In this document: positions 1-64,000 of the stretch, piece by piece | How positions within the stretch are numbered: the stretch's first letter is position 1 | Layout of the letters: every line of letters starts with the position of its first letter | Source: Gnetum montanum | Taxonomy: Eukaryota; Plantae; Gnetophyta | NCBI GenBank assembly: GCA_015680685.1 | Contig: MNCI01000668.1 | Span: 506,231-570,230, forward strand | Direction of reading: 5' to 3' | Length of the DNA: 64,000 nucleotides | Notes under the pieces: model-generated | What the model saw: only the letters and a program-made list of their open reading frames with translations | Database searches by the model: none | What the model was told of the DNA's origin: nothing | Position numbers and translations under genes: made by a program

Positions 1-959
1 GATATATTAGCATTATTGTTCTTTAGTTGAAAGAAATTATATGTATTTCTCAATATTTTACCTTAGGACTCTAAGAGCCACTCAACATCAACTTATCATA
101 TATCTTACAATGATAAAATTTATATAAAATATAATTAGAATGGATCAATATAAATTGGAATTTCCTATGTTCATACTGATTTATATTATCTTAAATTTAA
201 TTTTTTCTTTCTTTAGAATGAGAAGTATAGATGGAGGATGCTTATAGAGTAATATTTTATTCTCATCCAACTATTTAGTGCCATCTATACTTCAAGTAGC
301 TTTGCTTAGATAAAATATTGATCATACACATGGAAGTTATCAAGTCACAAAGAACATGACTAGATCCTACCATGCAATAGAAGCCCAAATTAGAAGAGAT
401 GTTGTTATGGAAGCAAGATATGAAAAAAGAAAGGCAAATAAGCATCTCAAGAAATGTTACTCTTAGAAAAGGAAGAGTAAGAATATCAAGCTAAAAAGCA
501 TCACTATCAATGATCTCATTCTCATCCACCTATTTTATATGATAAAGATATTGTGCAATAGAAGCTACTTCCACCATACCTAAGATACCTAGAAGATATG
601 GGATAGATCCTAGAATCAAGACAGATTCAAGGCCAAGAATCTTCAATAGAACTAGAAGAGAAGAATTAAGGGGTCATACAAGGATAATGATCTGACACCA
701 CTCTCCAAGTTTTTTATCCTCTTCATCACCCTCATCGAGGGAGCTTTACAAAGGAACTAGGATAGAACGCTTGATGAGAAGAAAAAGAGACATCACAATA
801 GATATCTAGAAAAAAGAAGAAATCATGATGAATATGAAGAATAAGTAGAAGGAAAAGATAGAGAAAGAAGGCATAGGAGAAGAAATGAAGAGGAGCATCA
901 AATTCAAAGATCATGATAAACTCATATTGGTTACAAGAAGCATGATCAATATCAGTGAG

Positions 960-1720
960 CCCATGTATGTTCCACCAAGACATTAAAGGGATAGTTACAT
1001 TAAGTGACTAGATATGAATAATAGTCTCAAATGTCAAGGATATAATGTTGATTCACAACACTACATTTAATCTTCCATGATTTCTATGCACTACAAAATA
1101 TTAAGATTATGTGACAAAAAATTTAAGTTATTTTTAAAAATACTTATTGATAAAGTAAAAAGCTAGCACAAATCACTTAATCTAGAATCCATTCATAGAT
1201 GGACCATAATGTTAGAACTATTTAATGATAAGTACTAGACTTATTCAAGAGAATCACATTTGAGAAAATAAATACAAGGATGGAAAAAAGGGACACATGA
1301 ATCTCTTGATGTAGATATGGAAAGATATGATTCATTCATGCATAGATGCCAATTGCATGGTTTTTCTTAAAGGTAATAGCTTCAACACATCATTGATGGG
1401 TTAAGAATAAAAACAAGAGAGATTATTGGAGTCTATGCATAAGAAAGATTATCATAAATGCAATCTAGTTAGATCCAAATATTATTGGATCAAGTGGCTA
1501 AAGAAGAAAAAGAGTTCATAAAATGAAAGTTTGTGAAAAAATATAACAAGGACCCTTCTCTTTGAAAGAAAGATATAAAAGGATGTGAGACACAAGAGAA
1601 GGAATCTAGGGAAGATGTTGTTTAAGGAAAGACCTTACCAATACAAAAATATGTTATTAATCTTATAAAAAAGGTTGATAAAATGTAGCAGTTCACAGAT
1701 AAAAAGTTTGTAACTATATT
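960..1720 (+). pseudogene. gag: Retrotransposon gag (capsid) remnant, Athila-like
   Basis: Manual translation gives the QG..E.L....ERY......C..HGF motif with in-frame stops. Homologous to 50560-51100 and 63420-63950. Confidence 0.8.
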
Positions 1721-2882
1721 AAAGATAGTAGAAGAAAAGACAAAACAAACATTAACAAAAGGGAATGATAGAATGAAAAAAAGAAAACTAGATGTGAAAA
1801 GTATAAGTATAAAGGAAAGGCTACTATTGTAAAAGAGGTCATTGATTCTAGCTTAGAAGATGAAAATGTGTATGAGTTATGTTAGATGTTTTCCAATCAT
1901 GATCAACTTATAGGAACCAGAGGCATACACATTGAATCCAAAGTTTATTAGAAAGTAGATGCCTAAGAGGTCACCTTATCCACGACTAACACATATCGTA
2001 TTATCCTAATGGGGCTCATACTTGACCTTAAGATCAATATCATAATTAGTGGAAAAATTCACAATCATAGGTGATGCCACTACCTAGGCAATAATACCCT
2101 TACATGTAATAAAATACTTATGACTATTATGTCTAGAAACATGTATCTCTAGAAAATGCTTTAGCTCGTACTTCTCATTATTAATATCTAGTAGAATATC
2201 ATAGACCTACAACTTTAATAATTAAATTATTATCTTACATTTCATATAAATGTATATAAAAACCACAACAATTTCTTATTCCACTTCTTCTAGTATCATA
2301 ATCTATGCAAGGAGAGATTCCAACTTAACTATAGTAAAACAATGTAACAAGGATTGTTAGTACATAAGTAGAGGATACTACTAGTAACTATGAATCAAGA
2401 TCGAAGGAGTGTTCTTGCTTTAGGATTAGTATAGAAAGAGCTAGGACTAGTATTTCATTCAATCCAATTCCTCTAATACCAAATCCTTCTACAAATATCA
2501 TGCTTCAACATAAATTAAACTAGAATCTTACTACTATCATGCTTACTCAAACGTACATGACTAGATTAAAGAATGTGTGCTTTCCAAGAAGTGAATAGAC
2601 CTCAAAAGTTAATTAATATACCTTTAGATAGTAGGGAATTCATCATGTAAAGCTCTTCTAAACTCAGGATTAGGCATAAATCTTAACTCTTAAGACATGT
2701 ATAAATCCTAGAATCTACCACTATTGAAAAATTCTAATATTAGATTAGAGCTTGGAGATTAGTTTATCAACATTACACTTGGACAAGTAGAAGATATTGT
2801 AACCATTATTAGTAATTTATCCTACCCAAAATATGTCTTAGTGATCCATGTTAGGTAGAATAATAAGAATTTCCTATTATCA

Positions 2883-3831
2883 TGAGATAGAGTAGGTTCA
2901 CTCCAATAATTAATCACCTTCACATACTAAATCTAGATATTATGAAAAGAAAATTAATTTGCTAGAAAATATGAAAACTACCTAACTTAAATTATTCAAT
3001 TAGAGGATTTCAACATGGTTTCCAAAAATCACAAAAAATCAAAACCTCTTAAAATACTCAAATGATACTATAGAGCATGATGCTCTATAATCACACAATG
3101 GATATTCTTAATGAAAGACACAACTAATGAAAAATCTCTTCTACAACTTGGAACTAAGATTCAAATTAGAGATGTAAATAAGAGACAAGAACATATAGCC
3201 CAATCCACATACATTGATCCTAGTGCTACAACCACGCCTACACTCACTTGATGTGCTCTATCATACTCTTGGAAAGATCTCCTAAACTCAAGAGCTCTCA
3301 TCAAGATTTCTTTCTCACTCTCTATCTATCAATATACAAGCATGAAACACCAACAAATTTATTTTATAAAAAAAGATAAAAACTTAGGAAAATCTTTCTC
3401 AATATTAACTTGGAGATCCTTTGATATTTTCCATCTTTTCCTATCTTCTTTTTCTATTTTCCAAATTTGAAAGACCAATTCTGGAAGTTTCCCAGCCATA
3501 GGGGTCATCTTTGGCCTTCTTGAGTTGTCTTCGAAAGAACACAACTTTCAAGAAAGAAATTTATCATTTTTGAAAAATGTCTCTTGCATGGATGAGATGT
3601 CTTCTTTGCCTCAAGATATCTTTCCTAATATGTCTCCTCTCATGGTAAGACATCTCATTTGAGAAGTCTCAATTCTACTAAGATGTCTCCTCTAAATTCA
3701 AGACATCTCCTACATAGTTTTAGCTCCTAGACAAGATGTATCCTTGATCTCCAAGATGTCTCCACAGAGCCAAAAACCTACAAAACAAACATGTAAGGAA
3801 GAACAAGAGGATTGAAAGGGGTGTTACTACA
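2883..3831 (-). mobile_element. Solo LTR of the CRM-like family, inserted in the Athila A protease
   Basis: The minus strand begins TGTAGTAACACCCC. Similar along its length to the LTRs at 9290-10390 and 35136-36010. Host coding frame resumes at about 3832. TSD is degraded. Confidence 0.8.
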
Positions 3832-4672
3832 TCCTAGAAAGACCATGGCTTAGCATGATTAATGCTAAGATTGGGATCATAAACTTATTCCTAGAAATTT
3901 TCAAAAAAGATGAAAAGGAAGCTATACAAAGACAAAGAGTTCCATGAACCACATACATAATTCAAGGTACAACTACATGCATAAAGTATAGATAGTATAA
4001 AAAAACATTTTAGCATTTAATATGTATATAGAAGACGTGTGCACAATGTTGTCTATATGTTATAGCCAAAATATAAAAAGACATCCAGTGGCTAATAATT
4101 GAGAATGAGTGTAAGTCTAACATATGCATGACATTAGTAGAATAAATCGCAAGTACCTATATTAAAAAAATAAATGAGATGAAGTAACTAAAAAAGAAAC
4201 ATTTCTAATTAGAGTATTAAGAAGAAGAAGAAATAAAATGGGAAAAGTTAGATATTTGAAATAAATTAGAACCATAGCCCATAGAACTCAAAACATTACC
4301 AAAAATACTAGAGTAGGTATTTATGAACAATTGAAAATTAGTAATTATTAATACCAATATTATTAAGGAATAACAATAGAAACTACTTAAGATAGTCAAT
4401 AGATGACCAAAAATATTTGCATGGTCATAATATGACATTACAAGAATTAATATATGCATTTGTTAACATTACATTTACATAGACCCTATTGTTAAGCCAT
4501 GCCATCAACCTCAAAAATGACTAAATCTTGAACTCAAATAAGTCATAAAGCAAGAACTTAAGAAGCTAGTCAAAGTAGGATTCATCTATGCAATTGTGAT
4601 TAGTCAACAAGTCATTCCATTTATTATTATCCTAAGGAAAAGAAAAAAATGGAGAATTTATATTGATTTCAT

Positions 4673-5865
4673 ATTGGCCGAGTTATTCGCCTGACAGAGG
4701 CTGCCTTGGCCAACTACCTGGGGATCCCAACAGTTGGGGAGATCATCTTGCCAACCTCCCATGGCCTCCATAACTCGGCGGTCTTTTTCCAGGGCCTTTC
4801 CCTGAGAACGCAGAGCCGTCAGGTCCCTCGGACTTCCCTCCCGCGTCTTTGGGCTCATGCGGCCGTCTTAGTTGAACGCTTCTTTGTGCAGTCAGGAAAC
4901 GTCTCCAAGCTCCAGGGGCTGCATTTCACCTTCCTACGGTGCTTGCAGGAGGGCACCTGGGTTAACCTACCGCGCTTCTTCCTCAAGGCCCTCCGCCTCC
5001 AGCGGCGAGGTCGCCGGTCGAGGCTTATCTTGGCCCTGTGGAGGGGGGCGGGGGAGCAGGGGGCACCGGGCCCGTCCTCTGCCCCCGCTAGGGGGCGTCG
5101 CTTTTCCCCTCCCCCTGCTTCCCCTCCTGCTTCCCCCCCTTCCTCTACTCCTCGGCGGCTGGCTACCCTCCATCTTTCCTGGGGCCGCCGCTCCCGCCGC
5201 AACCCTGCTCTCTCGCCCGCCCCCCCAGCGCCCCCCCACACTGGGAGGCGCAGCTTCGGGGGGCGGTTGCTGCTGCCAGGGAGGCCGAACAATGGTCGTC
5301 AGAGACTCAATGGGCTGAGGCCCTGGCCAAGTGGCAGGCCGACCACGAAACCCAGCTCCAGGAGCAGGCGCAGCAGCTGAATAGGCAGCATACGCTTGCG
5401 ATGGAGACCCTGCGTGCCCAGCTCACGGATGAGCTCCGGGACCGGATCAGGGTGGAGCTTCGGCAGGAGGAGGCAGACCGGCAGGCCTGGGAGGCGGCGG
5501 CCTGGGAGGAGCAGGAGTGTCTGCAGGAGGAGGAGCTGCAATGGCAGCGGCAGCTCGACCGGGCACATCAGCACAGCGCCCGCCAGTGGCTGAGGGGGGG
5601 GGGGCGCTGCCCGTATACCGTCCTTGGTATTAGCTGTGAGAGCTCCTGGGGGGAGCTCAGAAGGCATATCCGGCGCACGTCCGCTAGACTCCACCCAGAT
5701 GCGGGGGATTCGTCGTCGAACCGGCGCAGGCGCGAGGCTCTTCTGCAGGGGTTCCAGTAGGCCGTGAACTTCGTCGACACGGAGGATCATCGGGCCACCC
5801 TGGACATGCTCCATGAGTTGGAGTTACCTCGGTGTGCCTGCCACCAGTTGCCGACTCACCCCTAG
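4673..5865 (+). pseudogene. Fusion ORF: Transposase_32/env-like accessory domain + Pro-rich linker + coiled coil + DnaJ (J) domain; one frameshift and one in-frame stop
   Basis: The 4706 frame reads GRVIRLTEAALANYLGIP...FLRCLQEGTWVNLPRFFLKAL...SRLILALWRGAG. The 5401 frame is open from 5092 and reads HWEAQLRGAVAAAREAEQW...coiled coil...CPYTVLGISCESSWGELRRHIRRTSARLHPD (HPD 5692-5700)...REALLQGFQ*(5758-5760)AVNFVDTEDHRATLDML...stop at 5863-5865. Confidence 0.75.
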
Positions 5866-6122
5866 CCCTTCCCCTCTCTCCCTTGTTCCCGCCCCTTCCT
5901 GGTTGGGTTCGTCGTGGGTGGGGGGTCTTTTGAATGACTGTACGGCTTTGAGGTTTTCGGCCGCCATGTGGGGGTCGGCATGACTTTTGTGGGGGCCTGG
6001 GGCTCCCCCCACCACCCCCCTTTCGGGGTGGGCTACCCCCCCCCCTCGCTTGTACTTGTACTTGTATAGTCGTGTACCTTTCTTTAAGTAATACATTCCC
6101 GAACATTCTCTCTCAAAAAAAA
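4675..6122 (+). mobile_element. GC-rich, 5'-truncated, poly(A)-terminated retroposed insert (LINE 3' end or LINE-mobilised retrocopy)
   Basis: Abrupt switch to high GC with abundant CpG. It starts mid-ORF, has a 3' UTR with TGTAC repeats, AATACA at 6090-6095 and A8 at 6115-6122. Host RT reads WRIYIDF on the left and FKDHF on the right; ATAT occurs at both junctions (4671-4674, 6122-6125). Confidence 0.85.
6090..6122 (+). terminator. Polyadenylation-like signal (AATACA) and short poly(A) tail
   Basis: AATACA lies about 20 nt upstream of an A8 run that abuts the resumed host RT sequence. Confidence 0.6.
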
Positions 6123-7151
6123 TATCACATCTTTAAGGATCATTTTAACTATTATTTGTTAATTAATTTTTATATACTATTACAAGACATTAATACTATG
6201 GATTTTTGAATGATTAAAGTGAATACATTCAAATTTGAATAGCACTAGAAGATTAAGAAAAAATCACATTCAGTAGTTTGTGGAAAACATTTAACTATTA
6301 ATGATCCTATTTAATCTTTGTAATGCTCCTACCACATTTCAACAACTTATCCTTAGTATATTTTAAAAATAGATTGGTAATAAAGTTAAGATGTTAATGT
6401 ATGATTTTTCTACCTATGGCCCTAACTTTGAGTAAGCTTTGGACCTCCTAGAGAAATTATTGAAGAGATGCATTGAAACAAATTTGAAGCTCAACTAACA
6501 AGAAAACAATACCATTTGATGGTCCAAGAGGGTATAGTTCTAGGGCACAAGATTTTACAAAAGGAAATTAAGGTAAATAAATAAATAAATAACAATCATT
6601 CAAAGTATCATCCAAAGATATAAATTATTAAGGATATTAGATATTTCCTTGGTCATACTAAGTTCTATCAAAGATTTGTTGAAAATTTCTCAAAAATTAT
6701 AAAATCATTAGTCAAACTAACCAAGAAAGATATGTAATTTCTTTGGTGAGAAGTATGTGAAAAGGCATTTGAGATTCTTTAGCAAAAATTAGTAGAGACT
6801 TGTATAACTTTTTTACATTATGATGGATGTTTCAAACTATGTATTGGAGGTTGTACTAATTGTGAGGACAATGCCAACATTAAATATGCAACATATACCA
6901 AAGTAAGAAGATAATAACATTAACATGTACCTATTCAAGATACATATAAGAGAAATCCTATAAATAATGGGATATGTATGAGAGATAATAAGGAAGAATA
7001 CCTAAAATCAAGTGATTAGTCAAAACATAATTTGAAAATATTGTTATAAAATCTATGGATAAAGATGATATAATGCTTATAGAAAAACGATGCTTCATTG
7101 CTTACCTTGGTTTGGTTGGGTATGTAAAACAACTCCTTATTTTATGGTTTT

Positions 7152-8270
7152 CTCTGATACCATTTGTAACATCCCATCCTTTGATATCATGGAAAACATC
7201 AAATACACGTTATATTATACATTATGTGTAAGAATAAAATATACCAAACATCAAATATATGTAACATTTGACATTATGTGTGAAGGAAATAATATAGAAA
7301 GTGTACAAAGAGAAAGAAAAGAATGGTTTATTGATATGGAATAGTATATTCAAATCGTGCTCTGAGAGTGTTCCTTGGGATTTTCTTCTTTGACATCTAT
7401 CCCTTAGAGGAAATCCAGAACTACCACCATGGGTAGGCATATAATCCAAACAGAAAGAATGGCTAGTCCACTTCCTATCCTACTTCACTCAGTTCTTGTG
7501 ACTTTCCTATACTGGCTCCACCACTCCATGCTTGGCACAACTTCTAAGCCTACGTATAAATGCCTTAGGTCAAACCCCCGAAGGTCACCTTGAGAGACAT
7601 GTCTATTATTATAATGCATCCTTTTAGGTCTCATTTACAACTATCCTTTTGAGTCTTGTTATAATAATCATAACACTTGTTATGAAGAGACACCATCTTC
7701 ATTATGCAACAACATCATTTGGGAATGGGGACATGACAGTTTTGACACTACACAAACACTCAATCCCACAAGATTCTGAGAAGCTTGATTACAATGTCTT
7801 CTCATAATAAGCACATCAATCCTAATAGGGCAACAAGAAAGAAAAAACACAAGGAAAGAGTGTAACTTATATTATAGGTCTTTATACTTTGAAGCATAGT
7901 TCTATAATCAAACAAATGAAGTACATTAGTGCAATAACATAAAATAGATAATGATGGCTTTGGTATTAGCAATGCTTGTCAAATACCCAAGAGATTAAAG
8001 TCTTATTATAGCCTTGGAGTTTTCAAATACACCTTAGAATTCATACAATGACTATTTAATGGCTAGTGTAAATGTCTCCTTCAACATTGGGACATTTCCT
8101 AGAAAACAACTTCGACTTTGGGAAGACGTCTCCTTCTTGGATGGGATGTCTCTGAGGAGATGTCTCTAGGGAGATGTCTTCTTTTGAAAGGAGATGTCTC
8201 TTATTTTAGAGAGAAGTCTTCCTATGTAGGACTTCTTCTTAGCCAAGACTTCTTTTGTTCCTTATAGATG
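7152..8270 (-). mobile_element. LTR fragment with tRNA-Met primer-binding site (separate family, internal part deleted)
   Basis: CTCTGATACCA (reverse complement of the PBS TGGTATCAGAG) at 7152-7162 sits next to the LTR end TGTAACATCCC at 7165. GAGAYRTCTC array at 8090-8270. Confidence 0.6.
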
Positions 8271-10390
8271 TCTTTTCTACATTTGAGCTCTAGTTCCTGA
8301 GGTTTTCTCTTGCTGATTTAGCTTCCTCTTGATTCTTGGAGCATCTTCAATTATCTTGTATTCTTCATACTCATCCATGATCTCATCATACTCAAGTAGT
8401 ATCTATTTTTACATCTCTTCTTATATCTCATTTCTTGAGTTTTCATTCATGCCTTGCAAAAATATCACATTTCACAACATTCTATGTTCTCCATTTTCAT
8501 TAAGATTTTGACATATCAAAATTTCAAAACCTTGCCTTAGGAATTTTAACTTCATAATGGTTTCTTATCTCTAATGATACTGTTCAAATTTTCTCTTCAA
8601 CATGTATTTCATCAAATCCCAATCTCTAATAGGTTGATCATTTCATCTTTCATAACCCTGAGACTCTTATTTCCACCAAGTAGAAGCCATACCTTCTAAT
8701 ATGGATTCAATAATAAATACCCTCAAGTTATTTGATAACTCTTCTAACTAAAAATACTTCTCAAGTGTCTTTAACCAACTTGTAAAAACATTGTTGCCAT
8801 CTACATCATTGAAAGTCTTCAACTCTACATACAAAAGTATTGAAGCATTTTTTAATGCTCTCACAAGCCTTGTCTCATCTTCATCATCAAGCTTGCCTGA
8901 ATAAGTATTGAATACTACTAGAGTCCTTTGAGATTTCATTTAAGGAATAATATTCCCTCCCATTGGAATCCTTGGCTAATGGTTTCCTACAACCCCATAA
9001 CTAAATTATCCTTCCTCTTCATCTACTCCATCTCCACCTACTTGTGAAACATTTTCATCTAAATGTACATGCTCTTCACCTCCATGGGTCAGAATATGGC
9101 TACAACCAGCATCTCTATCCACCTTTCTACTAATTTCATGTAACCGAGAAACCATCATCTAGAAGGCAGACTTCATACTCTCCATGCCTTGATTCAGATC
9201 TTGCACCTATTTCTTCTTAGATACTATCTAAAATTAACAAAATCCTAAACCAAAATCCAAATAATAATAAAACTAGGCTTTGATACCAATAACACTAGAG
9301 TAGGTTCACTCCATAATTAAATCATCTTCAATGCAATAAATCTAGATATTATGCAAAGATAAAAAAATTGTCTAGAAAATAAGAAACCTAGCTATCTTTA
9401 ATTAATTTATTAGAAGATTACAATAAGATTTACAAAACCCATGACATCCAAAACTTGTCATATTTAAATGATATTACAAATCATGGGGTACTACAACCCC
9501 AAAATATCTATTCTCAATGTAAGACATAGTAAATAGAAATCTCTTTCGTAACCCATCACTAAGATCTCATCTCACAAGAGAGATACAAGAGAAAAGAACA
9601 TATAGATCAACACATCACAAGATGATCTTAGAGATGCAATCCCTAATTACATTCATCCAATGTGCTCACTCACACTCTGTTGCTTAGCTCTCTACTCTCA
9701 AGAGCATTTTTTCTCTCACTCATTCTCATCAACAATGATGAATACATCAATATTTATGTCCAAATCAAAAGATAAGAACCCTAGAAACCTTTCCTCAACT
9801 CACCTTGAAGTTTTCTAGATGTTTCCCAAGTCTTCTCATCTTCTCTGTAGCTATTTCCATCTTTTTTCATTGCATTCTAGTTTTTTTCAAAATTGGGACT
9901 GACATTTTCAAAATTTTTCCCATCCATTTGGGTTATCTCTGTCTTTGTTGGGACATCTCTTGTGAAAACCCAGCACTTGATTAGAACATCTTCTATTTTA
10001 CTTGGACATCCCATTTGATCCTGAAGCATCCCAAATTCTGGAGGGACATCTCATCCAATATGTCATATGAATAGTTGGGATGTCTCAATTGGAACATCCC
10101 AATTTTTGGTGACACATCCCACCTACTAGGACCAAATACAAAAATGCTTATTTTGATGTCTGGAATCTTTGAATGCCTCCAAATAGGTCCACATAGATCC
10201 TAGAACCCCTTAGAATCATCCAAATGATCCCAAAACATGCCAAAGCATCTAGGAATCATCAGCAACATAAATCAACAATAAGAAGACACACACCAATAGG
10301 ACACATTCATCTAGATCTTCTTCAACTCCAAAACTTGCAAAAACAACTTGTAGGACAAAGCACAAGGAAATCAAGAGAGGTATTCCTATA
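8270..10390 (-). mobile_element. CRM-like chromovirus 5' fragment (5' LTR 9290-10390, PBS, gag remnant)
   Basis: PBS GCTTTGATACCA at about 9277-9288. ORF 8748-8939 is homologous to gag at 58313-58504. Zinc-knuckle remnant near 8270-8295. Confidence 0.8.
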
Positions 10391-12756
10391 CCAATGATTG
10401 CATAAATGAAAATTATGGCTTTATTCATGGAATATTTCTAGATAAGATCTTCCAAAAACATAAAATAAAAAGTCTTGACTAAATTTTGGTTGAACATGCT
10501 AGGAAAAAAAACATTTTTATTTATATTTTGTTAGAGGAATTTTATTATCTAGTATTCAATAGTATCTATTCTTAGCTATTTCTATTCATTTAAAAAATCA
10601 AATTACTAAAGAAAGAACGATATCTCATCATCTTCTTATTGAGATAGGTCATTGGATCAATTTACCATGAGAAGAGAATATTTGTAATTTGTGTAAGAAA
10701 ATCATAGAAGATAATGTATATATTTTTTATTTTCCCCATCATTAGCTTACATTTAATTGAATTATACTATTAACTATAATCTATTGATTACTTTCTTTTA
10801 AATTGATCCTATATGCTTATGGAATTATATCAATAATGTTTGCAACTTTCTTTAATACTATGTTGAGGCATTGTATATATCCAACAAATGCTTTGTGATT
10901 TCTTGGACATAATAAAAATTTCTATTTTGTAGTTTCCATTAATTTAAAATTTTGAAAGGCATAAGGAAATTTTTATTCCTTTTCTTTTAAATTAGATGCA
11001 TTTCATATGTGATAGTTAAAATTATAGGTGGTGGATCAAGGAAAATATAATTGCATAGGTTAATTAATTTACATTGGCAGGACCTAATTATTGAAAGTAG
11101 GTAATGCTTGGCTAGATTGTATTGATTTTTTATTATGTTTATTCTCTATTATAGTCACATTGTAAGCCTATGAACACCATTGTAAATGTTCATGATGACA
11201 TTAATTTGTAAAAATATAAGGCCTAAGAAAACAATAAAGGCTAAGAGATCCATCAAGATTATGTGAGGCTTTAAAAGGCCCAAATGTAAGATACAAAATA
11301 AAATAAAAATTCAAGAGAATAAAAAAATTATATTTCAATGGAAATCTAAGAGGCTGAAAATACCAATATAAAAAATGTTGTAATTTCCAAGTCACATGTA
11401 ATGTTTCAAGAGGTCTCATTCCCCTTCTTCTTATAGCCCTTGATGGAAAGTTGTAATGGTTCAAAAAGGCCTTGTTTACCTCATAGAGGCATGTATTGGC
11501 TCTTATAAAGTGAAGTTAACATTGTTTGTTTTAGCTCAAGAGGCATTTCTTGATTCTCAAAAACTAAAACTAAGAAGAAGATAAGCCCATAAATGGCTCT
11601 CATGTTAAAAATTTCTAGAAGGCATATGATCCAAAATGGCCAAGGTCCAGGAGACCTATCATGGCCCATTAATAACCACCTAAATTAAAATGGGGGAAAG
11701 AGAAATGACAAAGTCATAAATCTAAAATTGAAGAAGCCTTGAATGAAGAAGATTAAAAAATATGAAGATCATTCCACACATTGCATCCTAATGAAGGAAT
11801 TATTAGAAATTATCTAGGGTGCTTCTATGTCTCATGTTTTTTCAGCATCAATAGATTGAGATTAATGGATATGTAACTAATAGAAATGAAGATCATGAAT
11901 TGTATGTCAAAAAAATTCCTAGGCAACTATCATAGAAGCTAAATACATGACCTTAATAATATAACAAGCATGACCTAAAATATACCAAGACATACTATGT
12001 TGTATTGAATGTAGCTTTAATTTAGATGGCAACTTCAATTTTTGAGATAGAAGATATATCATCAAGAGGGTGTATTGAATAATTAGTAGAATTTTTTCAT
12101 TAAGGGAATGATTGTGAAGGTAATGATAACATTAAATATGTGGCATATATTGAAGTAAGAGGATGATAATATTAATATGTATATATTTAAGGTACATATG
12201 AAAGAAATCCCATAAATAATGGGATATATATAAGTGATGAGAAAGATCAGTGAAATAAAGAGATTAGTTAAAAGGCTAATTTGGGTATATTGTTATAAAA
12301 TCCATGTATAAATATGATATAATGCTAATAAAAATGTAATGCCTCACTACTTACCCTAGTTTGGTTGGGGGTGTGAAAAAAAATTACTCTTATGCATTTT
12401 TTTTATGTTTTAACATGGAGTCTAATGTTTAATTATTTTGATTCCTTATTATTTCTTTATTTTCTCATCTTTCATAATCTCAATCCTTTCACTAACATAG
12501 TTAGATGATTAAAAGTAACCATATTACATCCACTATGCATGTCATGGCATAACAAGAGTGTAACTTAATCATACCACTATAGCAAAGGAATTGATGACTA
12601 TGGTGTATGCACTAGAAAAGTTTCAATACTATGTGTTTGATTATTCTATATATGTCCACATTAATCATAGTTCCATTATATTTTTAATGAATAAATGTGC
12701 AATAAGACCAAGGGTTATTACATGACTCATGATTTTATAGGAGTTTGATATTACAA

Positions 12757-15700
12757 TGAAGAACTCATTTGAAGCTAAAGCATATTAGAAAAATTTGTAG
12801 TCAACCTAGGATGAGAAAGAAAGTGAGAAGGAACTAAATGACACTTCTATAAGGTCACATCTTATTTGTATAACCCTTACACATGAAGATTCTATAGTGA
12901 AAGAATCTAAAGATACTCTTGAAGAAAGGTATGACTTATTATGCAATGAAATTATATCCTTTCAAAGTTTATGTATTAAGATGACAAAGGTCTTTAGTGA
13001 TAAATTTTTAGAGTTCTTTCAAACATGCTTGAATCTCAAATAATAAAACTCAAACCTAAGGGCTAAGAATCATAAACTAACATCCTCTTATGATCAAATT
13101 ATCAAAGAGCTTGTAGATACAAAGCTTATAAATCAAAGACTTGAAAAAGGAAAAGAGATCTTACAAATTATATTAGAATAAGGAAGAGATCCACATGAAA
13201 AGAGTGTTTTAGGAATCCACCAACAAAATGAGACATCTTCAAGCACATCATCTAAATGGGATTATACACCAAGGTTTGATCATCTTTCCCAAGTAAGAAA
13301 AATCAAGTGTTATTATTGTAAAAAGTATGGGTACAAATACTCAAACTATCATTTAAAAATAAAACATTATAACATGACTCCTTGGTCTTATGCAAAAGTG
13401 CCTAGAAATAATGTCTTGCAGGGAAAAAAGGTTTGAAGATCCAAACTAAAGAAGGAAGATGAAAGAGCAAACACTAGGGATACAAAAGATATTTAATGAT
13501 TATAAAGAAGGAAATTTGAAGAGAGAACCTTATCATAAATCTACTTGAATAAAGCACCTTATTAAGAGCAAGAAAAGTGAATTTTGATAAGTAATTGGTA
13601 AGTATTTTCCCTTGACCTGCATTATGTTTTAGCTTTGTTTTTATAATAATTATTATCCTTGTTAGCATTCCTTAAGAACCTCATTTTTCTTAGTTCTCTA
13701 TAGTCTAAAAAGAACCAACTTAATGTTAGAGCATCCTATCCAAAATTAAGACATCCCACTATGCATAGGCTCAACTCAAGTAAGAAATTCTATTTTTTCT
13801 TAGGACATCCCAAACTATGGCATAAATCCTATCAATGACATCATCTATTTATATCCCATCATTCTTTTTCCCATTTCATTACATTTAAGCCTTGGATGTC
13901 ACAACATAGTCAAGTAGGGCCTCTTTTTTGCTACACTTTCATTCCATTTTTGCCCAAAATCTATGACACACAAGAAGGTTGCAACATCAAGGGTGCCTCC
14001 TCACAAGGTCAAAAGTGAAAAAGGAGCTTCTACAAGCAATTCAATTTTATATCAACTCCAATTTTAGTCTATGGATGCTTAGCATTGATTTGAGATCATC
14101 CATTTTATCTCTATTGTCAGTAAAAGAAATCTTAGTTGTCAACAACACCAATAGCAAGCTTTTATGGCTTATTTTCAAGAAATCGGTTAGGTTTCCATTG
14201 TTTACATGACTTATTATATACCAAAAAATTATGATTAGAGAGTTATATAGTAATATAGTAATTACCAATGCTATTATTGGAGCATTTACATTTGTTATTG
14301 GAGGCATTACAATTGAAATCTCATCTCAAGTTGTGAATGCTTTACTTGGGATTTCAAGTTTTGATATGCATAGCATTGTCATACATGTTATGAATGAAAT
14401 TTTCACCAATGGATTTATTCCTATATCTTATGATGAGTTTTGTGATGCTATTTTTAGTAGCTATCTATCACTGAGAAGTGGAAAAGTGTATAGACATCAA
14501 ATGTTCCAAGATGCTTCTACTCTCTTCCTTAAACTCATGTATAATATCATTGTAAAAGAGGAAAGATACAAATATATTCTACAAGATCAAGATTTTGTTC
14601 TATATTATCTTCTAACTTGGCAGCTACTAAATTTGGGACATATTATTTGCAAGGACATGTTGGAATTATTTATCCAAGAGAGAGTTTATGGACATCCTCT
14701 ACTCATCAATCTAGTTGTTCATTAGGCTAATGTTCCTATTCTAGATCTTCCTCTTCTTAAAGGGAAGAGATGTCTTGTAGAGTTTTCCAAAAAAAAAAAA
14801 AGAAGTGTAGCTCTTGCTAATTCTAAAGTTCTAACTCCTCCACCTTAGAAGGCATGAAGGAAGAAAGCTACATCTTCACCTAGGACCTCTCCTTAGCTCA
14901 AGAGTTCTAAGTCCATAAGTTCACAAGTGGGGTCTATCATAAAGAAGGATCTAAAGTCCTTTGGCAAAATCTTGGGGATGATTGGATGGAATCTCTCTTA
15001 CCTATATAACAAAATGGATACATCAAGCCTTCCTCCTCCTCTAGATGATCAATAGTTTGAGGAAAATACTACTCCTCATTTGACAAATAGTGATGAGGAC
15101 ATACCAACTCCAGCCAAACATTCTACAAATGTAGGACCATCATGAGGATATGATTCAAATAATGCATCAAATTCATAGGATCTTGTTGCATCACCTATTC
15201 ATGCCCAAGGGGAGTCTTTTTCTTGCACTGAGTAGCCTAGATTGAGTACATTTTTGCACGAGGATGTTCCATAGTCATTTGAGCAGTAGGTGATGAAGAG
15301 AATTTTTGGTACAACAGCACATTGGGAGCAACTAGCTTCTAAAACTTACCAGTGTAAGGGTACTTCCTCTTCCTCTCATCAAGCTCCATCTCATACCCCT
15401 TCATTATAGTTTTGGGTGAAGCTTTGACCCCAAAGAGCTCCTATTATAGTATCTTCTTCTAATGATGATGAGCAGCATGTCTTCCATTCCAGTACTAGTA
15501 ATGATGATGAGGAGGAGGAGACATAAAATTTTACTCATGCAACTTGAAAATTTGATAAGGATGATGATAGAGAGGTTAGTGGTTAGGGACCTTTCATGAT
15601 ATCCTTCTTTTGGAAGATGTCCAAAATGGGGAAGATTTTTTATGGTTATGTGCATTTTTTACATTTTGTACAATTATGTGTTATGAACAATTTGATGGTT

Positions 15701-17261
15701 GTATGATTTGGATTATGTTGAGACATGTTGAGATAGTATCTATCATGCTATGTGCATTTTTCTTATTTTGACTATCAAAATTTGCATGGTATAGCTTTGG
15801 AGATAGGTTGTCAAATGTTTAGTGTATATCATCTATATTTAAGATTATGGTTGCTCTAGTTTATGCTTGCTCGATGGTTACATAAGACTTGTTTTTAAGG
15901 TTTCCATTTTCTTGTGTTGCACTCTTGTGATTATGGCTAATGAATATGTGCTTTCAACTATTTTATCTTGTTTTCCTTTCCCAGATCTTACTGCCATAGG
16001 ATTATCTTTTTTATATATATATGCTTGTGCTTTTAAGTATTCAACATAGAATATTATGGATTATGCTAACCCATTTTTTCAAATTTTGGACATCATCAAA
16101 AAGAAGGAGATTATTAACCTTTTGGTATGTCAAAACCTTGGAAAATAAAAAATGTCAAAAATCTACATGATTGGAATCTTGCAGAACTTGGAAAGACAAG
16201 AACAAGATGATAGGAGCATTGTGAGGTTAAGACAAGAGCTTAGATACTGTTAACAAAAGATCAGGACAAATAGTAAGATGAGACCAAGACGAGAGCTGAG
16301 TTGTCAATCTGAGATGACAAAATTCTCAACCAAAAAATAAAGGTGAAAGATTTCATGGATGCACAAACTTAAAGAAATATGTTCTAGTATCTACCAAGAA
16401 ATCCCAAAATATTAGCAGACATTGCAATGATAGAGCTAAATTTTCATAACATACATTCCACAAAAATAGTAGAAGTCCTAATTATTCTTGCCTAACTAGG
16501 ACATCCTAGGTGAGATGTCCCAATTTCCAATAGAACATGCCACCTACAAGCACAAAATAATTAATGAGACATCCCAAGCTCAAATTGGACATCCCAACTA
16601 GTCATTTTCTAGTCATTGCATGAATGCTAACAGTTATGTTACAAGGAAATAGGCTATAAAACAAATGGAATCTTCATGAAAAGGATAAGCACTATTCATG
16701 AGAATATTCCATCATTGTTGATATCAAGTAAATTTGTGTTGTTCTTTAAATATCCATCATTTATGAATTATTTTATGTAATTATGAAAGCCTAAGTGCAA
16801 GGAATTTATAAAGTGTAGGTACATTCTCTCCTTGATTTTGGTTCTTCTTTGCTAAGCCCTATGGGGTTGATGTGCTTCTTATGTGAAAGTATCCATTGAC
16901 CTTCTCAATACCTTGCAAGATTGAGTATGTTTTCTAAGAGAAAACACTATGTGCAAAGCTCATGTTATTGTAAAGGTTGTAATATCCTTAAAACCACATT
17001 TTTACATTGTTGGGACCTTGTGGGATTGAGTGTATTTCCTAAGGGAAAATACTCCTTGAGAACCTTAAACTTTGGAAAGGTTATGGTGCTTTTAAAACCA
17101 CATTTTTGAAGAAATAAAGTCTAGAGGTATGCAAGGATTCTACCCACCATGTATGAAAGTACCCAAGTTCGAATATCACATAAATTTGTGTGTGGTCTTG
17201 GTTGTCTTGTTTGTTCAAATTAGAGAACTTATTCAACCCCCTTCTAAGTTCTCAATCTTCT
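12757..17261 (+). mobile_element. SIRE-like copia element, 5'-truncated, lacking pol (gag C-terminus, accessory ORF, 3' LTR 16112-17261)
   Basis: Colinear with the reverse complement of 23076-27600. Two polypurine-tract (PPT)-like motifs, GATGTCCAAAATGGGGAAG (~15617) and AAAAAGAAGGAGA (~16098). The LTR end TATTCAACCCCCTTCT is typical of Sireviruses. Confidence 0.8.
13963..15530 (+). pseudogene. SIRE env-like/Transposase_32-type accessory ORF
   Basis: ORF 14231-14725 reads IRELYSN...GGITIEISSQVVNALLGI...LYYLLTWQLLNLGHIICKDM...GHPLLINLV, the typical YP.LV.EFY.N / I..S...I...LG / INLG.II...M pattern, followed by a Ser/Pro/Asp-rich tail. Confidence 0.75.
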
Positions 17262-18689
17262 TCTAGTGCACTTGAAAGGGTAATGCTAGATTAAAAGTGA
17301 AAGATATAAATGGTAAAATTAGAAGTAATAGGTTAAATCATTTTTACTATTTTTAAGGATTTTTAAAGTAGCAACTCTACAAGTTTATTAATTGTGACTG
17401 GGATTTCAAAATTTTGAAAAATTTCACAATCCTTATTTGGATTCAGAAGTAGGAATCATGGGAGTTCACAATTCACATATCATGTAGGATTTGCAAAGTC
17501 TAGAAAATGGTAAGATGGATATGATGAGAACCTTGCAAAAGGGGAAGAGGGATGAGGTGAAAGTAGGGTTAAGCTTCACTAATCTTTTGGCAAAGGAAAT
17601 GGCCAACATATACTAGTCACAAAGGCATAGAGTTGTAGATTCTAGGTATATTTTATAATTAGTCAAAAATTTATGATTTTATTATAAGATTAGGGGTTTT
17701 ATTATTGATAAAGGTTCTAGTAAAGTTCTATTTAATTTTATTTTATTTTTTGATTTATATTTTTGGGTATAGGATATTTATGTTAATACAAACTAAGATT
17801 TGAAGTAATAACATTGTAATACTATCACAAAGATGATTGTTAATGCATCTTGTTTTGAGGCTATTTTTCAATTCTCTATGTTAATTCATTTTGTAGTTTT
17901 TGAGGAAAAGTATTTTTTTTTCTTGAAAAAGGGATACATAAATTGGTATTGATACATGTTTAAGATAATTAGGAGTATACTAGTTGTTTATGTTACTTTT
18001 TGTTTGATGTTTTTATATATATAAAAAGAGCCATGAAATAATGTTTTGATGGATTGAGGTTTTCTACCATGGAAATTAATTATAAAAATGTGTAATTTTG
18101 AAATTGTATTTTTCTTATTCAAATCTATGTATGTTATTATGCATATATTCATAATAAAGTATTACTATTTGAATAATTGAATACTGTTTTATTGTTATAA
18201 ATTCAAAACATAGTTCTAAATTGGGAATAGTTACTAATATTTGCTAGTAGTTTTAATTTAAAGAATGATGTCTATAGATGAATAATATTTTGTTGTTGTG
18301 TGTTTAAGGCATATTAGTTGTAGATTTAATTTTATTTTCATGAAATATTAAAGCTTGAAAATTGATATTTGTCTCATTATTTAAAGTCTTTCTAAATATC
18401 CAAAATATGTAATACAAATCTATGTAAATGAAGGTTTCAAAGATTGAAATTATAACAAGTTTTAACATTGTTTTCATTAGTGAAAATAAATGTCGTTAAG
18501 GGACTTGCAATTGAAGTGAGAATAGGATACATATAAGCTAAACAATTATAATATAGAAATAACAAAACAAGATCCTTATCATAAGTTCTAAAAGTAAAAA
18601 ACATGGATCCTATAAATAATAATGGATACAAATAATAATCATGTCATTAAATTTATTGAGCCCATGTAGATAGGAGTAGAAGTTATCTT

Positions 18690-21600
18690 TTAAATAAATA
18701 TGTATAAAGCCTAAAATTTATCACCATTAAAGAAATTCAATATTAGGTTAAGGCTTATAGATCAATTTATCATAGTCCTGCATAGACAAGTAGAAGATGT
18801 TGTGACCACTATTAGTGGGTGATCATACCTTGTAGATTTCATAGTAACTCATGTTAAGTAGAATAAGAAAAAGTTTTCAATTATCATGGAAAAAGGATGG
18901 CTTAGTATAATTAATGCTAAGTTATGAATAAGAGACTTATCCTTGGTGATTTCCAAGGAAGACAAAAAAGGAGCTATATAAAGACAAAGAGTTCCATGCA
19001 TTATGTATAGTAATACAAGATGCAACTACATGCAAAAAGTGTGGACTATAAAGCAAAGAAATATTTGAGCATGTAGAACATGTGTAGAAGCAATGTATGT
19101 ACAATGTTACTTATACATAGTAGCAACCAAACAAGAAGGCACCTAATGACTAATAACTAAAAAAGAGTGCATTTTCAACAATGGATGACAAGTTTTTATA
19201 TAGAAGAAATAGATAAGATGGAGTGATTAAGAAAGAAAGTTTTCCAATTAGAATACCAACAGGATGAAGATATGAAATGGTGAATGTTAGATATTTTAGA
19301 TAACCTAGTGCCATAGCCTAGAGAACATAAGACATTACCATATAAATTAGAATATGTATTTCTCAACAATGGAAAATTGGTAGTTATCAATGTCAATCTT
19401 AGTAAATAGAAAAATAAAAGCTACTTGAGGTAGTAAACAAATGGCCAATAATGTTCACATGGTCAATTAGATTAAAAATGCCAGCACTAAATATGTACAA
19501 ATTCTACTATCAAGTCACAAGGCCAACCTCAATAGTGAATGAATCTAAAGCTAAAGAAAGTGGTGAAATAGGATCTTTAAAACTACTCAAAGTAAGATTC
19601 ATTTATCTAGTTGAAAATAATGAATGGGTTAGCTCATTATTTATTGCCCAAAAGATGGAAGGTGGAGGATTTGCATTAATTTTTGACAATTAACTGTAGA
19701 AACTTTTAAAGACCACTTTTCATTACTATTTATTGACCACGTATTAGATACTATTGAATGGCATTAGTACTATAGACTTTTGGATGGGTTTAGTGGATAA
19801 AATCAAATTTAAATAGCACTAGAAGATTAAGAAAAGACCATGTTCACCAATCCATGAGGAACATTTGCATGTCTAGACAAATGTCATTTGGTCTTTGCAA
19901 TGCATCTACTGCATTTTAATGACTTGTTCTCAATATTTTTCAAACATAAATTGATAATGAAACTAAAGTATTTATGGATGATTTTTCTACTATTTAGATC
20001 ATCTATTAAAAAATATGCAGAAACACATTTAAAGATCAATTGGTAAAGGGGCCATGTAAGGATGAAAAATGATATAGTTTTAGGACATAAGGTGTTTCAA
20101 AAAAATGAAGATGGATTAAGATAAAACCATTGTTATCCAAGACATAATCTACAAATCACAAACTATTAAATATGTTACATCTTCTCTTGAGCATATTGGT
20201 TATTATAAAATACTCATTAAAAGTTTCTCAAAAATGGCAAAGTTGGTAATAAGACTTACCAAGAAAGATGTGTCATATATTTTGTCAAAAGATTTTTTGG
20301 AGGCATTTGAGGACACAAAATAAAAATTGGTAGAGACTCTAATCTTATGAGCTCTAAACTAGTTAATACCTTTTTACATTATGATGGATGCTTCAAATTA
20401 TGCATTAGGTGTTATACTTACAGAGTTATATAATCAAAAGAGATCATATTAAATCCATAGTGTAAGTCACTATATCACATGAGCATAACTTAACTCCACT
20501 ACTATAGAGAAAAAAATTGATCATTGTGAGGTATGCACTAGAACAATTTCAATAATATATGCTTGGTTATCTAATTTGTGTCCATACTAACTATAGCACA
20601 ATTAGATTCTTAATGAATGGCTCATGATCTTATAGGAATTTAACATCACCATGATTGATTAAAACGGAAATGAAAATGTAGTAGCAGATCATTTGTCATG
20701 AATACGATGAACTATGGAAGAAAATGTAGAATCCTTGTTAGACCAATTTCTAGATACATTTCTATTCACTGAAGTAGTAATAATTGTAGAGCACAAGACA
20801 AAAAAAATTCTACTTCATAGATTATCTAACTTATTTAAGTACTCAAAAAAATTCCTACTAAACGAAATAATAAGAAGAATAAACAATTTCTTCATTAAGC
20901 AAATAACTTCATTGAAATCAATGGTAATCTATATAGGATCAATGCTAATAGATGAATTAGATTATGTGTGCTAGAGGAAAGTAAATAAAAAATTCGTAGG
21001 ATGTACATGAAGAACCATGTGAAGGCCATTATGTAGAACAATAAACATCAATCGAACTACTTGTGGCTACATATTTTTATTCTACCATATTTTGGAAAGC
21101 ATATCAATTTTCTTAGTCTTGTCAAAGATGCTAATAAGATGGAGGAATAACAACTAGACATGAAGGCTTGCAATGATGAATATAACCATTAAAACCATTT
21201 GATATCTAAAAAATAGATTTCATGGAATCCATCACAGTAACATTAAATGAAAAGGTATACATAATAGTCACTCTTGATTATTGCATGAAATTGATAGAAT
21301 CTAGTGCAATTAAGGATTGTACATCAATAACAATAGCTAAATTATTTTAACAACATCTAATGAATATATTTGAAATACCAATAATGTTGATCTCGAATAA
21401 TGAAACACATTTCATAAGATCCATATTTAAGAAATTTATGTAATAATTTAGGGCTAATCATAAATTAATAACACTCTATCATCCCTAAGCCAATGCATAG
21501 AAAAACGTGACTAGCAAAGAAATAACATAAATTTTAACAAGAATAGTAGTTAATATAGGAAGGACTAGAAGACTAAGCTTAACAATGTTCTTTGGGCATA

Positions 21601-22100
21601 TTGATCAACTTGAAAACATCCTAGAGGGTATTCTCCATATGAATTAGTACATTACAAATCATCTACTCTACCGATCCAAGCTAAGATTTGTAATCTATTC
21701 ACTACTTACTCTTTATACATAAACATTAATTTCACCCAAAAAGAATGTTTGATCAGTCTAAACTTATTGGATAAAAATTACTTAGTATCTCTAATGTTTA
21801 TTAAGATCCATAAGACATATACTAAAATAGAAATGATGTCAAGATTACATAAGTTACTCTTAGGTCATGTGATAGAATCCTATATTACAATCCTAACCAT
21901 GTTACGCAACATAATAACTTTCAAAATTTATGGAAAAAATCTTATATCGTCCATGCTACTTATCATTCTTGTTCCATGTACATCTATCATACTAGTAGCC
22001 CATAATAACACATTCTAATAAACATTCATTAGGTTAAACCATTTAGAAATCTTCAAAAACATACAAATCCTACCATAGCATCCATTAGAAATAATCTTCA
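18690..22100 (+). pseudogene. pol: Ty3/gypsy pol remnant (PR, RT, RNase H, integrase)
   Basis: Motifs NEWVS (~19620), FLDGFSG*NQI (~19780), VFMDDFS (~19970), DASNYALG (~20385), ENVVADHLS (~20670), TLYHP*AN (~21470). Confidence 0.9.
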
Positions 22101-23629
22101 CTCAATCTTCTATATGTTCTCCATTAATCTTAGTCATGGAAAAGCATCATACTTTAACTAAGCCTTATGAATACACTTTATTTTTTATTTCTTGCTTTTC
22201 AATTTTTTGATACTTTTTTTAATTCTGGTTCATTTTCTAATACTTTTATAATTATTTTAATTCTTTAATAACTTTATAATTATTAATATATTTTCTTATT
22301 CTATTATATCTTTTAATTTTGTATAACCATTTTCATTCTTTGGAAATTTTAATTTCTAAATTGTCCATATCTTTATTATTTTGCTAATAACTACATCCAT
22401 GATTAGCAAGATGTTTTACCTCAAGTATTTGGTTCTATAATATTGAATTATTAAAGAACTAAGTAAATGTATAATGAGACCATGTCATCATTTTTCCCAT
22501 TTTCAATAATAAGATATTCTAATCATGAATATGTTATAATTATCATTACTTAAACTTAAAATTAACTTATGATCTTTATTCCTTTAAGAAAAGAAGAAGA
22601 ACCAAAAAGAATAGAAAAAGGATGTACTATCAAAGAGATTTGTTGATTCTTTGGACTTCTTCTATGAGTCTCAATCCTTCATGTGATTGTATTATTAGTC
22701 AAATATTTATTAAAATAGAAGCATGTTTTTAAAATAATAATTCTTACCTTACTATAAGACTAGACAGACATGTTACGCATACCTAAAGGTAGTCCTCTAG
22801 TATGGTTAACATAATAATTAATTTGTATGAATAATAAACATTCTTTCCATACCACTAGTAGTATGTCGAATGTTACCAAAAGATATAAACTACATAATAA
22901 AAATATTAGAGAAATACTTGGAGTGGATTCTATTTCAAAAAATCTATAAGAATAGGATCTTACATGGTTTGGACATGTGCAAAGAAGATTAGATAATGAG
23001 CCTATAAAAAAATGTTGCTACATCACTATTCTAGGAAAGCCACTAAAAATAAGAACAAAAAAGACATGAGAAAAATGAAGATGAATAACTTAGAAGGAGG
23101 GTTGAATACGTTCCACTAAATTAGATCCAATTTTTTTTACACAATAGATTTACGTGGTTTCCCAACTTGGGTATGTCTACACTTAGAGGATATAATCCTT
23201 GCATACCTCTAGACTTTGTTTATTAAAAAATATGATTTTAAGGACATCACACCTTTACAAAGTCTTGAGCTCTACTAGGGGTGTTTTCTCTTAGAAACAC
23301 ATCCAACCCATCAAGGTCACAACAAGATTAAGGATTCCTTCCCTCAAGAAACACATCCAATAACTTAGGGCTTACAAAGAGAGAGAAAAATGATAAAGTA
23401 AGAAAGATGAACTAAGCTTTATATTCCTTACTTTTGGCCCTACAAAAAATCAATGAATAACTCAAAAAATGATAGAGAATTGAGGTACAAAAATATCTCA
23501 AAATATGTATACAATTATGGCTTGATCACATGAATAGTGCTTACTTTTCTCAAAAAGGTATCATCTTCTTTTATAGCCTTGTCAACATCATATATCCGTT
23601 GGAGTTCAAACAATGGTTAGAAATGATTA

Positions 23630-23890
23630 GTTGAGACATCTTACACAAGCTTGAGATGTTTTACTAGGCTTTCCCATCTTGCAGGTGAGACATCTCATCT
23701 AACCTTGCATGTCTTGAGTAAGATGTCTAGAATAAAATTGGGATGTCTCAACTTAGATGTCTTGCTTGAGACATCTTGACTCCATTTGAAATGTTTGTTA
23801 TTTTTTTGGGATGTCTTGCCTAAGATCAAACCTTCTCAGTAGAGACATTTTATGATAGAATGAGGCATCTTAGTAGACTTGAGAACATCT
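23630..23890. repeat. Array of GAGAYRTCTY motifs (deaminated GAGACGTCTC palindromes) in the SIRE LTR; repeated at 29055-29340
   Basis: Many GAGACATCT and GAGATGTCT copies at roughly 20 bp spacing. Confidence 0.8.
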
Positions 23891-24559
23891 TCTTTGGAAT
23901 TATAAACATCTTGCATCCTTGTGATTTCTTCCAAGTCCTTGCATTTCTTATTGAATTTGATCACTCCAATTTTTCAAATCATGCTCTTGTCTCAATCTCA
24001 TTATACTCCTTTCTTAGTCTTGCAAGATCTTATAAGCATACTTACAAATTTTCCATTTTCCAAGGTTTTGACATACTAAAAGATCAATAGTCTCCCCCTA
24101 TTTGGTGATGTCCAAAACTTGAGAAAATGGGTTAGCATAACAAATAATAAAAATCATATATACCCACACACACACACACATACATAATAGGGATGGGCTA
24201 AAGATTATGGATAAAGGTTAATAGGTACACATCCATTAGCAATGATCTCTTGAACTAATAAGAATAAGTCACATTAAAAACTTTGCACATATTTGTCCAC
24301 AATATAAAGTTCAAACTACACATAAACCATCTACCCATATCTATCTATAACATGCATTAAAGTATGAAATAATAGATGCTAAAGTATGAAATAAGTGTAA
24401 AATCATAATCACATCCATATAACTGTAGTCATGAGATCTCCACATAACACAAGAGTTGAACACACAAATATAAAAGATAAACTAAAAAAATAGATGTTTG
24501 CTAAAATATCAAATTCTTCCCCTTTTTGGACAGCATCCAAAAGGTAGTCATCACCAGCC

Positions 24560-26216
24560 TCTTAACCACTAACTTCAGTATCATCATCAAAATCAATGCA
24601 CCACAAGTAGGCCTATAAGTCTCTTCCTCATCATCATCACTACTAGTACTGGATCAAGAGATTTACAAAACATAGTCATTGTCATCAAACACAACTGTAA
24701 TTGGTCCTCATTTAGGATGAAGATTTAGCCAAAACTAAGAGGATGGAGAAGGATTATCATGAGATGGAACCTACCTAGAAGATGATGGAGTAGCTTTGTG
24801 CTGATAAGTTTTGGAAATAGCATGTTTCCACTATGCCACTACAACAAAAACTCTATCCATGGCCTACTGCTCAAAGGACTATCATACATCATCACTACTA
24901 AAATGTTTGGAGAGTCTTTCAAAAGACTTCCCTTGCACAAATGCATCTAGTACTAGCTGCTTGGTGTGAGGAATGGACTCCCCTTGGATATGTTCTAGTG
25001 CTCTTGCTAGTTCTTCTAAATCTTATTTATTTTCCAAATCATATGCTTAAGATGGCCTCATTATTGTAGAATGTCTAGCAGGTTTTGGCTCTCCTTCACT
25101 GTCTATCCAATGTGGAGTCATAATTTCCTCAAACTCAAGATCACTTGAACAAGGATAATGACCTACTAAATATATTCTTTGGCAAAGATAAAAAAGAATT
25201 TTCCCAATATTTCCCATTTTCTTGGCTATGGAGTGTAAGACCTTCTTTAAGGAAGATCCTACCCAAGTACTAATAAACCTAGATAGCCTAAGTTGAGCTA
25301 TTATCATTGGTGGAAAATATGCTTACCTCCTACATCCCTAGGATGATGAAGGAGATATGGATTCTACATGAGTTATACTCCTAGTCTCAAAGGATTCAAC
25401 AAGACTCCTCTTCCCTTTTAGAATGGAAAGATCTAGAATGGGAACACTTCTTAGTGTATAAGTAGACTGATAAGAAGGGGGTGTTCATAGATGCCCTCTC
25501 AAGTAAACATGCGCAACATGTCCCTATAAATAATATGTTCCAAATCTAATGGTTTTCCTATTAGCAACCAATATAACACAAAAACGCCTATGATGGAAGC
25601 AGGTAATTGTAACTTCTTCCTTTAACAATGATATTAAACATTACAATAATGAAAATAGTGGAGGCATCTTGAGGTATCTGATTTCTATATATTTTACCAC
25701 CTCTGAGAGAAACTAATCTATCATAAATTGCATCTCAAAATTCATCATGTGTGATAGGAATGATACCATTAGTAAAAATATCCTCCATAGAGTGAATAAC
25801 AACCCTGTGAGTATCAACACTAGAAACCCACCCCAAGCAAGGCATTGATAACTTGAGGGGATATTTCAACAATAACTCCCCCAACTATGAAAGTAAAAGC
25901 CCCAAAAGAAGCATTTGTAACAACAATATTACTAAAAACTTCATGCACCTACACTTCAGGAATACACATAGTCATGGAAATAATTATTTTCCATTCTATA
26001 ACCTCAAAATATGATAAAAATACTTATTAACAATGTTGATGGAAGTTTAGATTGCATTAAAATATAATAGACATAGTGATTATTCTCAAACCTATTCTAA
26101 GCATCTTTGGAGAAGAAATGGGGTTGATAAGAGTTGGATTTAATTGTAGATGCTCCTCTAGTTCCCTTAGACTTACATGGAGTTAGGCTTGATGTTCCTA
26201 TCTTCTTATTAGCCAT
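24560..26216 (-). pseudogene. SIRE env-like/Transposase_32-type accessory ORF
   Basis: Homologous to 13963-15530; for example DSEGEPKPARHSTIMRPS matches DSDEDIPTPAKHSTNVGPS-like sequence at about 15085-15145. Confidence 0.75.
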
Positions 26217-26999
26217 GGAAACCAAGCTAAAAGGAGTGGAGCTATAGTGGAGAAGAAGCCCTAGATGACTTAGGTAGGATGACTTAGCTTGGAAAGTAAT
26301 GGAAAGAGAAAAAATAATTAATTGATTTATATAGGACGTCCATGGTAGGGTTTGTGGCATGCATGAGACATCTCAAAGGAAAGTGAGAAGTCTTGATCAA
26401 GTTGGATTCAAGATCAGTGAGATGTCTTGGCCTTGGTTAGGATGCCTCAATTAAGACATCTTGACTGAGACATCTCTCAAAATAGTAAGACATCTTAACT
26501 ATATGAATGTTCTTCTCAAGGCATATAAGACATAGAGAATGGAGATTGAAGCATGCTATGAAGGATGATTATAACTAATACAATCAAGAGTAAGAGACAT
26601 ACCTTACTTATACTTTATTTAAGTTGTAAATGAAAAGCATACTACAAGTAATGCAAGTCAAGGAGTCATACTCACCAATACTTACCATGCTTGCTCTAGG
26701 GATTTGATTGCTCAAGAAAGTTTATAATAAGGTTTTCCATTATATAGTTTGTCCATTACTATTATCAGATGTCTCTTAATCCCAGGATGCTTATTTCTTC
26801 CCTTTTTCTCATTAATGGTAGTGGATCTATGATCGTGTTCTATATCTTCATTACTAAAGGGAGAAGAAATATGTTCCATCATTTCTTTCTCATGCTTCTC
26901 AAAACTCTAAAACTATTTATCTTGCAAGGCATTCTTTCTATTCGTTCTTTGATAAGGAAAAGTGGTTAAATTATAGTATCTTAAACAATATGATTGTAT

Positions 27000-28463
27000 A
27001 TGTTCAAATTTTCCATTGTAATGACAATTTTTTCTTGTTCATACTAATTGTTCAAACCTGGGTATGTACCGCCATTTAGGTGACATACTTGTACATGTGT
27101 CATCATGAGAATCCTTTTCCTATCTCTTTTGATGTGCAAAACTTGAGGAATCTCTAGATCTTCAATAATCTTATTACCACTAGGTCTGATACCTTATAGA
27201 TCTTTATTTATCTACTCATAAGATTGAGTTAACTTTTGAACCTCAACCTTTATGTTTGAGTTTTTTTCTTTTTAGAGAAGAGCATATAGTATAGAGCTTA
27301 GTTATTTGAACTTCCTTGCTATGTAAATTTTTTTTCATTTTTATGGATAAATTTTAAAAATAAATAATTTCTTCACGTAGCATACTATATCTTTCCTCAA
27401 TATTACCTTTAGGTTCTTCAAAATCCTCTGTGGAATTTTCACTTGTAAGAGCCATGTAAATAAGATTAGAGTTTGTTGATGGATCATTAGTTTCTTCTTC
27501 ACTCCTAGCTAGTGTAGAGATCTTTGGTCTTCTTATCTTCTTGAGTTGATTTCTTCTTCAATAACCTATTAGCACAAGGACATTCAAAGGTCATATAGCC
27601 TCTTCCACCACATATCCAAAATTCTATAGAAGAAATACTAAGATCATAATTTCTAGGTGGCTTACCTTTTGTCTTACCTTTGTTGTCCAATTGATTGAAG
27701 CTTTTTCATTTTCTTACCTAAAGCATATTTACTCTTCTTGTTATGAGATCAAGTTCATCATCACTGTTTGCATCATTATCAAATATCTCCTTTTCTCTTG
27801 AAGAACTCTTAAGAGTAATGGATTTCTCCTTAATAGCATCTCCACTAATGAGATTAATATCATATGCTACAAGTGTACTTTGCAACTCTTCAAATTTGAA
27901 AATGGAGAAATCCCTAATTTCCTCCGTATTAGTGATTTTGGATCTAAATTTAGGAAGTACCATTTTAATCATTTTAATGATGACTTCATCCTTTAATAAC
28001 TCTTTCCCTATACCTATAATGGCTACTACAATATCATTGGCCCTAGAGAAATAATCTTTAATCCATTCACCTTCTTTCATTTTCAATTTATCATATTTAG
28101 ATTGAAAGACTAGAAGCTTGGATTGTTTCACCACTAAGATTCCCTCATAAGTGGCTTCTAAAACTTTCCAAATTTCTTTGGCAATTTTAGATCCAATGAT
28201 TTTATTAAATTCAAGTTTGCTAAGAGCACAATAGAGGTAGTTCCTAGAGTTTGAATCATACATAAACTTATTTTTGTCATTGTCATACCACTTATCTCTA
28301 CAAAGTGCATTGCCTGTAGTGTCATTGATGGGATGAGTATATCCTTCCATGATGGACCACACTTCAAATTCCATGGATTCAAAAAATCCTTACATTTGTG
28401 CTTTCTATTATTCAAAGTCGATTCCATCAAACATTGGTGGCTTGTTGTAAGATGTCCCCTTCA
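27000..28463 (-). pseudogene. gag: Copia/SIRE gag (UBN2-type capsid, zinc knuckles, coiled coil)
   Basis: ORF 27718-28374 reads NYLYCALSKLEFNKI...AKEIWKVLEATYEG...LKMKEGE.I. The N-terminal KPPMFDG lies upstream in another frame. Knuckle remnants at about 27600 and 27020. Confidence 0.9.
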
Positions 28464-31199
28464 TAGTTCACTCCTAAGTTGTTACACTCACCTGGGAGTA
28501 TCAGGCTCTAATACCACTTGAAGATCAAGAACTTAGAAGGGGATTAAACAAGTTCCACCAAATTAGATCCAATTTTTTTCACAATAGATATATGTGGTTC
28601 TACAACTTGGATATGTCCACACTCAAAGGTTAGAATCCTTACACATCTTTAGACTTTATTTCTTAAAAAATATGATTTTAAGTACACCACAACCTTTACA
28701 AAGTATTGAGCTCTAATAGGGGTCTTTTTTATCAGAAACACACCCAACCCCTCAAGGTCTCACCAAGCTCAAGGATGCCTTCCCTCAACAATCATATCCA
28801 ACCCCTCAAGGCTTACAAAGAGAGAAAAGAAAGATCAAGAAAGAAAATGAACTAAGCTTTAGATTCCTTGTTTTTGGCTCTATAATAAATCAATAAAAAA
28901 CTCAAAAAATGATAGATAATTGAGGTACAAATTATATACAATGATAACTTAATCACATGAATAGTGCTTGCTTTTCCCAAAAAAGTGTTATCTTATTTTA
29001 TGGCCTTGTTAATATCATATATCTATTGGAGTTCATACAATGGCTAGAAATAACTAGTTGAGACATCTTACACAAGCTTGAGATGTCTTACTAGGTTTTC
29101 CCATCTTGCATGTGAGATGTCTCATCTAACCTAAGATGCTTGGATGGAGATGTCTAGACTAGAATTGGAATGTCTCAAGTTAGACATCTTGCTTGAGATG
29201 TCTTAACTCCACTTGAGATTGTTGTTTTCTTGGAACATCTTATCTGAGATTAGAGCTTCTTAGCAAAGACATCTTGCTGTAGAATGAGACATCTTGATAG
29301 ACTCAAGAACTCTTCTTTGGAATTCTAGACATCTTACATCCTTATGATTTCTTCCAAATCCTTGCATTCCTTATTGAACTTTATCATTCCAATTTATCAA
29401 ATCATGCTCTTGTCACAGTCTAATTATACTCCTTTCTTACTCATGTAATACCTTATAAACATACTTATAAATCTTCCATTTTCCAAGGATTTGACATACC
29501 AAAAGATCAACAAAAAAGGATAAATGAAAATTTAAAGAAATTGAAAATAAACAAAGATTTTTCTCTTCATAATGATGAATGGTAAAACAAAAACTCATGT
29601 AGCTAATCTCATTTTGTTGGGACAAGGCTACAATGATGATGATGAATAAACATTCTTGAGGTACCACTAGAAACACATGTTACCAATGCTTAAAAGTAAA
29701 ATACATCCAAGAATATCATGGTCTCTTGAACTAGTTTCATCATGTGACTAGAAAGACATTTTACCTATGCTTAGAGGCATCCCTCCAATCAATGAACAAA
29801 ATGTTCAAATAAAGATTAATACATCATAATTAATTAATTGTAATTTTTTCATGTTGAGAAATGATATCATTATATGATTGTGATTGATCTCATGGTAGTT
29901 AGCCTAGGATGGTGCAATGTAGTGTTACTGGTAAGTGGTATGGACTTAGTTTACAACCTAGATAAAAAGGTATAATGATTTTTTAAACCATGCCCAAAAC
30001 ATAAGATTCATTATGACTCTGGTAATACACATCATGCCTCATTTTCTCTGATTTACCATCTCACCTCATTGGTACATATAGTTATAACTTTAATAATTAT
30101 TCCATAGTATAGTATTAACTTCTTATAAGGACAAATTCAACATGTGGGTATTGAAAGAAAAATATGACTTACATTCAATTTTTTAGGTTTCCACAAAACC
30201 CTACAGGAGTGGTTATACAAGGGCATTAAGGGAAAGAGCATTCATTAGAGAGGACCCACTTATATAACTCTTGTATGATATTCAACAACCAATTCCACAT
30301 CATCTTTCTTATTCTAAATCATTTTTCAACTTCTCATATCATTCCTATAGCTCTCAACAATTAATAACCTTCACCATTTCAATTAGAACTAGTTACCTAC
30401 CTTACATACATGTCCTTATCTTATTTTTCATCATTTTACATTATTTTGGAATGATAAAACTATCTACAAGCATCATTCTTTGACCAAATTACTCTTAGAC
30501 AACATTAGAATGCTTTGAATACTAGAATTCATCATTTTTTTCCTAAAAATTAACCAAAAATTGAAACTTTTCAAGGGCAATATCGTAGCTATGATATCAC
30601 ATCACCTATAATATCACAATTATGATATCATAGATATGATATATCCTATATATATATATATATATATGACCATTAAGAAATTTTTATCATTTTCTTCCAA
30701 ATGCATGAGAAGTTCATATTATTTTCATTCTAGAGAAAATTTTACAAACCATTTCTTTTCAACTATGAACCTAATACTACAAATAACATTGAAGGGTACT
30801 AATTTTATGTCAATTCTCTAAGTCTTATATTATTTTTGGGACAAATGTGTTGATTTGATTAATGTCATTAAAATTAAAACTTATGTCTCCTAGGAAGATA
30901 CGTATTTTAAAGAATGTTGTGTATTTTTAAGTTGCATGACTTCTAATGAGGCAAAATGCCTTTTCTACAAGTTAAAAATCTTTTATAACTCTAAAATTTC
31001 AATGATGATCAAATTTTTTCTATCTTTTTCTAATTTCTCCCAAACTTAAATTAGGACTTTTTTACAAATTAATGAATTTTATTAACTTTGCAATCATGAT
31101 TCCAAGTAGAATTGATTATTAATTAATTTTTTTTATTAAACCCAAAATCCATGAAAGGGTTATGAGTATGTAAAAAGATCTTCAAATTTTTAAAAAATT

Positions 31200-34010
31200 A
31201 ATACAATCCTTGATAGGATTGTAGATGACTCCAAAAAAATCTCCATAGCCATAGAGCCATCACAAGCAAGAGAAAAGAGAATAAGAGGATAGAGAGACAA
31301 AGGTAGAGAAGGAAAATAGAGATAAGTAGAGGATCAAGAAGAAAAATCCTCCACAATTCAATATTCAACACCACAAATAGCTTGATCTACACAAGCAAAA
31401 TCTATAGAACCTCTACCACCTCCTAAACCTAGATGATAACTCATCCTCTTGGAGGACTGTTAAATTCATTAGCAATAAAATCAATGATTTCCAGCATCAT
31501 TGTGGAGCTAACTTTTAAGTAATTTTTAAAATATTCCCTAGTTTAAGGAATAGATTAAAGTATCACCATTTTGGCCAATACTTTAAAAAAATGGTAACTG
31601 GTACCTTGGAGAAACTAATCAATTCTAGCATAATAAGCAAGATGATTTCATAGTAAAAAAATGAAGGAATCATGTGCCTTATTCAATAGCAACTATTTCT
31701 AGAGCATTAAACTTGTTGAATGTTGAAGCCACAATAACTCAAATTTCTACCAAATTAGACACAATATAAGAAATATTTAGATGGAAAGGGCTTATGGAAG
31801 TAAAAATAAAGAATATAATGAAATGTCCACTACAAAAAAAAACTTAATTTAAAATTAGCATTTTTAACATATTTCCTACCAAAATAATAAATAGGATATC
31901 CACCTATGCTACTAGAGGAAGTGTCATTTTGATGAAAAAAATTTCAAGAAAACATGACTTGCTTTATTTAGAAATTCAAAGAAGATTTGAAGAGAAGAAT
32001 CTAGGGAAGCTAATACTCCCACTTTCTTATTTGATCAGGAATCTATATAGATAAGTTAGTATTTTGGAGCATACCCATGATACAATAAGAAAGGTCCCAA
32101 ATGTAACACATTAAAATTTCCAAGCTAGTATCATCAAAGAATGACTAAGTTGAACAACCACCAAGCATAATAGCAATAGTATCAATATCAATAGGAAATG
32201 TACTAGCCATAAAAATAGAATAAGTTGGACCTAGTATTTCAGTACCAATAGTAGAGCAAAGGTATTACACACATACCATGATTCATTTGCAACAAATAGC
32301 TAAAATTATAAGCTAGGGAATCCAAAAAGTATCAAGCATGTTTAAAGTTAAAGAGAACCCAAACAAGCCTACATTATTAATGGGTCTATATAGTGGAGAA
32401 GTATCTTTATAATTAATAGGTGAATATTAGGCATAATAAATTTTTAGTGATGCTACATCATTTTAGATAACACTTGAATCATGAAAAGGAGCCACTATGT
32501 TGGTCATGTAGCATAAAGCTGAATAGGGGGTAACTAAACGTATCTTAGATCATATAAAAAAAGCTTTTAATATTCCTAATGTATCATCCACCAATTTTAC
32601 AAGACTCACAGATGTCCAAGTAGGAGCTAGAACATCTAGAAAGCATAAAGAAAAAGAAAAAGAGGTCAAGACTATAAAAGAGCATGAAGATAACTTGATA
32701 GACTAATAAAAATAGGCTAAATCATTTAGGATCTCTTTGACATTCTAGCTAAAATAACTATATTATAGTCCAAATTGATTTCCAACAAAGGAAAACAAGT
32801 AATATAAGAGACAAGGTTATAGCACATTCAGTTAAAGATCGAAAAGTTATAAGATGAATTGGCTTAAATTAGGATTAAAAGATGAGATACAGTAAACTAT
32901 GTGGCACCAAAACGTGTAGAAACATTTAATACTAAGCAAGTAAAGTAGTTTATGGTTAGATAACATCAATTGAAAATGGAAAAAGAGAAAGCAACATGCG
33001 ATGCATTTTTTTGTAGATGCTAAGACATATGCTAATGCTGAAGCAATTGCTACCTTCAAAGAAGAAAATAAGAAGCTTGCTAGAAAAAGTAGGAGGTTAA
33101 TAAATGTTAAAAAAGAGAAGAACTTGTTAGAATATAGCCTGAAATAGCTTGAAGAATATGTCATTAGAATCAACCTAGAGATGAAACAATTAGCTAGAGA
33201 AAATAGAACCTTAACAATGAAAGAAGTCTCCACCATCCAAAAAAAGTCAACAATTGAAACCAATGCATGGCACAATGAGTCAAGAAGCATGGAAAATTAA
33301 AGGATCATTTCAAAGACCAAGTGGCCATGCAAAAGTAAATTAATGAAAAGGAGATCCAAATGGTATAGGCAAAGATCAACAATGTCATACATCAACTATC
33401 AAATTGGCAACCCATTCTAGATAGTCCCACCTTAGTTCATCAAGCAGACCTTAATGTTAAGGATCTACATATTGAACATTTGATAGAGTACATTGAGTTG
33501 GTAAATCTGCAATATGCCAACTTATCCATGTTAAAAATAAAAAGATCTAAGACTTAATTGAAGTAGCAACTACCTACAATGTATTCAATGTACAAAAAAA
33601 GTTCAAAGTTAAGAAGGATGCACAACAAAAACTACATATTACCAGATCAAAACTCCAAGTCATCATCAAAGCTAGTTATCATGATCAAAAAGATGTTGCA
33701 ACAAACTTGGCTAGAAGGATGAGTGACTATCAAGATTTCTAGAAATTATGCAAGGATTTTTAGATTAAATTAAATCAATTTTTAGTATGACATATCAAGG
33801 TTAATGAATTATTTTCATGCTTTTCATGTCCTTGGGAAGTGCCTAATACCAAGAATATTCAAAAATTAGCATGGATAATCAATGATCTTAGGATAGAAGA
33901 AGAGAAACTAAGAGCATTACTAAATCATTTTTGCATGAGGAAACTAAGGACCTTAAAAGAAACCTCAAGAACCACTAATGCAATAGGAGCCATCACCACC
34001 AAGAACTAAA
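31200..34010 (+). pseudogene. Athila B accessory ORF2 (Transposase_32-like domain + long coiled coil)
   Basis: Homologous to 54440-57170. LP(F)xYLI..L motif at about 32010-32050. Coiled coil AKTYANAEAIATFKEENKKLA at about 33020-33780. Confidence 0.65.
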
Positions 34011-36010
34011 TGAAAACCCACAGTAGCAATTTTGAAGATTTCATTATACATAGTTTATCTTTTAACTCATGATTTTTATCAATATTATTCATCATGCTTT
34101 GCATTATATTTTCTTAACTCACTCAAATTTAGATGCAACACTTAGAGTGAGTTAGTATTCATTGTTTATATGTAGTATGTTGTTGTCTATTGATCCCATA
34201 ATTTTCTAACAAATTTATCCTCTTTTTACTTTAACTTGAGGATGAGTTTCTAGTTATTTGTGAAGGCATGATAAATTGTTGTTTGTGCACTCACTATGAT
34301 ATCAATAGCTACGATGTCATCGAGACAACATCATAGCTCATTTTACAATGTCATAGATATAATGCAGTGGGATGAGGTCATGCTTATAAATATGAGCCCA
34401 CCATTATGTCAAATCCATATTCTAATTAGTTTAGTAGCAAAACTATTGTACTTTTATTTCTTGAAGTTGATGTTAGTTGTAAGTACAGGGACAATCATTT
34501 TAAGTGATCATAAGATGCTTGTTTCTCAAGTCTAAGACATGGCTTTGAGCATGGGTACTATGGTTCCATGTGATGATCTAGTATTAGTTATGAGTGTTAA
34601 CAATATGATGATAAATAATTTAACAACATCTTTATTTGAATGTATTATACCTACACATACTTCATGTTTGGTAATAAAGATCAAGATTGTTCTTCACCAT
34701 TACAACATTTCACATTAGCTAGATTTACTTTCCACTTACATTTACTTTTCCACTATCATTTACATTTTCAATGTTTGTTAGTTATTTGGTGTAATAAGTA
34801 TGACTAGTTTTAAGTATAATGTATAATCTTCTAGTAATCTAGTAGTAGCTTTTCTTAGTTTGCCTAGTAGAAAGCTGCTTGGTAATCCCAGTGATGATTC
34901 TAACAACCTAGGACATGCACAAAACACCGAGAAAAAATACTTATCATCCTAGGCTAATTCAGTATTCTATTTTTATTATTCTCTAGTTAATAGAAATTAC
35001 ATTCATTTTACTATATTTTATCATAACATGTTAAAAGCTAATTAACATCATTCAATTATATGCCTTGCTAAGAGTTAAACCATAAATTATGATTTTCACT
35101 AATTGTGGTAAGAAAAATAATCACAAACTTACTAGTGTAGGGAAACCTCTTCTGATCCTCATGTTGTTCCCTATGTGTGTATTTTTGCAAGATTTCGAAC
35201 ACTCGAGAGATGTCTTGAAAGTACATAAGATGTCTTAGCTGAACCTAAAAGTAATTGGAATGGTTGGCTAATTAGACTATCATCTCAGATGAGACATCTC
35301 ACTAGAAGCTGAGACATCTCCATTGTAACTAAGACAACTTGGATAAAGATGGGATGTCTCAAAAAAATAGTAGATGTCTTAACCAAGAGCTAGCTTTCAT
35401 AGGAGACATCTTAGCAAGGTTAGAGACAATCCATACAAAAGGAGAAACTTCCAAAAAAACCCATCCCAATTTGAGAAATAGTTGGAACATAATGGAAAAG
35501 GATGAAAATAGCTGGGAAGAAGATGAGAAGACTTGGGAAACATCTTAAAAACCTCAAGTGAAGTTGAGAAAAGATTTTTAGGATTCCTATCTTTCAGTTT
35601 GACATAAATATTTATGTATTTATCAATATTGAGAGGATCATAAATGAGAGAAAATGCTCTTGAGAATGGAGAGTTGAGAAAAAGAGAGTGAGCACATTAG
35701 GTAAGTGCAATTGGTGGTTGTAGCTCCAAGATTAGCTTAGGTGTTTTGATCTATGTGTTCTATTCTCTTGTATCTCACTTGTAAGTTAAAGATCTTAGTC
35801 TTAGGTTATGAGAGAGATTTCAATTGGTTGTGTCTTACATTGAGAATAGCCATTGTATATTTGTAAGGCCTCATGCTCTATAATATCATTTAAGTATGAT
35901 AGGTTTGGGATGTGTGTGGGTCATGGGAACGTTGTTGTAATCCTATAATTACATTAATTAAAAATAGCTAGTTTTTGTATTTTCAGCAAATAATTTTATC
36001 TTTGCATAAT

Positions 36011-39000
36011 TGATGAGCAATGAGGTACCCCAACACTATACCATAAAGGTCACAAGCATTCACGTGTGACTACATTGTAATCTGTGGATGAACAATATAA
36101 GGATGCTAGGAGTTGATAGTAAGTTCACAATCATTGTCTTCTCACTTTGAGTTAGTGAAGTTTACGCATATGGTTTAACTCTCAATGAGACATATTGATG
36201 TTATTAGGCTTTTAGTGCTCCTCATTGTGAAAATGATTAGAATGAGATTAATATCAAGTCTAAGTGATACAAAAATAGAAATCTAGTCTAGCCTAGAGTG
36301 ATGAATATCTAGCCTCCACTTGCCAAGCACATCATGGGCTCATGTAATTATCACTAGGGTTATCAAGTGGACTTACTACTAAGCAAATCAAGTGAAACCA
36401 TACTAGATTACCAAACAATTACACTTAAACATGCAAAACTAGTTGTACTCATCGTGCTTAACTAATGAACATGGAAAGTAAAGTACTTCGAAAGGTAAAA
36501 CGTTAAGCTAAAGTAAACAAAAAAATTAAGCTAAAGTAATAAAGGAAATGTTGCAATCATGAAAAATAGTCTCAATCTTTATTGTGAAACATGAACCATG
36601 TCCATGTACAATTCACTCAAATAAAGGCTCCAAAAAACTGCTAACCACCACACTATGGGCATTCACTATATCGTTAAGATTATAAAATAAAATTGCAAGA
36701 GACTAGATAAGGATGAAATAAAGTTATTTTTTCTTGTGCATCCAAGTATTAGTATTTATAGGGTTACATAGCTCCCAAGACATCACATTAATGATGACAT
36801 AGCATGAGCTACAATATCATGCTTGCCAAAACTTCAACTCATCATACTCCCACATCTAACTAAAAACTTGTCCTCAAGTTAAAATAAAATGAAGACAAAG
36901 TCCCTTACCAAATTATAAGGTAGATGTAAACTTAACATGACTAACTATACACATGACTCTAAATGCTACATTTATGTTTTCACAAAATAAACACAATTGA
37001 TAATAACAAGACAAAAAAATGAACTAACTCGATGTAGCCTATATGTTCCAAGTAATGGAGGCTCCTCCATTAGCTTCTTCCCTTTGTCATCAAGCTTTTG
37101 GAATTGATATCTATTTAAGAGTGCTTGAAGTCTTTCCTCCTCTATCCTAGGTCATGTACTATCCATGCAAATTTTTTAATGTTCAATGGGGTTGGTACAT
37201 CTCATGGGCATGAAAATTATGGAAACATATTGTTTCCTTTAATGTACCATGCCACAAACTGTTCCATCTCATGGGAATGTTTAATAGAGCAGTTTCTTTT
37301 AGTACATCTCATGGGCATGGCAATTATGAATGTGTCAGCTAGCATTTGTGCATCTCTGGCTCCAAAAATATTGGTCAGTGGAACTACAAAAATATTAAAA
37401 GATTCCTTGATATGATTAGTTATCACTTCTACTACTCCTACTACATCCTAGTGTTGCATGATCATAACTATGGCACCTTCATCAATTTTTAGCATTACTT
37501 AGAAGGATGCAACATTTCTCAATATTTGTTGTGCCTAATCATCCTCTTCTTCTTCCTGCAAAGATACTACCCACTAGTAGGTCCTATGGAAACTGTAGAC
37601 CTTATGGAGCTATCTCTCACTTTGTAAAGGATGGAACCCTCCCTTGCTTTCTAGCTGATGATGTCTCAATTTGTCACAGATGGCTCATGGAAGGTCAATA
37701 GTCTTATGGTAGTAGTGAAGCTTATTATTCAAGCTTATCACCTATAGGTGTTAATCCACTAGACCCTACTTATTTCTATTGTTTGGTACCTAGAATATTA
37801 CCAACATGTGTAAATCTTGGTACTCCCTTAGTGCCTACTAGCTTCTCTAGCTGATCCTTCTTAGGTGACACTACCTTTGACATTTCTGCATAGGATGCAT
37901 TATGGGTTTTTCTTGGAATATCATTTATGTAGCACAAGATCCCCACTTACTTGGATAGCTTCCTAATTAGTCAAGGAAATGGCAGTGTTAATTTCCCTAT
38001 CTACTTCTCCTCAAACCTTCTCTGAATCTCTAGGAAGGTCAAATGGGTGATGTTGGCACTAAAATTTTTTATCAAAATTTCACTTCCTCTAACTACATAG
38101 GTAGAGATCCTATTGAGCCTTTTTTTTTTTGAAATAGATGATAGGTTTCAATCTTGAAGTAAATTTTTCCTTTAGCAGTTAGATCATAGTAGTTCTTGTC
38201 CTTCTTATCATAGGTTCTTTATACCCATAACTTTTTTGCATCAATGTTAGACCTCGTAGATATCTACATGGCCTTGGCTCTAACATTTGAAATATTTAGG
38301 GCCTTTATGATTTTCTCAATAGAATATGATATGAAGAATCCTTTGATTTTCACCATTGGATCATCTTGTTTTTTTTTTTTCCAAAACTGATATACCTCTC
38401 CTAGGTACCATGTTGCATTGCTAGATAATGGTGGCCATAAGATAGAAACTTGAAGTTGTGTCTTGACAGATTCTAGAGAAAACTACATGAATTATGCAAA
38501 TTTTAATTCCACAATGATTGTGGACACTATGAATTTCTCCTGGATGGCTTGGAGGTAGTCTTCAAATAGAATGAGGTGTTGTCCTTGTTCTTGTGCTAGT
38601 GATGCATCTACTTCAACTTCTGCTAACTTTTCAATAGCAAGGGTTTGTTGATGGATGTTAAATGATTAGGCCTCCTACTATGCATGCTTGGCCTATGGGT
38701 TTTGTTCTCATGCTTGTCCTCTTCCTCAATCTCTTAGCCTCTTACTACCAAGCTATGAGGAACCCTCTATTGTAGGTCTCTTTGGAGCCATCTACAATCA
38801 TTAAGGATTCAAGATTATCAAGTAATTCATATAGATTCCTAATGGTTTATAATCCTTTCTCGTATTCTTGGTTCAATCTAGTTTTTATCCTTTTTATTAG
38901 TTATGGTTCTTATCATGATTGCAAAGTTAAAGAAATTTTAAAACCCCTAATTGTTATATCTTTAATTATTATGACCTCTCACAGTTACCATTTTTTTATT

Positions 39001-42000
39001 TTTTATACCATGGAATGGTTTCTTAGGAGAATCAATAAATTTCATTAGCTTTTATTTTATTATTTAATTTAAGATTCTTATAATATTCTTATAGTTACCC
39101 TTTATATTAATTTTTCAACATTACGAAATTTTGGCTCAAAATTCCTTGTCTACGTGCAATATACCACCCCNNNNNNNNNNNNNNNNNNNNNNNNNNNNNN
39201 NNNNNNNNNNNNNNNNNNNNNNNNNNNNNNNNNNNNNNNNNNNNNNNNNNNNNNNNNNNNNNNNNNNNNNNNNNNNNNNNNNNNNNNNNNNNNNNNNNNN
39301 NNNNNNNNNNNNNNNNNNNNNNNNNNNNNNNNNNNNNNNNNNNNNNNNNNNNNNNNNNNNNNNNNNNNNNNNNNNNNNNNNNNNNNNNNNNNNNNNNNNN
39401 NNNNNNNNNNNNNNNNNNNNNNNNNNNNNNNNNNNNNNNNNNNNNNNNNNNNNNNNNNNNNNNNNNNNNNNNNNNNNNNNNNNNNNNNNNNNNNNNNNNN
39501 NNNNNNNNNNNNNNNNNNNNNNNNNNNNNNNNNNNNNNNNNNNNNNNNNNNNNNNNNNNNNNNNNNNNNNNNNNNNNNNNNNNNNAATGACTAAGTTGAG
39601 CACTTTGGAATCAATAGGATTTAAGAAGTATAAAAATTAGAGTTGTGGTGAGGAATTTAGGTAAATGGGAAGTTGAGGCATCAAAGCTCAAAAAAAACTA
39701 CAAAAACTCCCCTTTCTTTAAAATGAAAAATGAAAAAAATAAGTTCGAACTCCTCATGTATATATATAGCTTTTTATATGTATGACATCATTGATGTAAT
39801 ATCATTTCTCTAACATCATAGGTCATATGACATCATAGATATGATGTCATTGCTAAAACATTTTAAACTTTTGCTAATTTTTTATGGAAAAATTGAGTCA
39901 ATCGGATATTTGGAATATATGGAGACTTTCTAAGGAGTCTAGAATCATAGATGATGCTTGGATTACAAACATTTGGCATTCAAAGGTCACAATGAAGGAA
40001 TCTCAAGCAACAAAGGTCAATTAGATATATATGAGATACACTAAGAATTTTTAATATATGGAAAAATTATAAAACTTGTGGGAGGTAAACTTGAGTGCTA
40101 AAGTGTCCTAGGGGCACAAGATAATGTGAAATTGGTTGTCAAGTATGAGGTACAAGATTTATACAAGTGGATCCTTCCCAAAGTAGGCTTCAACCCTTAG
40201 TGCCCTTGTATAACCATGCCTATAAGTGTCCATAGACACTTAAGAAGTTGAATGTAGAACATATCTATCTTGCAAAACATACATGTTAGTATTGCCAGAA
40301 TGGAAAAATAATAGTATATTATAAAAAACCATAGAATTATAATTAAATATACTAGTGAGGTTGAATGGGATTAGAAGGGATTGTAGAAATTGATATGTGA
40401 GCTATCTTACCATAAGTATAATAAATCCTTGTATATAATGTTTGGTTAAAGTGATTATTATCCTTTCTATCCAAGATCCAACTCAAGTCTATACCACTTT
40501 CTAGTGACATTGGGTTGTATCACCCCCAAGACTAACAAACACAAGACCATCATAGTTGCAACAAGCATTACCACTTGGCAATGTAGTTCAAGGAAGGAGT
40601 TTATTAATAGCACACTTATTTTTGAGATTTATGAGAAGCTACATACCTTCAAGCATGGGTAACATATCTTTCCAATGGGACCCTCAAAAATTTTATTTTG
40701 TGTATTTATAATATTTTTACTATGTCAACCTTACTAGAGGACTACCTCCAGGCACAGGTAACATGTCTTTCCAATGACATGATAAGGTAGCACCTATTGT
40801 ACTCATACTTCCATATTTTGTTAGAACTCAAGAAAAATAATAGAATCTTAATAACAAGATAAGGCTCATAGGAATAGTCTCAAAAAATCCACAAAACCCC
40901 TTGATGTCACATCCCTTTTCATTTTCAGTTGGTTCTTCACTTTTCTATCCAGGCATAATGATCACAAGTTTATTTTTGGTTTTATTGTGAAAAGAATATT
41001 ATTATGGCCATGATAAGAATCTCTTATTATTGGAAATGACTAGATGGATGATGTGGTCTAACTGTACATAAAATTATTCCTTCATGATTTGATAATATGG
41101 TGTCATCTTCACCTTATTGGAACTAAATCTTGCTTTATTCCTTTACATCTTGTTGGAAAATTAACAAAAATATGTACAAGACATTATGAAAATCATAGAG
41201 AATGATTAAAAATGAAAAAAATAGAGAAATAATTTGAGAAATATTGAACAATAGAAAATGATTAAGAAATAAAAAAAGTATAAAAGAATAAGAACATATC
41301 AAAGAATGTGAGAAACTAATTAAAAAGAAAAAGATTCAATGTAGTGCCTAAGTCCTACATGGGACACCCCCACAACTATTATTGAAAATAGTCAACCATA
41401 AAATAGAATAGGTTAAGGATGATTTAGTGAGTTTGGTAGAATCCACAAAGAAATTGGGATGTTCATAGTACATTTTGACTTCTTGAATATTGACTAAAAT
41501 AAATTTGTGTGGGTTGGTTGGATGGTAAATCTACATGGCACCTGAGGGATATATTGCATGGATGATGTATGATCCTTCCCATAAGGTTTGGAACTTAGCC
41601 CTCTATGGTACATGACTTTGATTATAATATAGGACTTTATCACATGGTTGGATTGATACATGCCTTATGCATGTTCCGTGCCTATTTTTGGAGTATTTCT
41701 TATGTATTTCATTGCTCATTAGGGCTACAAGTCTATTTTCCTCTAAAAGGTTGAGATTCATGAGATGTTCTTTCTAAGCTAAATTTAGTTCTAGGTCAAT
41801 TTTGTTAGAAATAGCTAATATTTGTAGCTCTACTTAGATTGGTAGTGTAAGCAATTTTCCATAGACTAGCTCATAGGATGAGTATCATATGGGAAGTTTC
41901 CATGTAATCCTATATGCCCATAGAGCATCATTTGATTTAGTGCTCTAATCTTTCCTAAATCAACTAACTATTCTAGTTAATATTCTTGTAATTTCCTAGC

Positions 42001-45000
42001 TAGTCACTTCTGCTTGATCATTTTCTTGGAAATTGTATGGTGTAGTCAGCTTGTCGTTTACTCTAAGTTGTTGCATGAGCTTTTTGAAAGTAGCACCCAT
42101 GAAGTATGTTTCATTATTAGATATGAGCATTTGTAGTACTTAAAACTTATTTATTACATGTTGTTGAAAGAATTTAGTAGTTTTTTTTGCTATAAAATCC
42201 TTGACTATAGCTACTTCTACCCATTTAGTAGAATAATCAACTATCACTATAATATATGATTTCCTATTTGACATAGGTGCAATGAACCTCATGAAATCAA
42301 TCCCCATATTTCAAATGGTTCCAATGGCTAAATTCATTGCTATGTTCTATCATTCCTAGTTGTTATTCCTCTGTCACATTAACATCTTTTACAAAACTGG
42401 ATAAAGTTAGGTGCATTCCAAAATATAATAGGCCAGAAGTAGCCTACTATCATTAGCTTTAATATTTTCCTACACCTTACATAGTGACCATCATATGGTC
42501 TTTCATGCATATCTTGTAGGATTATTTGTTGATTCTCTTTTGGAACACACCATCTTACTAATCCATTAGCACACATCTTGTAAAGATTCCCATTTATTTC
42601 CATATCTCACTTTACTTTATGAAGGAACTACTCTTTCTATTTTCTATTCCACTCAACAAGGAGTTCTTGTGTAAGAAGATAAGTTATACAGTCAGTGATC
42701 CATGACTTCTCTGATAAGTTAATAGCCATTGTTATCTTTGTGAACAAATTCTCATTAGGAAACTAGTCTAATAATGAATATTCTTGCTCTTGCGGTTCCC
42801 ATCTTAACATTGACAAGTGATCTACTATGACATTCTCTATTCCCTTATTGTTGATCATAGTGATGTCAAATTCTTGTAGTATTACAAGCCACCTTATCAC
42901 CCTTGGACTCACCGCTGGTTTATTCATCAAAAATCTTATTCCACTATGGTCCATGTGGACATAAATAAGGTAATTAAGCACATAATGTATGAATTTTTCT
43001 TGCACATACACCATGGCCATAAGCTCCTTTTCCATAATGGTGTAATTAAGTTATTCTCTAATGATGCTTTAACTGGCACAGTGTGTGTACTATAGCCTTT
43101 TTTATCATTAAGCTTTGTCATTACTACATCCAATGCATAATTGGAAGTATTTGTCATTATGTGGAAAGGCTTGGACTAATCCAAAGCTTGAATAATTGGT
43201 GTTTCAATTAGCTTCTATTTTAGTGTCTCAAATGCCTTCTCACATTGTTCCATCCACTAGAATGATGCATCTTTCTTTGTCAATTCTACCAATGGCTTTG
43301 CTATTTTTGAAAAATGTTTGATGAATCTTCTATAATATCTTGTATGACCTTGAAAAATCTAACATCCTTAATGATTTGTGGCCTTCAGGTGATGTTTTGA
43401 ATGACTCTTATCTTATCTAGGTCTACCACTATTCCTTTTTGTGATACCAAATGTGACAATTTTTTCCATCCTTAACAAGGGATAGGACATTACACCTTAT
43501 GTCCCAACATAATCTCACCTTGGACCATTAAATTCTCTTTTGCCAATTGAGCTTCAAATTGGTTTCAACACATATTTTCAATACCTACTCCAAATGATCC
43601 AATGCCTACTTGAAATCTAGGCCATAAGTAGATAAATCATCCATAAATACTTCTATTCCATTACTAATTTACTTTTGTAAGATACTCAATACTAATCTTT
43701 GGAAAGTGGGAGCATTGCATAAGTTGAAGGCATTTACTTGTAGGAAAATGTTGCCTATGGACTAGTGAACATAGTCTTTTCTTGGTCATCCAGTGCAATG
43801 TGGATTTGGTTATACCCATTGTACACATCAAGGAAACTATAAAATTGATGTTCTACTATGGTATCAGGGACCTAGTTAATAAATGTTAAAGGAAAATTGT
43901 CCTTGAATCTTACAAAGTTCAATAATCAAAAATCAATACATATCCTCCACTTGTCACCCTTCTTCAAGACAATGACTAAGGGACTTACCCATTCACTATT
44001 TGCAATGGAATAGATGAATCCTACCTTTAATAGTTTTCTCAATTCTTTTTTTACTACTTTTTTGAGCTTAGGATTAAACCTTCTTTAAGGCTGGTGGTGT
44101 CGCTTGACAACTGGATTTGTGTAAATTCGATGTTGACATATACATGGATCAATGTCTATTATCTCATCATAAGACCAAGCAAATGTTATTGAACACTTCC
44201 AATAATTTTTTCTTTTGGTCTTTATCAAGGTTGTCATTGATGATTATCAATTTTTTATTATTTAAAAAGACATATTCTAGCACTTCTGGTAGGCCTTTTA
44301 CTCTAACTTATTTGACTCAAACTTGTCTAGGATCTCAAGTTGTCCCCATTCAATGTCTTCTTCCTAGTGTAAATGTGCATAGGGGTGTTTTCTTCTTAGT
44401 TATTCTAACTTATCAGTTTCTTCAACATAGGTACTTATGATTTGATTAGTTGGTTCCATGTATATTTTGAATTTCATCTCTTTATTAGTAAACAGTAATT
44501 TGGTACCTTCTTGTTTAGTGTTTGTCGCATATAGACATCATTGCAGATACATTTCCTCTACACATTGATTTCATGTTGTACTAATTCCTTATTTAACAGC
44601 CCAAATTTTTTGCACATAATTACATCCATTATCTTTGTATATGATACATGGAACTTGGCATCTTTGTATAATTCCAGCTTTGTATTCCTTGGAAATCTTC
44701 AAGGATAAATCTCTAATTCCTAGCTTAGCATCCATAGTGCTAAGCCATGCCCTTTCCATTATTATAGGGAATTCTTCCTCCTTTTTTCCCATGCGTATTA
44801 CTAAGAAGTCAATTGATTAGGACCAACCACTGATGGTGGTGATGACATCATCTACCTATCCCAGTGAAACAATAAATGACCAATCCACAAGCTCTAATCA
44901 AATATTACTTTTCCTTAGTGATAGAGCATTCCAAGCTTTGTACATGTCCTATGAAATCATGTTCACTTCTAACCCAAAATCCAATAGAGCTTTGCATGAT

Positions 45001-48000
45001 TTATGACTTGTTATTTGGAGATATATCAAGGGACTTCTTGGATCTACTCTCTTTTGAGGAAGTGTTTCTACCTTAATCCAATGTGTAATAATTTGAGTGA
45101 GCATGACAGAATTCATATTTAGATCAATGGAATATGGAAGCCAAGTATTTCTTGGAGGAGTATGTGTAGATGGGATTGATGTAGATGGAGTTCTCATTAT
45201 TTGAACCTTTTTTGCACTTCTTTGGAGGAAAGAATGTTTCTTGGATTGAGGTTCATTTATCATTATCTCCTCTTGTGTGTTCACTACCCTTATAGCATTC
45301 TTCTATTGTGGTTTTGTTGGTAGTTCCCTTTGCATGATCGATGGTGACACTAGCGATAGAGAATTAGAAGGTTGGGTTGATGAACCAACTACTAGTTAAT
45401 GTGCATAGGGATTGGGATCCATCCTTTGAGTAGTAGGCCTATAATATACCAATTATTAATAATGAGAAGATTTGTGATTTGAAGCATTTCCTAGAGAGAT
45501 TGGACATTGGACATAATATCCATAAGGATTTGGTTGCCTATATGGATATTCCTACCTAAATGTTGGCATTCCCCATGCTTTTGGATGTTGCCACTACTGC
45601 TGGTATTGCTCTTGTGGTTGAGGATAGGCTCTGCTTGGATAATACGATGGTTGAAATAATTCTCTAAGATTATCCTATGGATAAGGTAATCCTCTTGGCA
45701 TCTATTTCTTGAAAAATATTAGATTAAGCATATGTCCTAAACTCTTGTAGGTGGTCCATAATAGGAAAACATCCCTTAGGATGCTCATATTGGCATACTT
45801 TTTATCCTTCATCATCTTCTAAACTAGAGTCTATACTTTCCTCAATTGCAACAACATTTCCCTTATGCTTGTAACTTTCTCTTCCATGACCTCTTCTTTT
45901 CTTCTTTTTCTTATTCTTGTTTCATGCTTACTCAGTCTTTTCCTCTACTATCTTGAGTGCAGTAGCAAATTTCTTATCTACTAAGTCCCACACTTTTTCT
46001 ACCTTCGTTGCCATGTCATTGACTAATTTTTGAATGGGTATATTCTTCTTTTAAATAACATCCTCTAAAGTTTCATCATCTTGTCGATTGTACATTCTAA
46101 GATCTCATTTCCTTGTTGATTTTATTCTTCACCTAATTTCATTTTTTTTAATTCTCCTTCCTCTTTGGTCACTTGGTCTATGAATCTTCAAATTTGATGG
46201 GTTGTCATTTTTGATAATCATCCTTGGGCATATACCCCCAGAGCTTCTCTAGTCCTATTTCTTAACCTATCAATGATATGCCTTAGTTGTTTCCTTTGTA
46301 AAAATCCATTGCTCAAGCATCTATGTAATAAAGAATAATATCTACTCATTGTTACATTAAGGGATTCATGTATTCCTTACTTCCATCCTTAGATTTTTTT
46401 CCTTATATTAGAAAATCTTAAATAGGTTTGATACTTATCATTAAAAAGCTCTAGCATGGTACTCCATCTTCAAATATATTCTAGTTCTAAGGATTTCTAC
46501 CAACTCTTTGCCTCCTTAATTATTGTTCTGGAAAACAACTTTTAACTTCTACTAATCACTTTTAATATTCTAAAGGGCATAGGCATTGTTGAATGGTTGA
46601 AGATGGTGTTGTGGATCTACATTGTATCCACCTTTAAATTTTGGAATGTTATTCATGTCTAGTTACTTGATGCAACTATCCCTTACATGCCTAGTTGGAA
46701 CATACACTACTTTCCTAATATTGATCATACTTTAAGTGGTTAATAGCGATTCTTCATAATCATCAGGTTTGTAAGCTCTATTGTAGTGATGTTCGCTTTA
46801 ATGTTCATAGTGCTCCCTTTCTTCACACCTAATCCTATCTCTTCCTTATTCATACTCATTCTGTTCTTCATCAGGATATCTTCTATGGTATTGATGCCTT
46901 TCATAATCCCTACATCTTTCCCTATCGTAATCTCTAAGTCTTCATTCCCTTCTATTAGTGTCTACTGATGATCCTAAGGAGGAAGAGGAAGCAATTGGAG
47001 AATAGTGCTAGCTAGTTCTCCTTCTATAAGTCTATGATTCACCCCTTTATGCTTCAACAAAATCTCTAAGCCTTGAGCTCTACCTATGTTTAGATTCTCT
47101 ATCTCTCTCTTCTTGGTGTCTCTATAAGGATCGAATGCAATTGTACCTTGACAAGTTCTTCTAGATGAATGATAGGTGTTTATGAATAGCATACATGATT
47201 GTGGTGGAGTTTCTTTGTTAAGAATGCATCATCATTAATTTCCTCTAGGATAACATTGTGATTGACTTTCTTTTCCTTACTATTTTCATGTCTTGTCTCC
47301 ATAGTAGTGTTCCTTCTTATCTATGCTTTTGTGGGTTGATACAACTTAATCATGTGTTTGTTCACATGATACCCTTCTTATGCATGGCCAAGGCTCATCC
47401 CCATTAAGGCTACTTGAAGCATAGAAGATGCTAAAATTTTTTAAGGTAAAATGATGTTGCCCTACAAGTCTCTAAATCTTGGCTACTCATCCTGTTGAAA
47501 GATCAATCTAAAATCAGGATAATAGGGATCATTATGAGCATATGATATCCATGTTTACATAGGAACACTCTAGTCTTCATCATCATATTCCTTTTCATGA
47601 CTCTTTTATGGCTCTTTAGCAAGTGATAAGTTCTCTTTAAGTGTTGAAGCCATGTTGTGTGTTTGACACTTTAGGTATGTGTGTGCTATTAGAATTGATT
47701 AAGAATGTAAAGCATAAATTTTTGGTTCTTGATACAATGAACTCTATAATATCAACTACTTAGCAAACATTGACACATCCCTAGCAATGGCACAATGATG
47801 AGTGGTGATGTACCCCAACACTCTATCATACAAGTCACAAGCATTCATGAGTGACTAGATTGTAATCCATGGATGGACAATGTAAGTATGTTAGGAGTTG
47901 ATAGTAAGTTCATAATTTTTGTCTTCTCACTTTGAGTTAGTGAAGTTTAAATGTATGGTTTAACTCTCAGTGAAGCATATAATCTGTTAATGTTGTTAGG

Positions 48001-48660
48001 ATTTTAGTCCTCTTAGTTATGAACATGATTAGAATGAGATTAAAATCTAGTATAAGTGATATAGAAATAGAAATCTATTTTAGCCTAGAGTGATGAGTAT
48101 CTGATCTTGGCTTGTTAATCACATCTTGGGCTCATGTAATTGTTACTAGGATTATCAAGTGGGTTCACTACTAAGTGAATCAAGTGAAATAACTACTGGG
48201 TTACCAAAAAATTACACTTAAATGTTCAAAACCAATCGTACTCATTCCACTTAACTAATGAACATGGAAAGTAAAGTACTTTGAATGGTAAAGTAAAGAG
48301 GAAAATTAAGCTAGGTAAAATAAAAGAACTAAGGGAATGCTGAAATGATGAAAAATAGTCTCGATATTTATTGTTGAACATGAATCACATCCAAGTACAA
48401 TTCACTTGAATATAGACCTTGAACAATTACTAAATACCACACTGTGGGCATTCACTCTATCGCTAACATTACGAAATAAATTTGTAAGAGTCTAGCTAAA
48501 ATGAAATAAAATTATTATTACTTGTGCACCCAAGTATTAGTATTTATAGGGTTGGACATCTCCCAAGACATTGCATTAATGATGCAATAGCATAAGCTAT
48601 GATATTATAGATACAATATTGTAAATACAATATTGTGCTTTCCAAAAATTTCACTCATCA
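36011..48660 (-). mobile_element. Full-length decayed Athila-like element C (gag, pol, ORF2)
   Basis: LTRs at 47796-48660 and 36011-36844 (TGATGAG...CTCATCA). Perfect TSD ATAAT (36006-36010, 48661-48665). Asp-type PBS TTGTGCCATTGCTAGGG at 47779-47795. pol at about 41450-45100 (RNase H ORF 42763-43035); ORF2 at about 37030-38800. Confidence 0.93.
39171..39585. other. Assembly gap (N run)
   Basis: Run of n characters. Confidence 1.
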
Positions 48661-51600
48661 ATAATATCTAGATTTAGTATTGGAAGGTGATTTATTATTG
48701 TAGTAAACCTGCTTCAACATTAATGTATTTGAAGGTGATTTTAGTATCAAAGCCTAGTTTTATTATTTCTTGGAAATTGGTATAGGATTTTCAAATGACA
48801 CTGAGGAAGAAATAGGTGTAAGCCCTAAATTAGGACATGGAGAGCATGAAGTCCATCTTCCAAATGACGGTTGCTCAATTGGATGAAATTAGCATGAAGG
48901 TAAATAGAAATGCTGATCTTAGTCATATTCAAACTCATGAAGGTAAAGATCATGTTCATTCAGATGAAGGAAGTTTCACAACAAGATGGAGATTGATCAG
49001 TCATGTTTTGTAGGGCCCCAATATCAGAGCCACAATGTTGGGTATCTGATATCAGGGCACAACCTCCAATATCAAGGATCTAATATCATCCCTTCTATGC
49101 TAGCCTATAAATACAACACTTGGATGCAAATTTGGAATATAAATAGATTCATAGATTTTGATATATTTCAAGTTTTGTTAGTTTCCAGTGCATGCTCGCA
49201 ATGTGATGTTAAGTGATTATATGGCATCCTTATTCAAGTGTGATGTACTTGGATACATTACATGTTTGAAAATAAAGATCAAGATTACTCTCATAATTGT
49301 AGCATCCACTTAGCTTTATTATTATTTTTAATTACTTAAATTTCTACTATTTTCCTTAGTTAATGTTGTCATTCATTGCTCTTTGTTATTCTTATCATTA
49401 AGCAGAGTGAGTATGACTAATCGTGAGCACATAAGTGTAACTTCTTGCTAACCCAGCAACATATTGTTTAGTACACCCAGTAATGGTACCCTTAGAAATC
49501 CTAGCGATAGTTACACAAATTCCAAGGCATCTACAAAAGGTTAGGAATGGATACTCATCACACATATACTAGTTAGACTTTGCTTTCCATTATTACTTAT
49601 ATTAAACAATTAATTTCTTTATAATCATTAGGAGTAGCTTAGGGTTGAACAACATCAAGAATCAAATGCCTCACTCTAGACTAAACCATACATGACAAAG
49701 CTACCACTAGTCCAAGTGGGAATATAGTGATCTACGATGAAGGCATAATGATCTAGATGCACAACTAGTCCCATCCACTAAATTCAACTCGATTGTGTGT
49801 GAATTCTTGTGATTTGTATGGTTGGGAATAGGGGTACCTCACCACTCATCATTGCCACCATTTCCAAGGATGGTGCTAGTTATCTAGATTAGTTAAATTA
49901 TACACAATCACTATAAGTGCATTAACAATTTATCTTTCAAAAAATATTAAATCACACAAATACTAAACCAACAACAATGTCTCTTTTACAAGGAAGAAAT
50001 AATGCATTGTATGGTGAGAACATTCATTGGAGAACTTACAAGATATATATTGAAGAAAATTGGAGTGACCAACTTCATGCAAGGGTTTCATATTTTCATG
50101 ATCATCCTAACTACACTCAAGGACTACATTTACCTAAGGCAAAAAATCCTAGAGAAGATGAAGTAAGTCCTAGACTAGGGAAGGCCTCAAGGCATAGGAC
50201 CTCCTCAAAACCTAGAAAAGATAAATCAAGGGACCATGGGAAACACCATAGAAGCTATGGAAATCCTCCCAATTTCTCATCTTCCTCTTCCTCTTCAACA
50301 TCTAGTTCTGATGAAGATGAACATAGGTATAGAGATAAAGCTTCACTATGGAGTCAAAATAAGAGTAGAAATTGAAACCACAAGAAAAATCAAAGACATT
50401 AAAATGAACATAGACAAAATCATCACAACTAGACAAATAGAATTAGGAATTTTCACCATGAAATGTCTAATGATGATGAACACTTATTCGCCACTATGAG
50501 CATGATGTAGATTACAAAGGTAGTTAAAATACCAAATAGGAATCACAAGGAAAGTCACATAAAAAGGCTTGATATGACTAATATTCCTAAATTTTCAAGA
50601 TGTTATGATCTTAATTCACAACATCATTTTCAAACCTTTCATGATGTGTGTGTCTTACAAAACATTGAAAGTGGCTGGAAAAAGCTTAAGCTCTTTCCTA
50701 GGACACTAACAGATAAAGCCAAAGTGTGATATAGATTATTGAAATCAAATTCAATCCATCCATGGTCCACAATTCTAGAAATTTTTAATGAGAAATACCA
50801 AACCTATGCAAGGGTGTCCAACCTAAGGAAACAAATCCAAGAATGGAAGCAAAAACAACATGAACCCTTAGATATGGCCCTATAGAGATACTATTCTCTA
50901 TAGAATAGATGCTCAGGCCATGGTTTCTCTCAAGAAGAGCAACTTTTCCACATCATAGATGTGCTTCATAGTCAAACAAGAGAGACCCTTGGGATGTATG
51001 CTTAATGTGAATTATATGAACTAAGAATCCATCAGATCGAAGAGCTAATTGAGCATGTGGCAAAAGAAGAAGGAGAGCTACATAACTGGAAGAATGTTAA
51101 GAACTATCACTAGGATCCAACTATTCAAAAGAAAACGGTCCACATATATAATCAAGAAAAAGAGATAGCTCTTGATAAGGTAATTTCACAACAAACCTTG
51201 TCAATACAAAAGTCTATCGATGAGCTTGAAGCAAGGTTTGATAAGATGTTGGAATGGATAAATGAGAAAGTTACAACTTTTGTAGCAACTGGAGAGGAGA
51301 GAGTGACGCAAAATAAATTAAGTGATCATAATAAAAGAAGGAAAAAGAACCAAGAAATAGCTAAGAACACTTATCAACAAATAGGGAAAATGGCTAAAGA
51401 AGAAGAGGCTATAGACTCAATCACCGTAGAAGATGATGGATGTGACATCTACATATATGATCATCCAAAGGGCTATTGCCCAGTAATGTTACATCTACAT
51501 GGGTATTGGAATTTTACATTGAATCCCAAGTTTGTACAAAACCAAATGCCCAAGAAATTACCTTTCTCACAAGGTAATTATATATAGTCCTAAAACTAAC

Positions 51601-53829
51601 CATACTATCCTAGTGGGACTCCTTATTAGCCTCAAAAATACTATCAACCATAGTGGTAGCATCCATAATTGTGGGGGAGTCCATCATCAAACCAGTGCTA
51701 CCCTTATTACTAGTCAAAATCATATAGATATTATGTTCGACAACCTATTTCCCAAACTAGTTCTATGTCCTCTACTTCAGATCGCTACTACTACTCTCCT
51801 AAGTATCATCAACATTAACATCTCCTGAAGGATCACCACCTTACATCTCTTACCCTCCATCATATACTTAATATTCTCATACCTCATTCTATCACATGTC
51901 ATAGCCAACAACACAAGAAGGTTCAGCATCATAACATCCACAAGAAAATGCCACTTGTGTTGCAAACATACATGGACATGATAATGCCAATAGGTTCCCA
52001 CCGCAATCTTAGAAATGTCCTTTCTTTAGGATGCTTCCCACACATAAGTGCAACACTTGTGGACCTACTAACTCATCCAAACTTGCATAATGCCAATCAA
52101 GTGCAACATCCTTCCTTTCACAACTAATGTCCTCCGATCCTACGCAAATGCCATCATCCATCGTTACTCCAACACCTAAAAAAAGTAATGAATCTAGCAT
52201 TGTCAAGACACAAATGAATCCACACATAACTAATTATGATAAATGGTGCAGTCATGGACCAAACATATACAAAGTTCACATAACTCATACTTTGACTCAC
52301 CATGCAGTTAACAACCAAGTGTGTGAGCAACAACCCATCTACACAATCACAACAAAACCAAAAGATATCCAATGGCTTGAAAATGAAAGTGTAACACTAT
52401 TTCAAAAATGTATGAAGCCTGCCTATCCACTTATTAATTCTTGTTATGGTCAAATGCTTAGTCGTGGGGAAAATGCCCCATCCAAACATTCAAAATTAAT
52501 AGGTGTTTTTCATCTTCTTCTTTTTTACAATTTTTTATCATTTTCTCATTTTTTGATACAAATTTTTCCTATCCTTTTCAACTTTTTCCACATCTTTTTC
52601 ATTCCCTTTGTCAATAATCACGTTTTTGAATAAAACAACATCATGTAGTCCATTGAGGTGAGGTTTTCTCTATGTTGTCAAGTTATGAGGGACTGATTAT
52701 TTGGATAGTAAGGCCATGTCATCCATCCATTCATATCATTCCATTAATAAGAGGTTCTTACCATGGTCATAATGATATTATTTTTCATCATCAAACTAAG
52801 AATTAATTTGTAATCATTATGCTTGGATAGAAAAGTGAAGAACCAAGTGGGAATGTAAAGGGTATGACATCAAGGGGATTTGTGGATCTCTTTGACCACT
52901 TCTGTATGTTCTATCATGTTACCAAGGTTGTAATTATATCCTTGTAGATCTAACAAAAAATCAAAGTAAGAGTAAAATAAGTGCTACCTTGCCATGTCAC
53001 TAGAAATACACGTTACCCATGCTTGAAGGTTGGCGGCTTCTCAGAAAACAAAAAAAAAAGAAGAGAAAAGAGAAAGTGCCATGAATAAACTCCTCCCTTG
53101 GACAAAATGCCAAGTGATGCTACTCCTTGCAATGGTGATAGTCTTATGTTTGTTAATCAAAGAGATAAAACAATGTGATGTCACTAGAACATGGTGTGGA
53201 CTTCATTTGAATCTTGAAAAGAAGGGCTAATGATTATCTTAACTGTTAATAACACACAAGGATTCATTATACCTCTAGTAAGGCACCTCACATCCCAATT
53301 TCAACAATCCTTTCTAAAATCCATCTCATCTCACTATCCGTATGATCATAACTTGTGGTTTTGTGTAACATAGAGTTATTTTCTCAAATTGGTGGTTTTA
53401 ACATGTTTGTTTTGTTCAATAGGTATGCATTGCATTCAACTCATTTGGTGCCTACAGAAATTTTTAGGTGTGGTTATACAAGTACATTAAGGGTTGGAGC
53501 CTGCATTGGGGAGGATCCACTTGTATAACTATTGTAACTTGTACTTGTCTGACATAACCACATCATCTTAAACCTTCCAACTACATAAATGTTAAACTCA
53601 AAACCTCCCCTTTTCATATAACCTATCCATTCTACAACATGAATCCAATATCCTTTTTCTTACATCTTTCAAAGCTTATAATGCCTGTGATTCCATCTTC
53701 TAATACTACCAGTGCCTAAATATGAATGTCCGCTTACACCAAAACTTTGGATTTTACATGAAACCTTTCAACCAATGATAGAGCTTCATTTTCCATGTTG
53801 AATGTCCTCATAAAATGAAATTTCAAGAC

Positions 53830-53890
53830 CCCCGATATCAACTACCCAATATTGGGTGGTAGTCGATATCAGATACTAGATATCGGGTCC
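53830..53890. repeat. CCGATATCGG-type palindrome array upstream of ORF2 in element D
   Basis: CCCGATATCA, CCAATATTGG, TCGATATCAG, AGATATCGGG. The same motif type occurs in this element's LTRs (49018-49090, 57398-57482). Confidence 0.7.
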
Positions 53891-54439
53891 ATAAAAATCT
53901 ATAGATAGGACCCCCACGATGCTTAAAAAATTCATTATCATTAATTAAAGCTAGGGGAGTCTTTGAATTTTTATCTCTCAACTAAGAGCTCTACACAACA
54001 AACTTCCACATGCGATATCTTGCTCCATACCACTCCAATTCTTATGTTTTTCTTAACCTATTTGATCCCAAAGTGTTCAATTTAGTTGAGGGAGGGTGAT
54101 TGTATGGAAAACTTATTTCAAGTTTATGAAATTTTCTATCACCCAGAAGGTATTATAAGGGTAAGAATGTTAAAAACCTTAAGTATCTTAATGAACAATC
54201 AATCATATGTACACCAAAAATTTTAATTATCTTGCCCAAGGAATCATAATCGTCATTATAAACCATGCATAAGGAAAAAGAAGCCAATTGCAAAGGGTCA
54301 TAACAGAAATTAACACTTTTTTGACATTTTTCTAACTCTACAATCACATGAGCTAAGAACTTAATAGAACCAAAGTCATGAGTAAGGTATAGACCTATTA
54401 ATGATAAATAACAATACCTTAGTAATACCAAATCTTTGA

Positions 54440-57170
54440 TTGATTATAGATTACTCCACAAAGAGGAGGATAAGAAGGACCTTCGCAAGGTGCAAGCAAA
54501 CACCCAAGGGGTGGAAAAGGCCAACTAGGAGAATAAGACCCACTAGCCGAGCATCAAGAATAGGAGGCCTAGTCATTTAGCATTCATCAAGAGGCTCCTA
54601 CTATAGGGTAGTTGGTCCAAGGGGAGGCTGCAAAACCATAGGCTTCAATGCAAGGACAATGCCTCACGTTGTCCGAAGAATGCCTCCAAGCCATCCAGGA
54701 GTGATCCATGTTAATCACGATCATCTTGAAAATGAACTTTGAGCCATTCATCACATTTGTCCCTAAGGTAGTCATTACTTAGCTTCAAGCATCACTTTTA
54801 TGGCATATCCTCTCTAAAAGTGGGGAATGGTACCTTCGTGAGACATACCAATGTGGCATAATAAAAAAGAAGGCACCACTATCAACATTGGTAGAGTCTC
54901 TATCTCTTTTTCAATCAAGGCTATTATAGAGGCTCTAAAAATACCCAATGTGGGGGCTACAGTAGTGCATCTATCCATAAGGTCTGATGCCAAAACTAAG
55001 AACTATGGCTAAAGTAGCCATCCAATAAATAAAACAAAGTATATAATGAGTTAACTCTAGAAGAGAGGATTTACTTCAAAATCGACATATACCACCTCTT
55101 CCCAACTAAAGGGCTCAATAGAATATCAACTTATGCATCCATAAGAAGTGCAATGTTCATGGGCAAATACACTGTCAATCATGCATAGTTGTACTTCATG
55201 GAAATTCAAAGATAGTTCAAGGAAAGGAAGGTGGGGAATTTGACACTTCCATTTCCTTACCTAATTTTAAAACTATGCAAGCATGCTAGAATCCTGGGTC
55301 ACATCAATGACATTCCTAGGAGGGCTCATAATGCTTTTTCTCTAAGTTACTCAAGCTATCAGCATAAAGCAAAGACCTTGGTAATGAACAAGAATAAGAA
55401 CCGAAGAAGAAGCTAGAACAAAAACTAGAAAAGGAGCTCTAGCAAGAACTAGTGCAACAACAAGATCCATAAGATCCACTATGATTGTCATAAGACTATA
55501 TGCCTATAATGAGATATCTACAAAGAATAGCTCAAATTCTTAGTTGGGGAAGTAGGGATGAATCAAACCTCTTCCAAGTCATCAATGACACTATGCAACC
55601 TATAGGTTCTGCTAATCCATTAAGGGGGTAGATTTCTTTGCAATTAAGAGGAGAAGCCCAGTGATCATAGAAGATCTCTAGAAATGATGAATATTTTCAA
55701 GTGGTACTTGAAATGTGCCATAGTTTTGGTCATGCAGCACCAAGATGTGGCAAGGTAGTAGAATTTATCACAACCCACATTAAAGAATCCTTTAATGTGC
55801 TCATTATGTCCCTAGTAGACTTGACCAAAACTAGAGATGCACAAACATTCCCTGGGACTTCAATGACTTCTATAGTCCATGAGGATGTACTTAATAGAAT
55901 GATACAAACTAGACAAGTTATGACAACTATGTTTGACATCCCTAATGATGTCACTGTAGTGCAATCTAACCTCATTACCACAAAAAATTGTTCATCGTAG
56001 AGACCAAGGTAGAGCATGCAAAAGCAGAAGTGCATAGATTACAACAAGAGCCCATCACCCTAAGAGCTAAAAGAAGGTATACTTCTCAATTTGTTGCACC
56101 TGACCAATTGAAACAATTTTGAATAGAGAAGTTTGGTTGATTGATTAAACAAAACAAAGTTGCTAAGAAAGGAAAGAGTAGTCTAGAATGCCTCAGCCAC
56201 TAAAGCACAAGCATATGCCAATGCAAACACATTAATCACTACACAAGAGGAAAATAAGAAGCTTGTTGCTGATAATGCTAGGTTGACCACTATCAAGAAA
56301 TAGAAAAACATGTTGGAAGAAATTATCCACCAGTTGAAAGAGAAACTAGTGAGGATTAACCAAGATATAAGTAGATTGACCAAAGAAAATCAAACCCTCT
56401 TAATAAAGGAAATTCATGCAATATGCCAAAAATCTGTAATTGAGATAAGCGCATGGCAAAACGAGGCCATCAAGCATGAGAAGCTAAAAAAGAACTTCCA
56501 ATACTAGATTGGCATGTATAAATAGATTAATAAAAAAGTAATCCAAATGGTAAAGGCCACCATTAGTTCCATGTTAGCATAGAATCTTGAGTGGTAACTA
56601 TGCCCTAGTCCACCAAGTAGAAGTGAAGAATAAGGACCTATAGATTGAAGATTTGAAAGAGTACATGGCATTGGCTAACCTTTTCTATGCTAACATTGCC
56701 ATGTTAATAGCAAGTTGGCTCAGAAATGAGTTGGAACAACAAGTAGCAGGCACTTATTCCTTGTATGAAAAAGAGTTTGCAGATAAGAAAAATGCTCTAC
56801 AAAAACTCCATGTGGCAAACTAAAAATTAGAAGTAATTAAGGCTCACTACCACAGGCAAAGAGATGTATCCTTAGACTTGGTCAAAATATTAATAGATTA
56901 TCATATACTAAAAGAAGAGCTAGAGCTTTCGAGGAGAAACAATGGCAGTTCGTAGCATGATACATGAAAGGAAATCAAATTTTCTCATAGTTGTTGTCTG
57001 TGGGATGTACTAATTCCAACACACATTGGCTCATTAGCCTAGATGGTACATGATCCAAGAATAGAGGAGGAGAAGTTATAGCCGCTCCTAAATCACTATA
57101 AATTCCATAAGTTTGACGATAAAGGAAAGCAGCCCATGAAAGAGCTACCACCTCCAGGAACTACATGAGC
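54440..57170 (+). pseudogene. Athila D accessory ORF2 (Transposase_32-like domain + coiled coil)
   Basis: GNLTLPFPYLILKLCKHARI (55231-55290). Coiled coil LEEIIHQLKEKLVRINQDISRLTKENQTL (56310-56507). Confidence 0.7.
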
Positions 57171-59299
57171 TTCCCTCAATTTTTTTGTTTTGATGTTTTT
57201 TCATGATGTGTTTATTTTTTTTTCTTGTAAAACATCACTGTGACATGAAAGAGTCAATTTGTATGTTTATTTGAGTCAGTCAATAAGCCCATACCTTCCC
57301 AATATTTTGTAAAGAACTTGTTCCTCATCCTATTTAACTTGAGGACAAGTTTTCATTTAGTCATGGGGGGGTATGATGAGTCATGTTTTGCAAGGCCCTA
57401 ATATCATGTATCCAATATTAGAGCCACGATGTTAGGTATCCAATATTAGGGCACAACCACTAATGTTAGGGATCTGATATCACACCTTCCATGCTAGCGT
57501 ATACATACAACACTTGGGTGCACAGTTGCGATATAAATAGATTCATAAATTTTGATTGATTTCAAGTTTTGTTAGTTTCTAGTGCATGCTCGTAGTGTGA
57601 TGTTAAGTGATTGTATGACATCCTTATTTGAGTGTGACATACTTGGACACGTTACATGTTTGGCAATAAAGATCAAGATTACTCCCATCATTGCAGCATC
57701 CACTTATCTTTATTATTATTATTAATTACTTAAATGCTTACTTTTTCCTTATTTAATGTTGTCATTCATTGCTTTTTATTATTCCGATCATTAAGAAGAG
57801 TGAGTACTACTAATTGCAAGCACTTAAGTGTAACTAATTGGTAACCTAGTAATGTATCATTTGGTCTACCCAATAATGGTATCCTTGGTAATCCTAGCAA
57901 TAGTTACATGAAGTCCAAGGCATGTACGAAAGGTTAGGAATGGATACTAATCACACATAGGCTAGTTAGACTTTACTTTCCATTATTAATTAGATTAAAC
58001 AATTAATTTCTCTATTATCATTAGGAGTAGCTTAGGATCGAACAACATCAAGAATCAAATGCCTCACTCTAGACTAAACCATACATGACAAAGAAACTAC
58101 TAGTCCAAGTGGGAAGATAGCGAATTGTGATCAAGGCATAATGATCTAGATGCATAACTAGTCCCATCCATAGAATTTGACTAGATCATGTGTGAACACT
58201 TCTGATTCATATTTTTGGATGTAGGGGTACTTTACCACTCATCAAAGATGCAGATGAAGAGAAAGTAAAATCTAGCTATGGGAGTGTAGAAAATCATCAT
58301 CTAAGGATTCCAATGAAAGGAAATCCTATTCCTCATATGAGAACTCCAAGGGCTCTAATGGTGTTCAATGCTACGTCTTCAAGCAAGCTTGATGAGAAAG
58401 ATAAGGCAAGGCATGCTAGAGTATTCCAAAATGCTTCAAGACTTCCATACAGGAAGTTGAATACTTTTAACAATGTATATGATACCAATGCTTTTGCAAC
58501 TTAGCTAAAGGCACTTAAGAAGAATTTTCATTTGGGAATACCAAATAACTTAAGGGTACCTATTGCTAAATCCATATCAGAAGGTATGGTTTCTAATTGG
58601 TGGAAAAAGAAGTCCCAAGATTATAAAAGATGAAATACAAGTTGAACAAAAAATTTGAATAGTCTCATTAAAGATAAAAAATCATTATGAAGTTCAAATT
58701 TCTAAGATAAGGTGATAAGGATGTCAAAGAATTCTACATCAAATTTTGTAATCTATTCCATTAAGATAAGGTTAATTGGGAGGATTATGAACAAGCTTTA
58801 ATCTTTTTAGGATATCTCAAAATGGTGTATGAACAAGAGTTATCATTTTATGAGCCAGAAAATCTTGATGAGGCTTATGATTTGGCACTCAAACCTGAGA
58901 AGAAATAAGGAGGATTTGAAAATAGAAGTAAACAAGCTTCTAAGGGGAAGGAGAATGGATCTAGATCTAATATGGGGTCCAAGTCCAAATCTAAAGACAA
59001 GCATGGTATCCAAGACAAGAAGACTAAAAGAAGTGATGGGAAGGGAAAAGCTAAGAAGGACCAAGGCAAGAAAGGCAAAGGTTAAGGAAATAGCTCATTA
59101 AAATGTAGAGCTTCAAATGTAGAGAATGAGGAAATAAGCAATAGGAATGTTCACTTTACAAGGTAGCCAAGGGAGAAGATGTACAAACCATGGAGGTGAA
59201 GAAGAAATCAATCCAAGCTCTTCAAATAGGTAATCCTAATGCTCTAAAACTTGAGGATGTTTTTGAATTAAATTATTGTGCATTTATGGGGAATATAAA

Positions 59300-61480
59300 T
59301 AGAGGATATCATCCTAATAGGAAATTATTATTTATGATTAGGGCTAGTTGGATGCTTACTAGGAAATGGATTCATATTTTGATTAACGAGGAAGCCTAAG
59401 AAAATGTTATTCTTCCAAGGTAGCTACTAGATTAGGTTTGGTAACTAATCCTCATCCAAGACCCTATATGATGCATTGGTTGTATAGAGATTTTTCCCAA
59501 GAGGTGAGGGAATAATGTACCTTGAAATTAAAAATTATAAGTTTTCATGATGTTGTGAAGTATGTTGTGCTTCCAATATATTGTGCTAACGTAATTCTTA
59601 GTACACCTTGGAATTTTGACAATGGTGCTTAGTTTGATGAAATAAGAAATGTGTGGAATGTTGCTAGACCTAATGGAATCCATGATTTAATTCCTATGAT
59701 AGCTAAATAAGTGAGGTAGCAAAGCTTACTTAATGCTTCCGTAATCCTTCTAGGAAAGATATAATATATTAAGGAACATGATAAAACTATTTTTGGTCTT
59801 TTTGTTGTGAAAACAATTGCTACTAACCATGATGATGTGCAGGTTGAAATTTCTACAAGTATGCTAGGCTTAAAGGAAATATTTTCCAAGGTGTTCAAGG
59901 AGGAATTAGATGGACTACCACTAATGAGGAATGTCCAACATCAAATTGACTTCATTCCTCGTGCTACCATTCCAAATCAGAAAGCTTACTGAATGGCATC
60001 CAATCAAAGGGTTAAATTACAAAGGCAAGTAGAGGGATTACTTGCAAATGGCTTTTTGATGGAATTCATTTTAGCTAGTGCAATTTCAACAATGCTAGTT
60101 CCAAAGAAGGATAACAATGAATGGATGATATGCCTTGATTCTAGAATAGTAAATAGGATAACATTGAGGTAAAGGTTTCCTATTCCAAGGATGGATGATA
60201 TCCTTGATTTTCTGACCAGTGCAGAGATTTTTAGCAAAATTGATTTAAATAATGATAAATATCAAATTAGAATTAGGCCTAGTGATGAGTGAAAAATATC
60301 TTTCAAAACACTGAATAGATTTTTTGAGCGGTTGGTGATGCCATTTGGGCTTACAAATGCACCTACGACATTCATGAGGTTAATGCATGATGTATTAAAG
60401 GACTTGATTGGTAAGTGTTGTACTACCATTTTTGATAATATTTTGGTGTATAGCTCTCATGAGGAAGAGTACTTGGATCACTTGAGGATGCTATGTCTTA
60501 AGTGGGAGGAGGCACACTTGGTAATCAATATGAAGAAAAGAGGAAAATCATATATTTGAGTCATGTGGTTTCTAAAAATCATATTCGGATGAAAGCTACC
60601 AAGGTAAAGGCTATTAGGAATTGTCTAACACCTAAGAATGTTGGGAAGGTAAGATCATTCCTAAGTTTAGTGGGTTTTTATAGATAGTTCATCAAAAATT
60701 TTAGTAGTATTTCATGGCCTATGTTTTCTTTGGTAAAGAAAAATAAGGAATTTAGATGGGATAATGAAACCCAACGAAGCTTTGACTTATTTAAAGAAAA
60801 GAGCACCAATGAATCGATGCTTGCAATTCTAGATTTTCAAAAGCATGTTTAGGTAGAGGTGGATGCAAGTGTACTTATCATTGATGAGGTACATTCATAA
60901 GAAGGTAGCCCTATTGCTTTCTTTTCTGAAAAGTTGAATAAGTCAAGAGAAAATATAGCATATATGAGAAGGAATTGTATGCTATTCTTCAAGTAGTCAG
61001 TCATTGCAGACATTACTTATTACCCAAGGAATTCACCTTGATGAAAAACCACAAAGCACTTTAATTTCTAAACTCACAAAAGAAGTTGACTGCAAAGCCC
61101 ACGAAGTGAGCTACATAGTTACAAGAGTTCCATTTTTTGTTGAAGCACAAAAGTGGAAAAGCCAATGTGATGACTAATGCATTATCCAAGATGCATATGG
61201 TAAATTTCAGCATACCTCATGTGAAAGGTATGGGTGATTTTGCTTCTTTGTATGAGCATGATGTTGATTTTGGTTAGGTTTGGAAGAGCTTCAAAGAGCC
61301 ATTGATGAATAGGATAGACCAATGGATGGAATATCATATTCATGATAAAATATTATTTAAGAATGAAAATATATGTGTTCTAATTATGATTAGGTAAAAG
61401 ATTTTATTTGAAAAGCATTGTAGTACTATGACAAGTTACATGGGTAGAGACAAAACATTGGAACTTGTTGGCTTGGTATG
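59300..61480 (+). pseudogene. pol: CRM-type pol remnant (PR, RT, RNase H, start of integrase)
   Basis: GLPLMRNVQHQIDFIPRATIPN, FPIPRMDDILD, FSKIDL, LVMPFGLTNAPTTFMRLMHDVLKDLIG, VRSFLSLVGFYR, EVDAS, YEKELYA. Confidence 0.92.
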
Positions 61481-61503
61481 GCAAAAAAAAATTTAAAATT
61501 TAA

Positions 61504-64000
61504 TAATGAATCATCTTTTGATTAGCTCCAATATTGGAGCCTCGATACCAAATACCTGATATCAACGCCCAAGATGCAATGTCGAATATTTGATATCGCG
61601 AAATATATGCCAGCTTATAAATATAGTGCTCAGGCTTACAATTTTCATATAGTTTTTCATCAATTTTTGTCATAGATAACAAATGTACTGTAGTTTTTCT
61701 TCCCTAGAGTTAGAATATTTTTTGACTACTCGTAGCAAGAGTCTAAGTGTGTAAGGATCTTTGTTCGAGCATTGATGTACCTAAGCACTTTTGATCATCC
61801 TTGCAACACTAAGAATAGATTAATGTTTCCTTGATGAACTTTATTTTTATGCACTTCTCTTTAATGCACTTTAATTAAGTAATTAATTTTCAATTATTAA
61901 TTAACATAAGCATGATCACCTCGAGCATACGTGTAGCACTTAGTAACCCAAAAATGCTTAATGTTTGGTAGCCCAATAGTGTTACATGTGTTCAAGATGT
62001 GTCTAGAAAGTGGGAATGGGTACTTGTGTTAGATTAGCTAGGTAGTAGATGAATTAGATCCTAAATTACTATACCTTTCATTCTTATTCTAGGTAGTTAA
62101 ACTTATAAAATGCAAAATGATAAAAATCATATACCTTAGTTGCACTTAACCATATGCTTGTACCTCACAAGTGGAACTAAGAAGACAATGATCGTTCCAA
62201 TTAGATTTCATGTCTTACAACCAATGTACTTAAGAACTTAAGGTCCATGGAATTTGACTAGATTGTGCATGAACACTTGTGATTCATATGGTTGGGTTTA
62301 GGAGTACCTCGTTACTCATCATTGGTGCCATTGTCAAGAACATTTTAGTTGTTATGTGCACTATCTAGGATTTGGTGAAAGTTATTCGAATCATTGGACC
62401 GAACCTTAAAGTCATATCACATCTTAAGATTACTACAACACTATTTAGAAGCACACTGCATTTTTTTTCTCTAACATAAAATGTCTTCTTCTCATAGGAG
62501 TGACTCTCCATTCAAGTCTGATGGAGTACATCAGCCGATGCCTCAACAATACTAAGTGGTATATGCTCATCCTAATGAGTATGTACTAAATTTTACCTTC
62601 ATCCTATACCAAGATGAATAGTTGTAGTGGTGTGACATGGAGGGCAACATTGTATTGCTACCCAATCGATCCATTCCTGCAATGCTCCAACAAATGCTTA
62701 TACAATGGGATCTCCAAGGACTTCATGCTAAGTACGTGGTGCAAGATAGTGATGCTAGGGATTATCATCCCACTGAGGCATAATGTCTAAGGGATTGACA
62801 ACTAGAATAGCTTCATGAATTTGTGAAGGAAAAAGGATTTAATGATTCCCCATTTTTGCTATATCAAAAAGATGGTGGAGAATCCTTCTCTGGTTGTTTT
62901 TCATTTAGTGAAATTCCACTCTTTGACTTCGGTAAAGGAAGTCAAAACCAAAACTTTTAGTCCATAATTCACAATCCTGATTTTGGTAAGAATAGATCCA
63001 ATGACAAAGAAGGATCCAAAGAGGCAAGTCAGGGTAGGAATGTGAACAAGAAACAAGATCATGATCATGGTAATGATCATCGAAGAGGTGGTAGTAGACA
63101 CCATGATGGTGCTATTCCTCCTTCCTCTTCGCCTTCATCATCATCCTCTTCCTCTTCTAGCTCTCATCGTAACCATAGGGGGCACAACCATGATGGAGGT
63201 GACCGATGGGACCAAAATGATCAACAGGATCGTTAAGTAAGGCAAGACCAAGGGCACGAGCATTCAAGAAAGATATGGTGCCATGAATGAAGGGGTAGTG
63301 GAGGGCATCAAAGGCACCAAAATCAAGGCCTTGATAAGCCTTTGCTTTCTACCTAAAGTATGCTAAACATCGTAGAGGTGATACAAATTCCAACAAGGCA
63401 TGTGAAGGATAGTCAGATCAAGAGGCTAGATATGAATAATATCCCTAGGTTTGAGGGGAGATATAACTCAAGTTTGCATAATCATCTCTAAGCTTTTCAA
63501 GATGCATGTTCTTTCAAAATATAGAGAATGAGTGGCAAAAACTTAAGTTGTTCCTAAGGATACTCATTAAAGAAGTAGAAAACTAGTACTGGTCCTTAGA
63601 ACCAAAATCTATCAACCAATGGAGTACAATGCATGAACTGTTCAATGATAAATATCAAACATACTCCAAATTATCCAACTTGAGAAGACAGATTCAAGGA
63701 TGGAAACAAGGAACACATGAACCCTTGGATGCCATCATCAGTTGATACTATTCATTAATGCACAGATGTCTTGGCCATGGTTATTCTCTATTGGATCAAC
63801 TTCACCACATTGTAGATGGGCTTAGATTTGAAATGAGGAGAACCCTTGGCATCTATGCCTAAGGGCAACCATCAGAATTAAGCATCTGTTAGCTCCAAAT
63901 ATTGATTGAGTAGGTAGCTAAAGAGGAAGCTGAATTGAGAAAATGTGAAAGTGCAGAAGAGTATAATCGTGATCCTTCCATTTGCAAGAGGGAGGCTTAA
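61504..64000 (+). mobile_element. Athila-like element E, 5' part (LTR 61504-62321, PBS, gag)
   Basis: The LTR ends GGAGTACCTCGTTACTCATCA and the PBS TGGTGCCATTGTC starts at 62323. gag ELFNDKYQTYSKLSNLRRQIQGWKQGTHEPLD lies at about 63635-63730. Confidence 0.88.

Follow-up and report, generated by a model that had tools for sequence, protein, structure and literature searches.

An A-tailed retroelement copy with a candidate LTR-type accessory reading frame inside a decayed Ty3/Gypsy reverse transcriptase of Gnetum montanum

The window analysed here, a stretch of 64,000 nucleotides from Gnetum montanum, is AT-rich DNA made up of old LTR-element remains that are mutually 64-85% alike. In one of these, a decayed Ty3/Gypsy reverse transcriptase (RT) is interrupted, exactly as the original prediction had it, between IDF (...WRIYIDF) and FKDHF by a segment of contrasting composition (Table 1). 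The insert has 64% GC with observed/expected (o/e) ratios of 0.62 for CpG and 1.03 for CHG, versus 30-32% GC, CpG o/e 0.10-0.12 and CHG o/e 0.13-0.27 outside it; the very strong CG (o/e about 0.1) and CHG depletion of the surroundings points to prolonged heavy CHG methylation. Two further decayed copies of the same Gypsy family, at 19348-20418 (+) and 43226-44191 (-), are 64-71% identical to the interrupted RT; the part left of the insertion has 64-76% identity to two other RT copies in the window. The stretch 6335-6449 is skipped by related host-family contigs of three sequencing runs (X5, X6, X7), which carry ~35 other letters in its place. Also found in the window are a Gypsy RT-RNase H fragment at 42766-43050 (-; PF17917, E 1.6e-12), a Copia gag fragment at 27721-28389 (-; PF14223, E 1.4e-16) and an assembly gap of 415 N at 39171-39585. 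A second copy of the insert is absent from the 64,000 nucleotides.

Table 1. Features of the insert and of the interrupted host element (positions in the window)
Feature	Positions	Strand	Basis
Decayed host Ty3/Gypsy RT, left-hand part	4503..4676	+	Translation, RT copies in the window, empty-site contigs
Insert (1443 nt), very probably a 5'-truncated copy of a poly(A) retroelement family	4677..6119	+	Contig joint 4676>6120 (X5, X6, X7), GC/CpG contrast
Candidate plant-transposon accessory domain, 5'-truncated, PF20167 (Transposase_32)-like	4677..5047	+	Atlas, two unnamed homologues, codon periodicity
Pro/Ser-rich linker with a frame change in it or near it	5048..5235	+	List of open reading frames, position-wise base use
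Glu/Gln/Ala/Arg-rich part, predicted long helix or coiled coil	5236..5610	+	Translation; coil from composition
Predicted J-domain-like segment	5611..5796	+	HPD at 5692-5700; in-frame TAG at 5758-5760
3' UTR	5866..6114	+	Lies behind the terminal stop (5863-5865); a GC-rich part comes first, TGTA repeats, AATACA and a pyrimidine run after it
A8	6115..6122	+	Empty allele continues from 6120
Decayed host Ty3/Gypsy RT, right-hand part (FKDHF...)	6120..6860	+	Translation, paralogues in the window, contigs

The limits of the insert follow from contigs of public sequencing runs that were aligned to 4200-6600; 11 of the 21 runs in the index contain part of the insert, at most 44% of its words, and the index listed no RNA run with it, which carries no information on expression. 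Host position 4676 is joined to 6120, with two other letters between them, in contigs from three of the runs: X5 (organism B), X6 (organism A, a different sample) and X7 (organism C). Over ~630-810 letters, the flanks of these contigs differ from the window by only 1 (X5), 8 (X6) and 7 letters plus 2 gaps (X7), and they are therefore taken to represent the same locus. The empty site is thus present in 3 of the 4 DNA runs (2 studies, 3 organism labels), and the limits 4671..6125 proposed earlier are superseded. No empty-site joint was seen in X1. Reads had been expected to span both junctions of the filled allele; this holds for the 3' junction, with which a 403-nt contig of X1 (6093-6495) agrees with 0 differences, having 27-30 letters on the insert side, fewer than the 31-letter bar of the tool, in a run that may be the source sample of the window, while no piece among the 32 listed of ~23,300 bridges the filled 5' junction. 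The insert is a presence/absence polymorphism between samples.

At the target of the insert two host bases were lost, and a target site duplication (TSD) of the standard 7-20 bp is absent at 4677-6119. Loss of target bases in place of a duplication is a known minor outcome of target-primed reverse transcription (TPRT). ATAT, found at 4671 and again at 6122, was rejected as a TSD, as the empty allele shows host sequence on both sides. The A8 noted earlier is present at the end of the insert, but only five of its As are insert-specific, the other three being common to the target, where the empty site carries a T/AAA step. The step agrees with the nick preference of LINEs (PMC2848041, excerpt).

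The insert starts inside a coding domain and ends in a TGTA-rich UTR with AATACA, all of which had been described correctly. Its N-terminal domain belongs to the reading frame from 4667 and is cut at the start of the domain; codon periodicity is seen over 4677-5047 (p 0.003) and over 5236-5580 (p 2e-14). In Atlas the N-terminal domain scores 0.92, with 20 of 30 matches in clusters that bear PF20167 on 25-48% of their members and that share 161-170 features with it. Pfam gave no match to this truncated fragment up to E 10, versus a cut-off of 45 bits for PF20167. A full HMMER search returned 11 matches, from which the two proteins P0008 and P0010, both without name or context, were retained (32% identity, E 3.6e-4 and 6.9e-4; 36-37 bits versus a maximum of 8.3 in 500 shuffles). 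Sequences of this type presumably resemble hypothetical proteins of gymnosperm LTR elements. The Sushi-repeat proteins P0002-P0007 and P0009 were dropped as chance matches, as were P0011 and P0012, whose matches were repeat-driven and fell in several short stretches. Word-based protein searches with this domain found homologues in none of 388 candidates among longer proteins and in none of 13 near its length, no relative of its profile was found in the PDB, and scans of viral and metagenome collections gave no locus. The predicted LTR-type accessory ORF is accordingly retained at lead level, on the Atlas assignment and not on Pfam: the last ORF of the family may encode an LTR-type accessory protein. 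That it would be unlike the end of a LINE ORF2 was borne out, since it is not an RT. Elsewhere in the window, an open frame of 171 codons at 14210-14722 (+) matches Pfam Transposase_32 (PF20167) with E 1.8e-8 in an AT-rich LTR-element context; it could not be aligned to the N-terminal domain of the insert, and the genome would therefore hold at least two distant lineages of such ORFs.

Contigs of other copies (records 3, 12, 13, 21 and 27) bridge the linker, and the order of the parts is therefore common to the family; an insertion at 5219 is found in a minority of the depth only. The N-terminal and J-domain-like parts would be portions of one protein, read across the frame change. The accessory ORF predicted originally is present, but in this copy it is broken by the frame change and the in-frame TAG, and its J-domain-like end had been overlooked. 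The latter was matched by Pfam DnaJ (PF00226) over positions 2-60 of the 63 of the profile (E 0.0012; X read at the TAG), with 19.4 bits against a curated cut-off of 27.8, and its HPD, the motif that lies between helices II and III in a J-domain, is aligned within the profile. Weak PDB sequence matches of the C-terminal part are J-proteins in 17 of 21 cases, the top four being TRADD death domains (E 0.04); the Atlas score of 0.77 for the segment is a lead only. The word-based search with the coil and the J part was empty (0 of 2539 candidates), and neither the three word-based searches nor the full HMMER search brought up an annotated homologue of the ORF. AlphaFold models reached pLDDT 44.5 (J-domain-like part) and 41.4, both too poor for use; Foldseek with the former found nothing at E 0.001, although its weak rows included a few J-domains. 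Both domain assignments, PF20167-like and J-domain, are predictions below the curated cut-offs.

In the 3' UTR, TGTA occurs at 5939, 6051, 6057, 6063 and 6073 and AATACA at 6090. A polypurine tract (purine run of at least 8) is absent from 5863-6114 and a terminal inverted repeat from the 25 listed of 162 repeat pairs, in line with the earlier reading, and no RNA stem-loop or fold signal was found at the 3' end (z -0.3 to 1.5). An LTR end (...CA) was considered and rejected: positions 6113-6114 are already A in most of the depth (23,050 of 27,518 in X6; 2,034 of 3,386 in X1), and the A-run comes next. The last ~35 nt (6083-6114) are common to other elements, which show as loose ends before 6083-6088 with an AT-richer upstream part and raise the X6 depth from about 9,000 at 6060-6069 to 53,000-59,000 at 6090-6104. 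These elements are the more abundant ones and could be sister subfamilies or a driver LINE. Most RNA reads at the tail derive from them: the reads of X13 (n=48) and X16 (n=30) lie only partly on 6030-6170 each, and none is 99% identical to the insert. Ten X13 reads carry the GC-rich UTR of the family, the first mate being minus-strand in 10 of 10, which in most stranded libraries denotes sense RNA; in the oligo-dT run X16, one read covers 6065-6079. The family ends are transcribed to some extent, which does not imply a promoter of their own.

Summed contig depth in the ORF bins amounts to 1,100-22,000 across all four runs versus 4-8 for single-copy contigs. Although summed contig depth is not a copy number, as the tool itself warns, the depth over the insert, mostly hundreds to thousands of times that of single-copy contigs, is read as hundreds to low thousands of copies, which excludes a single move of the standalone polyadenylated transcript that had been offered earlier as one source. 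Behind 6122, loose ends of 15 contigs in X1 and 23 in X6 first add As and then agree at just 0.46 (24 rows listed of 50; 6030-6170), and the copies therefore run into unlike flanks. Well-supported shared DNA sequence beyond the A-run, which had been named as the observation that would overturn the original prediction, was found in none of these 24 rows; two RNA rows show higher agreement (0.96 for 3 reads and 0.72 for 9), which fits single transcribed loci. A common A-run followed by unlike flanks denotes a dispersed non-LTR family rather than a one-off retrocopy, and the insert very probably belongs to such an A-tailed family. At the other end, X6 contig record 18 carries 145 letters upstream of 4685 that are unlike the window, its orientation following from other records, and the family therefore extends upstream of 4677. 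The common 3' end foreseen for the family is thus seen; what bears on staggered starts is the mid-domain start here and one relative reaching 145 nt further, and a clear 5'-ward fall in depth over the insert was not found in the four runs. The non-LTR route proposed earlier gains support from the A-tail with unlike flanks, the longer relative and the T/AAA step, but the target duplication, the classic sign of TPRT, is absent. At 5901-6062 the depth dips to about 240-550 (X1, X5) and 580-1,780 (X6, X7); in X1 it reaches 13,800 over the ORF versus ~370 over 5901-6062, and another UTR or 3' end may therefore be present in some of the copies that carry the ORF. In the 40 rows listed of 401, 26 of the 35 listed insert variants are A/T here and G/C in other copies, a bias in the direction of methylcytosine decay.

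An origin by assembly chimera or contamination is hardly credible. The sharp GC contrast, the filled 5' junction, unbridged in the pieces listed, and the three runs without the insert at this site would suit it, but all four plant runs contain the segment as a high-copy repeat, the filled 3' junction is matched exactly by the X1 contig, and both ends look like those of a biological insertion. Retrocopies derived from a domesticated gene of the host, in which an intron-bearing parent would combine the PF20167-like part and the J-domain, are very improbable: depths of hundreds to thousands of copies, a tail common to other repeats, the lack of an annotated homologue in the protein searches and the single oligo-dT-run read over 6065-6079 weigh more than the high GC, the strong codon periodicity and the occurrence in plants of nuclear silencing factors with a J-domain and of PMD genes derived from TEs (PMC8616336, excerpt). 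LINE-processed copies of a subgenomic or antisense accessory mRNA of an extant LTR retrotransposon, after the manner of HERV-W or Grande gene23, are improbable too. PF20167 is known from the additional ORF of Athila (PMC11728184, excerpt), antisense accessory ORFs can possess a promoter of their own (PMC7264820), and the ORF depth exceeds the UTR depth. HERV-W processed pseudogenes likewise unite LTR-element coding sequence, LINE machinery, poly(A) and a TT/AAAA site, but they have a U3-R end, TSDs of 5-15 bp and proviral parents (PMC5016936, excerpt). A parent of this kind would continue past the poly(A) site in shared sequence, and no such continuation is well supported in DNA contigs among the 24 rows listed of 50; more than 95% of the X6 depth at 6115-6116 is A, and a polypurine tract is missing within 250 nt behind the ORF. 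The LTR subgenomic RNA of the earlier reading is hence disfavoured.

Two explanations remain for a high-copy, A-tailed family in a large plant genome. The one we tentatively prefer, at slightly less than an even chance, is an L1-type LINE with an extra last ORF. In flowering plants, 224 of 233 L1 families have a poly(A) end, while RTEs have TTG-type repeats at that end (PMC3472496, Table 1, as excerpted), for which reason TPRT would be ascribed to L1-type proteins. Plant L1-clade LINEs share with the insert family the A-tail, 5' truncation, dispersed copies and a T/AAA-type target, as well as a short conserved 3' end common to several elements (PMC3472496; PMC2848041, excerpts), the ~35-nt end being comparable to the conserved tails of LINE lineages (PMC3472496, excerpt); they differ in that the last ORF here is not an RT/RNase H/zinc-finger ORF2 and in the missing TSD of the insert. 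LINE proteins act preferentially in cis, which makes copy numbers of this order easier to attain for an autonomous LINE, and such a source is preferred here. Against a LINE stand the absence of ORF2, RT and endonuclease sequence from all insert-family sequence at hand, the missing TSD, an ORF depth above that of the GC-rich UTR and the lack of a clear 5'-ward fall in depth; the sub-cut-off domain assignments, the TRADD matches at the top of the PDB list, the frame change between the two parts and the RNA reads, all under 99% identity, also weigh against this reading. Moreover, a common tail marks non-autonomous partners equally well (PMC3472496, excerpt). The other explanation is a non-autonomous protein-coding retroposon, in which one or a few master genes that arose from an LTR accessory ORF and a J-domain would have captured the 3' tail of an L1 family and been copied in trans by the LINE concerned. 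This is plausible, though somewhat unlikely. The last ~35 nt shared by elements with different upstream parts, the accompanying X6 depth jump, the origin of most tail RNA reads from those elements and the RT not seen in the family speak for it. A coding RNA of >1.4 kb that depends on transfer in trans would, however, reach an unusually high number with hundreds to thousands of copy-equivalents, and the tail-sharing elements may be sister subfamilies and not the driver. The Sadhu elements of Arabidopsis are non-coding. They offer a parallel in being non-autonomous, LINE-driven Pol II-type families that are polymorphic among strains, but they have TSDs of 7-16 bp and a low to moderate copy number (PMC2848041, excerpt), versus a coding, high-copy family here.

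Returning to the L1-type LINE with an extra last ORF, its fullest form is unlikely as a whole: an autonomous plant LINE would have taken up an LTR accessory gene, joined a J-domain to it and kept the product as a third, 3'-terminal ORF that recruits Hsp70 against silencing, and would have multiplied to about a thousand copies. In the preferred reading as such, ORF1 and ORF2 would be placed upstream of the extra ORF. At the locus described here, the LINE endonuclease would nick the target at T/AAA, the A-tail of the RNA would pair with the freed Ts, and reverse transcription would halt after about 1.44 kb, leaving a 5'-truncated copy. Second-strand cleavage would remove two target bases with none duplicated, and methylation-type decay would later introduce the in-frame stop together with numerous changes from G/C to A/T. 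The accessory protein itself would attach to the chromatin or RNP of the element and bring in Hsp70 by way of its HPD. Its task would most likely be to counteract silencing, the alternative being that of a chaperone for the RT complex. General background to these roles comes from activation by SUVH1/3-DNAJ and from hepadnaviral RT, which requires Hsp40/Hsp70. The anti-silencing or chaperone role of the predicted protein is put forward by analogy. Counter-silencing is favoured on account of TE-encoded VANC domains, which resemble MAIN/PMD (bioRxiv 2024.04.02.587720, excerpt), and of the J-domain protein SILENZIO, which acts with HSP70 at methylated DNA (PMC8616336, excerpt). What VANC, PMD (MAIN/MAIL1) and SILENZIO would have in common with the insert ORF is that they are TE-encoded or TE-derived chromatin regulators or recruit HSP70 through a J-domain at methylated DNA; for VANC and PMD the analogy is functional only, no sequence or fold link to the insert ORF having emerged (fold model pLDDT 41).

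The additional ORFs of plant LTR elements comprise those of Athila (PF20167/PF03078), the Tat aORFs (Grande gene23, Retand) and ATLANTYS. The insert would share with them the PF20167-like domain seen in Atlas and, with the ATLANTYS protein, a globular domain with a long helix behind it (bioRxiv 2024.04.02.587720, excerpt); a nuclear or regulatory role has been proposed for such ORFs (PMC7264820). Unlike them, the ORF of the insert lies at the 3' end of an A-tailed family without LTR, and the J-domain-like segment that follows its domain is absent from the excerpted descriptions of those ORFs. On the LINE side, the excerpted text of PMC5203782 has the antisense ORF0 of primates as the only third ORF and no downstream third ORF of the kind seen here. 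Among the papers found by literature search, none has a title or abstract start that describes a LINE or other A-tailed family of plants whose last ORF is PF20167-like or of the J-domain type; PF20167 came up in two papers, one of them on an Athila ORF. Repbase may already catalogue the family.

Plant LINEs are described as two-ORF elements with the RT protein last, and the PF20167-type accessory proteins described so far come from LTR elements. If the upstream part is that of a LINE, an accessory ORF with a J-domain at its end would represent a novel architecture among LINE-type elements, and such an ORF in an A-tailed family that is high-copy and still polymorphic would, if true, mean an exchange of modules between two retrotransposon orders. 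The copy described here is dead and lies inside a dead Gypsy element, its local consequence being that of a presence/absence marker. For the family, capture by a LINE would, if it holds, represent the first self-encoded anti-silencing factor of a LINE together with an LTR-to-non-LTR gene transfer; a non-autonomous origin, if true, would define an unusual class, the protein-coding LINE-tailed retroposon. The HPD predicts an Hsp70 partner as well as a simple loss-of-function control, and would thereby offer a handle on the role of the accessory proteins.
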